In this document: positions 1 to 64,000 of the stretch, piece by piece
How positions within the stretch are numbered: the first letter of the stretch is position 1
How the letters are laid out: every line of letters begins with the position of its first letter
NCBI GenBank assembly: GCA_951406725.2
Contig: OX597823.1
Coordinates: forward strand, 78,678,001 to 78,742,000
Direction: 5' to 3'
From: Octopus vulgaris
Lineage: Eukaryota
Length of the DNA: 64,000 nt
The notes under the pieces: generated by a model
Told to the model about the DNA's origin: nothing
Seen by the model: only the letters and a program-made list of their open reading frames with translations
Database searches by the model: none
Position numbers and translations under genes: made by a program

Positions 1-353
1 TAAGGTCCTGTTCAAAGATTTGGCTTGGCATGAATCCACTCTCACTGGAAGCATACCAAAAGACCATCACAGTTTGGGGTAACTTAGTTTTCATGATATT
101 CACGTCACGTCTTACAGCCTTTACAGTGTTCGCAGAGCATTGAGCAGCCGTCATGATGCCAGCATTTTAACGCCTAGCACAAATCATCATAATACAGGTA
201 ACACTTTTCCAATATTCAGATTGCTTCCAGTCTTCCAAGTCAGCTAACTTTTTCTCAGCTACAACTTCAGTCTTTTTGCTCTACAATGCCATCGACTGTT
301 CATGAAAAAAAGGAGACATAAAAAAAAAATCTTCAAATTTAGCCTGAACACTC
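1..353 (-). mobile_element. Internally deleted Tc1/mariner (maT/DD37D-like) relic, runs off the window start
   Basis: Minus strand reads HTH-like IMTAAQCSANTVKAVRR joined directly to MKTKLPQTVMVF..ASSE.G.MP..IFEQ.L (maT-type motif); TIR-like end TA|GAGTGTTCAGGCTAAATTTGAAG near 353. Confidence 0.5.
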
Positions 354-1106
354 TATGATATCCCCTCTCACTCTTCAATCTGTAAAATGCTTGTAAATGT
401 AAACTAAAACAACAGTAGTATCGTATAAGTGATATCTGTAGAGTATATCACTATAGATTATATAGAGGCCATGTTGAAACTAGTGATAGCCTTGCAAAGG
501 TTCTAGAGTTTTATAACAAAATTCTAGAATATCAGTTTCGATAAAGTTTAGAACCTGTAACATTGATAAATGGGTTATTGATATTTTGGTTATTTGGTTA
601 AGATGGTTAGCTGAATAAAATGAATGTTGCTGGTTTAGACTAAATTTTGTCTACGTGCTGTTTTGTCTAGGAAGTCCATTTTAGATATTTTATGAGGCCA
701 TTTATTTATACATAAACATTACAATGATTACAATAGTTTCTTGTTGAGGCTGTATTGCTGGTTATCAGGAATGAGTTATGTGTGTATGTTGTGTCTGGCT
801 AAGAATTGGATAGCTGCATAGTTGCATGTGGTGAGACGGTAGAATTAAGAAGTTCATTGTAGACAAAGTGATTGTTTTCAACCCGAGGTCAAGAAGTGAG
901 CAAGAATCCTAAATTCATCTCTCCTGTCAAGAACTTCTTTCAAACCTCTGCACTGATTGTCCCACGGTTCTATATTTACAACCATATTTTGACTGAAAAA
1001 TCATAGAAAATTCCATCAATCATATGATTGCAGCTGAAATATTATTGGTGAGAATCCAAGGCAAGTTGCTTGTTATGATGTGGCCTATTTCTTGTTATTG
1101 GACTAA

Positions 1107-1390
1107 TCATCATCATCATCATCATCATCATAGTTTAACGTCCGTTTTCCATGCTAGTATGGGTTGGACGGTTTGACTGGGGTCTGGGAAGCCAGGAGGC
1201 TGCACCAGGCTCCAGTCTGATCTGCCAGTGTTTCTACAGCTGGATGCCCTTCCTAACCACTCCGTGAGTGTAGTGGGTGCTTTTTACATGCCACCGGCAC
1301 AGGTGCTAGGGGAGGCAGGCAACGGCCACGATCGGTTGGTGCTTTTTACGTGCCACCGGCACGGAAGCCAGTCAAGGCGGTGCTGGCATG
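1107..1390 (-). mobile_element. RTE-tail-type short retroelement fragment ending in a (GAT)n tail
   Basis: (CAT)n at 1107-1130 followed by tttaacgtccgttttccatgctag...ggatgcccttcctaac, a typical retroposon 3' end. Confidence 0.5.
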
Positions 1391-1844
1391 TGGTTTCAAA
1401 TTTAAGCCCCACTACAGACCAATGTCTACATTCTCATTATTTGCTGTAGTGTGGTGTACTTCATTCCAGATCACAGATGTGGAGAGCAGGGCTTGGTAAG
1501 GCATTGCTTATGGCATCAACCCACTACTTGGTGTCCTGTAAGTTTTAATGAAGTTGGACGATATGACTCAATACAAAGTTAGAACATATTGTATCGTACA
1601 CATCACCTTTATTATTTTTATCCTATTGGGTCACATAGAATGCTATATTGATAAACATATGAGTCTGTGAACAGCTGAGATGAGAAGTTGACAAGATTTA
1701 TTTTTTTGTGGTCTGAAGAAAGAGGCTATGCTCATGCAAATCCTCTGAGACCTGTGAGGTGCTGACAATGTTTCCATTCCACTCGATCTTAATCAACTAA
1801 TTCATTCCCACCAAATTTGTAGATTTGTACCTTGTCCTAGAAAT

Positions 1845-3496
1845 TATTATTATTATTATTCAGATCACTGCCTGGAATCGAACTCAGAATCTTGGGCTTA
1901 GTAACCCGCACTCTTAACCACTACGCCATATGCCCATGGGCATATGGTGTAGTGGTTAAGAGCACGGGCAACTAACCCCAAGATTCCGAGTTCGATTCCA
2001 GGCAGCGATCTGAATAATAATAATGATGATGATGATGTGAATGACAACAACATTGAAAAATACCTTAGGAATGAGAACCCAGGTCCGAAATTTCCCCAAG
2101 ACACCTGATGAGTGTTGGAGGGTATAACAGCCAAAACATAGTGTTACGAGGGGCGTTCAATAAGTAATGCCCCTGACCCACTTCCCATAGCAGTAGAGCA
2201 ACGACACTTGGCACAGTTATTAGTCTTTTCCTACATAGGAACTACCCAGAGTTATGCATTTCTACCATCGTTTGATACAGCTCTGGAGACCGTTTTTGTA
2301 GAAGACTCCAGCTTGGTCCTCCAACCACGACGTGACTTCAGAAATCAAAGCTGCATCATCTGGGAAACGCTTTCCTTTCAAAATCAACTTCATGGCTGGG
2401 AAGAGGTGAAAATCAGAGGGTGCAAGGGTAGGAGTTCATAGCTGCACGCCTGTGCTTCTGATCTGGCGACACGCGAGTTGTGGACTGGAGCATTGTCCTG
2501 CAGGAGGAGGATGCCTTTGCTGATCTTGCCCCACCTCTTGATTTTGATAGCTTCTCTTAATTTCCTCAAAAGTGAAGCATAATAGGCTCCTGTAACTGTG
2601 GTACCCTTTGCCAGGAAATCTGTCATCACTACTCCGTCCTGGTCCCAGAAGACTGTGAGCATAACCTTGTCAGTGGAGGGCTGCACCCTTGCCTTCTTTG
2701 GAGGAGGTGAGTCACGGTGCTTTCACTGCATTGACTGGGCTTTGGTCTATGGATCATAGTGATGGACCCAGGTTTTATCCTGTGTGATCAGTCTTTTGAA
2801 AAATTTTGACTCATCTTCTTGGCACATCTCCAAATTCATCCTCGAGCACTCAACGCGTTCTTGCTTCTGGAAAGGTGTGAGCAACCTGGAAATCCATCTA
2901 GCAGACACCTTTTGCATATGCAAATGGTCATGAATGATAGTTTCCACAGACCCGGTACTAATCTTGACCTTATGGGCTATTTGGCGAATAGTTATGCGTT
3001 GACCTTCCAAAATGGCAGCCTCAACTTGATGGACAGACGTCTCATCAATGGCAGAAGGGGACGACCAGATCTGGGAGCTGTTTCCACAGAGTTCCGACTA
3101 TGTTTGAATTCACAATGCCAGCGTTTTACAAGGTCATATGATGGGGCATCATCACCATAAGTTACTTTCATTTCATCAAAAGTCTCCCGTGGTGTGCGTC
3201 CTTTCAAATACAAAAACCAGATCACTGCTCGACACTCAACAGGCTCCATTTCACACTTGACTCAGTTCAAACACCTGTAAATCAGAAACCACAATTAGTT
3301 CAGAGCTGTAATTCGTCACTTAATCTATAGAGGTATAAATAAGTGCACATGCAAAATTTCAGCTAGATCACACAACTGCAAGTGGGTCAGGGGCATTACT
3401 TATTGAACGCCCCTCGTAACAACAGAGGACAAATATCCATCAATTGTAAATAATGTGAATAATGTACATAATTCCTCTTGTCTTAAATATAGAACT

Positions 3497-3499
<3 letters not shown>
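1845..3499 (+). mobile_element. Non-autonomous tRNA-headed, hammerhead-bearing element with inverted head duplication; interrupted by a mariner
   Basis: Palindrome 1861-1936/1937-2012 of a tRNA-like head (A box TGGTGTAGTGG 1945-1955, B box GAGTTCGATTCC 1988-1999), then (TAA)n, body, degenerate hammerhead 2100-2145, and a tail resuming at 3417 ending AAATATAGAACTGTA, the same end as the copy at 23826. Confidence 0.75.
2147..3416 (-). mobile_element. Mariner (DD34D) transposon, full length, transposase pseudogenised
   Basis: 37-bp TIRs CGAGGGGCGTTCAATAAGTAATGCCCCTGACCCACTT at 2147-2183 and 3380-3416, TA TSD; frameshifted ORFs with WISRLL, ITQDKTW, LLQDNAPVH; YSPDLAP region deleted. Confidence 0.95.
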
Positions 3500-3548
<49 letters not shown>

Positions 3549-4380
3549 CATCATTATTATTATTATTATGATGATGATGATGAAGTGTTCACATGGTGGA
3601 TTAACAGGAAAAACATCAGCAGAGAGGGAATTACAGAGGGATATACTCTGGGTAAAAAAAGACTGGGTACAGCTGCACAACAGTGAGTGATGGGTTTGGT
3701 GTGTGTGGACACAATATGGAGAGATGAGTGAACTGGAAATGCCTTAGTGGAAATGATACAAGATGAACCAGACCTGATGAGCAGTAGTTTGCATAGTTAC
3801 AGTGGGAAAGAGAGAGAGAGAGAGAAAGAGAGCAGGGAATTTTAGGATTTGGTAAAGTAGCGACTAACTCTTGGATGCACTATTTGAGGGATATTGTCAG
3901 TAACCTTGTTGGTGTCAAGTAACTGGAATGCACTTGAGGGCACATGTGATTCTGGTGCAGTGGAAAGGGATATTTGTGAAGAAGTCTTACCAATTGCATG
4001 CACTCTGGAGTTGGATACAAACCAGGCAATGAATTTGGCGGCATTATTTGTACAAGTAAAAGGCAGCCAACTGGCAGAATTGTTAGCATGCTGGGCAGGA
4101 TGCTTAGTGGCATTTCGTCTGTCCTTATATTCTGAGTTCAAATTTTGTCGAAGTTGACTTTGTCTTTCCCCCTTTCAGGGAGGGTCAATAAAATAAATCC
4201 CAGTTATGCACTGGGGTCAATGTAATTGACGACCCCTGCCCTCCAAAATTTTAGGCTTTGTGCCTACAGTAGAAAGAATTATTTGTGCAAATACTACTTC
4301 AACAACCATCTTAATTGAGATGTAGAGAAAGGGAGAATTCTGTAAATTTGAGAGAAATCTTTCTCTAAAAGGATCAAAAG

Positions 4381-5061
4381 GATCATCATTATCATCCTAG
4401 TCAGGTGTCGTACTATGCGATGCTGTGGTCATCACAATGTCCTGCCACCTTCTCCTGTCCTTTACGCCATGGACTGCTGAGGATAAAGACAATCCTGTGG
4501 CTGCGATGTCTTTCAGCCAGGAAGTGGGTAGTCTGCCTCTTTCGCATCTGCTGTTCACCTTGCCAATTATGATCGTTTGCTCAAGTCCATCCCGGTGCAT
4601 GATGTGGCCAAAGAACCGTAGCTTCCACTTCATGATGTCTCGCCGAAGTGTCATCTCACAACCAAGATTTTCTAGTACCCAATTCTGCGGTAACACCACA
4701 TTTCAGAAGCGCTCACTCTTTTCTCATCTGCCTTCAACATTGTCCACAACTCGCAGCCGTACGTCACAATAGAGAAAGCGGTAGCCCGAAGTAGCCTTAT
4801 CTTCAGCAGCACTGACATGCCACAACTCTTCCAGATGTTCTCCACATCTTGTACCACTTGCCTCACTATTGCAAGTCTTCTCTGTAGTTCTGGTGTACTT
4901 GATCCACTGGTGCTGATTGTGGATCCCAAGTACACAAAATTATCCACTTCCTGAATCATCTCTCCATCTACGGTGAAGTCACCTTGGTCTGTCCTGTACT
5001 TATCCACCACCAAGATCTTTGTCTTCTTTACATTCAGGAATAGGTCACTTTGTGCACTCAA
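4381..5061 (-). mobile_element. RTE-clade LINE 3' fragment (RT C-terminus)
   Basis: LFLNVKKTKIL, VDNFVYLGS, IVTYGCELW, EMWCYRRI, KLRFFGHIM, GR...SWLKDI; GAT-rich tail at ~4381-4396. Confidence 0.9.
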
Positions 5062-5934
5062 TCAAAAGGATAGACAACTATCCTTTTTATTGAGTTCTCT
5101 CATCTCCCAAAAACTATTGCCTATCAAAAGGATAGGGAATAGTTTTTGGGAGGTGAGAGAACTCAATAGTTGTGGGTATGCAAAGGCATCACTTAAATTG
5201 CAAATAGTGGCCTTGCTGGTATTTTGATAGTGGCTAAGAGCTAGTTTGTGAGAGTAGGTGATTCTCTCCATCTTTCATAGGCTATGTTTTTGCCTGAATT
5301 ACTTTCATGCACTCCATAGACTTTTGATATGAATTTTGGTTATGTGCAATATGTGGAAGGACGCTCCTTAGAAAGACGATGGGTTTAACTCCTTCCACCA
5401 GCTGTGTCTGATGTGTCAAAGGTGAAGTGTATGTTCTATCAGTGACAGTTAGATTAGAATTGGCAAAGCTCCACCAACTTACCTAATCTGAAGTGCAATA
5501 GTGTCCAAAATCTCTGGAACAGCCTTGCATAAGTTGTATGGTGGGTAGTTTCAATAAGGCAGTTGTTGTAGGACTCTCTATATGAGTAGAGACAATGATG
5601 GTCTGGTAAAGTTTGGGGTTGGAGGTGAGAAAGTGATGGAAAGTATTTGACTGTATCACTCGGAGATGCTTGTAGGAAGTTGTGGATTGATGACAGAGAT
5701 TTAGGGCAGTCGGGCAGGCACACGTGAGCTCGGAGCGTGGCTACCTGGACGCGTGGCTTGTCCACGAAAGTCGGAGGTCCCGCAATTGTACGTAGTTAGA
5801 GCCTCACCTCGCCCATGGTGGACGGATGTTAATGTGTGGGCAAATGTGTGTTAATGTGTAGCCATACTGTTCCAGCATGGACAGTATGGGATGAATGTGA
5901 AAACTGTGTGTCATGAAATGAAACAGATGTATTG

Positions 5935-6024
5935 GAAGAAGAAGAAGAAGAAGAAGGAGAAGGAGAAAAAGGAGAAGAAGAAGAAGGAGAAGAAGAAGGA
6001 GAAGGAGAAAAAGGAGGAGGAGAA

Positions 6025-6055
<31 letters not shown>

Positions 6056-6232
6056 GAGAAGAAGAAGAAAAAGGAGAGGAAGAGGAATATGGAGAAGAAG
6101 AAGAAAAAGGAGAGGAAGAAGGAGAAAAAGAAGAAAAAGGAGAAGAAGAAGGTGAAAAAGAAGAAGGAGGAGAAGAAGAAGAAGAAGAAGAAGAAGAAGA
6201 AGAAGAAGAAGAAGAAGAAGAAGATGAAGAAG
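5935..6232. repeat. (GAA/GGA)n low-complexity tract
   Basis: Direct inspection; source of the spurious poly-E/poly-K/poly-S ORFs. Confidence 0.95.
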
Positions 6233-6399
6233 ATACAGTCAATGTATTGGTAGTTGCTGGAGTTAAGAGTGTGAGAGAAGGAGGGGGAAGAGGAGGAGAG
6301 GATGAGGGCAAGATGATGATGATGATGATGACTGTTATATTTGCTTTTGCTTTTATCTTGGTTGGATTGCATTGTATAAAATGCGGAAATTTGAACCGT

Positions 6400-7660
6400 A
6401 CGGGACTCCTTCCTCTAAAATGAAATGGAGAAGACCTAAATAACTGGAAAAGCGAGAAGACCAAATCGGAAAAAGAAATAAGGGAGATGATTCTGTTCGG
6501 TTTCTTGATTAGGTTCATCAGACTTATTTCCCTTTAAAAATTCGCTATGTTCTGCATTGTCAAAAATCAGATCAATAAAGATTTCATACATTCACTATTC
6601 TTCGGCAAAAGTGAGAACCAGCGTGTGTGCCTCAACGTAGTCATTCGACTTGCTAGAAATAGCTACCAAATCTTCTCCAAAACACCGCTTTTTTAAAAAA
6701 GAAATGGTTTGCCCACTAAAATTAAGAGTCGGCTGTGGCTGATATCAACATGGAAAATTATTTGAAAAAACATTCTAGTGAAAATTTGAAATAATTCGAC
6801 CAATTGGATGAATTTTAAAAAGATCCCGGTACTTTTTGACTGCGGCCATGCTGGAGCACCGCCTTTAGTCGAGCAAATCGACCTCAGGACTTATTCTTTG
6901 TAAGCCTAGTACTTATTCTATGGGTCTCTTTTTGCCGAACCGCTAAGTTACGGGGACGTAAACATACCAGCATCGGTTGTCAAGCAATGCTATGGGGACA
7001 AACACACTCACACAAACATACACACGCATATATATATATACGTAAACATACCAGCATCGGTTGTCAAGCGATGTTGCGGGGGGGGGGGGGGATAAACATA
7101 GATACACACACACACATATATATGACGAGCTTCTTTCAGTTTCCGTTTGCCAAATCCACTCTACTAGGCTTTGGTCGGCCCGAGGCTATAGTAGAAGAAA
7201 TTTGCCCAAGGTGCCACGCAGAGAGACTGAACCCGGAATTATGTGGTTGGTAAGCAAGCTATTTACCACATAGCCACTCCTGCGCCTAATAACATTTTTA
7301 TAACAAATCATACCATGCCTATTGAGGAGGCTAAACGTCAATAATGTGTTGAAGTATTGAATCTCTTGTCGCCACAAACCCAATTTTTTAATGGGGGTGA
7401 GGTAACCAAAATGTACCAAGATCCCGACTAACGCCTTCCCCTAAAATTGCAGGCCTTCTACTTAAATTAGAAACAATAATTTTACTGCTTTCAGCCATAG
7501 TGATGCATCGCATTTAAAGGTTTTGTCAATTATATCAACCTTACTACGTATTTCAGTACTTGTTTTATCGGTCTCTACGTGTCGAATCGCTAACTTCTTT
7601 GCATAAATAACCACACTATAAGGAACTTTGGCGTACACATAAAATGTGTCGACGATCTTC
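6400..7660 (-). pseudogene. Decayed nAChR-like (Cys-loop) receptor copy, interrupted by a SINE
   Basis: In order on minus strand: AIRHVETDKT..VDIIDKTFKCDASLWL (cf. VRPV..N..IIDVDEKNQ...WL), LWRQEIQYFN (cf. IWRPDIVLYN), RHGMICY, VPGSFKI, NFPC*YQ (cf. FPFDxQ), LIKKPNRIISLISFSDLVFSL (pre-M1/M1). Confidence 0.6.
6836..7286 (-). mobile_element. tRNA-derived SINE family A
   Basis: Head AGGCGCAGGAGTGGCT(G/A)TGTGGTAA, internal (TA)/(TG) tract, body ending CTCCAGCATGGCCGCAGTCAA; more than 12 copies in the window. Confidence 0.9.
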
Positions 7661-8367
7661 CATCTATGCATGCATTCATTCATTCATTCATTTCCATTTG
7701 CCGAATTCTACTCATAAAGCATTTGTTAACACAAGACTTTATAATGAGAGGCAAGGTTCATGATATAGGATAAATATCACCTTCTCCTATTAAAATTGTT
7801 CGTTGTGTTGTTTCAGGCTCCAGTAGGCGAGGAAAGAAGTCTTAAGTAAAAATGCAATTCACAACCAGTTTATTTAGAAGTTACACAGAATAGATGAAGT
7901 GTGTTTCTCTCAGTATACCAACTCAGGCTGTGTACGTTTCGTTGTATCTCCGTTAAAGCGACGTACGACATGCAGACAGGACTAGTCTGGAGACCCAGCC
8001 AGCGAAGTATGTTCAGCAAAGCGCTTGCGGTGAAGAAGATAGAATCTGTTTTGTTGGGCCCTTATATACAGTTTGCCATCGCGAGCCTCGTTGTGATCTC
8101 GCGCATGGCAAATGGATGCAGGTGAGGTCTCGCTCCAGTCTCTGAGATGGCAGTGGCTGCCGCGAGATCTCATCCAATATGGTACTGACTGCTTGTGCCG
8201 CTACAACTTGAGGTAAGTTGCACAAAGTGCTGTGCAGTGGGAACCACGCGGTTGCAAAGCGAATATATTTACAATACAGCCATGTATGTCTAACATTAAA
8301 AAAAAAAAAACGATACTGCGATACAGATCAAACTATCATTTATCTTTTAATTGTTTCAGTTATTTGT

Positions 8368-8930
8368 AAGGCGGCGAGCTGGCAGAAACGCTTGCACGCC
8401 TTTCGGGGTCGATAAATTAAGTACCAGTTGCACACTGGAGTCGATGTAATCGACTTAATCCCTTTGTCCCCTCTATGTTTAGCCCCTTGTGGGCAATAAA
8501 CAAATAAGAAACGTTAACACGCCGGGCAAAATTCTTAGCTGTATTTCGACTTCTGAGTTCAAATTCTGCAGAGGTCGACTTTGCCTTTTATCCTTTCGGG
8601 GTTGATTAAATAAGTACCAGTTACGCACTGTGGTCGATATAATCGACTTAATCCGTTTGTCTGTCCTTGTCTCTCCTCTCTGTGTTTAGCCCCTTGTGGG
8701 TAGTAAAGAAATAGGTATTACGTCTGCCGTTATAAGGCGGCGAGCTGGTAGAAGTGTTAGCACGCCGGACGAAATGCTTAGCGCTATTTCGTCTGTCTTT
8801 ATGTTCAGAGTTCAAATTCCGCCGAGGTCGACTTTGCCTTTCATCCTTTTGGGGTCGATAAATTAAGTACCAGTTGCGTACTGGGGTCGATGTAATCAAC
8901 TGGCTCCCTTCCCCAAAATTTCGAGCCTGA
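8368..8930 (+). mobile_element. SINE family C, head-to-tail multimer
   Basis: AAGGCGGCGAGCTGGCAGAAACG head; repeated GGTCGACTTTGCCTTTCATCCTTTCGGGGTCGATAAATTAAGTACCAG core. Confidence 0.85.
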
Positions 8931-9479
8931 ATTGTTTCAGTCATTAGACTGCGGCCAAGCTGGTGCACCACCGTGAAGGGCTTTTTAGTCAAACAAATCG
9001 ACCACAGTACTTATTTTTCTAAGCTTGGTGCTTATTCTGTCGGTCTCTTCTGCCGAGCTGCTACGTCACAGGGACATACACAAAGCAACATCGCTCGTCA
9101 AGCGGTGATAGGGGACACACATACACATATATGTACGATGGGCTTCTTTCAATCTCCGTCTTCCGAATCCACTCGCAAGGCTTTGGTCGGCCCGGGGCTG
9201 TAGCAGAAGACAATTGTTTAAGGTGTCACACTGTGGAACTGAATACCTACGCTAAACTCTGCCTTTCAATAAAATAAACAGCTAGTAAATTATTGGGTCA
9301 AGCGGTAGTGGGAGGCACACATATATATGATGGGCCTCTTTCAGTTTTCCAACTCCCACTAACTAAAATTTGCTAACCTTGTGTAGTTAGTTCACTCACA
9401 CACCTCTAAGCCAATAACGGAGCCTCTGCATGGTCTATGTATCTGCTAGAAATAGCAACCAAAGGTGGGTTATTCTATT

Positions 9480-9970
9480 CATAAGTGTATTTGTAGGTTG
9501 TTCTTGCTGTATTACCTCAGGTTAATTGAGTGATAAGATTTATGACGAAAAGTACTACAACCACAAACATTTCGTTTTTGATGAGGAAAATAAGATTCCA
9601 TTATGCAATTTGTCATTTCTTTTTCCCTATTTGTGATTTGAGGACGAATTGGCTGCTATCTTTTGTAGGTTAAGTGACCATATAAAGACCCCACCACCAC
9701 CACCACCACCACCACCTTATACTACGTTTCGGGTTCGTTTCTCAGTAGGAGAAGAGTTGAGAATATAGTTGGAAAATTGCTATTGTTTACTCTCAGGTTA
9801 CTTATGAGTGAATAGCCTAATACTCAAAGACATTCCATTTATGCCACTCACGACTGTTTCAGTAGATGGTACCATATTATCCACTGTGTGGTTTGAGGCA
9901 AATTTGGTCGCTACATTTAGCAGATCGATCGACCGCAGAGAGGGTTCCTCGGCGACCCGTGTATTTCTAT
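9480..9970 (-). pseudogene. Probable decayed nAChR-like receptor fragment
   Basis: TKFASNHTVDNMVPSTETVVSGIN (beta5-beta6-like) followed by LIFLIKNEMFVVVVLFVINLITQL (pre-M1/M1-like). Confidence 0.35.
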
Positions 9971-10206
9971 ATACAGGGAAGAAGTGCATGTTGTACTGTG
10001 AAATGAAATAGAGAACAGAAGGAATACTGAAGTGATGAATCTTGTGTAATAGGATGAAATAGATACAAGAGTATCTCTTTGTATAGCGAAGATGTGTATT
10101 TTGTATTGTGGGATGAAAAAGATGCTGTAATGTACCAGCTTGCATATTGAAAAGGTTTATGGTGTACTGTAGAATGAAATAGAGGATATTGTAGTGTATT
10201 CATATG

Positions 10207-10603
10207 TAGGAGTGGCTGTGTGGTAAGTAGCTTGCTAACCAACTACATGGTTCTGGGTTCAGTCCCCCTGCGTGGCATCTTGGGCAAGTGTCTTCTGCTA
10301 TAGCCCCGGGCTGACCAATGCCTTGTGAGTGGATTTGGTAAACGGAAACTGAAAGAAGCCCGTCGTATATATGTATATGTATGTATGTGTGTTTGTGTTT
10401 GGCCCCCCCTAGCATTGCTTGACAACCGATGCTGGTGTGTTTACGTCCCCGTCACTTAGCGGTTCGGCAAAAGAGACCGATGGAATAAGTACTGGGCTTT
10501 ACAAAGAATAAGTCCCGGTGTCGATTTGCTCGACTAAAGGCGGTGCTCCAGCATGGCCGCAGTCGAATGACTGAAACAAGTAAAAGAGTAAAAGAGTAAA
10601 GAG
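10207..10603 (+). mobile_element. SINE family A
   Basis: Full head and GTAAAAGA-repeat tail. Confidence 0.9.
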
Positions 10604-10846
10604 TATATTGGTTTCAAACTTTGCCACAAGGTCAGCAATTTCGGGGGAAGGAGTAAGTCGATTACATCAATCCCAGTGCCTGTTACTCCTTCCTCACCAT
10701 CTTCCGTTGCTTAATCTCCACCATTTTTTTCTTTGTTTCTTGTTTATGTAATTCATTCTTTTTTTCTCCATAGTTTATTATTATTATTATTTTTTTTTAT
10801 ATTTAAAAATTTTTTGTCTTTTCTTGTAAAAAAATATATTGCTAAA

Positions 10847-11233
10847 CTAGCAGTATCGCCCGGCGTTGCTCGGGTTTGTTTCGACCCTTTAGAATTGAAA
10901 TTTTTGAAAAGTAAAAATTTTGCATTATATAGCTTGTTATTATCTTTAAGTGAACAATTTTCTGGTTGAATTATACCGAAAAATGGTGACACAGCAGTGA
11001 AAAAATCGTAAAAAATAGTGTTTTTCATAGAAAAAAAGCACCTTTTTGATGTAAATAATTTTTGGTGTTAACATAGTCCGATTTGAATTTTTTTCTTCTA
11101 CGGAAGGAAGAGCAAGCCTTCTTCTATCATACTCTCAATTTTGGTCAACTTGCGCCTCAGGGTCTCGGAGGAGATAGTGTTAGTTGAAGGCTACCAAACC
11201 TGCCATACACAGACAACTTCAGCTTTACATAAA
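10847..11233 (-). mobile_element. Non-autonomous Helitron
   Basis: 3' CTAG|T end with subterminal hairpin CCCGAGCAACGCCGGG; homologous to the copy at 55192-55542. Confidence 0.8.
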
Positions 11234-11684
11234 TCTAGCCTTAAAAAAAATAGAATGTATTTATGTCAAGAAACATAACTATAGCAGTATATTTTGCAGA
11301 GTTATTTCCCTTGAAATCATATTCGTGAATAGCGAACAAGACGTCAACTATCTTTTTGTTTAGCGCACAAATCTCCATCAAATCAGTTACAGCCATCTTC
11401 ATTAAAATTTTTTCTTATACATACAGTATGTTTAAAAAATCACACTGGATGATCACCATTGGAATGTTTTTCACAATAAGTCTGCTGGATGAAAGCTGAG
11501 TAAGGATTAAAGAATAACAACTTAGCAATGCACGTATTACTGTGTTACCGTTGTGTCAATCTGTTTGCCTGTCTGTCTGCCTACCTACGTACATGTCTTT
11601 TCGTCCTCTGTCTCACACTTTCTTTGTGTGTGTGCGTGTGTAAATACATGCACATTTATATTTACACACATATGTACGTGTATA

Positions 11685-11717
11685 TCTATCTGTCTGTCTG
11701 CCTGCCTGCCGGCCTGC

Positions 11718-11798
<81 letters not shown>

Positions 11799-11799
11799 A

Positions 11800-11872
<73 letters not shown>

Positions 11873-11959
11873 CCTACCTACCTACCTACCTACCTACCTA
11901 CCTACCTACCTACCTACCTGTCCGTCCGTCCGTCCGTCCGTCCGTCCGTCCGTCCGTCC

Positions 11960-12011
<52 letters not shown>

Positions 12012-12085
12012 GACTGTCTGTCTGTCTGTCTATACACATACACACACACTTACACACACACACTTACACACACACACACACACGC
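11685..12085. repeat. Compound tetranucleotide microsatellite (CTAT/CTGT/CTAC/CCGT) followed by (CA)n
   Basis: Direct inspection. Confidence 0.95.
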
Positions 12086-12305
12086 ATATCTGCACGTACA
12101 TGCACGTATGTGTGTTATGTAAGTATATATGTAAGCATGCATTTATGTATGCTTATATACACATTTGTATAGACAACATGTCTAAGTAGTTGAAATGCTT
12201 GTTTCGTAAAGTCATGGTTCTCAGTTCGATCCAACTGTACATCGTTTTTGAGATGTAACTTTTATCATAGCCTCTAGTTGACCAATGCCTTGTGACAGAA
12301 ACTAT

Positions 12306-12723
12306 GAGGCAGCGAGCTGGCAGAAACGTTAGCACGCCGGGCGAAATGCTTAGCGGTGTTTCGTCTGCCGTTACGTTCTGAGTTCAAATTCCGCCGAGGT
12401 CGACTTTGCCTTTCATCCTCTCGGGGTCGATAAATTAAGTACCAGTTACGCACTGGGGTCGGTATAATCGACTTAATCCGTTTGTCTGTCCTTGTTTGTC
12501 CCCTCTGTGTTTAGCCCCTTGTGGGTTGTAAAGAAATAGGTATTTCATCTGCCGCTACGTTCTGAGTTCAAATTCCGCCGAGGTCAACTTTGCCTTTCAT
12601 CCTTTCGGGGTCGATAAATTAAGTACCAGTTACGCACTGGATCGATGTAATCGGCTTAATACCATTGTCTGTCCTTGTTTGTCCCCTCTATGTTTAGCCC
12701 CTTGTGGGTAATAAAGAAATAAG
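12306..12723 (+). mobile_element. SINE family C dimer
   Basis: One head followed by two ~180-bp body units. Confidence 0.85.
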
Positions 12724-14122
12724 AAACTGAGAAAACCTGTACCCATGTGCGCACACATACATACATACATACATACATACAAACGTACATAGATTTATAC
12801 CGGACATGAATATGTATGTATGTACGTATGTATGTATGTATGTATGTATGTGTGCGTGTATTTATGTATGTATGTATGTATGTATGTATGTATGTATGTA
12901 TGTATGTATGTATGTATGTATGTATGTATGTATGTATGTATGTATGCATGTATGTATGTATGCATGTATGCTTGCTTGGGTGGCATATTTCTTTTCAACA
13001 AATAGCGCATGTCGGCGTAATTGTTCCTCTGAAAAATATGAGAATGTTGGATATTTCTTGCCTCAATACTCTTTAAGTCACTTCAAATAGCATATCGAGG
13101 GATCTTCCGTAGACTTTCTGTAGATCTGGTATATGTCTAGGTTCATTTCAAAAGTTCACTGGAATTTTTATCGATAATACCGAGATCGGCAATCACTAAC
13201 ACAGGGTTCTTTCGTCGCCATTGTGTATTTATAGTAAATTTTCTACGTAGTTTGTATTTCACTGTTTGATTACTGCTCCGGGGATAAAAAAAAAAGAAAA
13301 AGAACGAGAAAAAGAGGTTGCTTCTTTGCATTTACTCAAAGAAATGCTATTTTTCTTACCAGGCTCGTATAAATGGAAAAAAAAATTATGAGGATAGTAT
13401 TCATTATACGGGAGAATGAACAGTCAACTATGCCGTTGTGTTTGTATTCGACGCCATATTTTGGATGGATGGATGGATTTGTGTGCGTGTGTGTGTGTGT
13501 GTGTATCTGTTTACATTAATAGCTAAATTGTTTTTTTGCAGTGGTTTTAAAACACGTCTTGTGTTTATGCTATGTTCCGTAACTCAGTGATCAAACATAC
13601 AGATATTGATAAAATAAATACAAGAAGAAAATAAATGTTGTCAATAGATCTACTAAAGGCCCTCTAGAAGGCGGTGCCCCAGTATGGCCGCAGACTAATT
13701 TGTAGAACCACCGTAATTTCAAAAGAATAAACGAATGTACACGTACGTGACTACATTTACCATTCTCCAAGAGTAGCATCATTAATTAGGTGAATATCAC
13801 AAATAATAACGTTCTCCATATTTCTGTAGATTAAGATGAGTATGTTAGTCGGTTACAGTGATTGCGGTACTTCATTGGTCCTTTATTTTATTGAACCCGA
13901 GGGTGGAGAATGGGAGAAGGGTGAAGTTGACTATAAATTTTGATAATTGATTAATCCGGCATCAAAATGGTATTTTCTGTTATACTCATATCTAGTTGTT
14001 TTGCTAGATTCTTGATCTGAAATCGTGTGTTGAAACAAATATTGTTATATTTGGAGATGGTCATTATGCCAATAAACACATGTCCTATTTATTTGGTCTT
14101 TATTAGTATTATTAGCTTATTT

Positions 14123-14165
14123 GTCAGAGCTCTTTCGTAACATATTCTGCAACCTCTTCAATGAC
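14123..14165 (-). ncRNA. Minimal type-I hammerhead ribozyme motif (partly decayed) in a Penelope-like terminal fragment (13930-14200)
   Basis: GTCA-TTGAAGA-G GTTGCA/TGTTAC-GAAA-GAGC-TC-TGAC; stem I GTCA/TGAC; palindromic AGAGCTCT stem III. Confidence 0.65.
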
Positions 14166-14199
14166 TACCTGTTTTTTTTGTGTCTCCTTTTCCCTCTGG

Positions 14200-15136
14200 T
14201 CTTGTCCTAGCCAGGATTTCTCCTAAATTTAAGGAACATCAACACAATATCGAGTAAATAGTATTACTTCCATCTTACATCTCTGTATTCTGTCCTTGTC
14301 TAAAGGATTCTTTGTGGAGTTTTGTAAATTTTCTCGAATAGATGATATTACCGATCTAATGTACTCAAATGCTGAATTTCTGAATCTAGAATGAGATATC
14401 TTTCTTAGAAATAGCTAGAAAGTCTTATACTTTATTGAATTTGAAAGTTATTTTATTACCAATAAATGCAACATACAGGTTTTGGTTTTGAACAAAGAAC
14501 TCATACTTTATCTGCCCGAATATATTTCACAAGCATCTCTTCATATTAATCGTTGTATAACAATTTACTAGCTCCAGAAATTCGCGAGGTTTGCTTCATT
14601 TCTAAATATCTGCCGCATATCGTTATTATAAATAATTTCTTCCTAATCATAAATTATATTACATAGCAGCTTCTTTTCGTTCAAGTTGGCTAAATCCTCG
14701 GACTCATAAACTGTTTAGCAATATCATTAGTGGATGATATAAACAATACTGGAACACATTTCAGTTCTAGCACTATGCCAAATTGCTTAAACGATATCCT
14801 TAAAACCTTGTCTACCTCAAATAGACAGTTTAGCAGACCCTTAGTTCTAAAGAAATTGTGACTGACTAAATCTGAGCATATATTGCCTTTATCGGAAGTG
14901 AATCTTGCATACATTTTGTCGGTAGTGTTTGTAGGTATTTCGATTGCTCTCTGTATCACAGGCTTCGAGAAATACGATTCTTTAAAGGCATCAATGGTAC
15001 TTCTAAGGTTGTCTTCAATAAGAATTTTTATTTCAATTACTTCCAATTGAAATCAGAGTCATTATCAACGGATTCTTGTAGTTTCATCTTACGCTTGTGT
15101 TGTTGGAGAGATGTTCCAACGTAGCCTCAGCTATGA
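14200..15136 (-). pseudogene. Decayed nAChR-like receptor copy
   Basis: FSKPVI (cf. IWKPDI), FTSDKGNIC, FFRTKGLLNCLFEVDKVLRISFK, VYESEDLANLNEKKLLCN..EEIIYN..MR (cf. A.RNEKKY.CC..PDITY..IRR); splice acceptor TTTTTGTAG at ~15137. Confidence 0.6.
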
Positions 15137-15514
15137 TACCTACAAAAATCTAAAGAACTGTGAACTCCTTTAGTTTTTGTATTATAAATGTCTTATGATT
15201 AATATTTCAGACATTACACTTCATCTGACAACTGAAAAATATCATTGCTAAAGATAAATAAATAGATACATTTTTAAAATAATGAATAAATAGAATAATA
15301 TAAAATGCATGAAAATAAAAGATAAACGCTAAACGTGACATCAATTTACATATAGATGAACTACAGTTAATTTCAACTATAATTGAGAAGTTGGTAGACT
15401 GTATAAGTAAATTTTCCTATCTAGCTGCACAAGAGAAAGATTTTCAAAGAGGTTGCCCCTATAACAACCACACATTAACAAGAAGTGGTTTTAATGAAAA
15501 ACTAATATACATGT

Positions 15515-15895
15515 GGAGGCGCAATGGCCTAGTGGTTAGGGCAGCGGACTTGCGGTCGTAGGATCGCGGTTTCAATTCCCAGACCGGGCGTTGTGAGTGT
15601 TTATTGAGCAAAAACACCTAGAGTTTCACGAGGCTCCGGCAGGGTGTGGTCGCGAACCATGCTGTACTCTTTCACCACAGATTTCTCTCACTCTTTCTTC
15701 CTGTTTCTGTTGTACCTGTATTTCAAAGGGCCAGCCTTGTCACACTCTGTGTCACGCTGAATCTCTCTGAGGACTACGTTAAGTTTACACGTGTCTGTGG
15801 AGTGCTCAGCCACTTGCACGTTAATTTCACGAGCAGGCTGTTCCGTTGATTGGATCAACTGGAACCCTCGTCGTCGTAACCGACGGAGTGCCACG
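15515..15895 (+). mobile_element. tRNA-derived SINE family B (tail type 1)
   Basis: Head GGAGGCGCAATGGCCTAGTGGTTAGGGCAGCGGAC; flanking direct repeat AATATACA at 15504-15511 and 15896-15903. Confidence 0.9.
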
Positions 15896-16189
15896 AATAT
15901 ACAAGGAATAACTTCAATACTACAGCGGAACCCTCCGCAAAAAAGGAATAAAATTTAGTCTAGTCCATCATTCAACATGAAGACAGCTACAAATATAATC
16001 AGTGATTCTTTTTCCAATAGTATGATCTGATTTTCCAGCTACTCATAAATAAAAAACTTTTTAACACTAGTAACATTAAAGTGATCTATTCTTGTCTTGA
16101 TAATATAACTTTCCACATCAACAATACAATAGTGTAATACATGGAAAAAGAAATCCTCATTAGCTTCCTGATGCACTTGCTTTTCCTGG

Positions 16190-16330
16190 CCTCTTGTGCC
16201 ATCGAAAAATATTCGCTCGACTCACAAAATTCTATACATAAGCAGTTAGGGCCATTTCATAAGCTTCTGTAGCATTTTGCTCAGTTTAACACAACTTCAT
16301 TGCATAATAAGCTCTCAAATTTTCTTCACT
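16190..16330 (-). mobile_element. Mariner transposase N-terminal relic
   Basis: NATEAYEMALTAY..FVSRANIFRWHK. Confidence 0.6.
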
Positions 16331-16399
16331 TCCCGACTACATTCTGTAAACGAGTCAGCTGTGACAATCAGTGTTTAGCAGAATGTGTTCGAAGTGTGG

Positions 16400-16699
16400 T
16401 TACAGTAATCTCCTTTAATCTGGAATAACAAAGGTTTGCACGTCCGCTAATTAGGTGTATAGTAATGATAAACTATAATTACAATAATCTAGGACAGTTG
16501 TAACTGCCTCTCTAAAAAAAATCTCAAAACTTCTGGAATGCATCTTGTATGTTTATACGTATGTCTATATGTATATTTATTTACATGTGTATTAGACGAT
16601 TTAGTGCCAATGATGTAACTAGACACAAATTACGAAACAGCTGTCTACTCTTCATACGGAGTAAACATCTCTTCTCACACTTCTCTTATTTGGTTAATT

Positions 16700-16730
<31 letters not shown>

Positions 16731-17110
16731 CATATACCATATACTTCCACTTGGTTTTCGGCTATCAAATTTACTCATAAAGCATTGCTCGGTTGGGGCT
16801 ATAGCGGAAATACACTCATCCACGACGCCATGCATTGAGATTCAACCCGAAGCACGCAGTTGGAAAGCAAGCTACTTAACCACTCAGTCATGTCTGATTA
16901 TATTTCTCAAATATTATGTTCCAATCATGAAAATTATATGAGCATGTTACACTGATTGAGGTAAGATGAAGAAATTGCTCAACGTGCAAATTACACTTCG
17001 GAACATCAATCTTCTTAATGTTAACGTCTGCAACAAAGACTTTAAGCTTCTTTGATAGAATGTCGCCGTCTGAATATCTTTGAATAAATATCTCATTTAT
17101 CCAAAGCTAT
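16400..17110 (-). pseudogene. Decayed nAChR-like receptor copy
   Basis: QRYSDGDIL..KIDVPKCNLHV (cf. YSDG.V..FPFDVQKCNL), FHDWNII (cf. NGEWDII), LRMKSRQLFRNLCLV (pre-M1), ERQLQLS*IIVIIVY (M2-like). Confidence 0.6.
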
Positions 17111-17199
17111 ATATATATTATTATTTTCTCTCTCTTAGATTATCCTATAATCACTAGTTACTTCACTCTCTCTTTCTCTCCCTCTTCCCCACCATCTCT

Positions 17200-17830
17200 C
17201 TCTCTTTATCATGAAAATAGAAATCTAAGCATTCTTCTCTTGGACAAGTTTCGTTTTCAGTAACCGGAGCAACCAAAACTCGTTCTCTAGTTTTTATTCC
17301 GTTTAGATCGATGAAGTTAATACAGAACCAGAGACGTTTAATTATCTTGGATATATTTCACCAGTTTCTATTCTCACCATTTTAATACACCATAACTATT
17401 TAGAGACCCCTGCTTGTTTTTTGTTTTTTTGCTTTGCATTTCTTAATTCAGCCTCTAATCAGTCGTTACGGATCATTTCCTCAGCGTTCGACATAATCAC
17501 AACGAACAGCTTCTTTCGTTTTTAAGTTGGCTAAATGCTTTAACTCATACACCATATATCGATAGATAAGTGTGTGATGTTGGTATTACTTCAACATTTT
17601 TTCCCTTTAAATTTAACGATATAACAAATCCTGTTATCCTATAATCCATATGGTGTAGAAATGTTTATTCCTGTTTCGGCAAAGAAAGCATTATCTACAA
17701 ACTCAGAAAGAATATTCATGCATTATCTGTAACTACGAAGTGTTAACAGATCGCCATCGTCTACAAACCCTTCGACTTGTCATTACTATCCTAAGTTTAC
17801 AATTCATGGTTTAGTCAGAGCCGGAAGGTA
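17200..17830 (-). pseudogene. Decayed nAChR-like receptor copy, paralogous to 14200-15136
   Basis: NILSEFVDNAFFAETG vs NICSDLVSHNFFRTKG; VYELKHLANL vs VYESEDLANL; DNA match cagcttcttt..aagttggctaaat at 17508 and 14668. Confidence 0.55.
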
Positions 17831-18519
17831 GCAGCTTTGAATTTTCTGATGGGAATATAATAGTCTTTCTAATTTTGGCACAAGGCCAGCAATTTAGGGG
17901 AATCGGGTAAGTCATTTACATTGACCCCAGTGTCTCAAATGGTTCTTATTTTATCGACCCCGAAATGATTAAACGCAAAGTCGACCTCGGTGGAATTTGA
18001 AACCAGGACTTAAAGACGGGCGATATGCCGCCAAGCATTTTATCCGGCGCGTTATTGATTCAGCCATCCCGTAGCATTTGTTGAGAACATTATATATTGG
18101 TTTCAAATTTTTGGCACAGAGCCATCAATTTCGGTGGGAGGGAATAAGACGATTACGTCGACTCTGTGCTTAATTGATATTTATTTTATCAACCCTGAAG
18201 AATGAAAAGCAAAATCGACCTCGTCGGAATTTGAACTCAGAGCATAAAGACTTACAAAATACCGCTGAGTATTTTGCTAACGATTCTTCCACGTCGCCAC
18301 TTTTGTTTGGAACAATATATATTAAGATATCAAGCTAGCCCAGGATAAGTCCAAGTATTTACAACAGAGTAGGCACCGCCAAAGATACCCGAATGTCGTG
18401 TATTGGTATTAAATGGAGTGATGTAATTAGCTTTGCTTGGTAATTAATTTTCCTTGTAGGGTAGCTAGGAGAGAGAGAGAGAGAGAGCGAGGGGGTGGTC
18501 CGTCTGGGCGACGCTTTTT

Positions 18520-18957
18520 ATAATTGATTAACCCATCATCAAAATGGTATCTTCTATAATACTTATCTATTTGTTTTGCTAGATTTTTTGATGTGAAATC
18601 GTGTTTTGAAACAAGTATTGTTATTTTTGGAGATGGTCATTATGCCAATAAACAACGTCGTATTTATTTAGCCTGGTCTTTATTAATATTATTTGTTTCT
18701 TTATTACCCACAAGGGGCTAAACGTAGAGGGGACAAACAAGGACAGACAAAGAGATTAAGTCGATTACATCGACCCCAGTGCGTAACTGGTACTTGATTT
18801 ATCGACCCCGAAAGGATGAAAGGCAAAGTCAACCTCGGCGGAATTTGAACTCAGAAAGTAACGGCAGACGAAAAAAAGGCTACGCATTTCGCCCGGCGTG
18901 CTAACGTTTCTGCCAGCTCGCCGCCTTTTTTTATTAGTATTATTAGCTTACTTGTCA
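18520..18957 (-). mobile_element. Penelope-like terminal fragment (same family as 13930-14200) with nested SINE C (18697-18927)
   Basis: Near-identical to 13940-14126; SINE flanked by TTTATTA(A/G)TATTATT duplication. Confidence 0.7.
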
Positions 18958-19025
18958 ACCCGTGCCGACCCGTGGAGTGGGGCTGTAAACTCAAGTGCTA
19001 CCCAGGGCAGCCTTCACTAGCTACA

Positions 19026-19311
19026 CCAGAGGGCCTCAACTGGTGGTGGGGTGGGTGAGGTGGGGTGCTGTAGGGCTTATGATCTCTGAGTGTCCAAAGA
19101 AGATTTTGTTGTTAAAATTATCTGCAATAAATTGGTTAAATTTCAGCAATACATAATATATTCTGACAGCTTTAGCTTTTAATTACAATTCCTAATAATG
19201 TTTGATTATAAAAATATAAGATTTTTTAAAACATCGAATGGTTATGAGAGTCCATCAGACTAGAATAAGAATCATAGGGGCCCAAAGATAAAAACTGATT
19301 GAGAAACCCTG
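19026..19311. mobile_element. hAT-type MITE
   Basis: Ends CAGAGGGCCTCAAC / TTGAGAAACCCTG, imperfect 8-bp TSD AGCTACAC/ATCTACGC; related copy starts at 19384. Confidence 0.55.
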
Positions 19312-19600
19312 ATCTACGCCATTGTATCCCCACGCCCTCTCACTACTTTCCACAACAATACCAGACATCAAAGATATTAGATCAATGGTTATCAACAGGG
19401 GGGTTCTTATGGCTCTTAGGAGCCCATATGGCCCTTGGGGATCCATATAAGATTTTGTTGTTAAAATTCAAGTGCAATAGATTGGTTATAGTTCCACAAT
19501 GTACAAACTATTTCAACAATTTTTTATACAATTTCAAATTTTTGTTTACATTGAATGCCTAATGGGCTCAATTGGTAAAAAGAAAAAAAAAATAGTTGAA

Positions 19601-20540
<940 letters not shown>

Positions 20541-20924
20541 ACAAAACAAAAATCAAAAAAATAAAAAACCCACTAAGCTCCACCATTGCGTGTCCCCATT
20601 CTCACTCACCACTTTTTCCACAACAATGCCAGACATCAGCGATATTCTCCTAATTAGATCAACGACAGACGTATTTACATCGTTTGTACAAACACTTCGG
20701 TTACCGCCACCCATCACCTCATCTGTCATTAATTCTCTTTGCTCGCCCTCCTGGTCCTGACACAGACAACTTCCCGATTGTGAAATTACAACAGGCTTCC
20801 TTCTATTTTCGAACATTGTTACTTAATTTAACTGAATGAAGGATGGCTTCTTTTACGCTAGTCTGTCACGTTAGATGAATCCCTGTAGCTTGCTAATTAT
20901 TGATGTTGAAATAATGCTTGCTGA

Positions 20925-21500
20925 TCACGACGACGACGACGACGACGAGGATGATGATGATGATGATGATGATGACGATGATAAGGATGACGATGACGAC
21001 GATGGCATTGCTGCTGTTGCTGTTGTTGTTAATGATGATGATGATGACGTCTACGACGACTACTATGATGATGATTGATTGTAGTGATGATGATGATTGA
21101 TTGTAGTAATGATGATGATGATGACGTCAATGACGATGAAGGTACTGGTGGTGGAGGGGATGATGATGAAGATGATGATGATGATGATGACGACGACGAC
21201 GATGGTACTTGTAGTGGAGGGGATAAGGTGATGATGATGATAACAACGACGACGAGGAAGAAGAAGAGAAGGAGGAGGGGAAGGAGGAGGAGAAGTAGGA
21301 GGAGGATGTGAAAGAAAGCGGTTGAGTTAAGGAAAGAGAGGGAGAAAACAAAGTAAAAGCAGAAGAAGAAGAAGAAGAAGAAGAAGAAGAAGGAGAAGAA
21401 GAAGAAGAAGAAGGAGAAGAAGAAGATGGTGATGATAAGCACATGAAAAAGAAGAAAGAGAAGAGTGAGGAGGAAGAAGGAAAGAACACTGGAAGAAGAA
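20925..21500. repeat. (GAT/GAC/GAA)n trinucleotide low-complexity tract
   Basis: Direct inspection. Confidence 0.9.
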
Positions 21501-21539
21501 TATGTAGGAGGCAGAAAGAAAATAAACATCATAATTATT

Positions 21540-22080
21540 AAGATCCGGTTATCGGCCGAGTCCATCGTAAGGATCAACCCGCCACCTGCTTTTGGACGGG
21601 AAGGGCAGTCAGTTTTTCTCTGTCTGGTAGCTTATGGCGAAAGAGGTTGCGTGGTGGACGAGGCTGAAAAGACTGAAGACATATATCTTTCGTTTTCGGC
21701 CAAAGCTTCATCGATTTCTTCAAGTTCCACTTGAAAAAAGGAAAGTGAAAGTAGATAGGGAAGTACTTCCACTCATTATTTATTGTCGGATGAATGTGGC
21801 AAGGAAAGCTCGTCTGAATGGGCCCACTCTGAACATACGCCTGTCTGCCGGAAGGTATGACGAGGAGAGAAGTGCATGCCTGGTGCGCCCTTAGCGGTCG
21901 GGGTCACCAGGATATGTGGGGCTCCTTGGTTACTTTCAGGGATTTTTTATTGCTTAAATATTGCTTGTAATTGTTATTGCTTTATTGTTTACACGTATTT
22001 TGGTGTTAAACCCCACTTGTTCCTTGTTTCTGTATTGTCCTTTCGTTTTGTGTTTGGCCCTTGAGGCCCATAAAGTAAAG
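21540..22080 (+). mobile_element. Tx1/L1-like LINE 3' end
   Basis: RLSAESIV..PPP..REGQ.VFLCL...KEV.WWTRLK..FHLKRKVKVDREVL; homologous to 25430-26390; clade assignment is inference. Confidence 0.65.
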
Positions 22081-22282
22081 GAAAGAATTTAAGGACCATA
22101 GTCGTAGTACGTTTTTTTGATTGATTGGTGGTGTTTGTGGGCTTGGTAAAGAAGATGATATGAGGAAAGAATGTAAAAATTAACCGGATATACAAGCTAT
22201 CGTATGCATCAGAAGATGTCTTATGGTGTGTTGTGAATACACACACATACATGCATGTGTGTGTGTGTGTATATATATATAC

Positions 22283-22324
<42 letters not shown>

Positions 22325-22358
22325 AAATACACACATATATGTATATATGTATATACAA

Positions 22359-22397
<39 letters not shown>

Positions 22398-22696
22398 CAT
22401 ACATACATAAACACACATATGCATATATGATATATCTATCCATATATACATACACATACATACATGCATGCACATATACATGCATTCATACGTACGTACA
22501 TACATATCTACTTACATACTCACACGTAAACAACTCTTTATCCGACCGCTGTGATTTACAACTCGTACAAGAATATGTCTGTTACTTGTCATTAGGAGCT
22601 GGATAATTACTATTCTACGTCACACAGATGCACCACTTCCACTACCACCACAAGTGTAATGTAGATTCTTTGAATGAATAAATAAATAAATATATA

Positions 22697-23093
22697 CGCT
22701 TTTACTTGTTTCAGTCATTTGACTGTGGCCATGCTGGGGCACCGCCTTTAAGTCGAGCAAATCGAGCCCAGGACTTATTATACTTTGTAAACCTAGTACT
22801 TATTCTATCGGTCTCTTTTGCCGAACCGCTAAGTTATGGGGACGTAAACACACCAGCATCGGTTGTCAAGCGATGTTGGGGGGACAAAGACAGACACACG
22901 CACACATATATATACATATACATATATACGACGGGCTTCTTACAGTTTCCGTCTACCAAATCCACTCACAAGGCTTTGGTCGGCCCGAGGCTATAGTAGA
23001 AGTCACTCTGCCCAAAGTGTCACGCAGTGGGACTGAACCTGGAACCATGTGGTTAGTAAGCAAGCTACTTACCACACAGCCACTCCTGCACCT
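22697..23093 (-). mobile_element. SINE family A
   Basis: Match to other copies. Confidence 0.9.
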
Positions 23094-23168
23094 ATATAAA
23101 TAAATAAATAATAATCCTTTCTACTAAAGGCCTGAAATTTTGGAGGAGGACACTAGGCGATGATACCG

Positions 23169-23211
23169 ACAACTTTTCGGTTGAAATACCCTCCAGCATT
23201 CATCAGGTGTC
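23169..23211 (-). ncRNA. Minimal type-I hammerhead motif (truncated 3' stem I strand)
   Basis: GACAC-CTGATGA-A-TGCTG..CAACC-GAAA-AG-TT-GT. Confidence 0.6.
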
Positions 23212-23278
23212 TTGGGGAAATTTCGAACTTAGGTCCTCATTCCTAAGGTATTTTTCAATGTTGTTGTTGTTGTTGTTG

Positions 23279-23349
<71 letters not shown>

Positions 23350-23393
23350 TGTTTAGGTCGCGCCATATGACCTAGACTAAACTCGGCATGTGA

Positions 23394-23445
<52 letters not shown>

Positions 23446-23535
23446 CATAATACGTAATAATAATAATAATAATATAATGGTTAAAAGCGCGGGCTACTAA
23501 CCCCAAGATTCCGAGTAATTGATTCCAGACTGTGA

Positions 23536-23598
<63 letters not shown>

Positions 23599-23714
23599 CA
23601 ACAACATCGAAAAATACCTTAGGAATGATAATAATAATAATAATGATGATGATGATGATAATAATTAATTGAAAATATCTTAAGAATGAGAACTCAGGTT
23701 TGAAATTTCCCCAA

Positions 23715-23760
23715 GACACCTGAAGAAGGCTGGAGAGTATATCAGCCGAAATGTTGTGTT
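23715..23760 (+). ncRNA. Minimal type-I hammerhead ribozyme
   Basis: Stem I GACAC/GTGTT, core CTGAAGA, stem II GGCTG/CAGCC, GAAA, TG, TT cleavage site. Confidence 0.8.
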
Positions 23761-23979
23761 AACAACAAACAAGATGAGGACGTAAATAATTTACATATTT
23801 CCTTATCTCTTAAATATAGAACTGTATTCATCAGGGCTTCCTCGAATTCTTCTTTTGAGATTATAAGGAAATCTGTTCCGTCGTCTGGAAAACAGGGGTT
23901 TGTTACTTTCCTCCTAGCCCTTCACTAAGTAATTCTTCGGTGAGACATACTTTATCTTTTTTCTTTTAGCTTTTATCGT

Positions 23980-24168
23980 TTACTCGTTTCAGTTATTAGG
24001 CTGCGACCATTCTGGGGCACCGCCTTGAAGAATTTTAGTCAAACGAATCAACCCCAGTCCTTTTTTTTTTTGTAAAGCCTGGTACTTATTCTATCGGTCT
24101 CTTTTGCACAACCGCTAGGTTACGGAGACGTAGACACACCAGCATTGGTTGTCAAGCGGTGGTGGGGA

Positions 24169-24201
<33 letters not shown>

Positions 24202-24590
24202 TACACACGAGGGATTTCTTTCAGTTTTTTATTTCTTCACTCCCCACAAGGGGCTACACGCGGAGGGGGCAAACAAGGAGAGACGAACGGATTAAGTCGA
24301 GTACTTATTTAATCGACCCCGAAAGGATAAAAGCAAAGTCGATCTCGGCGGAATTTGAACTCAGAACGTAGCGTCAGACGAAACACCGCTAAGCATTTCG
24401 CTCGGCGTGCTAACGTTTCTGCCAGCTCACCGCCTTATTTCTTTCAGTTTCTTTCTACTAAATCCTTTCACAAGGCTTCGGTCGTCCTGAGGCTATAGCA
24501 GAAGATACATGCCCAAGATGCCACGCCGTGGGACTGAACCCGGAACCATGTAGTTAAGAAGTAAGATTCTTACCACAAAGTCACACCTAT
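23980..24590 (-). mobile_element. SINE A with nested SINE C
   Basis: SINE C at ~24235-24436 inside the SINE A body. Confidence 0.8.
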
Positions 24591-24699
24591 GCGCTTGCAG
24601 GTCCATACATTTTCTCTAGCTTGTATCGAACGATTCTTCATTATAAATAAAATCTGCCAAAAATAAATCGCTTTGTTACTGATGCTATCGCTAGTGTTT

Positions 24700-25140
24700 G
24701 CATTGTTTATTATAATTATAGGTTTTTATATTTCAGTTATTTTATTCAACACTGTTTATCTTTCATATGTGTGTTTTCCATTGAGCATCTGTCAACTCTC
24801 TTTAATTTATACATTGGTTTTTCTTAAATGAATTTTCGAGCTTGAAAATAAATGGGTCAGCGCTACCTTTCTGATCGTGTCTTCTCGCTACTTCTTCGGC
24901 GTCCACCTTGCACTGCAAACAACGATCAAAATAGCTATTTTCACACAAAAATATGTCGTCTGTTAAAAAAAAAAAAAAGACTGTTAAAATGTCTGAGGAA
25001 GAAGCTTTCTTTCACCCAGTTACCTTGGATGGAATCATAATCTAGCAGATGCCATTTTCCTAGTAAAATTGGGAGAAAACTATATTTACTCAAAAGGTAA
25101 TCCGGTTCGAAATAAATTTTTCGTGGGAACACTGATACAG
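24700..25140 (-). pseudogene. Decayed nAChR-like receptor fragment
   Basis: LLGKWHLLDYDS (cf. NGEWELL) and SLFFFFNRRHIFV (cf. Y.F.IRR.PLFY) in one frame (ORF 24941-25132). Confidence 0.55.
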
Positions 25141-25429
25141 ATATCGATTCGAGTGAACAGTCAGTAACACTAATAATAATGTCTTGTATTGATATAAGAG
25201 AAAAAATGAGTAGGAGAGATTAGTGGATTATATCGACCGAAGTACTTGACTGGTACTTAATCTACCTTGAAAGATTAAAGGCTTAAAGGATTAAAGTTGA
25301 CTTTGATTGGATCTGAAGTCAGAAGGCAAAATGTCTGTACGAACACCACAAGGTATTTTGTCAGATGCTCTAATGAACTTTCAGTGATAATGATGATGAT
25401 GATGATGATGATAATCGTTTCTTTATTGG

Positions 25430-26390
25430 CCACAAGGGCCAATCACAAAATCAAATAGAGACAACATAAAACAAGGGGCACGTGGGGTTTAACACAAAAA
25501 TCGAGTAAACAATAAAATAACAAAACAATTAAAAAATACAATTAAATGATAAAATTCCCCAAAGGTGGAGACTTCATCCCACTTTTGGGGTAACTGAGGA
25601 ACCCCACACATCCTCGTTATCCCGACCTCCAGGTGCATCTCAGCAGGTGCCTCTCCTTCACAGTTACTCCGGTTCACAAGCGAATGTTCAGAGTAGGCCC
25701 ATTCATACGGGCCATCTTCGCCGCATTTACCAAACTTTCCAAAAAATACTGGGGGTGTAGAACTTCCCTCTCCACCCACGGCTTTCTTTTCAAGTGGAAC
25801 TTTAAAAAATCGATGAGGGCTTGGCCGAAGAGGAAAGTATCTATTTTCAGTCCTTTCAGTTTCGTCCACCACACTACCTCTTTCGCCATAGCCAACAGAC
25901 AGAGGAAAGCTGCCTGTCCTTCCCGATCATAGGAAGGCGGCGGGGCAATCTTCACGATGGACTTGGCTGATAACTGGATCCGTCTTACACGCGTTAACAG
26001 CTGTTCAAAAAAGATCCACAAGTCAATAATGCCCGGACACTAAACGAGTGCATGCAGGACGGTTTCGACGCCCTGCGCACATCTCGGACACGTCCGTCTG
26101 ACAACACTTCCGTGTCTGTAGAGCTTGTATGGAACTGGCAGAGCTCCCCAGTAGCACTGCCAGGCCAGGTATTTCTTGAAATTATCCATAGGCCCTGGCC
26201 TAAAAGTTCTTCAGAAAGAAAACAACTAATTGATCCCTCCTGAGGCCCAGAGTTTCTCCGAGGACGTCGTTGCTCTTGTCCGCCACTAGTACCCTGTAGA
26301 ACTTCATAGTGGAACTTCCACCATGCAAGATCTCTACCCTGATGACGGAAGCTCATCTCATCCTATGTTAAATGCATCCATACGGCCGCA
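25430..26390 (-). mobile_element. Tx1/L1-like LINE 3' fragment
   Basis: LLAMAKEVVWWTKLKGLK..FHLKRK..VEREVL; homologous to the 21540 copy. Confidence 0.7.
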
Positions 26391-26515
26391 TTTTGTGATG
26401 GACTAAATCTACTATCATTATAATGGATTGCCGAGCCCCCAGAAACAACTGTTGAATTCATAACATTATTCCACCCCTTTAATTTATTCTGTCGTTTGTT
26501 CTCTGTGTAAGATGG

Positions 26516-26619
<104 letters not shown>

Positions 26620-26620
26620 G

Positions 26621-26654
<34 letters not shown>

Positions 26655-26750
26655 ATTTCAACTAAAAAATGGATCCATCGAAGCATGTAGAAGAATTGAA
26701 GATATAAATGGTTTAACATTCAGAGAATTCGTTTCCTTGTTCAATTTGCC

Positions 26751-26842
<92 letters not shown>

Positions 26843-26843
<1 letters not shown>

Positions 26844-27233
26844 TCATCGGCTCCAGCTCGTGTCCGAGCATTGCGTTCGTCAGTTTCCATCCAGTCTCGT
26901 CGGCTGATGTTTGTGACGAAAGTGACTCTGGAGTCCAAGTCAGTGTTAAAAGAGTCGTGGGCAGAACTCGCACGTGATGGTCGGTGCAGGTCGGTGATGT
27001 TGAAGACTCCCCTTTCTTCATCAGCGTATAGAGCCTTCTCGTCTCCCAAAGAATCATGCTCTACAGAGAACTTGCAATAAGTACAAGACCCAGAGGAGGT
27101 CCGAAATTAAGTTTTAAAGACCAGCTCAAACGGACCTTGGCTCAAGCTAATATCCAGCCATCGTCATAGCAACAGATTGGCATAGAGAGAACAGCCTGGA
27201 GGACAGCTATTTGCAACGGGGCCAGTTCCTTTG

Positions 27234-27237
<4 letters not shown>
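26843..27237 (-). mobile_element. RTE LINE 3' end with 5' inversion
   Basis: Minus 27058-26843 encodes a frameshifted C2H2-like CEFCPRLF..GLQSHFRHKH; plus 27059-27237 encodes LYRELA..RPRGGPKLSFKDQLK..RTAWR..SFEQ. Confidence 0.75.
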
Positions 27238-27292
<55 letters not shown>

Positions 27293-27551
27293 TGTGTGAA
27301 ATTTGATTTAGTATTTCTAACTTGAATTTTTTTCCTTGTAAGTTTGGATTTTATTCCCTGCCCCAGCATGGCCACAGCTCAAGAGCTGAAACTGAAAAAC
27401 ATAAAACATAATATAGTTAAGCATATAAATTCATTGTTCATCATCTGAAAGCTTCGGCTTTTTTCTTTCTCTCGTTTTGCATGTATACATATATACATAT
27501 TTTGTATTTGATGTACTTAATATATTTAATATATTTGATATGCCTAATTTG

Positions 27552-27636
<85 letters not shown>

Positions 27637-27768
27637 ATAAAAATGGTAACACAACAAAAGAATGAAAGAGACTCGATATCTGTAAATGTAATATGTGACA
27701 TCCGAAACTCGGTGTTTTATCATGGCTACCGAATAATTGTCACATATTACATTTACAGATATATATAT

Positions 27769-27835
<67 letters not shown>

Positions 27836-28223
27836 TATTTGTGTGTGCGTGTGTGTAGGATTATCTGTGTGTGAATATGCATATGTACATATATTTATAT
27901 ATGTATGTTAGAAAATTTATATAAAGGAGTACACGCACAAACACAGATGTGCACACCCACACACGCATATACACGCACACATATACATGCACACGTATAC
28001 ACACACGGATATACACACAGGCGTGCGTGCACGCACGCATGCACACACAGTAACCCATACGTATGCTATTTATAAACGACGAATGCATTAATACAGCAAA
28101 GAACACATCCAAGAATCGACGTGAATACACATATTTGTATATTCCGTTATGAAACCAAATATAGCAGTGTCCCCACCTGTGCGTGTGTGTACGTGTGTGT
28201 ATGCATATGTATACATATATGTA

Positions 28224-28273
<50 letters not shown>

Positions 28274-28398
28274 CATACAAGCATATACATATGTAGATGT
28301 AGGGAGAATTCACACACAAAAAAAACAACAAAAGACGAAGATAGGTGGTGTAGGCAACAAACAGATGTATTAGTATAACGCTCGGGAAGTGAAAAAAT

Positions 28399-28434
28399 CT
28401 TTAAAGTTTCGAGCCTACGCTCTTCCACAGAGAG
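28399..28434 (-). ncRNA. Degenerate hammerhead motif in a Penelope-like terminal fragment (28295-28500)
   Basis: CTGTGGA-A-GAGC GTAG GCTC-GAAAC-TT; core A6 mutated. Confidence 0.45.
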
Positions 28435-28538
28435 GAATGCAGAAAGAAACAAGGAGAGAAAATAAAGTATGTGTAGTGGCTAGTGATCTATCATGACGAA
28501 TATGTATATACGTAGATATAATTACATACATACATGCA

Positions 28539-28591
<53 letters not shown>

Positions 28592-28634
28592 ATGTATATA
28601 TATATATGTATAATTGTCACATATTACATTTACA

Positions 28635-28691
<57 letters not shown>

Positions 28692-28702
28692 GTATGTATA
28701 TA

Positions 28703-28738
<36 letters not shown>

Positions 28739-28833
28739 TGTATGTATATATATATATATATGTATATATATGTATATATATGTATATACGTACATATAAT
28801 TACATACATACATGCATGCATATATATATATAT

Positions 28834-28873
<40 letters not shown>

Positions 28874-28965
28874 AGTAAGGAAAAATGTTTTTAAAAATGC
28901 AGAATGCTCAAATGAAAGAAAATTTTAATAAAATGAGAAAATGATAAAATATATAAATATATATT

Positions 28966-29004
28966 TATTCAACGTTTTCGTCATTGTATGACTTGTCAAG
29001 AATA
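28966..29004 (-). ncRNA. Type-I hammerhead with U3-A8 core (left arm)
   Basis: TATTC-TTGACAA-GTCAT ACA ATGAC-GAAA-ACGTT-GAATA. Confidence 0.75.
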
Positions 29005-29634
29005 TTTATGTTTTAAGAAGTTTTTTTAAAAGTTAGAAAGGGGAAAAAAGAAAATTGCATTGTTTTTTGTAAAAGAATAATGATAAAAATGTACAAAAAT
29101 TAAAAATAAGTTCTCCGATACATTGTGAGTTCGTTGTGTATCTTGAGTTTTATGGTTGTTTACCAAAAAATTACCTTGAGGTGTTAAGATCCAAAGGGAT
29201 TAAGAGCATGTGATGTGTTGTGTTGTTAAATTCAGCATGTTGCAGGACAGGAAGTAGTAGTAATTGTGGTCCTGGTTCTTCAGTTCCTGTGTTGTGAGTA
29301 AGGGGAGACAACTCTTTTGAGTTCTTCAATAAAACCCAAATTATAAAACTATCATTTTAGCTTCATTTGCATTATCTTTTTTATATAATTGCTTGTTAAC
29401 TTAACTTTCAGATTTTAACACTTTATTTATATTATTTTCTAATAATATAAATCTGCATAGACAATTGCATTTCAAATTGTCATATCATTTATAATAAAAA
29501 TGATAGTAATAACAACAATAGTGAAAATGATATTTAAAGAATATAAGTTTTGGCTTGAAGTGATGAATGCATGGTATCTTTATATATTTGTGTTAGTCCA
29601 TCCATGAAGAGTGAGGTAGAGAAAGGAAGTTTGA

Positions 29635-31049
29635 TCAACGAGGAGTTTGCATATTAAGTTGTGTTTGGAATTTTTCAATAAAGAGATTCTCCTTGTTAAT
29701 TCTCTCCTGTGTGGTGATCCTGTCTTTACATTGGTAGAAGGGGAATATATAGAATTTGGGGTTTAAGTCTTTAGCACATGAGTCTAAGTGGTCACTCAGT
29801 GGAATTTGTCGGTATTCCGGGAGATTTATTTGTTCTTTATGCACCGTTACTCGTTTACGTAACGGGAGACTCGTTTGTCCCACATAATTATGTTGGCAAC
29901 CAGCGCATGTGAGATCGAAGATAAGGTTCTCGGAGGAACAGGAGAAGTTAGTCTTGATTTTAAACTTCGTACCTTGTTTGAAGGTAAATTCAGAGCCTTC
30001 AAGTAGAAAGGGGCAGGTACCACAGTTTGAGCGTGCACATTTTTTTACTGTTGGGGGTGGATGTGGTGTGTGAAGTTTGGCATTTGTCAAGAGTTTTTTT
30101 AAAGATTTGTGTTGCCTTTTGCATTTGAGGATTTTGTGTGTATTTATAATGTTTTTCATTTTTGGGTCTGTTGACAGTAGACTGAGGTTTTGTATGATTG
30201 TGGTGTATGCTTCGATATTTTTGGGGTTGTGGGTGGAAATGTATGGAAGTATTTTGAAGTTGTGTGTGGTGTTAGGTTGGGTGGTTATCAGTGTAGTGTT
30301 GTCTAGTTCTTTGGCGCGTTTTATTCCATACTCTATAAGGGTGGAGGGATATTGACGTTGTAATAGTGTTTTTTTGAGGTCTTGAAGGCGTATTTCTCGT
30401 GTTTTTGGATCCGAGACAATGGTGCATACTTTTTAGCTAAATTGAAAGGGATATTTGTCTTGGTGTGTTTTGGGTGGCATGAACTAAAGAGGAGGTATTG
30501 TTGTGAGTCTGTAGGTTTGTGGTAGATGTCTGTTATGATTTGGTTCTTAGGTGTTTTTATAATTAGGAGATCAAGGAATGGGAGATGATGTTTGCTTAAT
30601 TCCATAGTGAATTGGATGTTGGGATGTATGTTGTTTAGTATGGTTTTGAATTCCAGGAGTTTTTCATAAGTTCTTTCCATATGATGAAACAATCATCTAA
30701 ATACCTTTTCCAGTTTTCCATTAGGTAGGTGTGGAAAACATGTCCAAATTTCTGGCTTGATATTTCATAGAGTGACAGTTCGAAGTAACCCATTATGAGG
30801 TTCGCAAGGACTGGTGCAGCCTTGTACCCATCGCAATGCCACATTTTTGACGGTAGTGTGTGTCGTCGAAGAGAAAAAAATTGTTTGTCAGAATGAACTT
30901 AAGAGATTCTGTAATAAAAGACTTGTTAATGCGGTCAGGGAATGTCTCTGGGTGTTTTTCTAGCCAGAAGTCAATTGCCTCTATACCATACTCATGTGGA
31001 ATGTTGGTGTAGAGGTTGATGACATCAAAGGATACCAGGAGTGCCTCCT
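29635..31049 (-). pseudogene. Inverted, frameshifted duplicate of the Penelope ORF
   Basis: Same protein split across ORFs 30793-31203, 30635-30844, 30333-30692 and 29635-30159 by 1-nt indels. Confidence 0.9.
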
Positions 31050-32587
31050 GTGAAACACACCGCCTGAGTAACTTCCTAGACATCCTTTTGAAACCTTTCC
31101 TTACCCACATCAAAAGTTTCATTAGGGATGATCTGGACATGCTCAAACACCTCCCGAAAACAGTTAACGAGGAGGCACTCCTGGTATCCTTTGATGTCAT
31201 CAACCTCTACACCAACATTCCACATGAGTATGGTATAGAGGCAATTGACTTCTGGCTAGAAAAACACCCAGAGACATTCCCTGACCGCATTAACAAGTCT
31301 TTTATTACAGAATCTCTTAAGTTCATTCTGACAAACAATTTTTTTCTCTTCGACGACACACACTACCGTCAAAAATGTGGCATTGCGATGGGTACCAAAG
31401 CTGCACCAGTCCTTGCGAACCTCATAATGGGTTACTTCGAACTGTCACTCTATGAAATATCAAGCCAGAAATTTGGACATGTTTTCCACACCTACCTAAT
31501 GGAAAACTGGAAAAGGTATTTAGATGATTGTTTCATCATATGGAAAGAACCTTATGAAAAACTCCTGGAATTCAAAACCATACTAAACAACATACATCCC
31601 AACATCCAATTCACTATGGAATTAAGCAAACATCATCTCCCATTCCTTGATCTCCTAATTATAAAAACACCTAAGAACCAAATCATAACAGACATCTACC
31701 ACAAACCTACAGACTCACAACAATACCTCCTCTTTAGTTCATGCCACCCAAAACACACCAAGACAAATATCCCTTTCAATTTAGCTAAAAGAGTATGCAC
31801 CATTGTCTCGGATCCAAAAACACGAGAAATACGCCTTCAAGACCTCAAAAAAACACTATTACAACGTCAATATCCCTCCACCCTTATAGAGTATGGAATA
31901 AAACGCGCCAAAGAACTAGACAACACTACACTGATAACCACCCAACCTAACACCACACACAACCTCAAAATACTTCCATACATTTCCACCCACAACCCCA
32001 AAAATATCGAAGCATACACCACAATCATACAAAACCTCAGTCTACTGTCAACAGACCCAAAAATGAAAAACATTATAAATACACACAAAATCCTCAAATG
32101 CAAAAGGCAACACAAATCTTTAAAAAAACTCTTGACAAATGCCAAACTTCACACACCACATCCACCCCCAACAGTAAAAAAATGTGCACGCTCAAACTGT
32201 GGTACCTGCCCCTTTCTACTTGAAGGCTCTGAATTTACCTTCAAACAAGGTACGAAGTTTAAAATCAAGACTAACTTCTCCTGTTCCTCCGAGAACCTTA
32301 TCTACGTTCTCACATGCGCTGGTTGCCAACATAATTATGTGGGACAAACGAGTCTCCCGTTACGTAAACGAGTAACGGTGCATAAAGAACAAATAAATCT
32401 CCCGGAATACCGACAAATTCCACTGAGTGACCACTTAGACTCATGTGCTAAAGACTTAAACCCCAAATTCTATATATTCCCCTTCTACCAATGTAAAGAC
32501 GGGATCACCACACAGGAGAGAATTAACAAGGAGAATCTCTTTATTGAAAAATTCCAAACACAACTTAATATGCAAACTCCTCGTTGA
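31050..32587 (+). CDS. Penelope-like RT + GIY-YIG endonuclease ORF (N-terminally truncated)
   Basis: SFDVINLYTNIP, GIAMGTKAAP, RYLDD, LPFLD, DIYHKPT; linker CARSNCGTC; NLIYVLTC..C..NYVGQT..LRKR..H. Confidence 0.92.
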
Positions 32588-33218
32588 TCAAACTTCCTTT
32601 CTCTACCTCACTCTTCATGGATGGACTAACACAAATATATAAAGATACCATGCATTCATCACTTCAAGCCAAAACTTATATTCTTTAAATATCATTTTCA
32701 CTATTGTTGTTATTACTATCATTTTTATTATAAATGATATGACAATTTGAAATGCAATTGTCTATGCAGATTTATATTATTAGAAAATAATATAAATAAA
32801 GTGTTAAAATCTGAAAGTTAAGTTAACAAGCAATTATATAAAAAAGATAATGCAAATGAAGCTAAAATGATAGTTTTATAATTTGGGTTTTATTGAAGAA
32901 CTCAAAAGAGTTGTCTCCCTTACTCACAACACAGGAACTGAAGAACCAGGACCACAATTACTACTACTTCCTGTCCTGCAACATGCTGAATTTAACAACA
33001 CAACACATCACATGCTCTTAATCCCTTTGGATCTTAACACCTCAAGGTAATTTTTTGGTAAACAACCATAAAACTCAAGATACACAACGAACTCACAATG
33101 TATCGGAGAACTTATTTTTTAATTTTTGTACATTTTTATCATTATTCTTTTACAAAAAACAATGCAATTTTCTTTTTTTCCCCTTTCTAACTTTTAAAAA
33201 AACTTCTTAAAACATAAA

Positions 33219-33259
33219 TATTCTTGACAAGTCATACAATGACGAAAACCGGTTGAATA
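33219..33259 (+). ncRNA. Type-I hammerhead with U3-A8 core (right arm)
   Basis: TATTC-TTGACAA-GTCAT ACA ATGAC-GAAA-ACCGGTT-GAATA. Confidence 0.78.
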
Positions 33260-33503
33260 AATATATATTTATATATTTTATCATTTTCTCATTTTATTAA
33301 AATTTTCTTTCATTTGAGCATTCTGCATTTTTAAAAAACATTTTTCCTTACTTATCATTTCTCCACGTGCGGTCAACACAACCCCACCATTTATTGATCT
33401 ATATATATATATATATATATGTATGTATATATATATGTATATATGTATCTATGTATATATATATATATATATATAAGTATGTGTGTATGTATATATATAT
33501 ATG

Positions 33504-33553
<50 letters not shown>

Positions 33554-33562
33554 CACACACAC

Positions 33563-33593
<31 letters not shown>

Positions 33594-33929
33594 CATACAT
33601 GTACACTCACACAAACCCACAAAGAACACAACAAGTATATGGCGCCTTCATAGAAGAACGTATTCTAAAATAACATGTAATCCACGTTATTAGCTGTTAA
33701 GCAGATTATTTACTCAGTTCATATATCAACGGATATTCCGATCTAATGCTTTGCTTGAAATTAATCGTATCAAAGCGTAAACTGTATATTCAAAAACATA
33801 GCGAACTCGGGGCACTCCTTCGATCATATTATCATAAAATGTATCCACATATATTCATAGACAGACAGACATACGAATCTATAAACGCAAACACGCAAGC
33901 CCGTACCTACAAAGGATCCATGCATGAGC

Positions 33930-33980
<51 letters not shown>

Positions 33981-33999
33981 ATCTATCTATACACACACA

Positions 34000-34935
34000 T
34001 AGAGGAAGAAGGAGAGCAATAATGGGTGCTCACCGAAGGTTCCTGGGGATGAGGGAGGGGAGGCGAATCTCCAGGTTACGGAGAAGATGCACCCTTCCCT
34101 AGTCGAGAAGAAAAATAAGAGGAAGAGGAGGAGAAACGGGACATTGCCGGCAGTCGGAGACATGACACCGGAGTGTCACGGAGCCTCGTCGGTTGTGCCA
34201 CCGGAGAGGGGAGACACCATTGGCGGTAATTGTGCCGCCAACGGTAAAATTGACCGACCCGGACCCGATAGACCTGAAACTGTTAGTCTTCTTTTATAGA
34301 GGCGGAGAGGTAGAAAAGATAGTGAAAGAACACTACGAGGAAATACTTTTGGCCTTCACGCAGGACCCCGAATGGCCTCTGCAGATAGCTGTGGAGGTCA
34401 TAACGTTGCGCCTGTTTATGATGCTGAAGGTACAAAAAGCAGAATATCGCTCGTGGCCGGGTGACGCCAACTCGGACCCTGCTTTGATTTTAAACGAAGC
34501 ATAGGCTATGGCGGAGTACACGGACACAAGCGATTATGAGGTGGAAAATTGACAAGAGGTTGAAAAGCCTCACTGTTATAATGTGTAAGAGGCTCAACGC
34601 CTCATTTGTAAATGGACTAGTGTTGATTGTATATTGTATATTTCATTGTATATTATTGCATGTTATTGACTATTAAGTCCAATACTTGTAAGAACTGTAG
34701 TAAGATGTTCAATACCTCGTTGAGGTGGAAAAATTGACTAGAGGTTGAGAATCCTCACTGTTATAAAGTGTAAGAGGCTCAGTGCCTCATTTGTAAATGA
34801 ACTAGTGTTGATTGTATATTGAATATTTTTTGCATGTTAATATTTATAATGGTCTATTAAGTCCAATAACTGTAAAAACTGTTGTGAGAGGTTCAATACC
34901 TCGCTTTGTTTATTCTGTTTACAAAAAAAAAAAGA
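34000..34935 (+). mobile_element. Unclassified retroelement-like fragment: ORF remnant plus a duplicated ~184-bp unit and A-rich end
   Basis: GC-richer ORF 34193-34504; direct repeats 34537-34720 and 34721-34903; A run at ~34923. Confidence 0.4.
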
Positions 34936-35084
34936 ACAATGTTTTAGAGAAGAAGAAAATCGGCGGGCGTTTTTGCCTTCTCTCATCAATATCATCCTTA
35001 TTTCATCATTCACCTCATCAGTGTATATGTCCAGCCCGCAGCTACACTTTGTAAGGCCTTTATGGCAACCTTTTATGAAATAAA

Positions 35085-35454
35085 TAGCTTGCTTACGAAC
35101 CACATGGTTCCGGGTTCAGTCCCACTGCATGGCACCTTGGGCAAGTGTTTTCTACTATAGCCTCGGGCCGACCAAAGCCTTGTGAGTGGATTTGGTGGAC
35201 GGAAACTGAAAGAAGTCCGTCGTATATATGTATATGTGTGTGTGTGTGTGTGTTTGTGCGTCTGTGTTTGTCCCCCACCCTCGCTTGACAACCAATGTTG
35301 GTGTGTTTGCATCCCCGTAACCTAGCGGTTCGGCAAAAGAGACCGATAGAATAAGTACTAGGCTTACAAAGAATGAGTCTTGGGATCGAGTTGCTCGACT
35401 AAAGGCGGTGCTCCAGCATGGCCACAGTCAAATGACTGAAACAAGTAAAAGAGT
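35085..35454 (+). mobile_element. SINE family A (5' truncated)
   Basis: Match to other copies. Confidence 0.9.
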
Positions 35455-35623
35455 ATATATTAAAGGAAAAGGAACATAAAACTACGGCAGGATGAGTAAC
35501 TCAGGGCATTTAGAATATTTAATTAGAGTAAGGTGAATCAAAAAAGAAGTAGAAGTAAAAGCAATTCATGCCTTACAGTTGTTTCTGAGATATGCCAAGA
35601 GTATATGTATGTGTATATGTATA

Positions 35624-35671
<48 letters not shown>

Positions 35672-35681
<10 letters not shown>

Positions 35682-35925
35682 GAAATAAGGTACTCAGAAA
35701 TCTGGATGGTTGTACATTTACAGATTTTTATTAATATGTCACATGTTTTTATAAATCATATGTTAGCGCTTGCATCTACTCTAGTAGAATCTCCAGATCT
35801 GAAGGTTCTGCTAGGGTAGATGCAAGCGCTAATATATGATTTATAAAAGCATGTAACATATTAATAAAAATCTGTAAATGTACAACCATCCAGATTTCTG
35901 AGTACCTTATTTCTTCTAATATATA
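35672..35925. repeat. ~126-bp-arm palindrome of a Penelope-like terminal fragment
   Basis: Axis CAGA|TCTG at 35797/35798; each arm carries CTG(A/G)AG(A/G)-stem-GCAA-GCGC-TA. Confidence 0.85.
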
Positions 35926-36223
35926 TTACCTGTACATCACCTCTAAAGCTTGTAATATATGTATATATATATATATATATAAACTTACTTGGAGAAAAGA
36001 AAAGAAACGAAACGACGGGAGGGTGCTCAGTCATACAATAATTTAATAAATAAAATATATGCATACATACATACATATATGTACGTACCTACATCTACAT
36101 GTACATATTATATTTTTATATGTATGGTTGTATGTGTGTATTTATATGTTTATACATATATTTATATACATATATTCAGTATATATATATATATGTATAT
36201 ATATATATGTCTATATATGTATG

Positions 36224-36273
<50 letters not shown>

Positions 36274-36280
36274 TACATAT

Positions 36281-36338
<58 letters not shown>

Positions 36339-36534
36339 CCAGCTGAAGGCAATTCACGGCCGAGAGTTTTCTGCATTTGATGCACGAATATCTCGGACCA
36401 ACTCTAAATCACTTTTGTAACTTTCTATTGATCAACAAAAAGTATATTAAGTATTTATATACTCATTTATTTAGCTCTATTTCTCCTGTTTGCACTTATG
36501 TATATACCTATGCGTGAATGTTCATGTATATATA

Positions 36535-38250
36535 GAATCTAGAACAATTCGCCGTAGGACTATTCGCCGTAAGACAATTAGTCGTACGGATATTTTGCCG
36601 CAAGGGCATTTTGTAGCAAAGCATAAGAAAAGAAGGATAAAAAATAAAAATAAAAACAATGAAGGTCAAACACTTTATTTAAAAAGTTAAGCTAAAAAAC
36701 CAAAAAAAGCTAAAAATCATGTATGTTCATTGAAATTGCACACAAATAATGTTGTTTTTGATTTTGATCGTAACCTCTGACAATGCTTAGTATGTGCTTA
36801 TAAACATCTTTGTATTTCTTCTTTGTTGCGTTTCTCCTCTTGCTCTATCGTTTAATCTCCTTTTTAGAAAGAGATTCTTCATTTCTCAAGACATTGATAA
36901 AGCTACCATAACTTTGGCTGAGTATTTGTAACAGATGCTTGCAGCGCATTATGGAAACCTTCTACTCCATTGTTGGTGTTAGCCAGCTGATTTAGAGTTC
37001 TTTCATACATATTCCAAAGACCGATAGGAAAAGTAGGAGGAACTTTACGTCTCTCCCCACTAGTGGAATGCTTTTCAAAATATGCCACACGTTCCTGTGG
37101 CAAGTCATTGTCATCCACAAGCTCTATAAATGCATCGACAGTGTTTAGAGGCGGAATGAATGCAAGTGCCATAAGGCACTTTACTTTTGTGTTAAAATCA
37201 CAATCAGTTTGATATCGCATCTTTAACCCAATATCTGTCACCTTTCTGTAAACATTTTTACAGAAATGAAAAAAAAAAACCCAAAAAAACCCCGTTACAT
37301 TTGCAGATGGAAAATTGTCAGAAAAACTTAGAAAACTATTATGTTGTGTCTAGGGAGAGTCATTTTCTTTTTGTGCTTTATAAATTAACACAGAATATGC
37401 TTCAACACACGAACTCACATAAAGAACCTTGCAAACCAAATCCAAACACGAAATATAATAAGCCTTAGAAAACTAGCTTGTTCAAAATCAGTCACTAGAT
37501 TTTCAGGTCTTAGGGACTCGAGCAATTCGTTAACCTTTTGAAAAATTCTATTATATGTGTCAAGAGTCTTACTCGGAAGAAGACCATAAATTTATGGGAT
37601 GCATGCATGTCCTATGTTGACATGTAGAGTATATAACTGATAATAAATTTCAGGACATACCTTAAATGCTCCATTGCATACCCAATTCTTATGTATTTCT
37701 AGATTGTGCAACCCTGCAGTCGTATCAAAAATCCAGATTCTGTTTTCGTCTTCCACCTCGCTATCGTTGAGTAAAACTCTTTCTCTATTCTGTAGTCACG
37801 CAAATTCTTCGAGAATCACATAGCCGAATCTTGATCTAGGTATAAGAGGGTCGTTTTCTTCTTTTTGTCTCCATTTCTTATGTTTCTTGATAAACTTGAA
37901 GTTGATGTCATAAGAGAGCGTCCTTCATTCTCTAATTCCCCACATGCGGCACCAATCAAAGATCTTGAAGCTAACTGGGATTTAAGTGCATTTTCTTTCA
38001 TATTTTCCATTGCTTCTTGTATTTTTGGTTGACTAGGATTCGATGGATGTGTATGCTCACTTACAATTTTACAAATAGATATCTCTTCTCTACTCAGTTT
38101 TGTATGAACTCTTGCTTTACAGTTTGTATCAAAACACGTCCAATACACCTTGCCTCCATATTTTCTTTCCTGTCTGTAAATAAATTTAGTGTCGTCTACG
38201 AGCTTATCACAACCTCTGCTGTTTTTAACAGCGTACTACATCGTAAGGGT
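36535..38250 (-). mobile_element. Mutator-like (MULE) DNA transposon relic with FLYWCH domain
   Basis: YWTC...CKARVHT..EHTHP; WVCNGAFKVCP..YQLYTLH; TDFEQA; LMALAFIP; NTNNGVEGFHNAL; tandem ATTCGCCGTA-type subterminal repeats at 36540-36620. Confidence 0.85.
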
Positions 38251-38419
38251 TTAACTTTCAACTTTTTATATAATTATAGAATTTTTGTATAAGGTTACCG
38301 ATAATGGTTCTTTTAACATACCGAACTACTTGGTAAAATTATTAATTATTAATTGATTAATTAATTTTACCCTTTATTATAATTCATAATATATATCTGT
38401 ATATATATACACTTTTAAT

Positions 38420-38813
38420 CTTTTACTCTTTTACTTGCTTCAGTCATTTGACTGCGGCCATGCTGGAGCACCGCCTTTAATCGAGCAACTCGACCCCAAG
38501 ACTCATTCTTTTGTAAGCCCAGTACTTATTCTATCGGTCTCTTTTGCCGAACCGCTAATTACACCAGCATCGGTTGTCAAGCAATGCTAGGGGGACAAAC
38601 ACACTCACACAAACATACACACGCATATATATATATGTATACATATATACGACGGGCTTCTTTCAGTTTCCGTCTACCAAATCCACTCACAAGGCTTTGG
38701 TCGGCCCGAGGCTATAGTAGAAGACACTTGCCCAAGGTGCCACGCAGTGGGACTGAACCCAGAACCATGTGGTTGGTAAACAAGCTACTTACCATACAGC
38801 CACTCCTGCGCCT
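38420..38813 (-). mobile_element. SINE family A
   Basis: Match to other copies. Confidence 0.9.
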
Positions 38814-38823
38814 ATATATATAT

Positions 38824-38908
<85 letters not shown>

Positions 38909-39696
38909 TTTTCCCATAAGTAATGTCCGGATTTTAAATAAGCAAAACAAGTGATCAAATCTTACATGTGTGTGTGTGTATGTGTATATATATATATATA
39001 TATAAATATTATATATATATATATATACCGACTTCTCAAAAAGCAGTAGACACCCTACATTATATCGTTTTATCTGAGCAGACACTACTTATCTACCAAC
39101 TGCTCCGAACTCGTCTATGTATTATGCACAAGTCATATCTACTACGCTCTAGATTAAGTATCTAAATCTATCAAGTGTCGTTATTTTGTTTCTAGAAATA
39201 AATATTAAAAAAAATGATGCCGTCTATTTACTTTGAAGGTGTCTATATACAAGCACGCACGCGCGCGCACACATACGCACGTACATACATTTGGATACAT
39301 ATAATCTCTCTCTCTCCCTTCATCTCTGGTTTTGTATAAATGTATGTGTATTATATAGGAAGGTTGCTTCCCAACTACAAGGTTCAGGGTTCAATCCTAC
39401 TGCGTGGCATCTTGGGCAAGCGTATTTTACTACAACCTCGGGACGACGAAAGCCTTGTGAGTGGAGTTGGTTGACGGAAACTGAAAAAAGCCCGTCGTAT
39501 ATGTATATGAGATCAAACCATGTTTGTAGGGTTTCTAAACTTCAAACAAAATAATCGATCTGAAAAAAACAACATATAATCAATTCCCGTACATTAAAGA
39601 ACATATACAACAAATATGGAGAAAAAATTATAATTAATAAATAAATTATAGGTATTTTAAAATAGGGGTTACTTTTCAACCACTCTGTGTGTATAA

Positions 39697-39747
<51 letters not shown>

Positions 39748-39776
39748 CGTGTGCGTGTGCGCGCGTGTGTGTGTGT

Positions 39777-40072
39777 GGAGGCGCAATGGCCCAGTGGTTA
39801 GGGCAGCGGACTCGCGGTCGTAGGATCACGGTTTCGATTCCCAGACCGGGTGTTGTGAGTGTTTATAGAGCGAAAACACCTAAAAGCTCCCTGAGGCTTC
39901 GGTAGAGGGTGATGGCGATCCCTGCTGTACTCTTTCGCGACAACTTTCTCTCTTTCTTCTGTTGGCCTGCTCGCTTAGCCAGCGGGGTGGCGTCATTTGA
40001 AGGCTAAAGAACAATGCGAAGCACATTGTGACCAGCGATGTGTAGCAACATCTGATAGCCTGGTCGGTCACA

Positions 40073-40122
<50 letters not shown>

Positions 40123-40277
40123 TGTGACCGACCAGGCTATCAGATGTTGCTACACATCGCTGGTCACAATGTGCTTCGCATTGTTCTTTAGCCTTCAAAT
40201 GACGCCACCCCGCTGGCTAAGCGAGCAGGCCAACAGAAGAAAGAGAGAAAGTTGTCGCGAAAGAGTACAGAGGATCG

Positions 40278-40281
<4 letters not shown>
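39777..40281 (+). mobile_element. SINE family B (tail type 2) with fold-back duplication of its 3' half about an (AT)22 tail
   Basis: Head at 39777; perfect palindrome 39925-40270. Confidence 0.9.
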
Positions 40282-40317
<36 letters not shown>

Positions 40318-41078
40318 TGTTTGGATATATTTGAGGTACTTAAATGTATGCATGACTTTGCATCCGCATTTTCTGTAGGTATATGTGAGTGATCCATTTA
40401 TTTCTAATTGTGTTTCTCGCTGAAGAAGAAAGAATCCTTGTGGATTAAATCCAGAAATCGGTCCGATTCGAAAATAGCGAATTAAAAAAAAAATTCTGCT
40501 GGCTTGCTTTCCTCGTTTCAGTGCGCTGTGTATTTTTAGTGAAAAATATTACATGTAGTTAGATGATTTAAGGTCTATTTTGCAGTATATTGCCATAGAA
40601 AATATTTTCTTTTGCCCTTATAACTGCTTATATTTTCACCTTGAAAGGCCACTGATAAAATTTGTTTTGAAAAATTGTATCCTTCTATTAGAAGAGTATA
40701 TAGATATATATATATTCATGTATAAATACATATATGCAAATGTAATATATGTATATGTGTATACATATATACATATGTATATATTTAGAGTAGAAAGATA
40801 CTGCAGGTATCTTCGCCAGACATATCTGGTATAATCTACGCGGTCACGTCAAATGAGGCATGTAAAATTAGATATCGTCCATAAATAAATATGGAAACAT
40901 TTGCGTTGCATGTGAAACTATACGCCATAATTTGTTGGTCTTCAAACTATTTTCTTTCGGTTATTTCGTCCCTTGTGGAGCCCCACGCACTCACATGTGT
41001 GTGTATACATATCTAAATATAAGCACGCATATTGTATATATAACTGATCGTATTAATGTATATTGCATCTCACTCTCT

Positions 41079-41114
<36 letters not shown>

Positions 41115-41313
41115 TTTATATACAAACCTGTTATTTTATGGATATTAATTTCCCCCCAAAATATAAGGTATTCAACCAGTATTTCCTTAGTTGACCCCAT
41201 CCCTTCAAAAGGCTAACATAACCTCTAATTGAATTATATGTAAATACGTACATGTATATATATATATAGATATATACAAACATAGATATGTGCATATATG
41301 CAAAAACACACAC

Positions 41314-41363
<50 letters not shown>

Positions 41364-41581
41364 GTATGCATGCATGTATGTATGCATATAGAGATAGATG
41401 GATAGATAGTCAGACAAACAAAGAGATACATTAAAAGAGAGATAGGCATACATACATATACACACGGACCCACACGCAGACAAACATACATGTGTACATG
41501 CATATTTGCATCCTGAGCATGCATAACTGTATATATTTATTTCGTGTGTATATATTTGTACATAATGCTTATATATATGTG

Positions 41582-41637
<56 letters not shown>

Positions 41638-41816
41638 ATACATATGTGCATGGTGGTAATGCCAGCAGTGGCTGCTAATTCCTGTAAGAGATGTCGAGGC
41701 GCCTTCTTCAGACAACGTGTCTTGGGCATTTTAAGCATGTGGAATAAATCCCTCTCTAGTCAGACTACAGCCGTAATATCTAATACACACATACATACGC
41801 GCGCGCGCACAGAAAG

Positions 41817-41848
<32 letters not shown>

Positions 41849-41998
41849 AGAGCGGAAGAAAGGGAGACAGAGAAACGGAAAAGCGAAAGTAAGGGATAGA
41901 CAAAAATTGTTTATTTGCACATTCACACACACACGGCTACGTACGCCTGCACAGGCATAATATACAACACACACACACACACGCACACACACACACAC

Positions 41999-42034
<36 letters not shown>

Positions 42035-42123
42035 CACGATAAACACCGACATGCACCAAGACGCACGCGCGCACATATACACACATATTCATCAACGTGC
42101 ACGAACGTACAAATATAATATAT

Positions 42124-42710
42124 ATTTCTTTACTGCCCACAAGGGGCTAAACATAGAGGGGACAAAAAAGGACAAAGGTATTAAGTCGATTACATCGACC
42201 CCAGTACGAAACTGATACTTATTTGATCGACCCCGAAAGGATGAAAGGCAAAGTCGACCTCGTGGAATTTGAACTCAGAACGTAACGGTAGACGAAATAC
42301 CTATTTCTTTATTACCCACAAGGGGCTAAACACAGAGAGGACAAACAAGGACAAACAAACGGATTAAATCGATTATATCGACCCCAGTGCGTAACTGGTA
42401 CTTTATTTATCGACCCCGAAAGGATGAAAGGCACAGTCGACCTCGGCGGAATTTGAACTCAGAACGTAACGGTAGACGAAATACCTATTTCTTTATTACC
42501 CACAAGGGGCTAAACACAGAGAGGACAAACAAGGACAGACAGACGGATTAAGTCGATTACATCAACTCCAGTGCGTAACTGGTACTTATTTTATCGACCC
42601 CAAAAGGATGAAAGGCAAAGTCGACCTCGGCGGAATTTGAACACAGAACGTAACGGCAGACGAAATACCGCTAAGCATTTCGCCCGGCGCGCTAACGATT
42701 CTGCCAGCTC
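42124..42710 (-). mobile_element. SINE family C trimer
   Basis: One head (42710) and three ~180-bp body units. Confidence 0.88.
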
Positions 42711-42798
42711 GATATAGAAATATACATACACACGCTCACACACTACTGTGGGGCGCGTTTACATACAAGTTGGACAAAAATGAGTGAAAGTAAGAGTG

Positions 42799-42896
<98 letters not shown>

Positions 42897-43155
42897 GATG
42901 AGAATTATTTTCTATCACACATTACTAAATGAAGAAAATTATTGAATTAAAAATAAATCTTCGTTTAAAAATGAGACTTATTACACCAGCTAATTTGATT
43001 ATTTTCCAGAAAATTTAAAAAGTATTTCTGTGTCTGTTTAACTGTATAGCGTTTGTAAACAACACACGCGCCAGCAACAAGAGCATCAACAACAAATCTA
43101 ACACAAACAACTACAAAAATAATGTGTAAATTATAATTAGCATATACACACACAG

Positions 43156-43440
43156 TGGAGGCGCAATGGCTCAGTGGTTAGGGCAGCGGACTCGCGGTCG
43201 TAGGATCGTGGTTTCAATTCCCAGACCGGGCATTGTGTGTGTTTATTGAACAAAAACACCTAAAGCTCCACGAGGCTCCAGCAGGGGGTGATGGGGTCCC
43301 CTGTTGTACTCTTTCGCCCCTTTCTCTCACTCTCTCTTCCTGTTTCTTGAGTAATGCTGCGATGGACTGGCGTCCCGTTCAGCTGGGGGGAACACATACG
43401 CTACAGAAACCTGGCAAGGCTTGAAAAGGGCGCATAATAA
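43156..43440 (+). mobile_element. SINE family B (tail type 3)
   Basis: Same head; tail with GCGATGGACTGGCGTCCCGT(T/C)CAG; second copy at 53066-53373 (minus, TSD TCATTAGATA). Confidence 0.88.
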
Positions 43441-43779
43441 GAGAAATTTGCTTATAGCCAAGACAAGTAGGCTTTCTTATAACAATAAGAACAATATTAG
43501 AATCATTTGCATCATTAAAAAGTCTATGTATAAATAGATCATTGATCAAAGTACAAGGTAAAAATTGTCTTGTCGCTGTAGGTCAGTGTGTGTGTGTGTG
43601 TTTTGGGTGTATGTCTCTGTAACTGTGACTGTTTGTCCCTCACCACCGCTTGACAACCGATGTTGACCAAGAAATTAAGTACTGGAGTTGATTCGTTCGA
43701 GTAAAATTCTTCAAGGCAGTGCCCCAGCATGGTCGCAATGTAATGACTGAAGCAAATAAAAGAGAGTAGCATCTTCTAT

Positions 43780-44129
43780 TAGTAGCCAAATGTGACGTCT
43801 CTTCCTTGCGCCTTCTCATTACGCCTTTGTTACACCTTTCTTGAAAGTCTCAACGTTTGGTTTACTGTGTCTAGTTTATGATGTATTCTGATTCAAAAAT
43901 CTTTATTTTCGATCCAGATCTTAGATCAGAATGATTTTAGATCTTTCTGAGGAAGAACCCTTTTAAAAATTATTTTACTTTGTATATTTTAGTTTTCCTT
44001 TCATCCTCCCGTAAACAGCATGTGAATTTACAAGTAAACTTGTAATTTGGATGCATATAAATATGTATACATGTTTGCATATGTAGGCATGCGCCTACAA
44101 ACATACGGTGAGAAAGAAAGTCAATGAAT

Positions 44130-44168
<39 letters not shown>

Positions 44169-44410
44169 TGGGGTAAAGAGAAGATATAAGTTGCCTGTGG
44201 CAAAGCAGCAATTCGATAGATGCAATGATATTTTATCAATCTTTGAAGAGCACCTCAAGTAGCAGCGTATGTAAATATTGTTAGACTGAACGTCTTTGTA
44301 AACCAATCAGTTTGAAAGATGAGAAGAATTGTTTATGTTAAGCTCGAAAGTTTGGTCCAGTGCTAAGAGCAGGAAACCTGCCGACAGAATAGTTTTTTTT
44401 TCTTGTTTGT
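43780..44410 (-). pseudogene. Probable decayed nAChR-like receptor copy
   Basis: KNYSVGRFP, KDVQSNNIYIRCYL, PNYKFTC, QRRNEKAQGEDVTF (loop C/beta10-like). Confidence 0.45.
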
Positions 44411-44639
44411 TCTCGTATTGTTTTTTTTATTTCTTTTTATTCATATTTTATTGTTATTTTCTCTGTTTTGAATCTGTTGGAGTAAATGATAGTATTCCTT
44501 CCTATTATACGTGTAAATCCACCCGTCTTTCTGTATGTATGTATATTTCTATATATATACACACACACGAATATATATATGTATACATACACACGCGCGC
44601 ACACACACATATACATATATATATATATTTATAAAAGTA

Positions 44640-44671
<32 letters not shown>

Positions 44672-45414
44672 AATGTACGCATATATAGACATGTAAATAT
44701 ATGTATGTATATACATATATATATATATATGTGTGTGTGTGTGTCTGTCATTTTTTCTCGCCCCTCCTTAATTCTTCTGTCCCTCTGCCTCTACTTCTCT
44801 CTCTCTTCTTTTCCCACGTGACCGGCGTTCGGCCAAGCCTGTTCTTTCTTTCTTAGTCTTCCCGTTGTCCGTGCAACATCAATATTCCTCCCTGTGCTTG
44901 TGAAATCTTGTATCCCTGCTGTAAGGCTTCATTTCCACACACGCCAGCTTAATTTAATTCGTCCTTAGTCGAAAGACACCTATTGTTATGTCCCGTTATT
45001 ATTTTTATTGTATTTGGGTATCATCCGTTTTTTCCGTCCTTGTTTTTGTATACATTCGCTGCTTTCTTCCAAGGAATCTAATGCTCTTAGTTTAGTTTTT
45101 CCTTGGGGCTGGCCAGATTGGAGCAACCTCAAGTATAATCAGTCGAAATTGCGAGGATAATCTTGGTGCTTGACTGAGGAAAGAAAACTTCGAATGACCC
45201 GTCCTTGTTTTCTTTGTATTGTCTATCTGGATGTTTTGTTGTCTCCTTTTTGTATCACCTAACTGTCCGGATGTTTTGCATTCTTGTCCCATTTTGTATT
45301 ATATATATATATACATACACAGACACACACACACACACACACACTCTCTCTCTCTCTCTCTCTCTCATACACACACACGCACTCACACACACACACATAC
45401 ACATATATATAAAA

Positions 45415-45750
45415 TAGAATTCTGTAGAAAATTAAGGCACAAAGAAGCATTAACCAATTACAATACTGAAGATGACTCACTAGTCAAAAACAAAAGTGAA
45501 AACATCCCCCACAAAGGAAGAAATAAAATTCTTGATGAATTCTGTAACCACATCGAGAACTTTTCCTACCACACTATGCATAAACAGACAATTAACTTAA
45601 ACTTTAGCACTACACAATGGAAGGAACTAACAGAACTTAAAAAGATATAACGAATAAGGAAGCAGATAAAGGGAGCAGATAAAAAAAGTGCAGTTATAAT
45701 AATGGACACATTATACTAGAGGAATCTTGTTATCTCCATTCTGAATGAGT
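45415..45750 (+). mobile_element. Penelope-like RT N-terminal relic
   Basis: EFCRKLR..E..LNFS..QWKEL.EL..IKGADKKSAVIIMD..Y. Confidence 0.7.
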
Positions 45751-46699
45751 CTACTCAGCTTACAAAAATGAGTTGTACCTGTTAATCAAAGGGCCAGCTT
45801 TGTCACATTCTGTGTCATCTTAAACTCCCAGAGAACTGTGTGAAGGGGAGGTTACTGTGGAGAGCTCAGACACTTGCATGTTAATTTCAAGCTGTTTCGT
45901 TGATTGGATCAACAGGAACCCTTGCCATTGTAACCGACGAAGTGCCAATTTTTAAAGCGATATGGCTATATCCCTCAAATAACCAGCTATATTAAATAGA
46001 GTAAGGGAGGATAATGGTGACTGTCTGAGACCAGGTCGTTAGAGTGGACACAGGAATTGTGGTAACTTTGGTTTCGCGTATTTCAGTACCTTTAAATTTA
46101 GACACTGCTTTGGTAGTGTCGTTAAAGCGTAATTATTCTGACATCTTACGTTCTGAGTTCAGATCCTGTCGAAGGTGTTTGACTGGCAGAAACCGTCGGA
46201 GAGAATAATTCGCGGCATTTGTTCTGGATTTTGCGTTCTGATTACAAAACTACCTGGGCTAACTTGGGTACTATACTTAACCCGATGTCCTGTCCGCATC
46301 AGCACCATGTCCTCGAGGGCCTTCAGAGGAGTGCTGTCTGTTACAAGCATTTAGGTCAGATCTTTAGTTGAATGATAATTTCCTCCCATCTTCCCACCCG
46401 TATTGGAGCCACTGTAGAGGGTTATGAGTATTCTTCTCCCTCCTGAAAAAGAAGCAACAATTGAAGCCTCTTCTGGTTTGCAACTCCACTGATTTTTAAA
46501 GTTGTATCCTCGCATAGTACGTATTTAAAGATCTAACCAATGAGGAAGCTTCTAAGTGGTCATCTCACTTGCAAGTAGCTAGTATTCCTTCGTACGCCAC
46601 CGGCTTGAAAAAGGATACAGTGAATAATATCGTCTTAGATGTACTATACCTGAATGAAGGACGAAATGTCAAAGGCTGAAAGGATTTTATTCATTAGTC

Positions 46700-47760
46700 T
46701 GCTTGTTCAGATGTAGGATAACAGCAACGACGATAATATATTTAAAGAGAAGTGGATTGAGTTAGTAAATGAAAATTTTAGCCCTACCCTAATTAGAGTG
46801 TCGGTTCGAGGAGAGAAAATGTAGCGCTCATAATCCCCTTTAGAGCCTTCGTGATTAGTGTGACGAAAGGAAGAGGTTATACATAGGTAGTAGATTTGGC
46901 TACAAACAAACTGGGGTCTGATAACTGCAACCAAGAAATACGTGGTGGTGTGGAAAATTTATGAACTCTACCGCCCATAAATAATAATGGTTCTTTCGAT
47001 GAACTTCAGCATATTACGTTTGCTAAATTTGTAGTAGATTCGGCTACAAACAAACTAGACTCTGCTAAATGCAACCAAGAAATATATGGTGGTGTGTTAA
47101 AAGTGGAAAATTTATGAACTCTACCGCCCACAAATAATAATGGTTCTTTCGATGAACTTCAGCATATTACGTCTACTAAATTTGTAGTAGATTCGGCTAC
47201 AAACAAACTGGGGTCTGATAAATGCAACCAAGAAATACGTGGTGGTGTGTTAAAACTGGAAAATTTATGAACTCTACCTCCTACAAATAATAATGGTTCT
47301 TTCGGTGAACTTCAGCATATTACGTCTACTAAATTTCACTCAGAATATATTGCTCCTCCCGTATTCAGAAGACATTAAGACATGGGGAGTGAGCTGTAAC
47401 TTGAAATCAAATAGTTAAGAAACTAACTTCTTTAACTCATAGCCTTGTTTACACCCGAACTTAGAACTGTTCAGTCAAAAAGACGTTACATTATTTATAG
47501 CACTTTTCTTTTTGGTTCAGTCCGAAAGGTGAATCTCATGAACTTGGTAATCTCAAACTGACAAGTTTGTTGTGTGTATCACCGAAAACTTGCTTTGCTG
47601 ATTATAAAATGTACAGTTTGCTTAAGGGAATTGCATACCTCGCTTGTTACGAAACCTTGTGCACCAAAACCAATTTAAATCTGACATATTGACATTCAGC
47701 TACAGTTTAATCATATATCATCAGTACAGAGTTACTTTGCAAAGATGCTGATATTGCTAG
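46700..47760 (-). pseudogene. Decayed nAChR-like receptor copy with internal tandem triplication
   Basis: SFR*YTQQTCQFEITKFMRFTFR (aligns with FRTKGLLNCLFEVDKVLRISFK at 14.8 kb), GYELKKL, FQF*HTTTYFLVAFIRPQFVCS (M1), SLNILSSLLL (M3-like); possible N-terminus at ~49330-49530. Confidence 0.6.
46887..47336. repeat. Tandem repeat, 3 units (144, 153, 153 bp)
   Basis: Units start GTAGTAGATT at 46887, 47031 and 47184. Confidence 0.95.
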
Positions 47761-48235
47761 GTAAAAAATATATATAAGGACAGAGCATATGCATTAGACG
47801 AAACAGAATATCGGTATTTTGCAATTTCATAAATGAATTTAATGCATCTGGTAAAGCAAACGTACACCGAATGCAATTCACAAAACAGCACACATTAGGT
47901 TTGACATAAAACTAATTTTAATATGTTCTTTTATGGTTTGTAGATAATGTCAAAGTAATGACAAAGACGAGCTATTCACTAGAAGTACGTGACCCCCAAA
48001 ACAAACCAAAACCAAAGAAAGAAAGAAAGAAAGAAACGAAGAAAGAAAGAAAGAGAGAGAAAGAGAGAAAGAAAGAAAGAAACGAACGAAGGAAGGAAGG
48101 AAGAAAGAATGAGAGAAAGACAGAAAGAAAGGAAAGAAGAAAGAAAGAAAGAGAGATAAAGAAAGAAACGAAGGAAGGAAGGAAGAAAGAATAAGAAAAA
48201 GAAAGAAAGGAACGAAGAAAGAAAGAGAGAGAGAC

Positions 48236-48270
<35 letters not shown>

Positions 48271-48521
48271 AAAACCAGAAATATATATTGATCTCAAAAA
48301 CATTTATTGGTTTATGCATTTGTTTTCTACGTAAATATAGGGCGCAGGCATGACCATGCAGTTTAGAAACTCGGTTTTCAACCACGTAGTTGCGAGTTCA
48401 GTTCCACGGCTTGGTACCTTCAGCAAGTGTCTTCTACCACAGCACCGACCCGTTTTATACCTTCTGAATGAATTGAACAAATGGCGATTGTGTGGAAGCC
48501 CGTCGTGCGTATACCTATCTA

Positions 48522-48648
<127 letters not shown>

Positions 48649-48756
48649 GGATGGATAGATATGCGCGTGTATCTTTATGCTTGTATCCCATCACCGCTTC
48701 ATAACCAGTGTGAGGTTGTTTATGTCCCCATAACTTAACGATTTAGAAAAAGAGAA

Positions 48757-49170
48757 CAGGCGCAGGAGTGGCTGTGTGGTAAGTAGCTTGCTTACCAACC
48801 ACATGGTTTCGAGTTCAGTCCCACTGCGTGGAATCTTGGGCAGGTGTCTTCTACTATAGCCTCGGACCGACCAAAGCCTTGTGAGTGGATTTGGTAGACG
48901 GAAACTAAAAGAAGCCTGTCGTATATATGTATATATATGTATGTGTATGTTTGTGTGTCTGTGTTTGCCCCCCCCCCCAGCATCGCTTGACAACCGATGC
49001 TGGTGTGTTTACGTCCCCGTAACTTAGCGGTTCGGCAAAAGTGACCGATAGAATAAGTACTAGGCTTACAAAGAATAAGTCCCGGGGGTCGATTCGCTCG
49101 ACGAAGGGCGGTGCTTCAGCATGGCCGCAGTCAAATGACTGGAACAAGTAAAAGACTAAAAGAGTAAAAG
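48757..49170 (+). mobile_element. SINE family A
   Basis: Full-length match. Confidence 0.9.
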
Positions 49171-49611
49171 AGATAAATACCAAACTTAAAACAAAAAGCA
49201 AAATAAGAAAAACTAAGCCCTGCCCTCGATTTGTTCGGCTAAACCCTTCATGGCGTTGCTCCAGCATAACTGAAGCTAATAAACGATATGAAACCATATA
49301 TTATAATCTAATGTACGGTGAGTAATTCAATGTTTGTCCATATTAAAAAAACAAAAAACAAACGTATTTATGCAGAAAACCCCAAATATATTAATATATT
49401 TGACTCACAAAGCATTAACTGTGTTAGCTTCCATTAGATATGTTAGCCCTCAAGAATTAATTATTTGTGCAGAAGTCACTCCAGGGAAACTACTCTATAT
49501 CATTACTTTTAAATAACCTAATTAGTGAATGTCTTTTAATACACGCCCACATATATTTGAACAGAAGCACAGACACACACACGGACACATGCAGCGTGTG
49601 AGAATTTGTTC

Positions 49612-49663
<52 letters not shown>

Positions 49664-49910
49664 GAAAACATACACATACATTTAGGCTATTACATACATG
49701 TATGCATGTATATAAATGCATGTAGAGTGACTGATGAGATTTTATACGATTCATGAAATCTTTTGATTTCTGTAATTTAAAGTTTGTTTTTATACACTTT
49801 GAACATTATCTTTGGTTTGTAGTCAATAGCTTTTGATACACATATATACATTTATATGCACATGCATAAACCCACACATATGTATGTATATGTATATATC
49901 TATATGCACC

Positions 49911-49955
<45 letters not shown>

Positions 49956-49969
49956 CATAGATATATGTA

Positions 49970-50017
<48 letters not shown>

Positions 50018-50143
50018 TACATATATGTGTATACATATATATATGAGTATACATATATATATATATGTATGTCTTTATATGTATAAGCATTATATATGTG
50101 TGTATATCTCTCTCTACCTCTCTCCTTCTCTCTCCCTCTCTGA

Positions 50144-50179
<36 letters not shown>

Positions 50180-50579
50180 AAGGAGAGAGAGAGAGAGAGA
50201 GAGAGAGAGTGAGAGAGAGAAATCCAAATAAACAAATATAACTGCTAGGGTTTGATATACAAGCATGTATATATGTAAATAGAGAGAAAGCATAGACTGA
50301 AAACTCTTCAGGGAGTGAATATTCAAGAATTGATATATAGATATTTATATTCATTAATAGAGGAAATTTATACACAATACAAAGACACGCAAAAAGAAAG
50401 GGAAGAAGGTATGTGATACAAGCCCGACAGCCGTTTCTGGAGACTCAGAATTACTTCTTAATATTGGCAGATGTGGTTCACCAAAATATGCATCCAGTAA
50501 TGAATGCAAATAAACGTTGGATAAAAACCTGTCATAAATATATGTATGCATGTATGTATGCGTATGTATGCATATTATT

Positions 50580-51060
50580 ATTCAGTTTATTTCAAGATTT
50601 CTTGCCAATAGGGAAAAAACCGGTTTCTAACCAAGATCCAAGGCTCCTTTATTGTAATTTCAACATAACAGGGTATTTTTGTTTGTTTGTTTGTATGTAT
50701 GTATGTATGCTTGCATGCATGTATGTATGCATGTATGTATGTTTCTCATGCATATATTTGCATATCTAGACATGCTCATATACATTTAAATGAAAAAACT
50801 TCTGGAAAGTTCTACAGATTCTTACAGTTTCAGTGATTGATTGAATCTATAGTCTTCGAATTATCTTTCTCCTTTCTGGTTTTGAGAAGCCTAATTTCTC
50901 AAGATTGGTATTTAGGCAGCGTGTTACATAATCCAAGGACCCCAATAATTACAAGTATAAACCTGAACTTGTAATCTGAATAGAGTAACTGTAGATTTCT
51001 CAATAGTTCAGCGTAGGGGTTCTCTTTTTCACCGATCTTCAGCTTTATGTTCACATCCGC
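50580..51060 (-). mobile_element. R4/Dong-like LINE 3' end (restriction-like endonuclease C-terminus + UTR)
   Basis: ADVNIKLKIGEKENPYAELLRNLQLLY..YKFRFI.VIIGVLG; ends in TAA repeats. Confidence 0.7.
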
Positions 51061-51145
51061 TGTATGTATGTATGTATGTATGTATGTATGTATGTATGTA
51101 TGTATGTATGTATGTATGTATGTATGTATGTATGATTGGATGGAT

Positions 51146-51377
51146 AAGGCGGCGAGCTGGCAGAATCGTTAGCACGCCGGGCGAAATGCTTATCGGTATT
51201 TCGTCTGCCGCTACGTTTTGAGTTCAAATTCCGCCGAGGTCGACTTTGCCTTTCATCCTTTTGGGGTCGATTAAATAAGTACCAGTTACGTACTGGGGTC
51301 GATATAATCGACTTAATCTGTTTGTCTGTCATTGTTTGTCCTCTCTGTGTTTAGCCCCTTGTGGGTAGTAAAGAAAG
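51146..51377 (+). mobile_element. SINE family C monomer (another at 52743-52978, minus)
   Basis: Match to other copies. Confidence 0.88.
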
Positions 51378-51707
51378 AGATTGGATGGATGGGTGGATGT
51401 ATTTATGCATGCATGTATGTATGTATGTATGATTGGATGGATGGGTGGATGTATTTATGCATGCATGTATGTATGCATGAATGTATGTATTAGAAGAATA
51501 CCATTATAAAAATGAAACCCCTAAAGATAGCACAATAGAACAAATCAATCATTGAAGTCCAAAGGAGGCAGAAACAAAATGGATGTGGAGACCCTTTTAG
51601 ACATGTCACTATTCGTGAATTTTTGAAGGGACTTGATGCATCAGACTCATTAGAAGAACTGCTCTTTTACCGTCTTTTACCGTTCGCTTTCGATAAAATC
51701 CACTCCT

Positions 51708-51839
51708 AGGCGTAGGAGTTGCTGTGAGGTAAGTAGCTTGCTTACCAACCACCCTGGGCAAATGTCTTCTACTATAGCCTCGGGTCGAGCGAAGCCTTGT
51801 GAGTGGAATTTAGTAGACGGAAACTGAAAGAAGCCCATC

Positions 51840-51895
<56 letters not shown>

Positions 51896-52103
51896 TTGTA
51901 TGTCTATGTTTGTCCCCCCATCATCGCTTGATAACCGATGCTGGTGTGTATACCTCCCCGTAACTTAGCGGTTCGGCAAAAAGACCGATAGAATAAGTAC
52001 TAGGCTTACAAAGAATAAGTCCTGGGGTCGACTTGATTCGACTAAAGGTGGTGCTCCAGCATGGCCGCAGTCAAATGACTGAAACAAGTAAAAGAGAATA
52101 AAG
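51708..52103 (+). mobile_element. SINE family A (another at 53756-54155)
   Basis: Match to other copies. Confidence 0.88.
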
Positions 52104-52429
52104 AGTTCTATACACCGGATCTCATAGATGCTCTCTATTCCAGTTAATATATTATGCTCCATTGATTTGTTTCACTGTCCTATGTATTTACTTTTAGTTG
52201 ATACGACGATGAACAGAAAACATACGTTATTGTTGTTATTGACAGGGAAAACAGTTTGGTCACAAAACTATGTACTACCGTCAACAGCGCTACAAAGCAG
52301 CACAAGTAACAAAAGGACACAAACTATTTCATCCGCCTCTGTGTCGATTCTGGTAATCTGTCACTCTGAAAAGAAAAAGAATAACTTAAGTTTCTTAAAA
52401 AGACAGTTAAAGACGTAATTTTTCCTCAT

Positions 52430-54510
52430 TTAATTTTAAAGACAACCGAACTATGATTAAACGGTAAATGTGTTTACATTTTGGGGAAAGTCTGTCTCAA
52501 CTAAGCTCTCTCATATTATCAGCTGTCACGCTATGTTTGGATATTTGCACACAAAAAGAGATTTAGACCTAAAAAAAAATTCGATACATACATACATACA
52601 TATAACAACTGTTAAAATCTGGTTTAGGCTTTTTCAAAATTTTTAGCGATGTAATTGAAGAAAATGCAGCAGTCTCATAAGAATTGAGCGACAAATTATC
52701 AAGAAACTAAGGAAAACCGATTATAACTAACTAACTAACTAACCTATTTCTTTATTACCCACAAGGGGCTAAACATAGAGGGGGACAAACAAGGACAGAC
52801 AAAGGTATTAAGTCGATTACATCGACCCCAGTGCGTAACTGGTACTTAATTTATCGACCCCGAAAGGATGAAAGGCAAAGTCAACCTCAGCGGAATTTGA
52901 ACTCAGAACGCAACGGCAGACGAAATACGGCTACGCATTTCGCCCGACGTGCTAACGTTTCTGCCAGCTCGCCGCCTTAACTAACCGCATTTGATTCGAC
53001 AGCGGTGAAATTAATCGCTGGTTCAGCAGTAAAGTAATATATTTGTAGTCATTAGATATTTTTTATTATTTATGCGTCCTTTTCAAGCCTAGCCAGGCTC
53101 ATGGGCCCGTTTTCCCGGTTTCTATGGCGTATGTGTTCCCCCAGCTGGACGGGACGCCAGTCCATCGCAGCGTTACTCAAGAAACAGGAAGAAAGAGTGA
53201 GAGAAAGTTGGTGCGAAAGAGTATAACAGCATTCGCCACCACCCCCTGCCGCAACCTCGTGAAACTTTAGGTGTTTTCGCTCAATAAACACATACAACGC
53301 CCGGTGTGAGAATCGAAACCGCGATCCTCCGATCGCGAGTCCGCTGCCCTAACCACTGGACCATTGCGCCTCCACAATCATTAGATAACGTATTAAAAAT
53401 AAGGAAAACGTTATCCGAGCCAACCCAACTCTATGACCCCGCTATTTTGCCGCTTTTGCTTGTTATGAGATAAAGTACGATGATGATCAAAATTTCTACA
53501 ATGCCAACCCTTTGGCGTAAAACATATACCACCTTCAGAAGGGACGTTCACAACCATAGGCTTTGGAAATAATGTGTAACCTAGGCCGAAAAGATCCAAT
53601 GAGTTTCCAGGTAATTTATAGTTAAGTAAAAAGGATTGATTCTCTCTTTTATTTGCCGATGATTATAACTCAATACTTTATCAGAAGCTGACATGAACTA
53701 TAATGTTGACAATCTTCTGACGCCTATATAAACTTCGGCCTGATGAAAAATGAAAAGGAGTGGCTGTGTGGTAAGTAGCTTGCTTACCAATCACATGGAT
53801 TCAGGTTAAGTCCCACTGCGTGGCACCTTGGGCAAGTGTTTTCTACTGTAGCCTCGGGCCGACCAAAGCCTTGTGAGTGAATTTGGTAGACGGAAACTGA
53901 AAGAATCCCGTCGTATATATGTATATATATGTGTGTTTGTGTGTCTGTGTTTGTCCCCCTAGCATCGCTTGACAACCGATGCTGGTGTGTTTACGTCCTC
54001 GTAACTTGGCGGTTCGGCAAAAGTGAGCGATAGAATAAGTACTAAGCTTACAAAAAAATAAGTCCTGGTATCGATTTGCTCGACTAAAGGCAGTGCAACA
54101 GCATGGCCGCAGTCAAATGACTGAAACAAGTAAAAGAGTAAAATAGAGTAAAGAGTATATAAATAGATAATGAAACACGAATCATGCTGTAGCTAACTCC
54201 AGGAGACACTTTTCAGCTGCGGTTTTTCCCTTTAAGATTTCGAGTGTCAAAAAAAAAAAAAAGGGGGAAAACAGAAAATAAAAAACAATGTATCACTCAG
54301 AACTTGGTCAAACAACTTGTCCCGTTGGTGGATGACAACGGTGGACGTCGATATTTCAGTGCATCAGTATCGCATACTTGAGTCGCCCCGAAACGAATGC
54401 AAATCGCTGGTCAAAGTATATTTGAATGGCATATAAATTGATATACATAAACAATATTTAAAAACTAAAAAAAACTTAAGTTTTGTGTTAGAAGTAGCAC
54501 TAATAATGCA
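52430..54510 (-). pseudogene. Decayed nAChR-like receptor copy split by three SINEs
   Basis: MFALLVLLLTQ, LKYRRPPLSSTNGT, VNVPSEGGICFTP, M3-like FLIICRSILMRLLHFLQLHR. Confidence 0.5.
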
Positions 54511-54694
54511 AACATTATTCAAATCACATACTTAATGTATTTTGTTTAAACACATTTCGATTTGCTCGACTGAAGGCGGTGCTCCAGCATGGCTGCAGGC
54601 AAATGACAGAAACAAGTAAAAGAGTTAAAACAGTTATACATACATACATACATACATACATAATACATACATACGTATATATATATATATATAC

Positions 54695-54742
<48 letters not shown>

Positions 54743-55014
54743 AGGCAGATTTTATCATATATATATATACAATTTACCTAGCATTTTTAAGAGTAGAATG
54801 CATCGGGTCGATACAAAATTTCAACCCCAATATTTAGAAAAACTCACATACTTTTCTTATATATAGCCCACACACGCACACACACACAAACGGACGATAC
54901 GATTAAAGTGATTATGTATGTATGGCATGACACACACACAAAAACACATACCTACGTATATATATATATATACATATATGACAGTACAAACACAAACGTT
55001 TCAAACAACTACAT

Positions 55015-55066
<52 letters not shown>

Positions 55067-55191
55067 TTCTGTTGTCAATTGTTGACAGAAATAAATTGTA
55101 AGCTAATATATATATATACAGATATACATATATACATCCATACATACATGTGTGTGTGTGTCTATGTATGTGTATTAATGTGTGTGTGTTA

Positions 55192-55542
55192 TCTCTATAT
55201 AAAGCTGAAGTTGTCTGTGTGCGTCACGTTTGGTAACCTTCAACTAACACTTTCTCCTCCGAGACCCTGCGGCGCAAGTTGACCAAAATTGAGAGTATGA
55301 TAGAAGAAGGGTTGCTCTTCCTTCCGTAGAACATAAAATTCAAATCGGACCATGTTAACACCAAAATTATTTACATCAAAAAGCTGCTTTTTTCTATGAA
55401 TCCTATTTTTTACGATTTTTCACTTGTGTCGCCACTTTTCGGTATATTTCGACCAGAAAAATGTTCACAAAATTTTTACTTTTCAAAATTACAATTCCAG
55501 CGGGTCGAAACAAACCCGAGCAACGCCGGGCGATACTGCTAG
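55192..55542 (+). mobile_element. Non-autonomous Helitron
   Basis: A|TC 5' end, hairpin CCCGAGCAACGCCGGG, CTAG|T 3' end. Confidence 0.85.
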
Positions 55543-55698
55543 TATATATATATATATACGTATTACGGAGATGTACTTGCATAGTGACTTGATCTGAGAT
55601 CGGGTGCTGGAACGAAAATAATTGCAGCGTGGAAGGTGTTTATAAACCATTTAAGAAACACACAAAACCGTTAGATTCACTTCAACATTTAAATTTAA

Positions 55699-55749
55699 TT
55701 TGTCAAAACATTTTCGTCGCTTTGAGACCGCGACCTGTTCACCGACAAA
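55699..55749 (-). ncRNA. Type-I hammerhead with G3-C8 core
   Basis: TTTGTCG-GTGAACA-G-GTCGC..GCGAC-GAAA-ATGT-TT-TGACAAA. Confidence 0.72.
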
Positions 55750-56296
55750 GCTTCGTGCTGCATCTCATATACATACATACATACATGCATACATACATAC
55801 ATACATACATACATACATACATACATACATACATACACTTAAATACACACAACAATGGATATTACATGTGCAAAAGCTCTCGTATGCAAACTTATGTACA
55901 CGCACTCATAGCCACACATGTATGTATAAGTGGCAAGGCTTCTTTGATCAAGCCCAAACATCTTATTCGATAATCTCACTTGATTTAAATTTCAACACTA
56001 GCTGATATTTATTTTTTATTTCATTTGAAGTTTATCACATTTGAAATATTTATAAAAATTTTTGCCTGTGCGGAAGAAACCTAGTTTCATGAGTTTCTGC
56101 TGTTACGTGTGTGTATGTGTGTATATATGTTTACATATATTTATTGATGTGTATATATATTTATAATTATAAAATGTGTATATTTATTTATATATAATTA
56201 CATATATTTATTGTGTTTATGTGCGTATATATGTTTACATATATTTATTGATATATCTATACGCGTATATCTTTATACATACATATACAGACACAC

Positions 56297-56327
<31 letters not shown>

Positions 56328-56456
56328 TATTCATATATATGTATGTATATATTTTGTTGTATTTGGGGATGGTCATGTTGCTAGTGTAGCCAATAAAAAC
56401 ACACGATATATTTGCTGTTCACTTGCTTCAGCTTTATCTTATATTAATTGTATTTC

Positions 56457-56489
56457 GTCCAGAGTTCTTTCATCACACTTCTGTGACCT

Positions 56490-56494
<5 letters not shown>
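56457..56494 (-). ncRNA. Hammerhead motif lacking its 5' stem I strand (family of 14123)
   Basis: TGATGA-G-GTCACA GAAG TGTGAT-GAAA-GAAC-TC-TGGAC, abutting (TA)n. Confidence 0.6.
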
Positions 56495-56547
<53 letters not shown>

Positions 56548-56560
56548 ACATGTATTTGTT

Positions 56561-56591
<31 letters not shown>

Positions 56592-56954
56592 ATACATGTA
56601 TATGTTTATTTATATATGTATGTATACATGTATATGTTTATTTATATATGTATGTATACATATGTATGTTCATATATATATATATATATATATGTATACA
56701 TAAATGTATACATATATGTTTATTTATATGTATATGCATACATGCATACGTTTATTCATATAACATACATACATGAATACGTCTATTTATATGTATATGT
56801 ATATATATATATATGTATGTATGTGTATATATATATGTATGTATGTATCTGTGTGTGTGCGTGTGTGTGTGTGTGTGTGTGTAAGTGCGCACTTTTATTT
56901 ATTATATGTTAACGCGCATATATGTATGCATATGTGTACACATACATTAATGTA

Positions 56955-56990
<36 letters not shown>

Positions 56991-57149
56991 TAGATAGATA
57001 GATAGATATATGCGGTATATATCTATTCGCCTACCTAGTTGGTTGTATGTTTCTTGCATCTGTAGGCGCACTACAGGCGAGTGAAAGAGTTGCAGTTACA
57101 TGTTAAAAAGTAGTTATTTGGCATGTTTACAAAATAATTTTCATTGAAC

Positions 57150-58182
57150 CGTATTTTTAAAATGTTTGTTTTAATTAAGCCATTTATTAAAAATATAATT
57201 TCGCCAGCTAAAAGTGCATATAACACCCTACTGATATTGTTTGCTTTGATTTTTGAATTTATTAAATTTTTCATTTTTTATCAAAACAACTTTTCTGAAG
57301 AAAATACTTAGAATTTATTACAGAATTTTCGAATATCGATGTTGTTTTTACTGTAGTTCATGCTATATATGATTTAAAAAATAACACTTTGTAATATGAT
57401 CTTTTTTTCTTAGGTTGTAATTGTTATTCCCTATTTGCTTACCCCTAGGAAGTAACAAAAATTGTTAATATTTGCTTTTGTTCAGTTTGCTTTTGTTCAG
57501 TTAATTCAAAACCCAAAGAATCCCTCTCATGACTATGATGCTTCCCAACTACTCCTGCTCATGATCTGAGATGCACATATTGACAGTCATTAAGGGGCAT
57601 GTTCAAGTGGTTAAGGTCAAGCAACTGACAAGTGTAAATCTGTGGTATTGCACAGAATATTTGCTATAGCAATATTGCCCTCAGCAACTCAGCGCTGAAT
57701 CTGTCTGAAATGTAATTAAGACACAGTTTCAAAATATTAATGCTCGGGTAAAAGCAAAGTTTGAAGGGAATAGTAGTCATTTCCTTTGATTTCTAGATAG
57801 AAGTAAATAGCAAATAACACCTACTGACCAAAGACAAAAAAAAATTATACAGTCTAATCTATTCGTTCGATCCATTGTGGTTATTTATCTGACGTATCAG
57901 AATAGGCGAGGAGAGAGCAAAACTGAATACCTACAGCAGAGATCTTTCGCTACAAACATTTGACATTTTATCTAAAAGTTCAGTCTTTGGTTTAAACATA
58001 TGAAGGATTAAGTAACTGTATAGGAACGAACCTTCTACACTATGCATATTAATAACATCTATATAAATATGTATGAGATTCCAAAAAGGATTGTATCGAT
58101 CCGCGTCGACAAAACTTATGTATGTAGTAAAATCGTCAGAAAGAGGACAGAGAACCGCAACGCTTCCCACCTTGTCATTTTT
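57150..58182 (-). pseudogene. Decayed nAChR-like receptor copy
   Basis: Acceptor TTTTCCCAG then ATG with signal-like MTRWEALRFSVLFLTILL, IYIDVINMHSVEGSF, LWSVGVICY, NCVLITF, M4-like ISRVLYALLAGEIIFLIN. Confidence 0.55.
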
Positions 58183-58959
58183 CTGGGAAAAGTTGAAAGA
58201 AATGAAATAAATGAAGCAGCATGATCTAAAACTCCCCTGTGTCTCGTTTGTTTCTCTTTCAACTTTTCCCTGAAGAAGGGCACTATCTGAAACATTGTAT
58301 TTTCCACTGTACTTTTTTAGAAGTCCATTTTACTGTATGAACATGTATGGTTTACACTTGTAACCATGAAATAATGGAAAATTGCTGTTGACCGAGTAAT
58401 ATAGCGACATGTAACATACTAGAAACTGCAGAGTTTAATCTTAGTGTCACAGTAATGTTGTTGTCTTCATGTACAAGACACTACCGAATCTTATCAAGCC
58501 ATATAAATAACTATCTTATGCAGGAAAATATATATAGAAGAGTAGGAGACGAGATGGAAAAAGAAATGTCTGGATTATCTTCTTACTTGACGGAAAAGAA
58601 TAAAAATATTAGTCATAGACTACTTACAACTTACTAATATTAAATATGTTTCCACTGGCTTAACTAAGATGCAGTACAATGCTTGTTGCATTAAGACTGA
58701 AATATATATATAATACATTATTGTAGTTTGTTTCTTACATTGCCGTCGAAATATAATCAAATATATACTTTAGACATTTAAAATTTGAAGTGTTTCGTAG
58801 CTATTGTTTAATTTGTCCATTTTATACTTCGTGAAAAATTTTGAATTCAAATATTCCCAAGATTCAGAACTACAGCAGATGTGGCTGCAGAAAAATGTTA
58901 TTCTTAAAAGAGTTAAACGACTTTTCAAAAAAGTATTTTTTCCTCACATTTTCTTTCCA

Positions 58960-60284
<1,325 letters not shown>

Positions 60285-61077
60285 CTATATATACTAACAG
60301 ACAGGTCTTAGAAAAACTGAAGGAAGGCGGCAATAAGTTTGTGAATCTAAGATGGGAATATGTTTCTTTTGCCCAAAGCCAGGAACCTACAAGACACTAC
60401 ATAATCTTATCATCCCATATAAATAACTATCATATGCAGGAAAATCTATCTAGAAGAGTAGACAAGATGGAAAAAATATGTCTGGATTATCTTCCTACTT
60501 GACGGAAAAGAATAAAAATATTAGTCATAGACTACTTACAACTTACTAACATTAACTTACAACTTTCTACATCCCCGTCATTTTTAGTTAATTAAAAGTA
60601 CATAAAAACACAAATTTTGACTAAATTTTACCTTCACATTATTATGTTTTTGTAATGCCTCGTATTTTCAAAAACAAAGACAAGGAATGTTATGGCCTGC
60701 GAATCTGCATGTATATATTTAAGAATATATCTCCAGTTAAACATTTTTCTATATCGTGCAACCATCGTAATAGTGATTCTGTTACTTACGATAGTGAAGG
60801 CAATGAGCCGGCAGAATCGTTAGCCCGCCTGACAAATTGCTTAGCGGCATTTTGTCCGTCCTTACGTTAAAAATTCAAATTTCACCGAGGTCGACTTTTG
60901 AGGGTCAACGAAATAAGTACCTCAAGAACACTGGGGGCAATTTACTATCCCTCTCCCTTAAAATATTTCAGGTCATGTGCCTATTATGGGAAGGATTATT
61001 TACGATGACAATATGATTTCAGCTCGTAACGAATTTATATGCAAATATGTATATCTATTTCCCATCTAGATATGAGA

Positions 61078-61122
<45 letters not shown>

Positions 61123-61497
61123 CTCGAGCATGTGTACATAATTGAAATGCCAATAGTGTTATTTTATCTTTTAATTTCCATTATGTTATCTTGTTGCAAA
61201 CCGCTGAATGTTAAATCATTTCTAAGGATTAGAAATGACAATGCTTTTCAATTAAAAATGAAACTTAACAAATTATTGCTGAAAATGCACAAATGTGTAT
61301 TCTTTTATTGTTAAATAGATGATGAGTTGAACTCAATCATTTATTTATAGAATGGTAAGAATCCATAAAGAGAATATTATTTCTCCAAAGCAAAATTTCT
61401 CAGAATCAATTGGTAGTCAGGATGCAAAGCAGTAAAGCAGTACAATAACATTATTGAACATAATACATCGGAAATACATATATTTAAGAAGAGATTT

Positions 61498-61532
<35 letters not shown>

Positions 61533-61835
61533 TGACATTTTTGCCTTAAGTATAGGAAACATTTTTGTCAACGTCTTTGTACAGAAATATAATTGACATA
61601 ATACTTAGAAATATATTACAAACAATCGGAAATATATCACCGATACGCGAAGTGTTGCTTGGAAATCCATCCGGAAAGTGTAATAAACAGTTGGTTCTGT
61701 TAGGACTCTCTGGAGGAGGAAGGACGTGGCTGAGGTCTCTATACTCCTGTCCCCCTCCCCATGGGATTGTGACGGAGAAAATAGATGGATGGATGGATGG
61801 ATGGATGGATTATACAAGATGCGATGGATGAAATA

Positions 61836-62052
61836 CGATGGGATGTAGAAAAGTTCTTGGATTTAGATAAAATAAAATACAAGAGGATCAGTTAATTATG
61901 ATTTTATTCAACATATTCCCCTTTCAGATTCACACACTTATTGCAGCGCTCCTTCAGTTTTTCTAAGACCTGTAAAAGAACACGGGAGGTTGGGCTTCCA
62001 ACCAGACCTTTCGTGATCCCCTTAAGACTATGAACTTTTCAACACACCCTCG
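61836..62052. mobile_element. Mariner-type MITE (second copy 62370-62588)
   Basis: Ends resemble CGAGGGGTGTTGAAAAGTTC, TA flanks; the two copies share their internal sequence. Confidence 0.75.
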
Positions 62053-62617
62053 TGTGTGTGTGCACATACATACATACATACGTACATACATACATACATA
62101 CATGCATACATACATACATACATACATACATACATACATACATACATACATACATACATACATACATACATGCATGCATGCATGCATGCATACATACGTG
62201 CATACATACATACATGCATGCATACATACATACATACATGCATACATGCATGCATACATACATGCATGCATACATACATACATGCATGCTTGCATACATA
62301 CATACATACATACATAATACATACATGCATACATACATACATCCATCCATACATACATATACACATGTACAAGAGGGAGTGATGGAAAGTTCATGGTTTT
62401 GAGCAAAACAAAATTCAGGACGATCAGTCAAATAAGATTTTATCCAACATATTCCCTTTTCAGGTTTACACACTTATTGCAGCGGTCCTTCAGTTTTTCT
62501 AGGTCCTGTAAAAGAACTTGGAATATTGGGTCTCCAGCCAGGCTTTTTGCGATACCCTTAAAGCCAGGAGCTTTTCGGCACCCCCTCGTACATACACAAC
62601 ACTGGATTATAGCAAAA

Positions 62618-63130
62618 CTAACAGTATCGCCCGGCGTTGCTCGGGTTTGTAAGGGAAATAACTATATAAGCATTTTTAGAGAGTTACTTCCCTTATAGAT
62701 GCCAATTCGGGCTTTCGTAGCCATTTCTGTTTTGGTGTCTTCAAGCCATGAAGTCGTTGTTCTAAAAGAACGCTGGTCTCCTTGACAACGCTTTACGACG
62801 TTGATTTCCTTACACTCCCTTCCCCACAGCTTCACGAGGGAGGGAAGAAGGGGGAGAAGCAAACAGGTGCAGGTGTGACCATGGACGCCAACTCCGCCGC
62901 CATGGACACACGAAAAATTATGCATTAATATGGAATAAAAAATGATGTTAAATTATTTTTAAAATCGTAGACTCATCGTAGACGCGCGCTAATAGCTAGA
63001 CGGGCTCGATATGAATCACGACTATAAGATACCCGAATTTGGTCAAACTGCACCGCAAAATGTGGGAGGAGTTAGGAATCTAAATCGAAGGGGACAGGCA
63101 CTCACACAACTACAGTTTTATATATATAGA
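62618..63130 (-). mobile_element. Non-autonomous Helitron, different body, same 3' terminus
   Basis: CAGTATCGCCCGGCGTTGCTCGGGTTTGT shared with 10851 and 55513; TC 5' end at ~63130. Confidence 0.75.
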
Positions 63131-64000
63131 TATCCGTATATGTTTGAGTTCTACTGTGGAATTTTCGTGGTTTTGTTAGCTTATGATTTAAACAATACAC
63201 ACAATGATTGTTAAATTACAAAAATTTTGAATGTGGAAGACGCTCTGACTGCACAATATACGTCATTAACGACATGACCTCTATACTTGATACAAAAGAA
63301 ACCATTGCATAATTAACAATGGAACACGAAGAATTGGATTTATACACATAAACATGTTACACGCACAAATACATAACACGCGCGCACATACACACACGTC
63401 GTATCTTTGCAAACACACAGAGGTGTGTACGCACGCATACACACGTACATACATTTATGCACACACACACATACACACACATACAGATATATGCATGTGT
63501 GTGTGTATATATACACCGGAGCAAACGAGCTTTCTTCAATGCTGTGATTTGGCAATAGAAAATAACGAGCCACGAACAAGCCTTTAATAAACCACTGTGT
63601 AATCTTTTGGTGCTAGAAATAGCAGCAAAATTCCCTTAAATCAAACCTTGCCACATAGAAAGGGAACTACTCACTGTATAACACAGTCCTGCTCTCTTAC
63701 AAATACTAAAAGACTGGTCAAAATTCTTGAACGATAATCTTCACCAGAACTTTTTAAACTGGCATTCGTTTACGGATATTTCTTCAGGTTTCTGCATTAA
63801 ATAACGGAAAATACGAATCAAGAAAAACATTATTGAAATTTTTGTGTTTGTTATTTGTTATTTTTCTCTCCTCTCTGCAGCAAGCGGTTAATGACTTTTC
63901 AGTTTCGAAAATTCTGTCTGGGCCTTTTTAAATAAACTCTTACATACACACTTACATAAATGTTCGCACAGGCACACATCAAAAATGTACACTGAGAAAC

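Follow-up and report, generated by a model that had tools for sequence, protein, structure and literature searches.

The locus at positions 1845-3499 of the analysed stretch of Octopus vulgaris DNA (64,000 nucleotides of contig OX597823.1, hereafter the window) raises the question of which kind of mobile element places two tRNA-like sequences back to back and continues one of them into a tail with a hammerhead motif. The initial annotation proposed a separate, non-autonomous hybrid of a SINE and a retrozyme. According to the comparisons presented here, the repeat is almost certainly the pLTR of an autonomous Penelope element of the Poseidon type, present in the window as a decayed, back-to-back copy.

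The centre of the window copy is an inverted repeat with a spacer of 0 (1843-1936 and 1937-2030), whose 94-nt arms are 89% complementary, in agreement with the spacer-less palindrome originally described. The left arm, on the minus strand, comprises a (TTA)n tract at 1843-1860, which is the terminus of the inverted arm, and an inverted tRNA-like head at 1861-1935 (A box 1918-1928, B box 1875-1883). The right head, on the plus strand at 1938-2012 (A box 1945-1955, B box 1990-1998), is the 5' end of the pLTR and a predicted type 2 Pol III promoter. Both 75-nt heads are 93% identical to the family consensus and carry A and B boxes pointing outward at tRNA spacing, so the annotated pair of outward tRNA-like heads with (TAA)n stands. 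An (AAT/GAT/AAC)n microsatellite (2013-2051, plus strand) separates the right head from the tail, the 5' part of which (2052-2146, plus strand) contains the ATG (2071) that starts an 838-aa frame in the family consensus. It also holds the remnant of a minimal type I hammerhead (2100-2145, plus strand) that is intact in the consensus and was rightly called decayed here: G12 is lost, and stem II and the cleavage triplet are altered. The 3' part of the tail (3419-3497, plus strand) reaches the distal family end (position 184) and corresponds to sequence coding for the ORF N-terminus in full-length copies. Unlike most two-armed copies, the left arm has no tail part. Given that both flanks are (TTA)n, with the right one grading into (TGA)n (3498-3583, no strand assigned), the target-site duplication of this copy is not resolvable.

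Two features of the window copy are later modifications. The right arm had been described as continuing into a body, and the tail with its hammerhead is indeed present, but the pLTR body is not continuous, since 2147-3416 (minus strand) is an unrelated, nested mariner DNA transposon. It has 37-nt TIRs, a broken transposase (PF01359, E 5e-20, and PF17906, E 1.5e-8; Mos1-type HTH and DDE domain) and a TA duplication at 2145-2146 and 3417-3418, and it accounts for 1,270 of the feature's 1,655 bases. Likewise, the axis CCCA|TGGG (1936-1937) is present as annotated, but its perfect symmetry is found in the window copy only. The native axis is a 2-nt asymmetric loop, which would be that of the hairpin at the ORF-pLTR junction, and the loss of one CpG probably made it symmetric here; a perfectly symmetric ancestral axis was considered and rejected. 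Searches of the window with Rfam (gathering and E-value modes) and ARAGORN returned neither a tRNA nor a hammerhead, and ARAGORN drew no cloverleaf.

A first look across the genome (2.8 Gb) gave 4,597 candidate copies. Eighty evenly spaced 10-kb stretches (800 kb) contained 14 loci, which corresponds to about 49,000 genome-wide (95% interval 27,000-82,000). Both counts greatly exceed chance expectation. The family consensus was built from 135 head matches and 173 tail matches, and copies diverge from it by about 4% outside CpG, which indicates that the family is not young. The 3' end had been called fixed. Its position in the window (3497) is a preferred one, exact in 69 of the 173 tail matches and within 2 nt in 83, but the family has two preferred 3' ends, at tail position 184 and at positions 141-161. 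Substitutions are less frequent in the B box and the hammerhead core, at 2.7% against 3.9-4.3%, but these rates are uncorrected for base composition and were not counted as evidence.

Linkage of head and tail in sense was found at 24 of the 29 loci selected by the head and at 21 of the 29 selected by the tail, which bears out the linkage expected of other copies. The unbiased sample of 16 clusters comprises nine with head and tail, six with tail only and one with head only. Loci with an interrupted link often have another repeat inside the (TAA)n tract. As a separate observation, repeats that appear LINE-like by eye lie in or beside the pLTR (TAA)n at six loci (L028, L040, L054, L032, L033 and L057) and split head from tail.

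The identity of the parent element emerges from sequence upstream of several single heads, which is common to them and encodes a GIY-YIG C-terminus. The head lies directly 3' of the ORF at 28 of 30 loci picked by the ORF 3' end, a set in which the query locus and one duplicated pair are counted; the remaining two carry the tail. When the endonuclease of a foreign, distant Poseidon was used as query, 30 loci were obtained, all of the same family, with the head behind the ORF in 26. At the opposite end, the tail is directly upstream of the ORF at 18 of 30 loci selected by the N-terminus, five of which show the order head-tail-ORF. The unit therefore reads ORF stop, 29-nt UTR, tRNA-like head, (TAA)n, hammerhead and ORF start. 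An autonomous Penelope sharing the tail, as had been envisaged for the repeat, was thus found. Its consensus ORF has 838 aa, one terminal stop and a coverage of at least 22, with the ATG in the tail, upstream of the hammerhead. It encodes RT and GIY-YIG, with 29-31% identity to Neptune ORFs matching PF00078 and PF01541 and 38-53% to a distant PLE. That the ORF-head junctions are assembly chimeras is unlikely, given that they recur at more than 50 loci and in two junction types.

No CX2-5CxxC Zn-finger linker was found in the consensus, while one is present in the Neptune element L202. On this linker test and on motifs, we take the clade to be Poseidon. Such a linker is a criterion of Neptune and Nematis (PMC8557442, cited, like the other papers below, from its accessible parts). 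Neptune, to which most of the GIY-YIG Pfam matches belong, was also considered as the partner and rejected: the tail was found in none of 30 such loci and in none of 20 wider 10-kb stretches, beyond one 21-nt match (E 0.2). The Octopus sinensis protein LOC118763458 has 82% identity to the family consensus, and in other assemblies a sister Poseidon family (P0001-P0053), at about 64% amino-acid identity, spans about 57-77%. A metagenome scan yielded five distant loci and a viral scan none.

Among described elements, Poseidon_Ac of the green anole (Frangieh et al. 2024, PMC11167929) shares with the octopus family an RT with C-terminal GIY-YIG, a pLTR that overlaps the ORF start and a hammerhead at that start. 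It also has two RT start sites that produce an optional tail of 30-40 bp, and RNA reads with ends at its cleavage site are likewise reported to be lacking. In the octopus family, by contrast, the ATG precedes the hammerhead core and the pLTR opens with the tRNA-like head and (TAA)n, a tRNA-derived promoter not being described for Poseidon_Ac in the accessible part of that source.

The head was compared with 27 distinct tRNAs of six isotypes from the same genome, an incomplete sample by which the donor is not fixed. The best match is tRNA-Arg, with 49 of 75 positions identical and a score of 61.5, against 21 +/- 6 for shuffles. The A and B boxes are intact in the consensus, and the 5' end of the head is also a boundary of copies. 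Among 56 arms reaching it, in sets not chosen for palindromes, only 7 extend upstream (about 9 of 58 when two short extensions are counted); for comparison, a 30-nt step within the ORF is passed by 26 of 29 ORF copies.

A third property is the absence of runs of four T (T4) from the sense strand. The 2,517-nt CDS contains none, against 3.0-4.3 expected (P = 0.010 by base shuffle, 0.030 by codon order, 0.028 by synonymous shuffle and 0.021 with Neptune codon usage), and the 2,660-nt unit contains none either (P = 0.007). A shorter, incomplete build of the consensus gave weaker P values, of 0.02-0.08. Neptune ORFs, by comparison, contain 29 T4 in a pooled 8,298 nt and at least one in seven of seven, and T4 or longer occurs within 70 nt downstream at 26 of 30 tRNA loci of the genome. 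The T4 result is only moderately significant; G4 is absent as well (P = 0.04 by base shuffle and 0.27-0.29 by codon-aware shuffles). Together, the intact boxes, the copy boundary and the absent T4 indirectly suggest a working Pol III promoter, possibly one that serves transcription of the whole element. From these sequence features, we lean slightly towards the head being the element's Pol III promoter.

A further-reaching version of this proposal is tentative and, in our view, rather doubtful. It holds that an autonomous Penelope captured a tRNA gene, which replaced its Pol II promoter, that Pol III would start in the 5' pLTR and read the whole 2.7-kb unit, cleared of T4 terminators, that the same start would yield tens of thousands of SINE-like fold-back stubs, and that the RT mRNA may be uncapped. 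A difficulty for a Pol III reading is the translation of uncapped RNA.

It is also possible, if unlikely, that the head is a passenger of the Poseidon pLTR: an old SINE or tRNA fragment with its (TAA)n, residing in the 3' UTR, with Pol II transcribing from a TATA-like box or by read-through and with a hairpin setting the boundary. A (TAA)n behind a tRNA head resembles the tail of a SINE, and such a tract follows the head here. The TATA-like box, 30-36 nt before the head, lies over the stop codon and suits both Pol II and Pol III. UTR and head also form an imperfect hairpin of -13.4 kcal/mol, the loop of which is the palindrome axis. The pLTRs of Adineta vaga Penelopes (Arkhipova et al. 2013, PMC3846280) have palindromes and putative TATA/Inr motifs. 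Given this junction hairpin and the tRNA-less pLTR palindromes elsewhere, the boundary may not be a start site. Two full-length-type copies (L316 and L340) run past the 5' head into the upstream ORF end, which indicates that some templates began further upstream. A distant Poseidon (L343) has no A or B box between stop and hammerhead, so the tRNA-like head is not general to the clade. A passenger, however, would leave unexplained both the absence of T4 over 2.66 kb and the intact boxes of the consensus, and it would make the agreement between the pLTR boundary and the tRNA 5' end a coincidence. Moreover, no free head family was found among the sampled loci, the head being without tail at only 3 of the 29 head-selected loci and in the single unbiased cluster mentioned above.

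RNA reads were drawn from three RNA-seq runs of one study, selected by species label. Each run placed 6,183-8,543 reads on the monomer, with equal depth in both mate orientations, and about 78% of the reads continue into unlike flanks. No pile-up of discrete read starts or ends, the cleavage end included, was found on the monomer in the three runs, and the lack of discrete starts is in keeping with a passenger head. The ORF-head-tail copy, for which two of the three runs were used, gave the same picture. With regard to circular RNA, a mark of retrozymes, short read joints that go back lie at the 3' end or in the microsatellite, away from the cleavage site. The overall read pattern shows no direct sign of Pol III transcripts and looks like read-through in host transcripts, and since strandedness and selection of the libraries are not stated, it says little on Pol III. 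ORF, head and tail are also covered by contigs from two further runs that bear the labels of different organisms, with no single piece spanning all three. At a few sites, read differences of the A>G and T>C kind reach 11-26% (reads on L052:1380-1730) and may reflect hairpin editing or variants of few highly expressed loci. A-to-I editing was dropped as a candidate, given that single expressed loci contribute up to about one fifth of the depth, that the most expressed flank was not found in the genome assembly, and that there is no same-animal DNA.

Whatever transcribes it, the short repeat might have been a lineage of its own, that is, a non-autonomous Pol III SINE or retrozyme that replicates itself and borrows Penelope proteins, much as the initial annotation had it. 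This is improbable. Solo copies do greatly outnumber ORF-bearing ones, with UTR or ORF sequence at 3 of the 14 unbiased loci; every solo arm has the head and hammerhead and lacks T4; and the mean divergence of solo copies is slightly lower (3.6% against 4.6% for ORF-linked copies). The whole unit, however, head included, is present in the autonomous element, and no substitution marks the solo copies. Three subfamily variants occur at similar frequencies in both solo and ORF-linked copies (p = 0.06, 0.09 and 0.86), and differences between the two classes at p < 0.01 are confined to the repetitive tail at 141-154; since the variants are common to both classes, nothing points to a SINE lineage apart from the autonomous element. 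Furthermore, the anole Poseidon template needs ORF sequence past the RT start sites (PMC11167929), which solo copies do not have.

The retrozyme part of the annotation is not sustained either. The hammerhead itself is as complete in the consensus as had been supposed, with CUGANGA and GAAA core, NUH, stems I and II and a palindromic stem III. Its distinguishing marks are an extra base before stem II, a G10.1-C11.1 pair and a stem III of two palindromic bases. Of 146 copies, 72 keep an intact core, with the palindromic CG in 28. Copies, on the other hand, are not tandem arrays, and they end 50-93 nt downstream of the predicted cleavage site, which implies that templates were uncleaved or religated. 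Cleavage is predicted to be weak, occurring only as a dimer or with the help of a protein, and the hammerhead is likely not what sets the copy ends.

The ribozyme does not differ from the minimal type I hammerheads that metazoan PLEs carry (Cervera and de la Pena 2014, PMC4209133), as far as these are described in the accessible part of that paper. They have the same extra base between 9 and 10.1, the same G10.1-C11.1 pair and a palindromic 15.2-16.2, and they occur mostly solo, with opposite-strand pairs 100-700 bp apart. Animal non-LTR retrozymes (PMC7229834, bioRxiv 10.64898/2026.07.22.740005) resemble the family in their type I hammerhead, PLE pLTR ancestry and short non-coding copies, but they form head-to-tail tandems (PMC7229834), whereas the octopus copies are dispersed and head-to-head. 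The 2026 preprint, which links retrozymes to pLTRs, makes no mention of tRNA, Pol III or promoter in its accessible part (bioRxiv 10.64898/2026.07.22.740005).

The insertion footprint was examined at 63 loci with a tail on both arms. Exactly one arm extends to the distal end at 57 of them, both at one and neither at five, and the short arm is mostly 25-40 nt shorter than the long arm. A flanking direct repeat of at least 8 nt is present at 36 of 53 two-tailed loci, against 2.2% of mismatched pairs. Given that one target duplication surrounds both arms, the whole palindrome is a single insertion. The one-sided extension and the target duplications also support the annotated mobilisation by Penelope RT/GIY-YIG rather than by a LINE. 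Arms point outward at 72 of 73 two-orientation loci, and same-strand tandem tails are rare (L282, L311). Regarding the origin of the two arms, the hammerhead N7 variant is the same on both at all 51 loci compared, 44 with one variant and 7 with the other (p = 9e-9), and non-CpG variants are common to both arms at 4.6 times the between-locus rate (0 of 2,000 permutations as high), while most CpG sites are discordant between arms. Both arms therefore derive from one source and later conversion is unlikely; the concordance also argues against a dimer of two RNAs from different loci. Palindromes formed by later recombination or gene conversion between separate insertions are thus very improbable: axis junctions do vary, with small deletions at many loci, but the single target duplication refutes such an origin for most loci, and the one-sided extension and the agreement of the arms in subfamily variants, mostly not extending to CpG decay, speak against it as well.

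Taking these results together, we consider it moderately probable that the family is a Poseidon pLTR with a tRNA-derived Pol III start, whose copies arise by fold-back or by a second priming. The element protein would nick AT-rich DNA and begin reverse transcription inside the ORF start. In vitro, anole Poseidon shows AT-rich nicking and two RT start sites in the ORF start, with hammerhead cleavage being dispensable, and the two 3' ends of the octopus family parallel these two internal start sites (PMC11167929). If the template RNA started a few bases before the head, cDNA from the distal site would run off after about 280 nt. The 3' end of this cDNA would be self-complementary, with about -2.7 kcal/mol when it lies at -7 or beyond, and could then fold back on itself at the junction hairpin; alternatively, a second priming on the same RNA could take place. 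The inverted arm would terminate at the proximal RT start site, which would leave it 25-40 nt short, and the ORF would be copied by rarer initiation events one unit downstream. At 31 loci not selected for palindromes, the arm extending further 5' is the short one in 12 cases and the long one in 10. For the former, simple fold-back would require a later central deletion, and double priming would also be possible.

The footprint of inverted arm, tail and target duplication is known for PLEs (PMC8557442, PMC3846280). The Adineta vaga Penelopes have an inverted pLTR, a one-sided tail and a palindrome at the pLTR 5' end; their target duplications of 8-10 bp are like those found here, and self-priming has been proposed for them (PMC3846280). 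They differ in having a putative TATA/Inr (Pol II) promoter and a low copy number, and A and B boxes are not described in the accessible part of that paper (PMC3846280). Hence the insertion footprint is of an already known Penelope kind, and what is unusual is the putative promoter of tRNA type at the 5' boundary of the pLTR.

Pol III promoters within repeats of other kinds offer partial parallels. The Sm-alpha and Sj-alpha repeats of Schistosoma (PMC6765202) likewise combine a Pol III-type promoter and a hammerhead in one short repeat. They are, however, non-coding tandem repeats with a canonical hammerhead, and in the cleaved monomer the promoter is located 3'; the accessible part of that source does not describe them as the terminus of a coding PLE. 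The TRIMp3 elements Cassandra, Helenus and Ajax (Kojima 2024, PMC10886601) have a small-RNA-derived Pol III promoter in the terminal repeat, possibly acquired via SINE insertion. These LTR elements are non-autonomous and at most 1.3 kb long, whereas the octopus promoter would sit in the pLTR of a PLE that is autonomous and 2.7 kb long. In the literature searched, no PLE was found whose pLTR has a Pol III promoter derived from a tRNA; the head may already be recorded in Repbase or Dfam, in supplements, or among the OK, OR1 and OR2 SINEs of Ohshima and Okada 1994.

Usually, autonomous elements use Pol II and SINEs use Pol III (PMC10886601). If the promoter is functional, the octopus family would be a coding retrotransposon under Pol III, contrary to this split, and would offer a visible route to the birth of a PLE-dependent SINE; if the Pol III reading is true, the family would be a SINE and its own LINE-equivalent in one. 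Aside from the promoter, the approximately 49,000 loci, with a fixed axis, arm markers and target duplications, are a natural data set on the formation of PLE inverted arms, and the family puts many long hairpins into host transcripts.

Minor observations concern other elements. Several unrelated candidate motifs resembling minimal hammerheads occur in the unbiased sample (L064, L071, L089, L102, L110, L113 and L139). At 4032-4454 of L202, and also near L180 and L201, there is a short palindromic element of another kind, one arm of which has a hammerhead. The Neptune family (L201, L202 and many other loci) is young, with intact 781-aa frames and many identical scores, and is possibly still active. 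Elsewhere in the window, 23169-23824 holds a second two-armed copy of the Poseidon pLTR family, with expanded microsatellites and a rearranged centre. A 38-nt inverted repeat, 95% complementary and with a 5-nt loop, lies at 5088-5168, and the minus strand at about 4390-5000 presumably carries a fragment resembling the reverse transcriptase region of a LINE. Finally, 28637-33600 is a 5-kb head-to-head palindrome of a Neptune-type PLE, whose arms are 95% identical, with ORF fragments on both strands, one arm longer than the other and a degenerate hammerhead in the 3' UTR, which is the same footprint in an unrelated clade.
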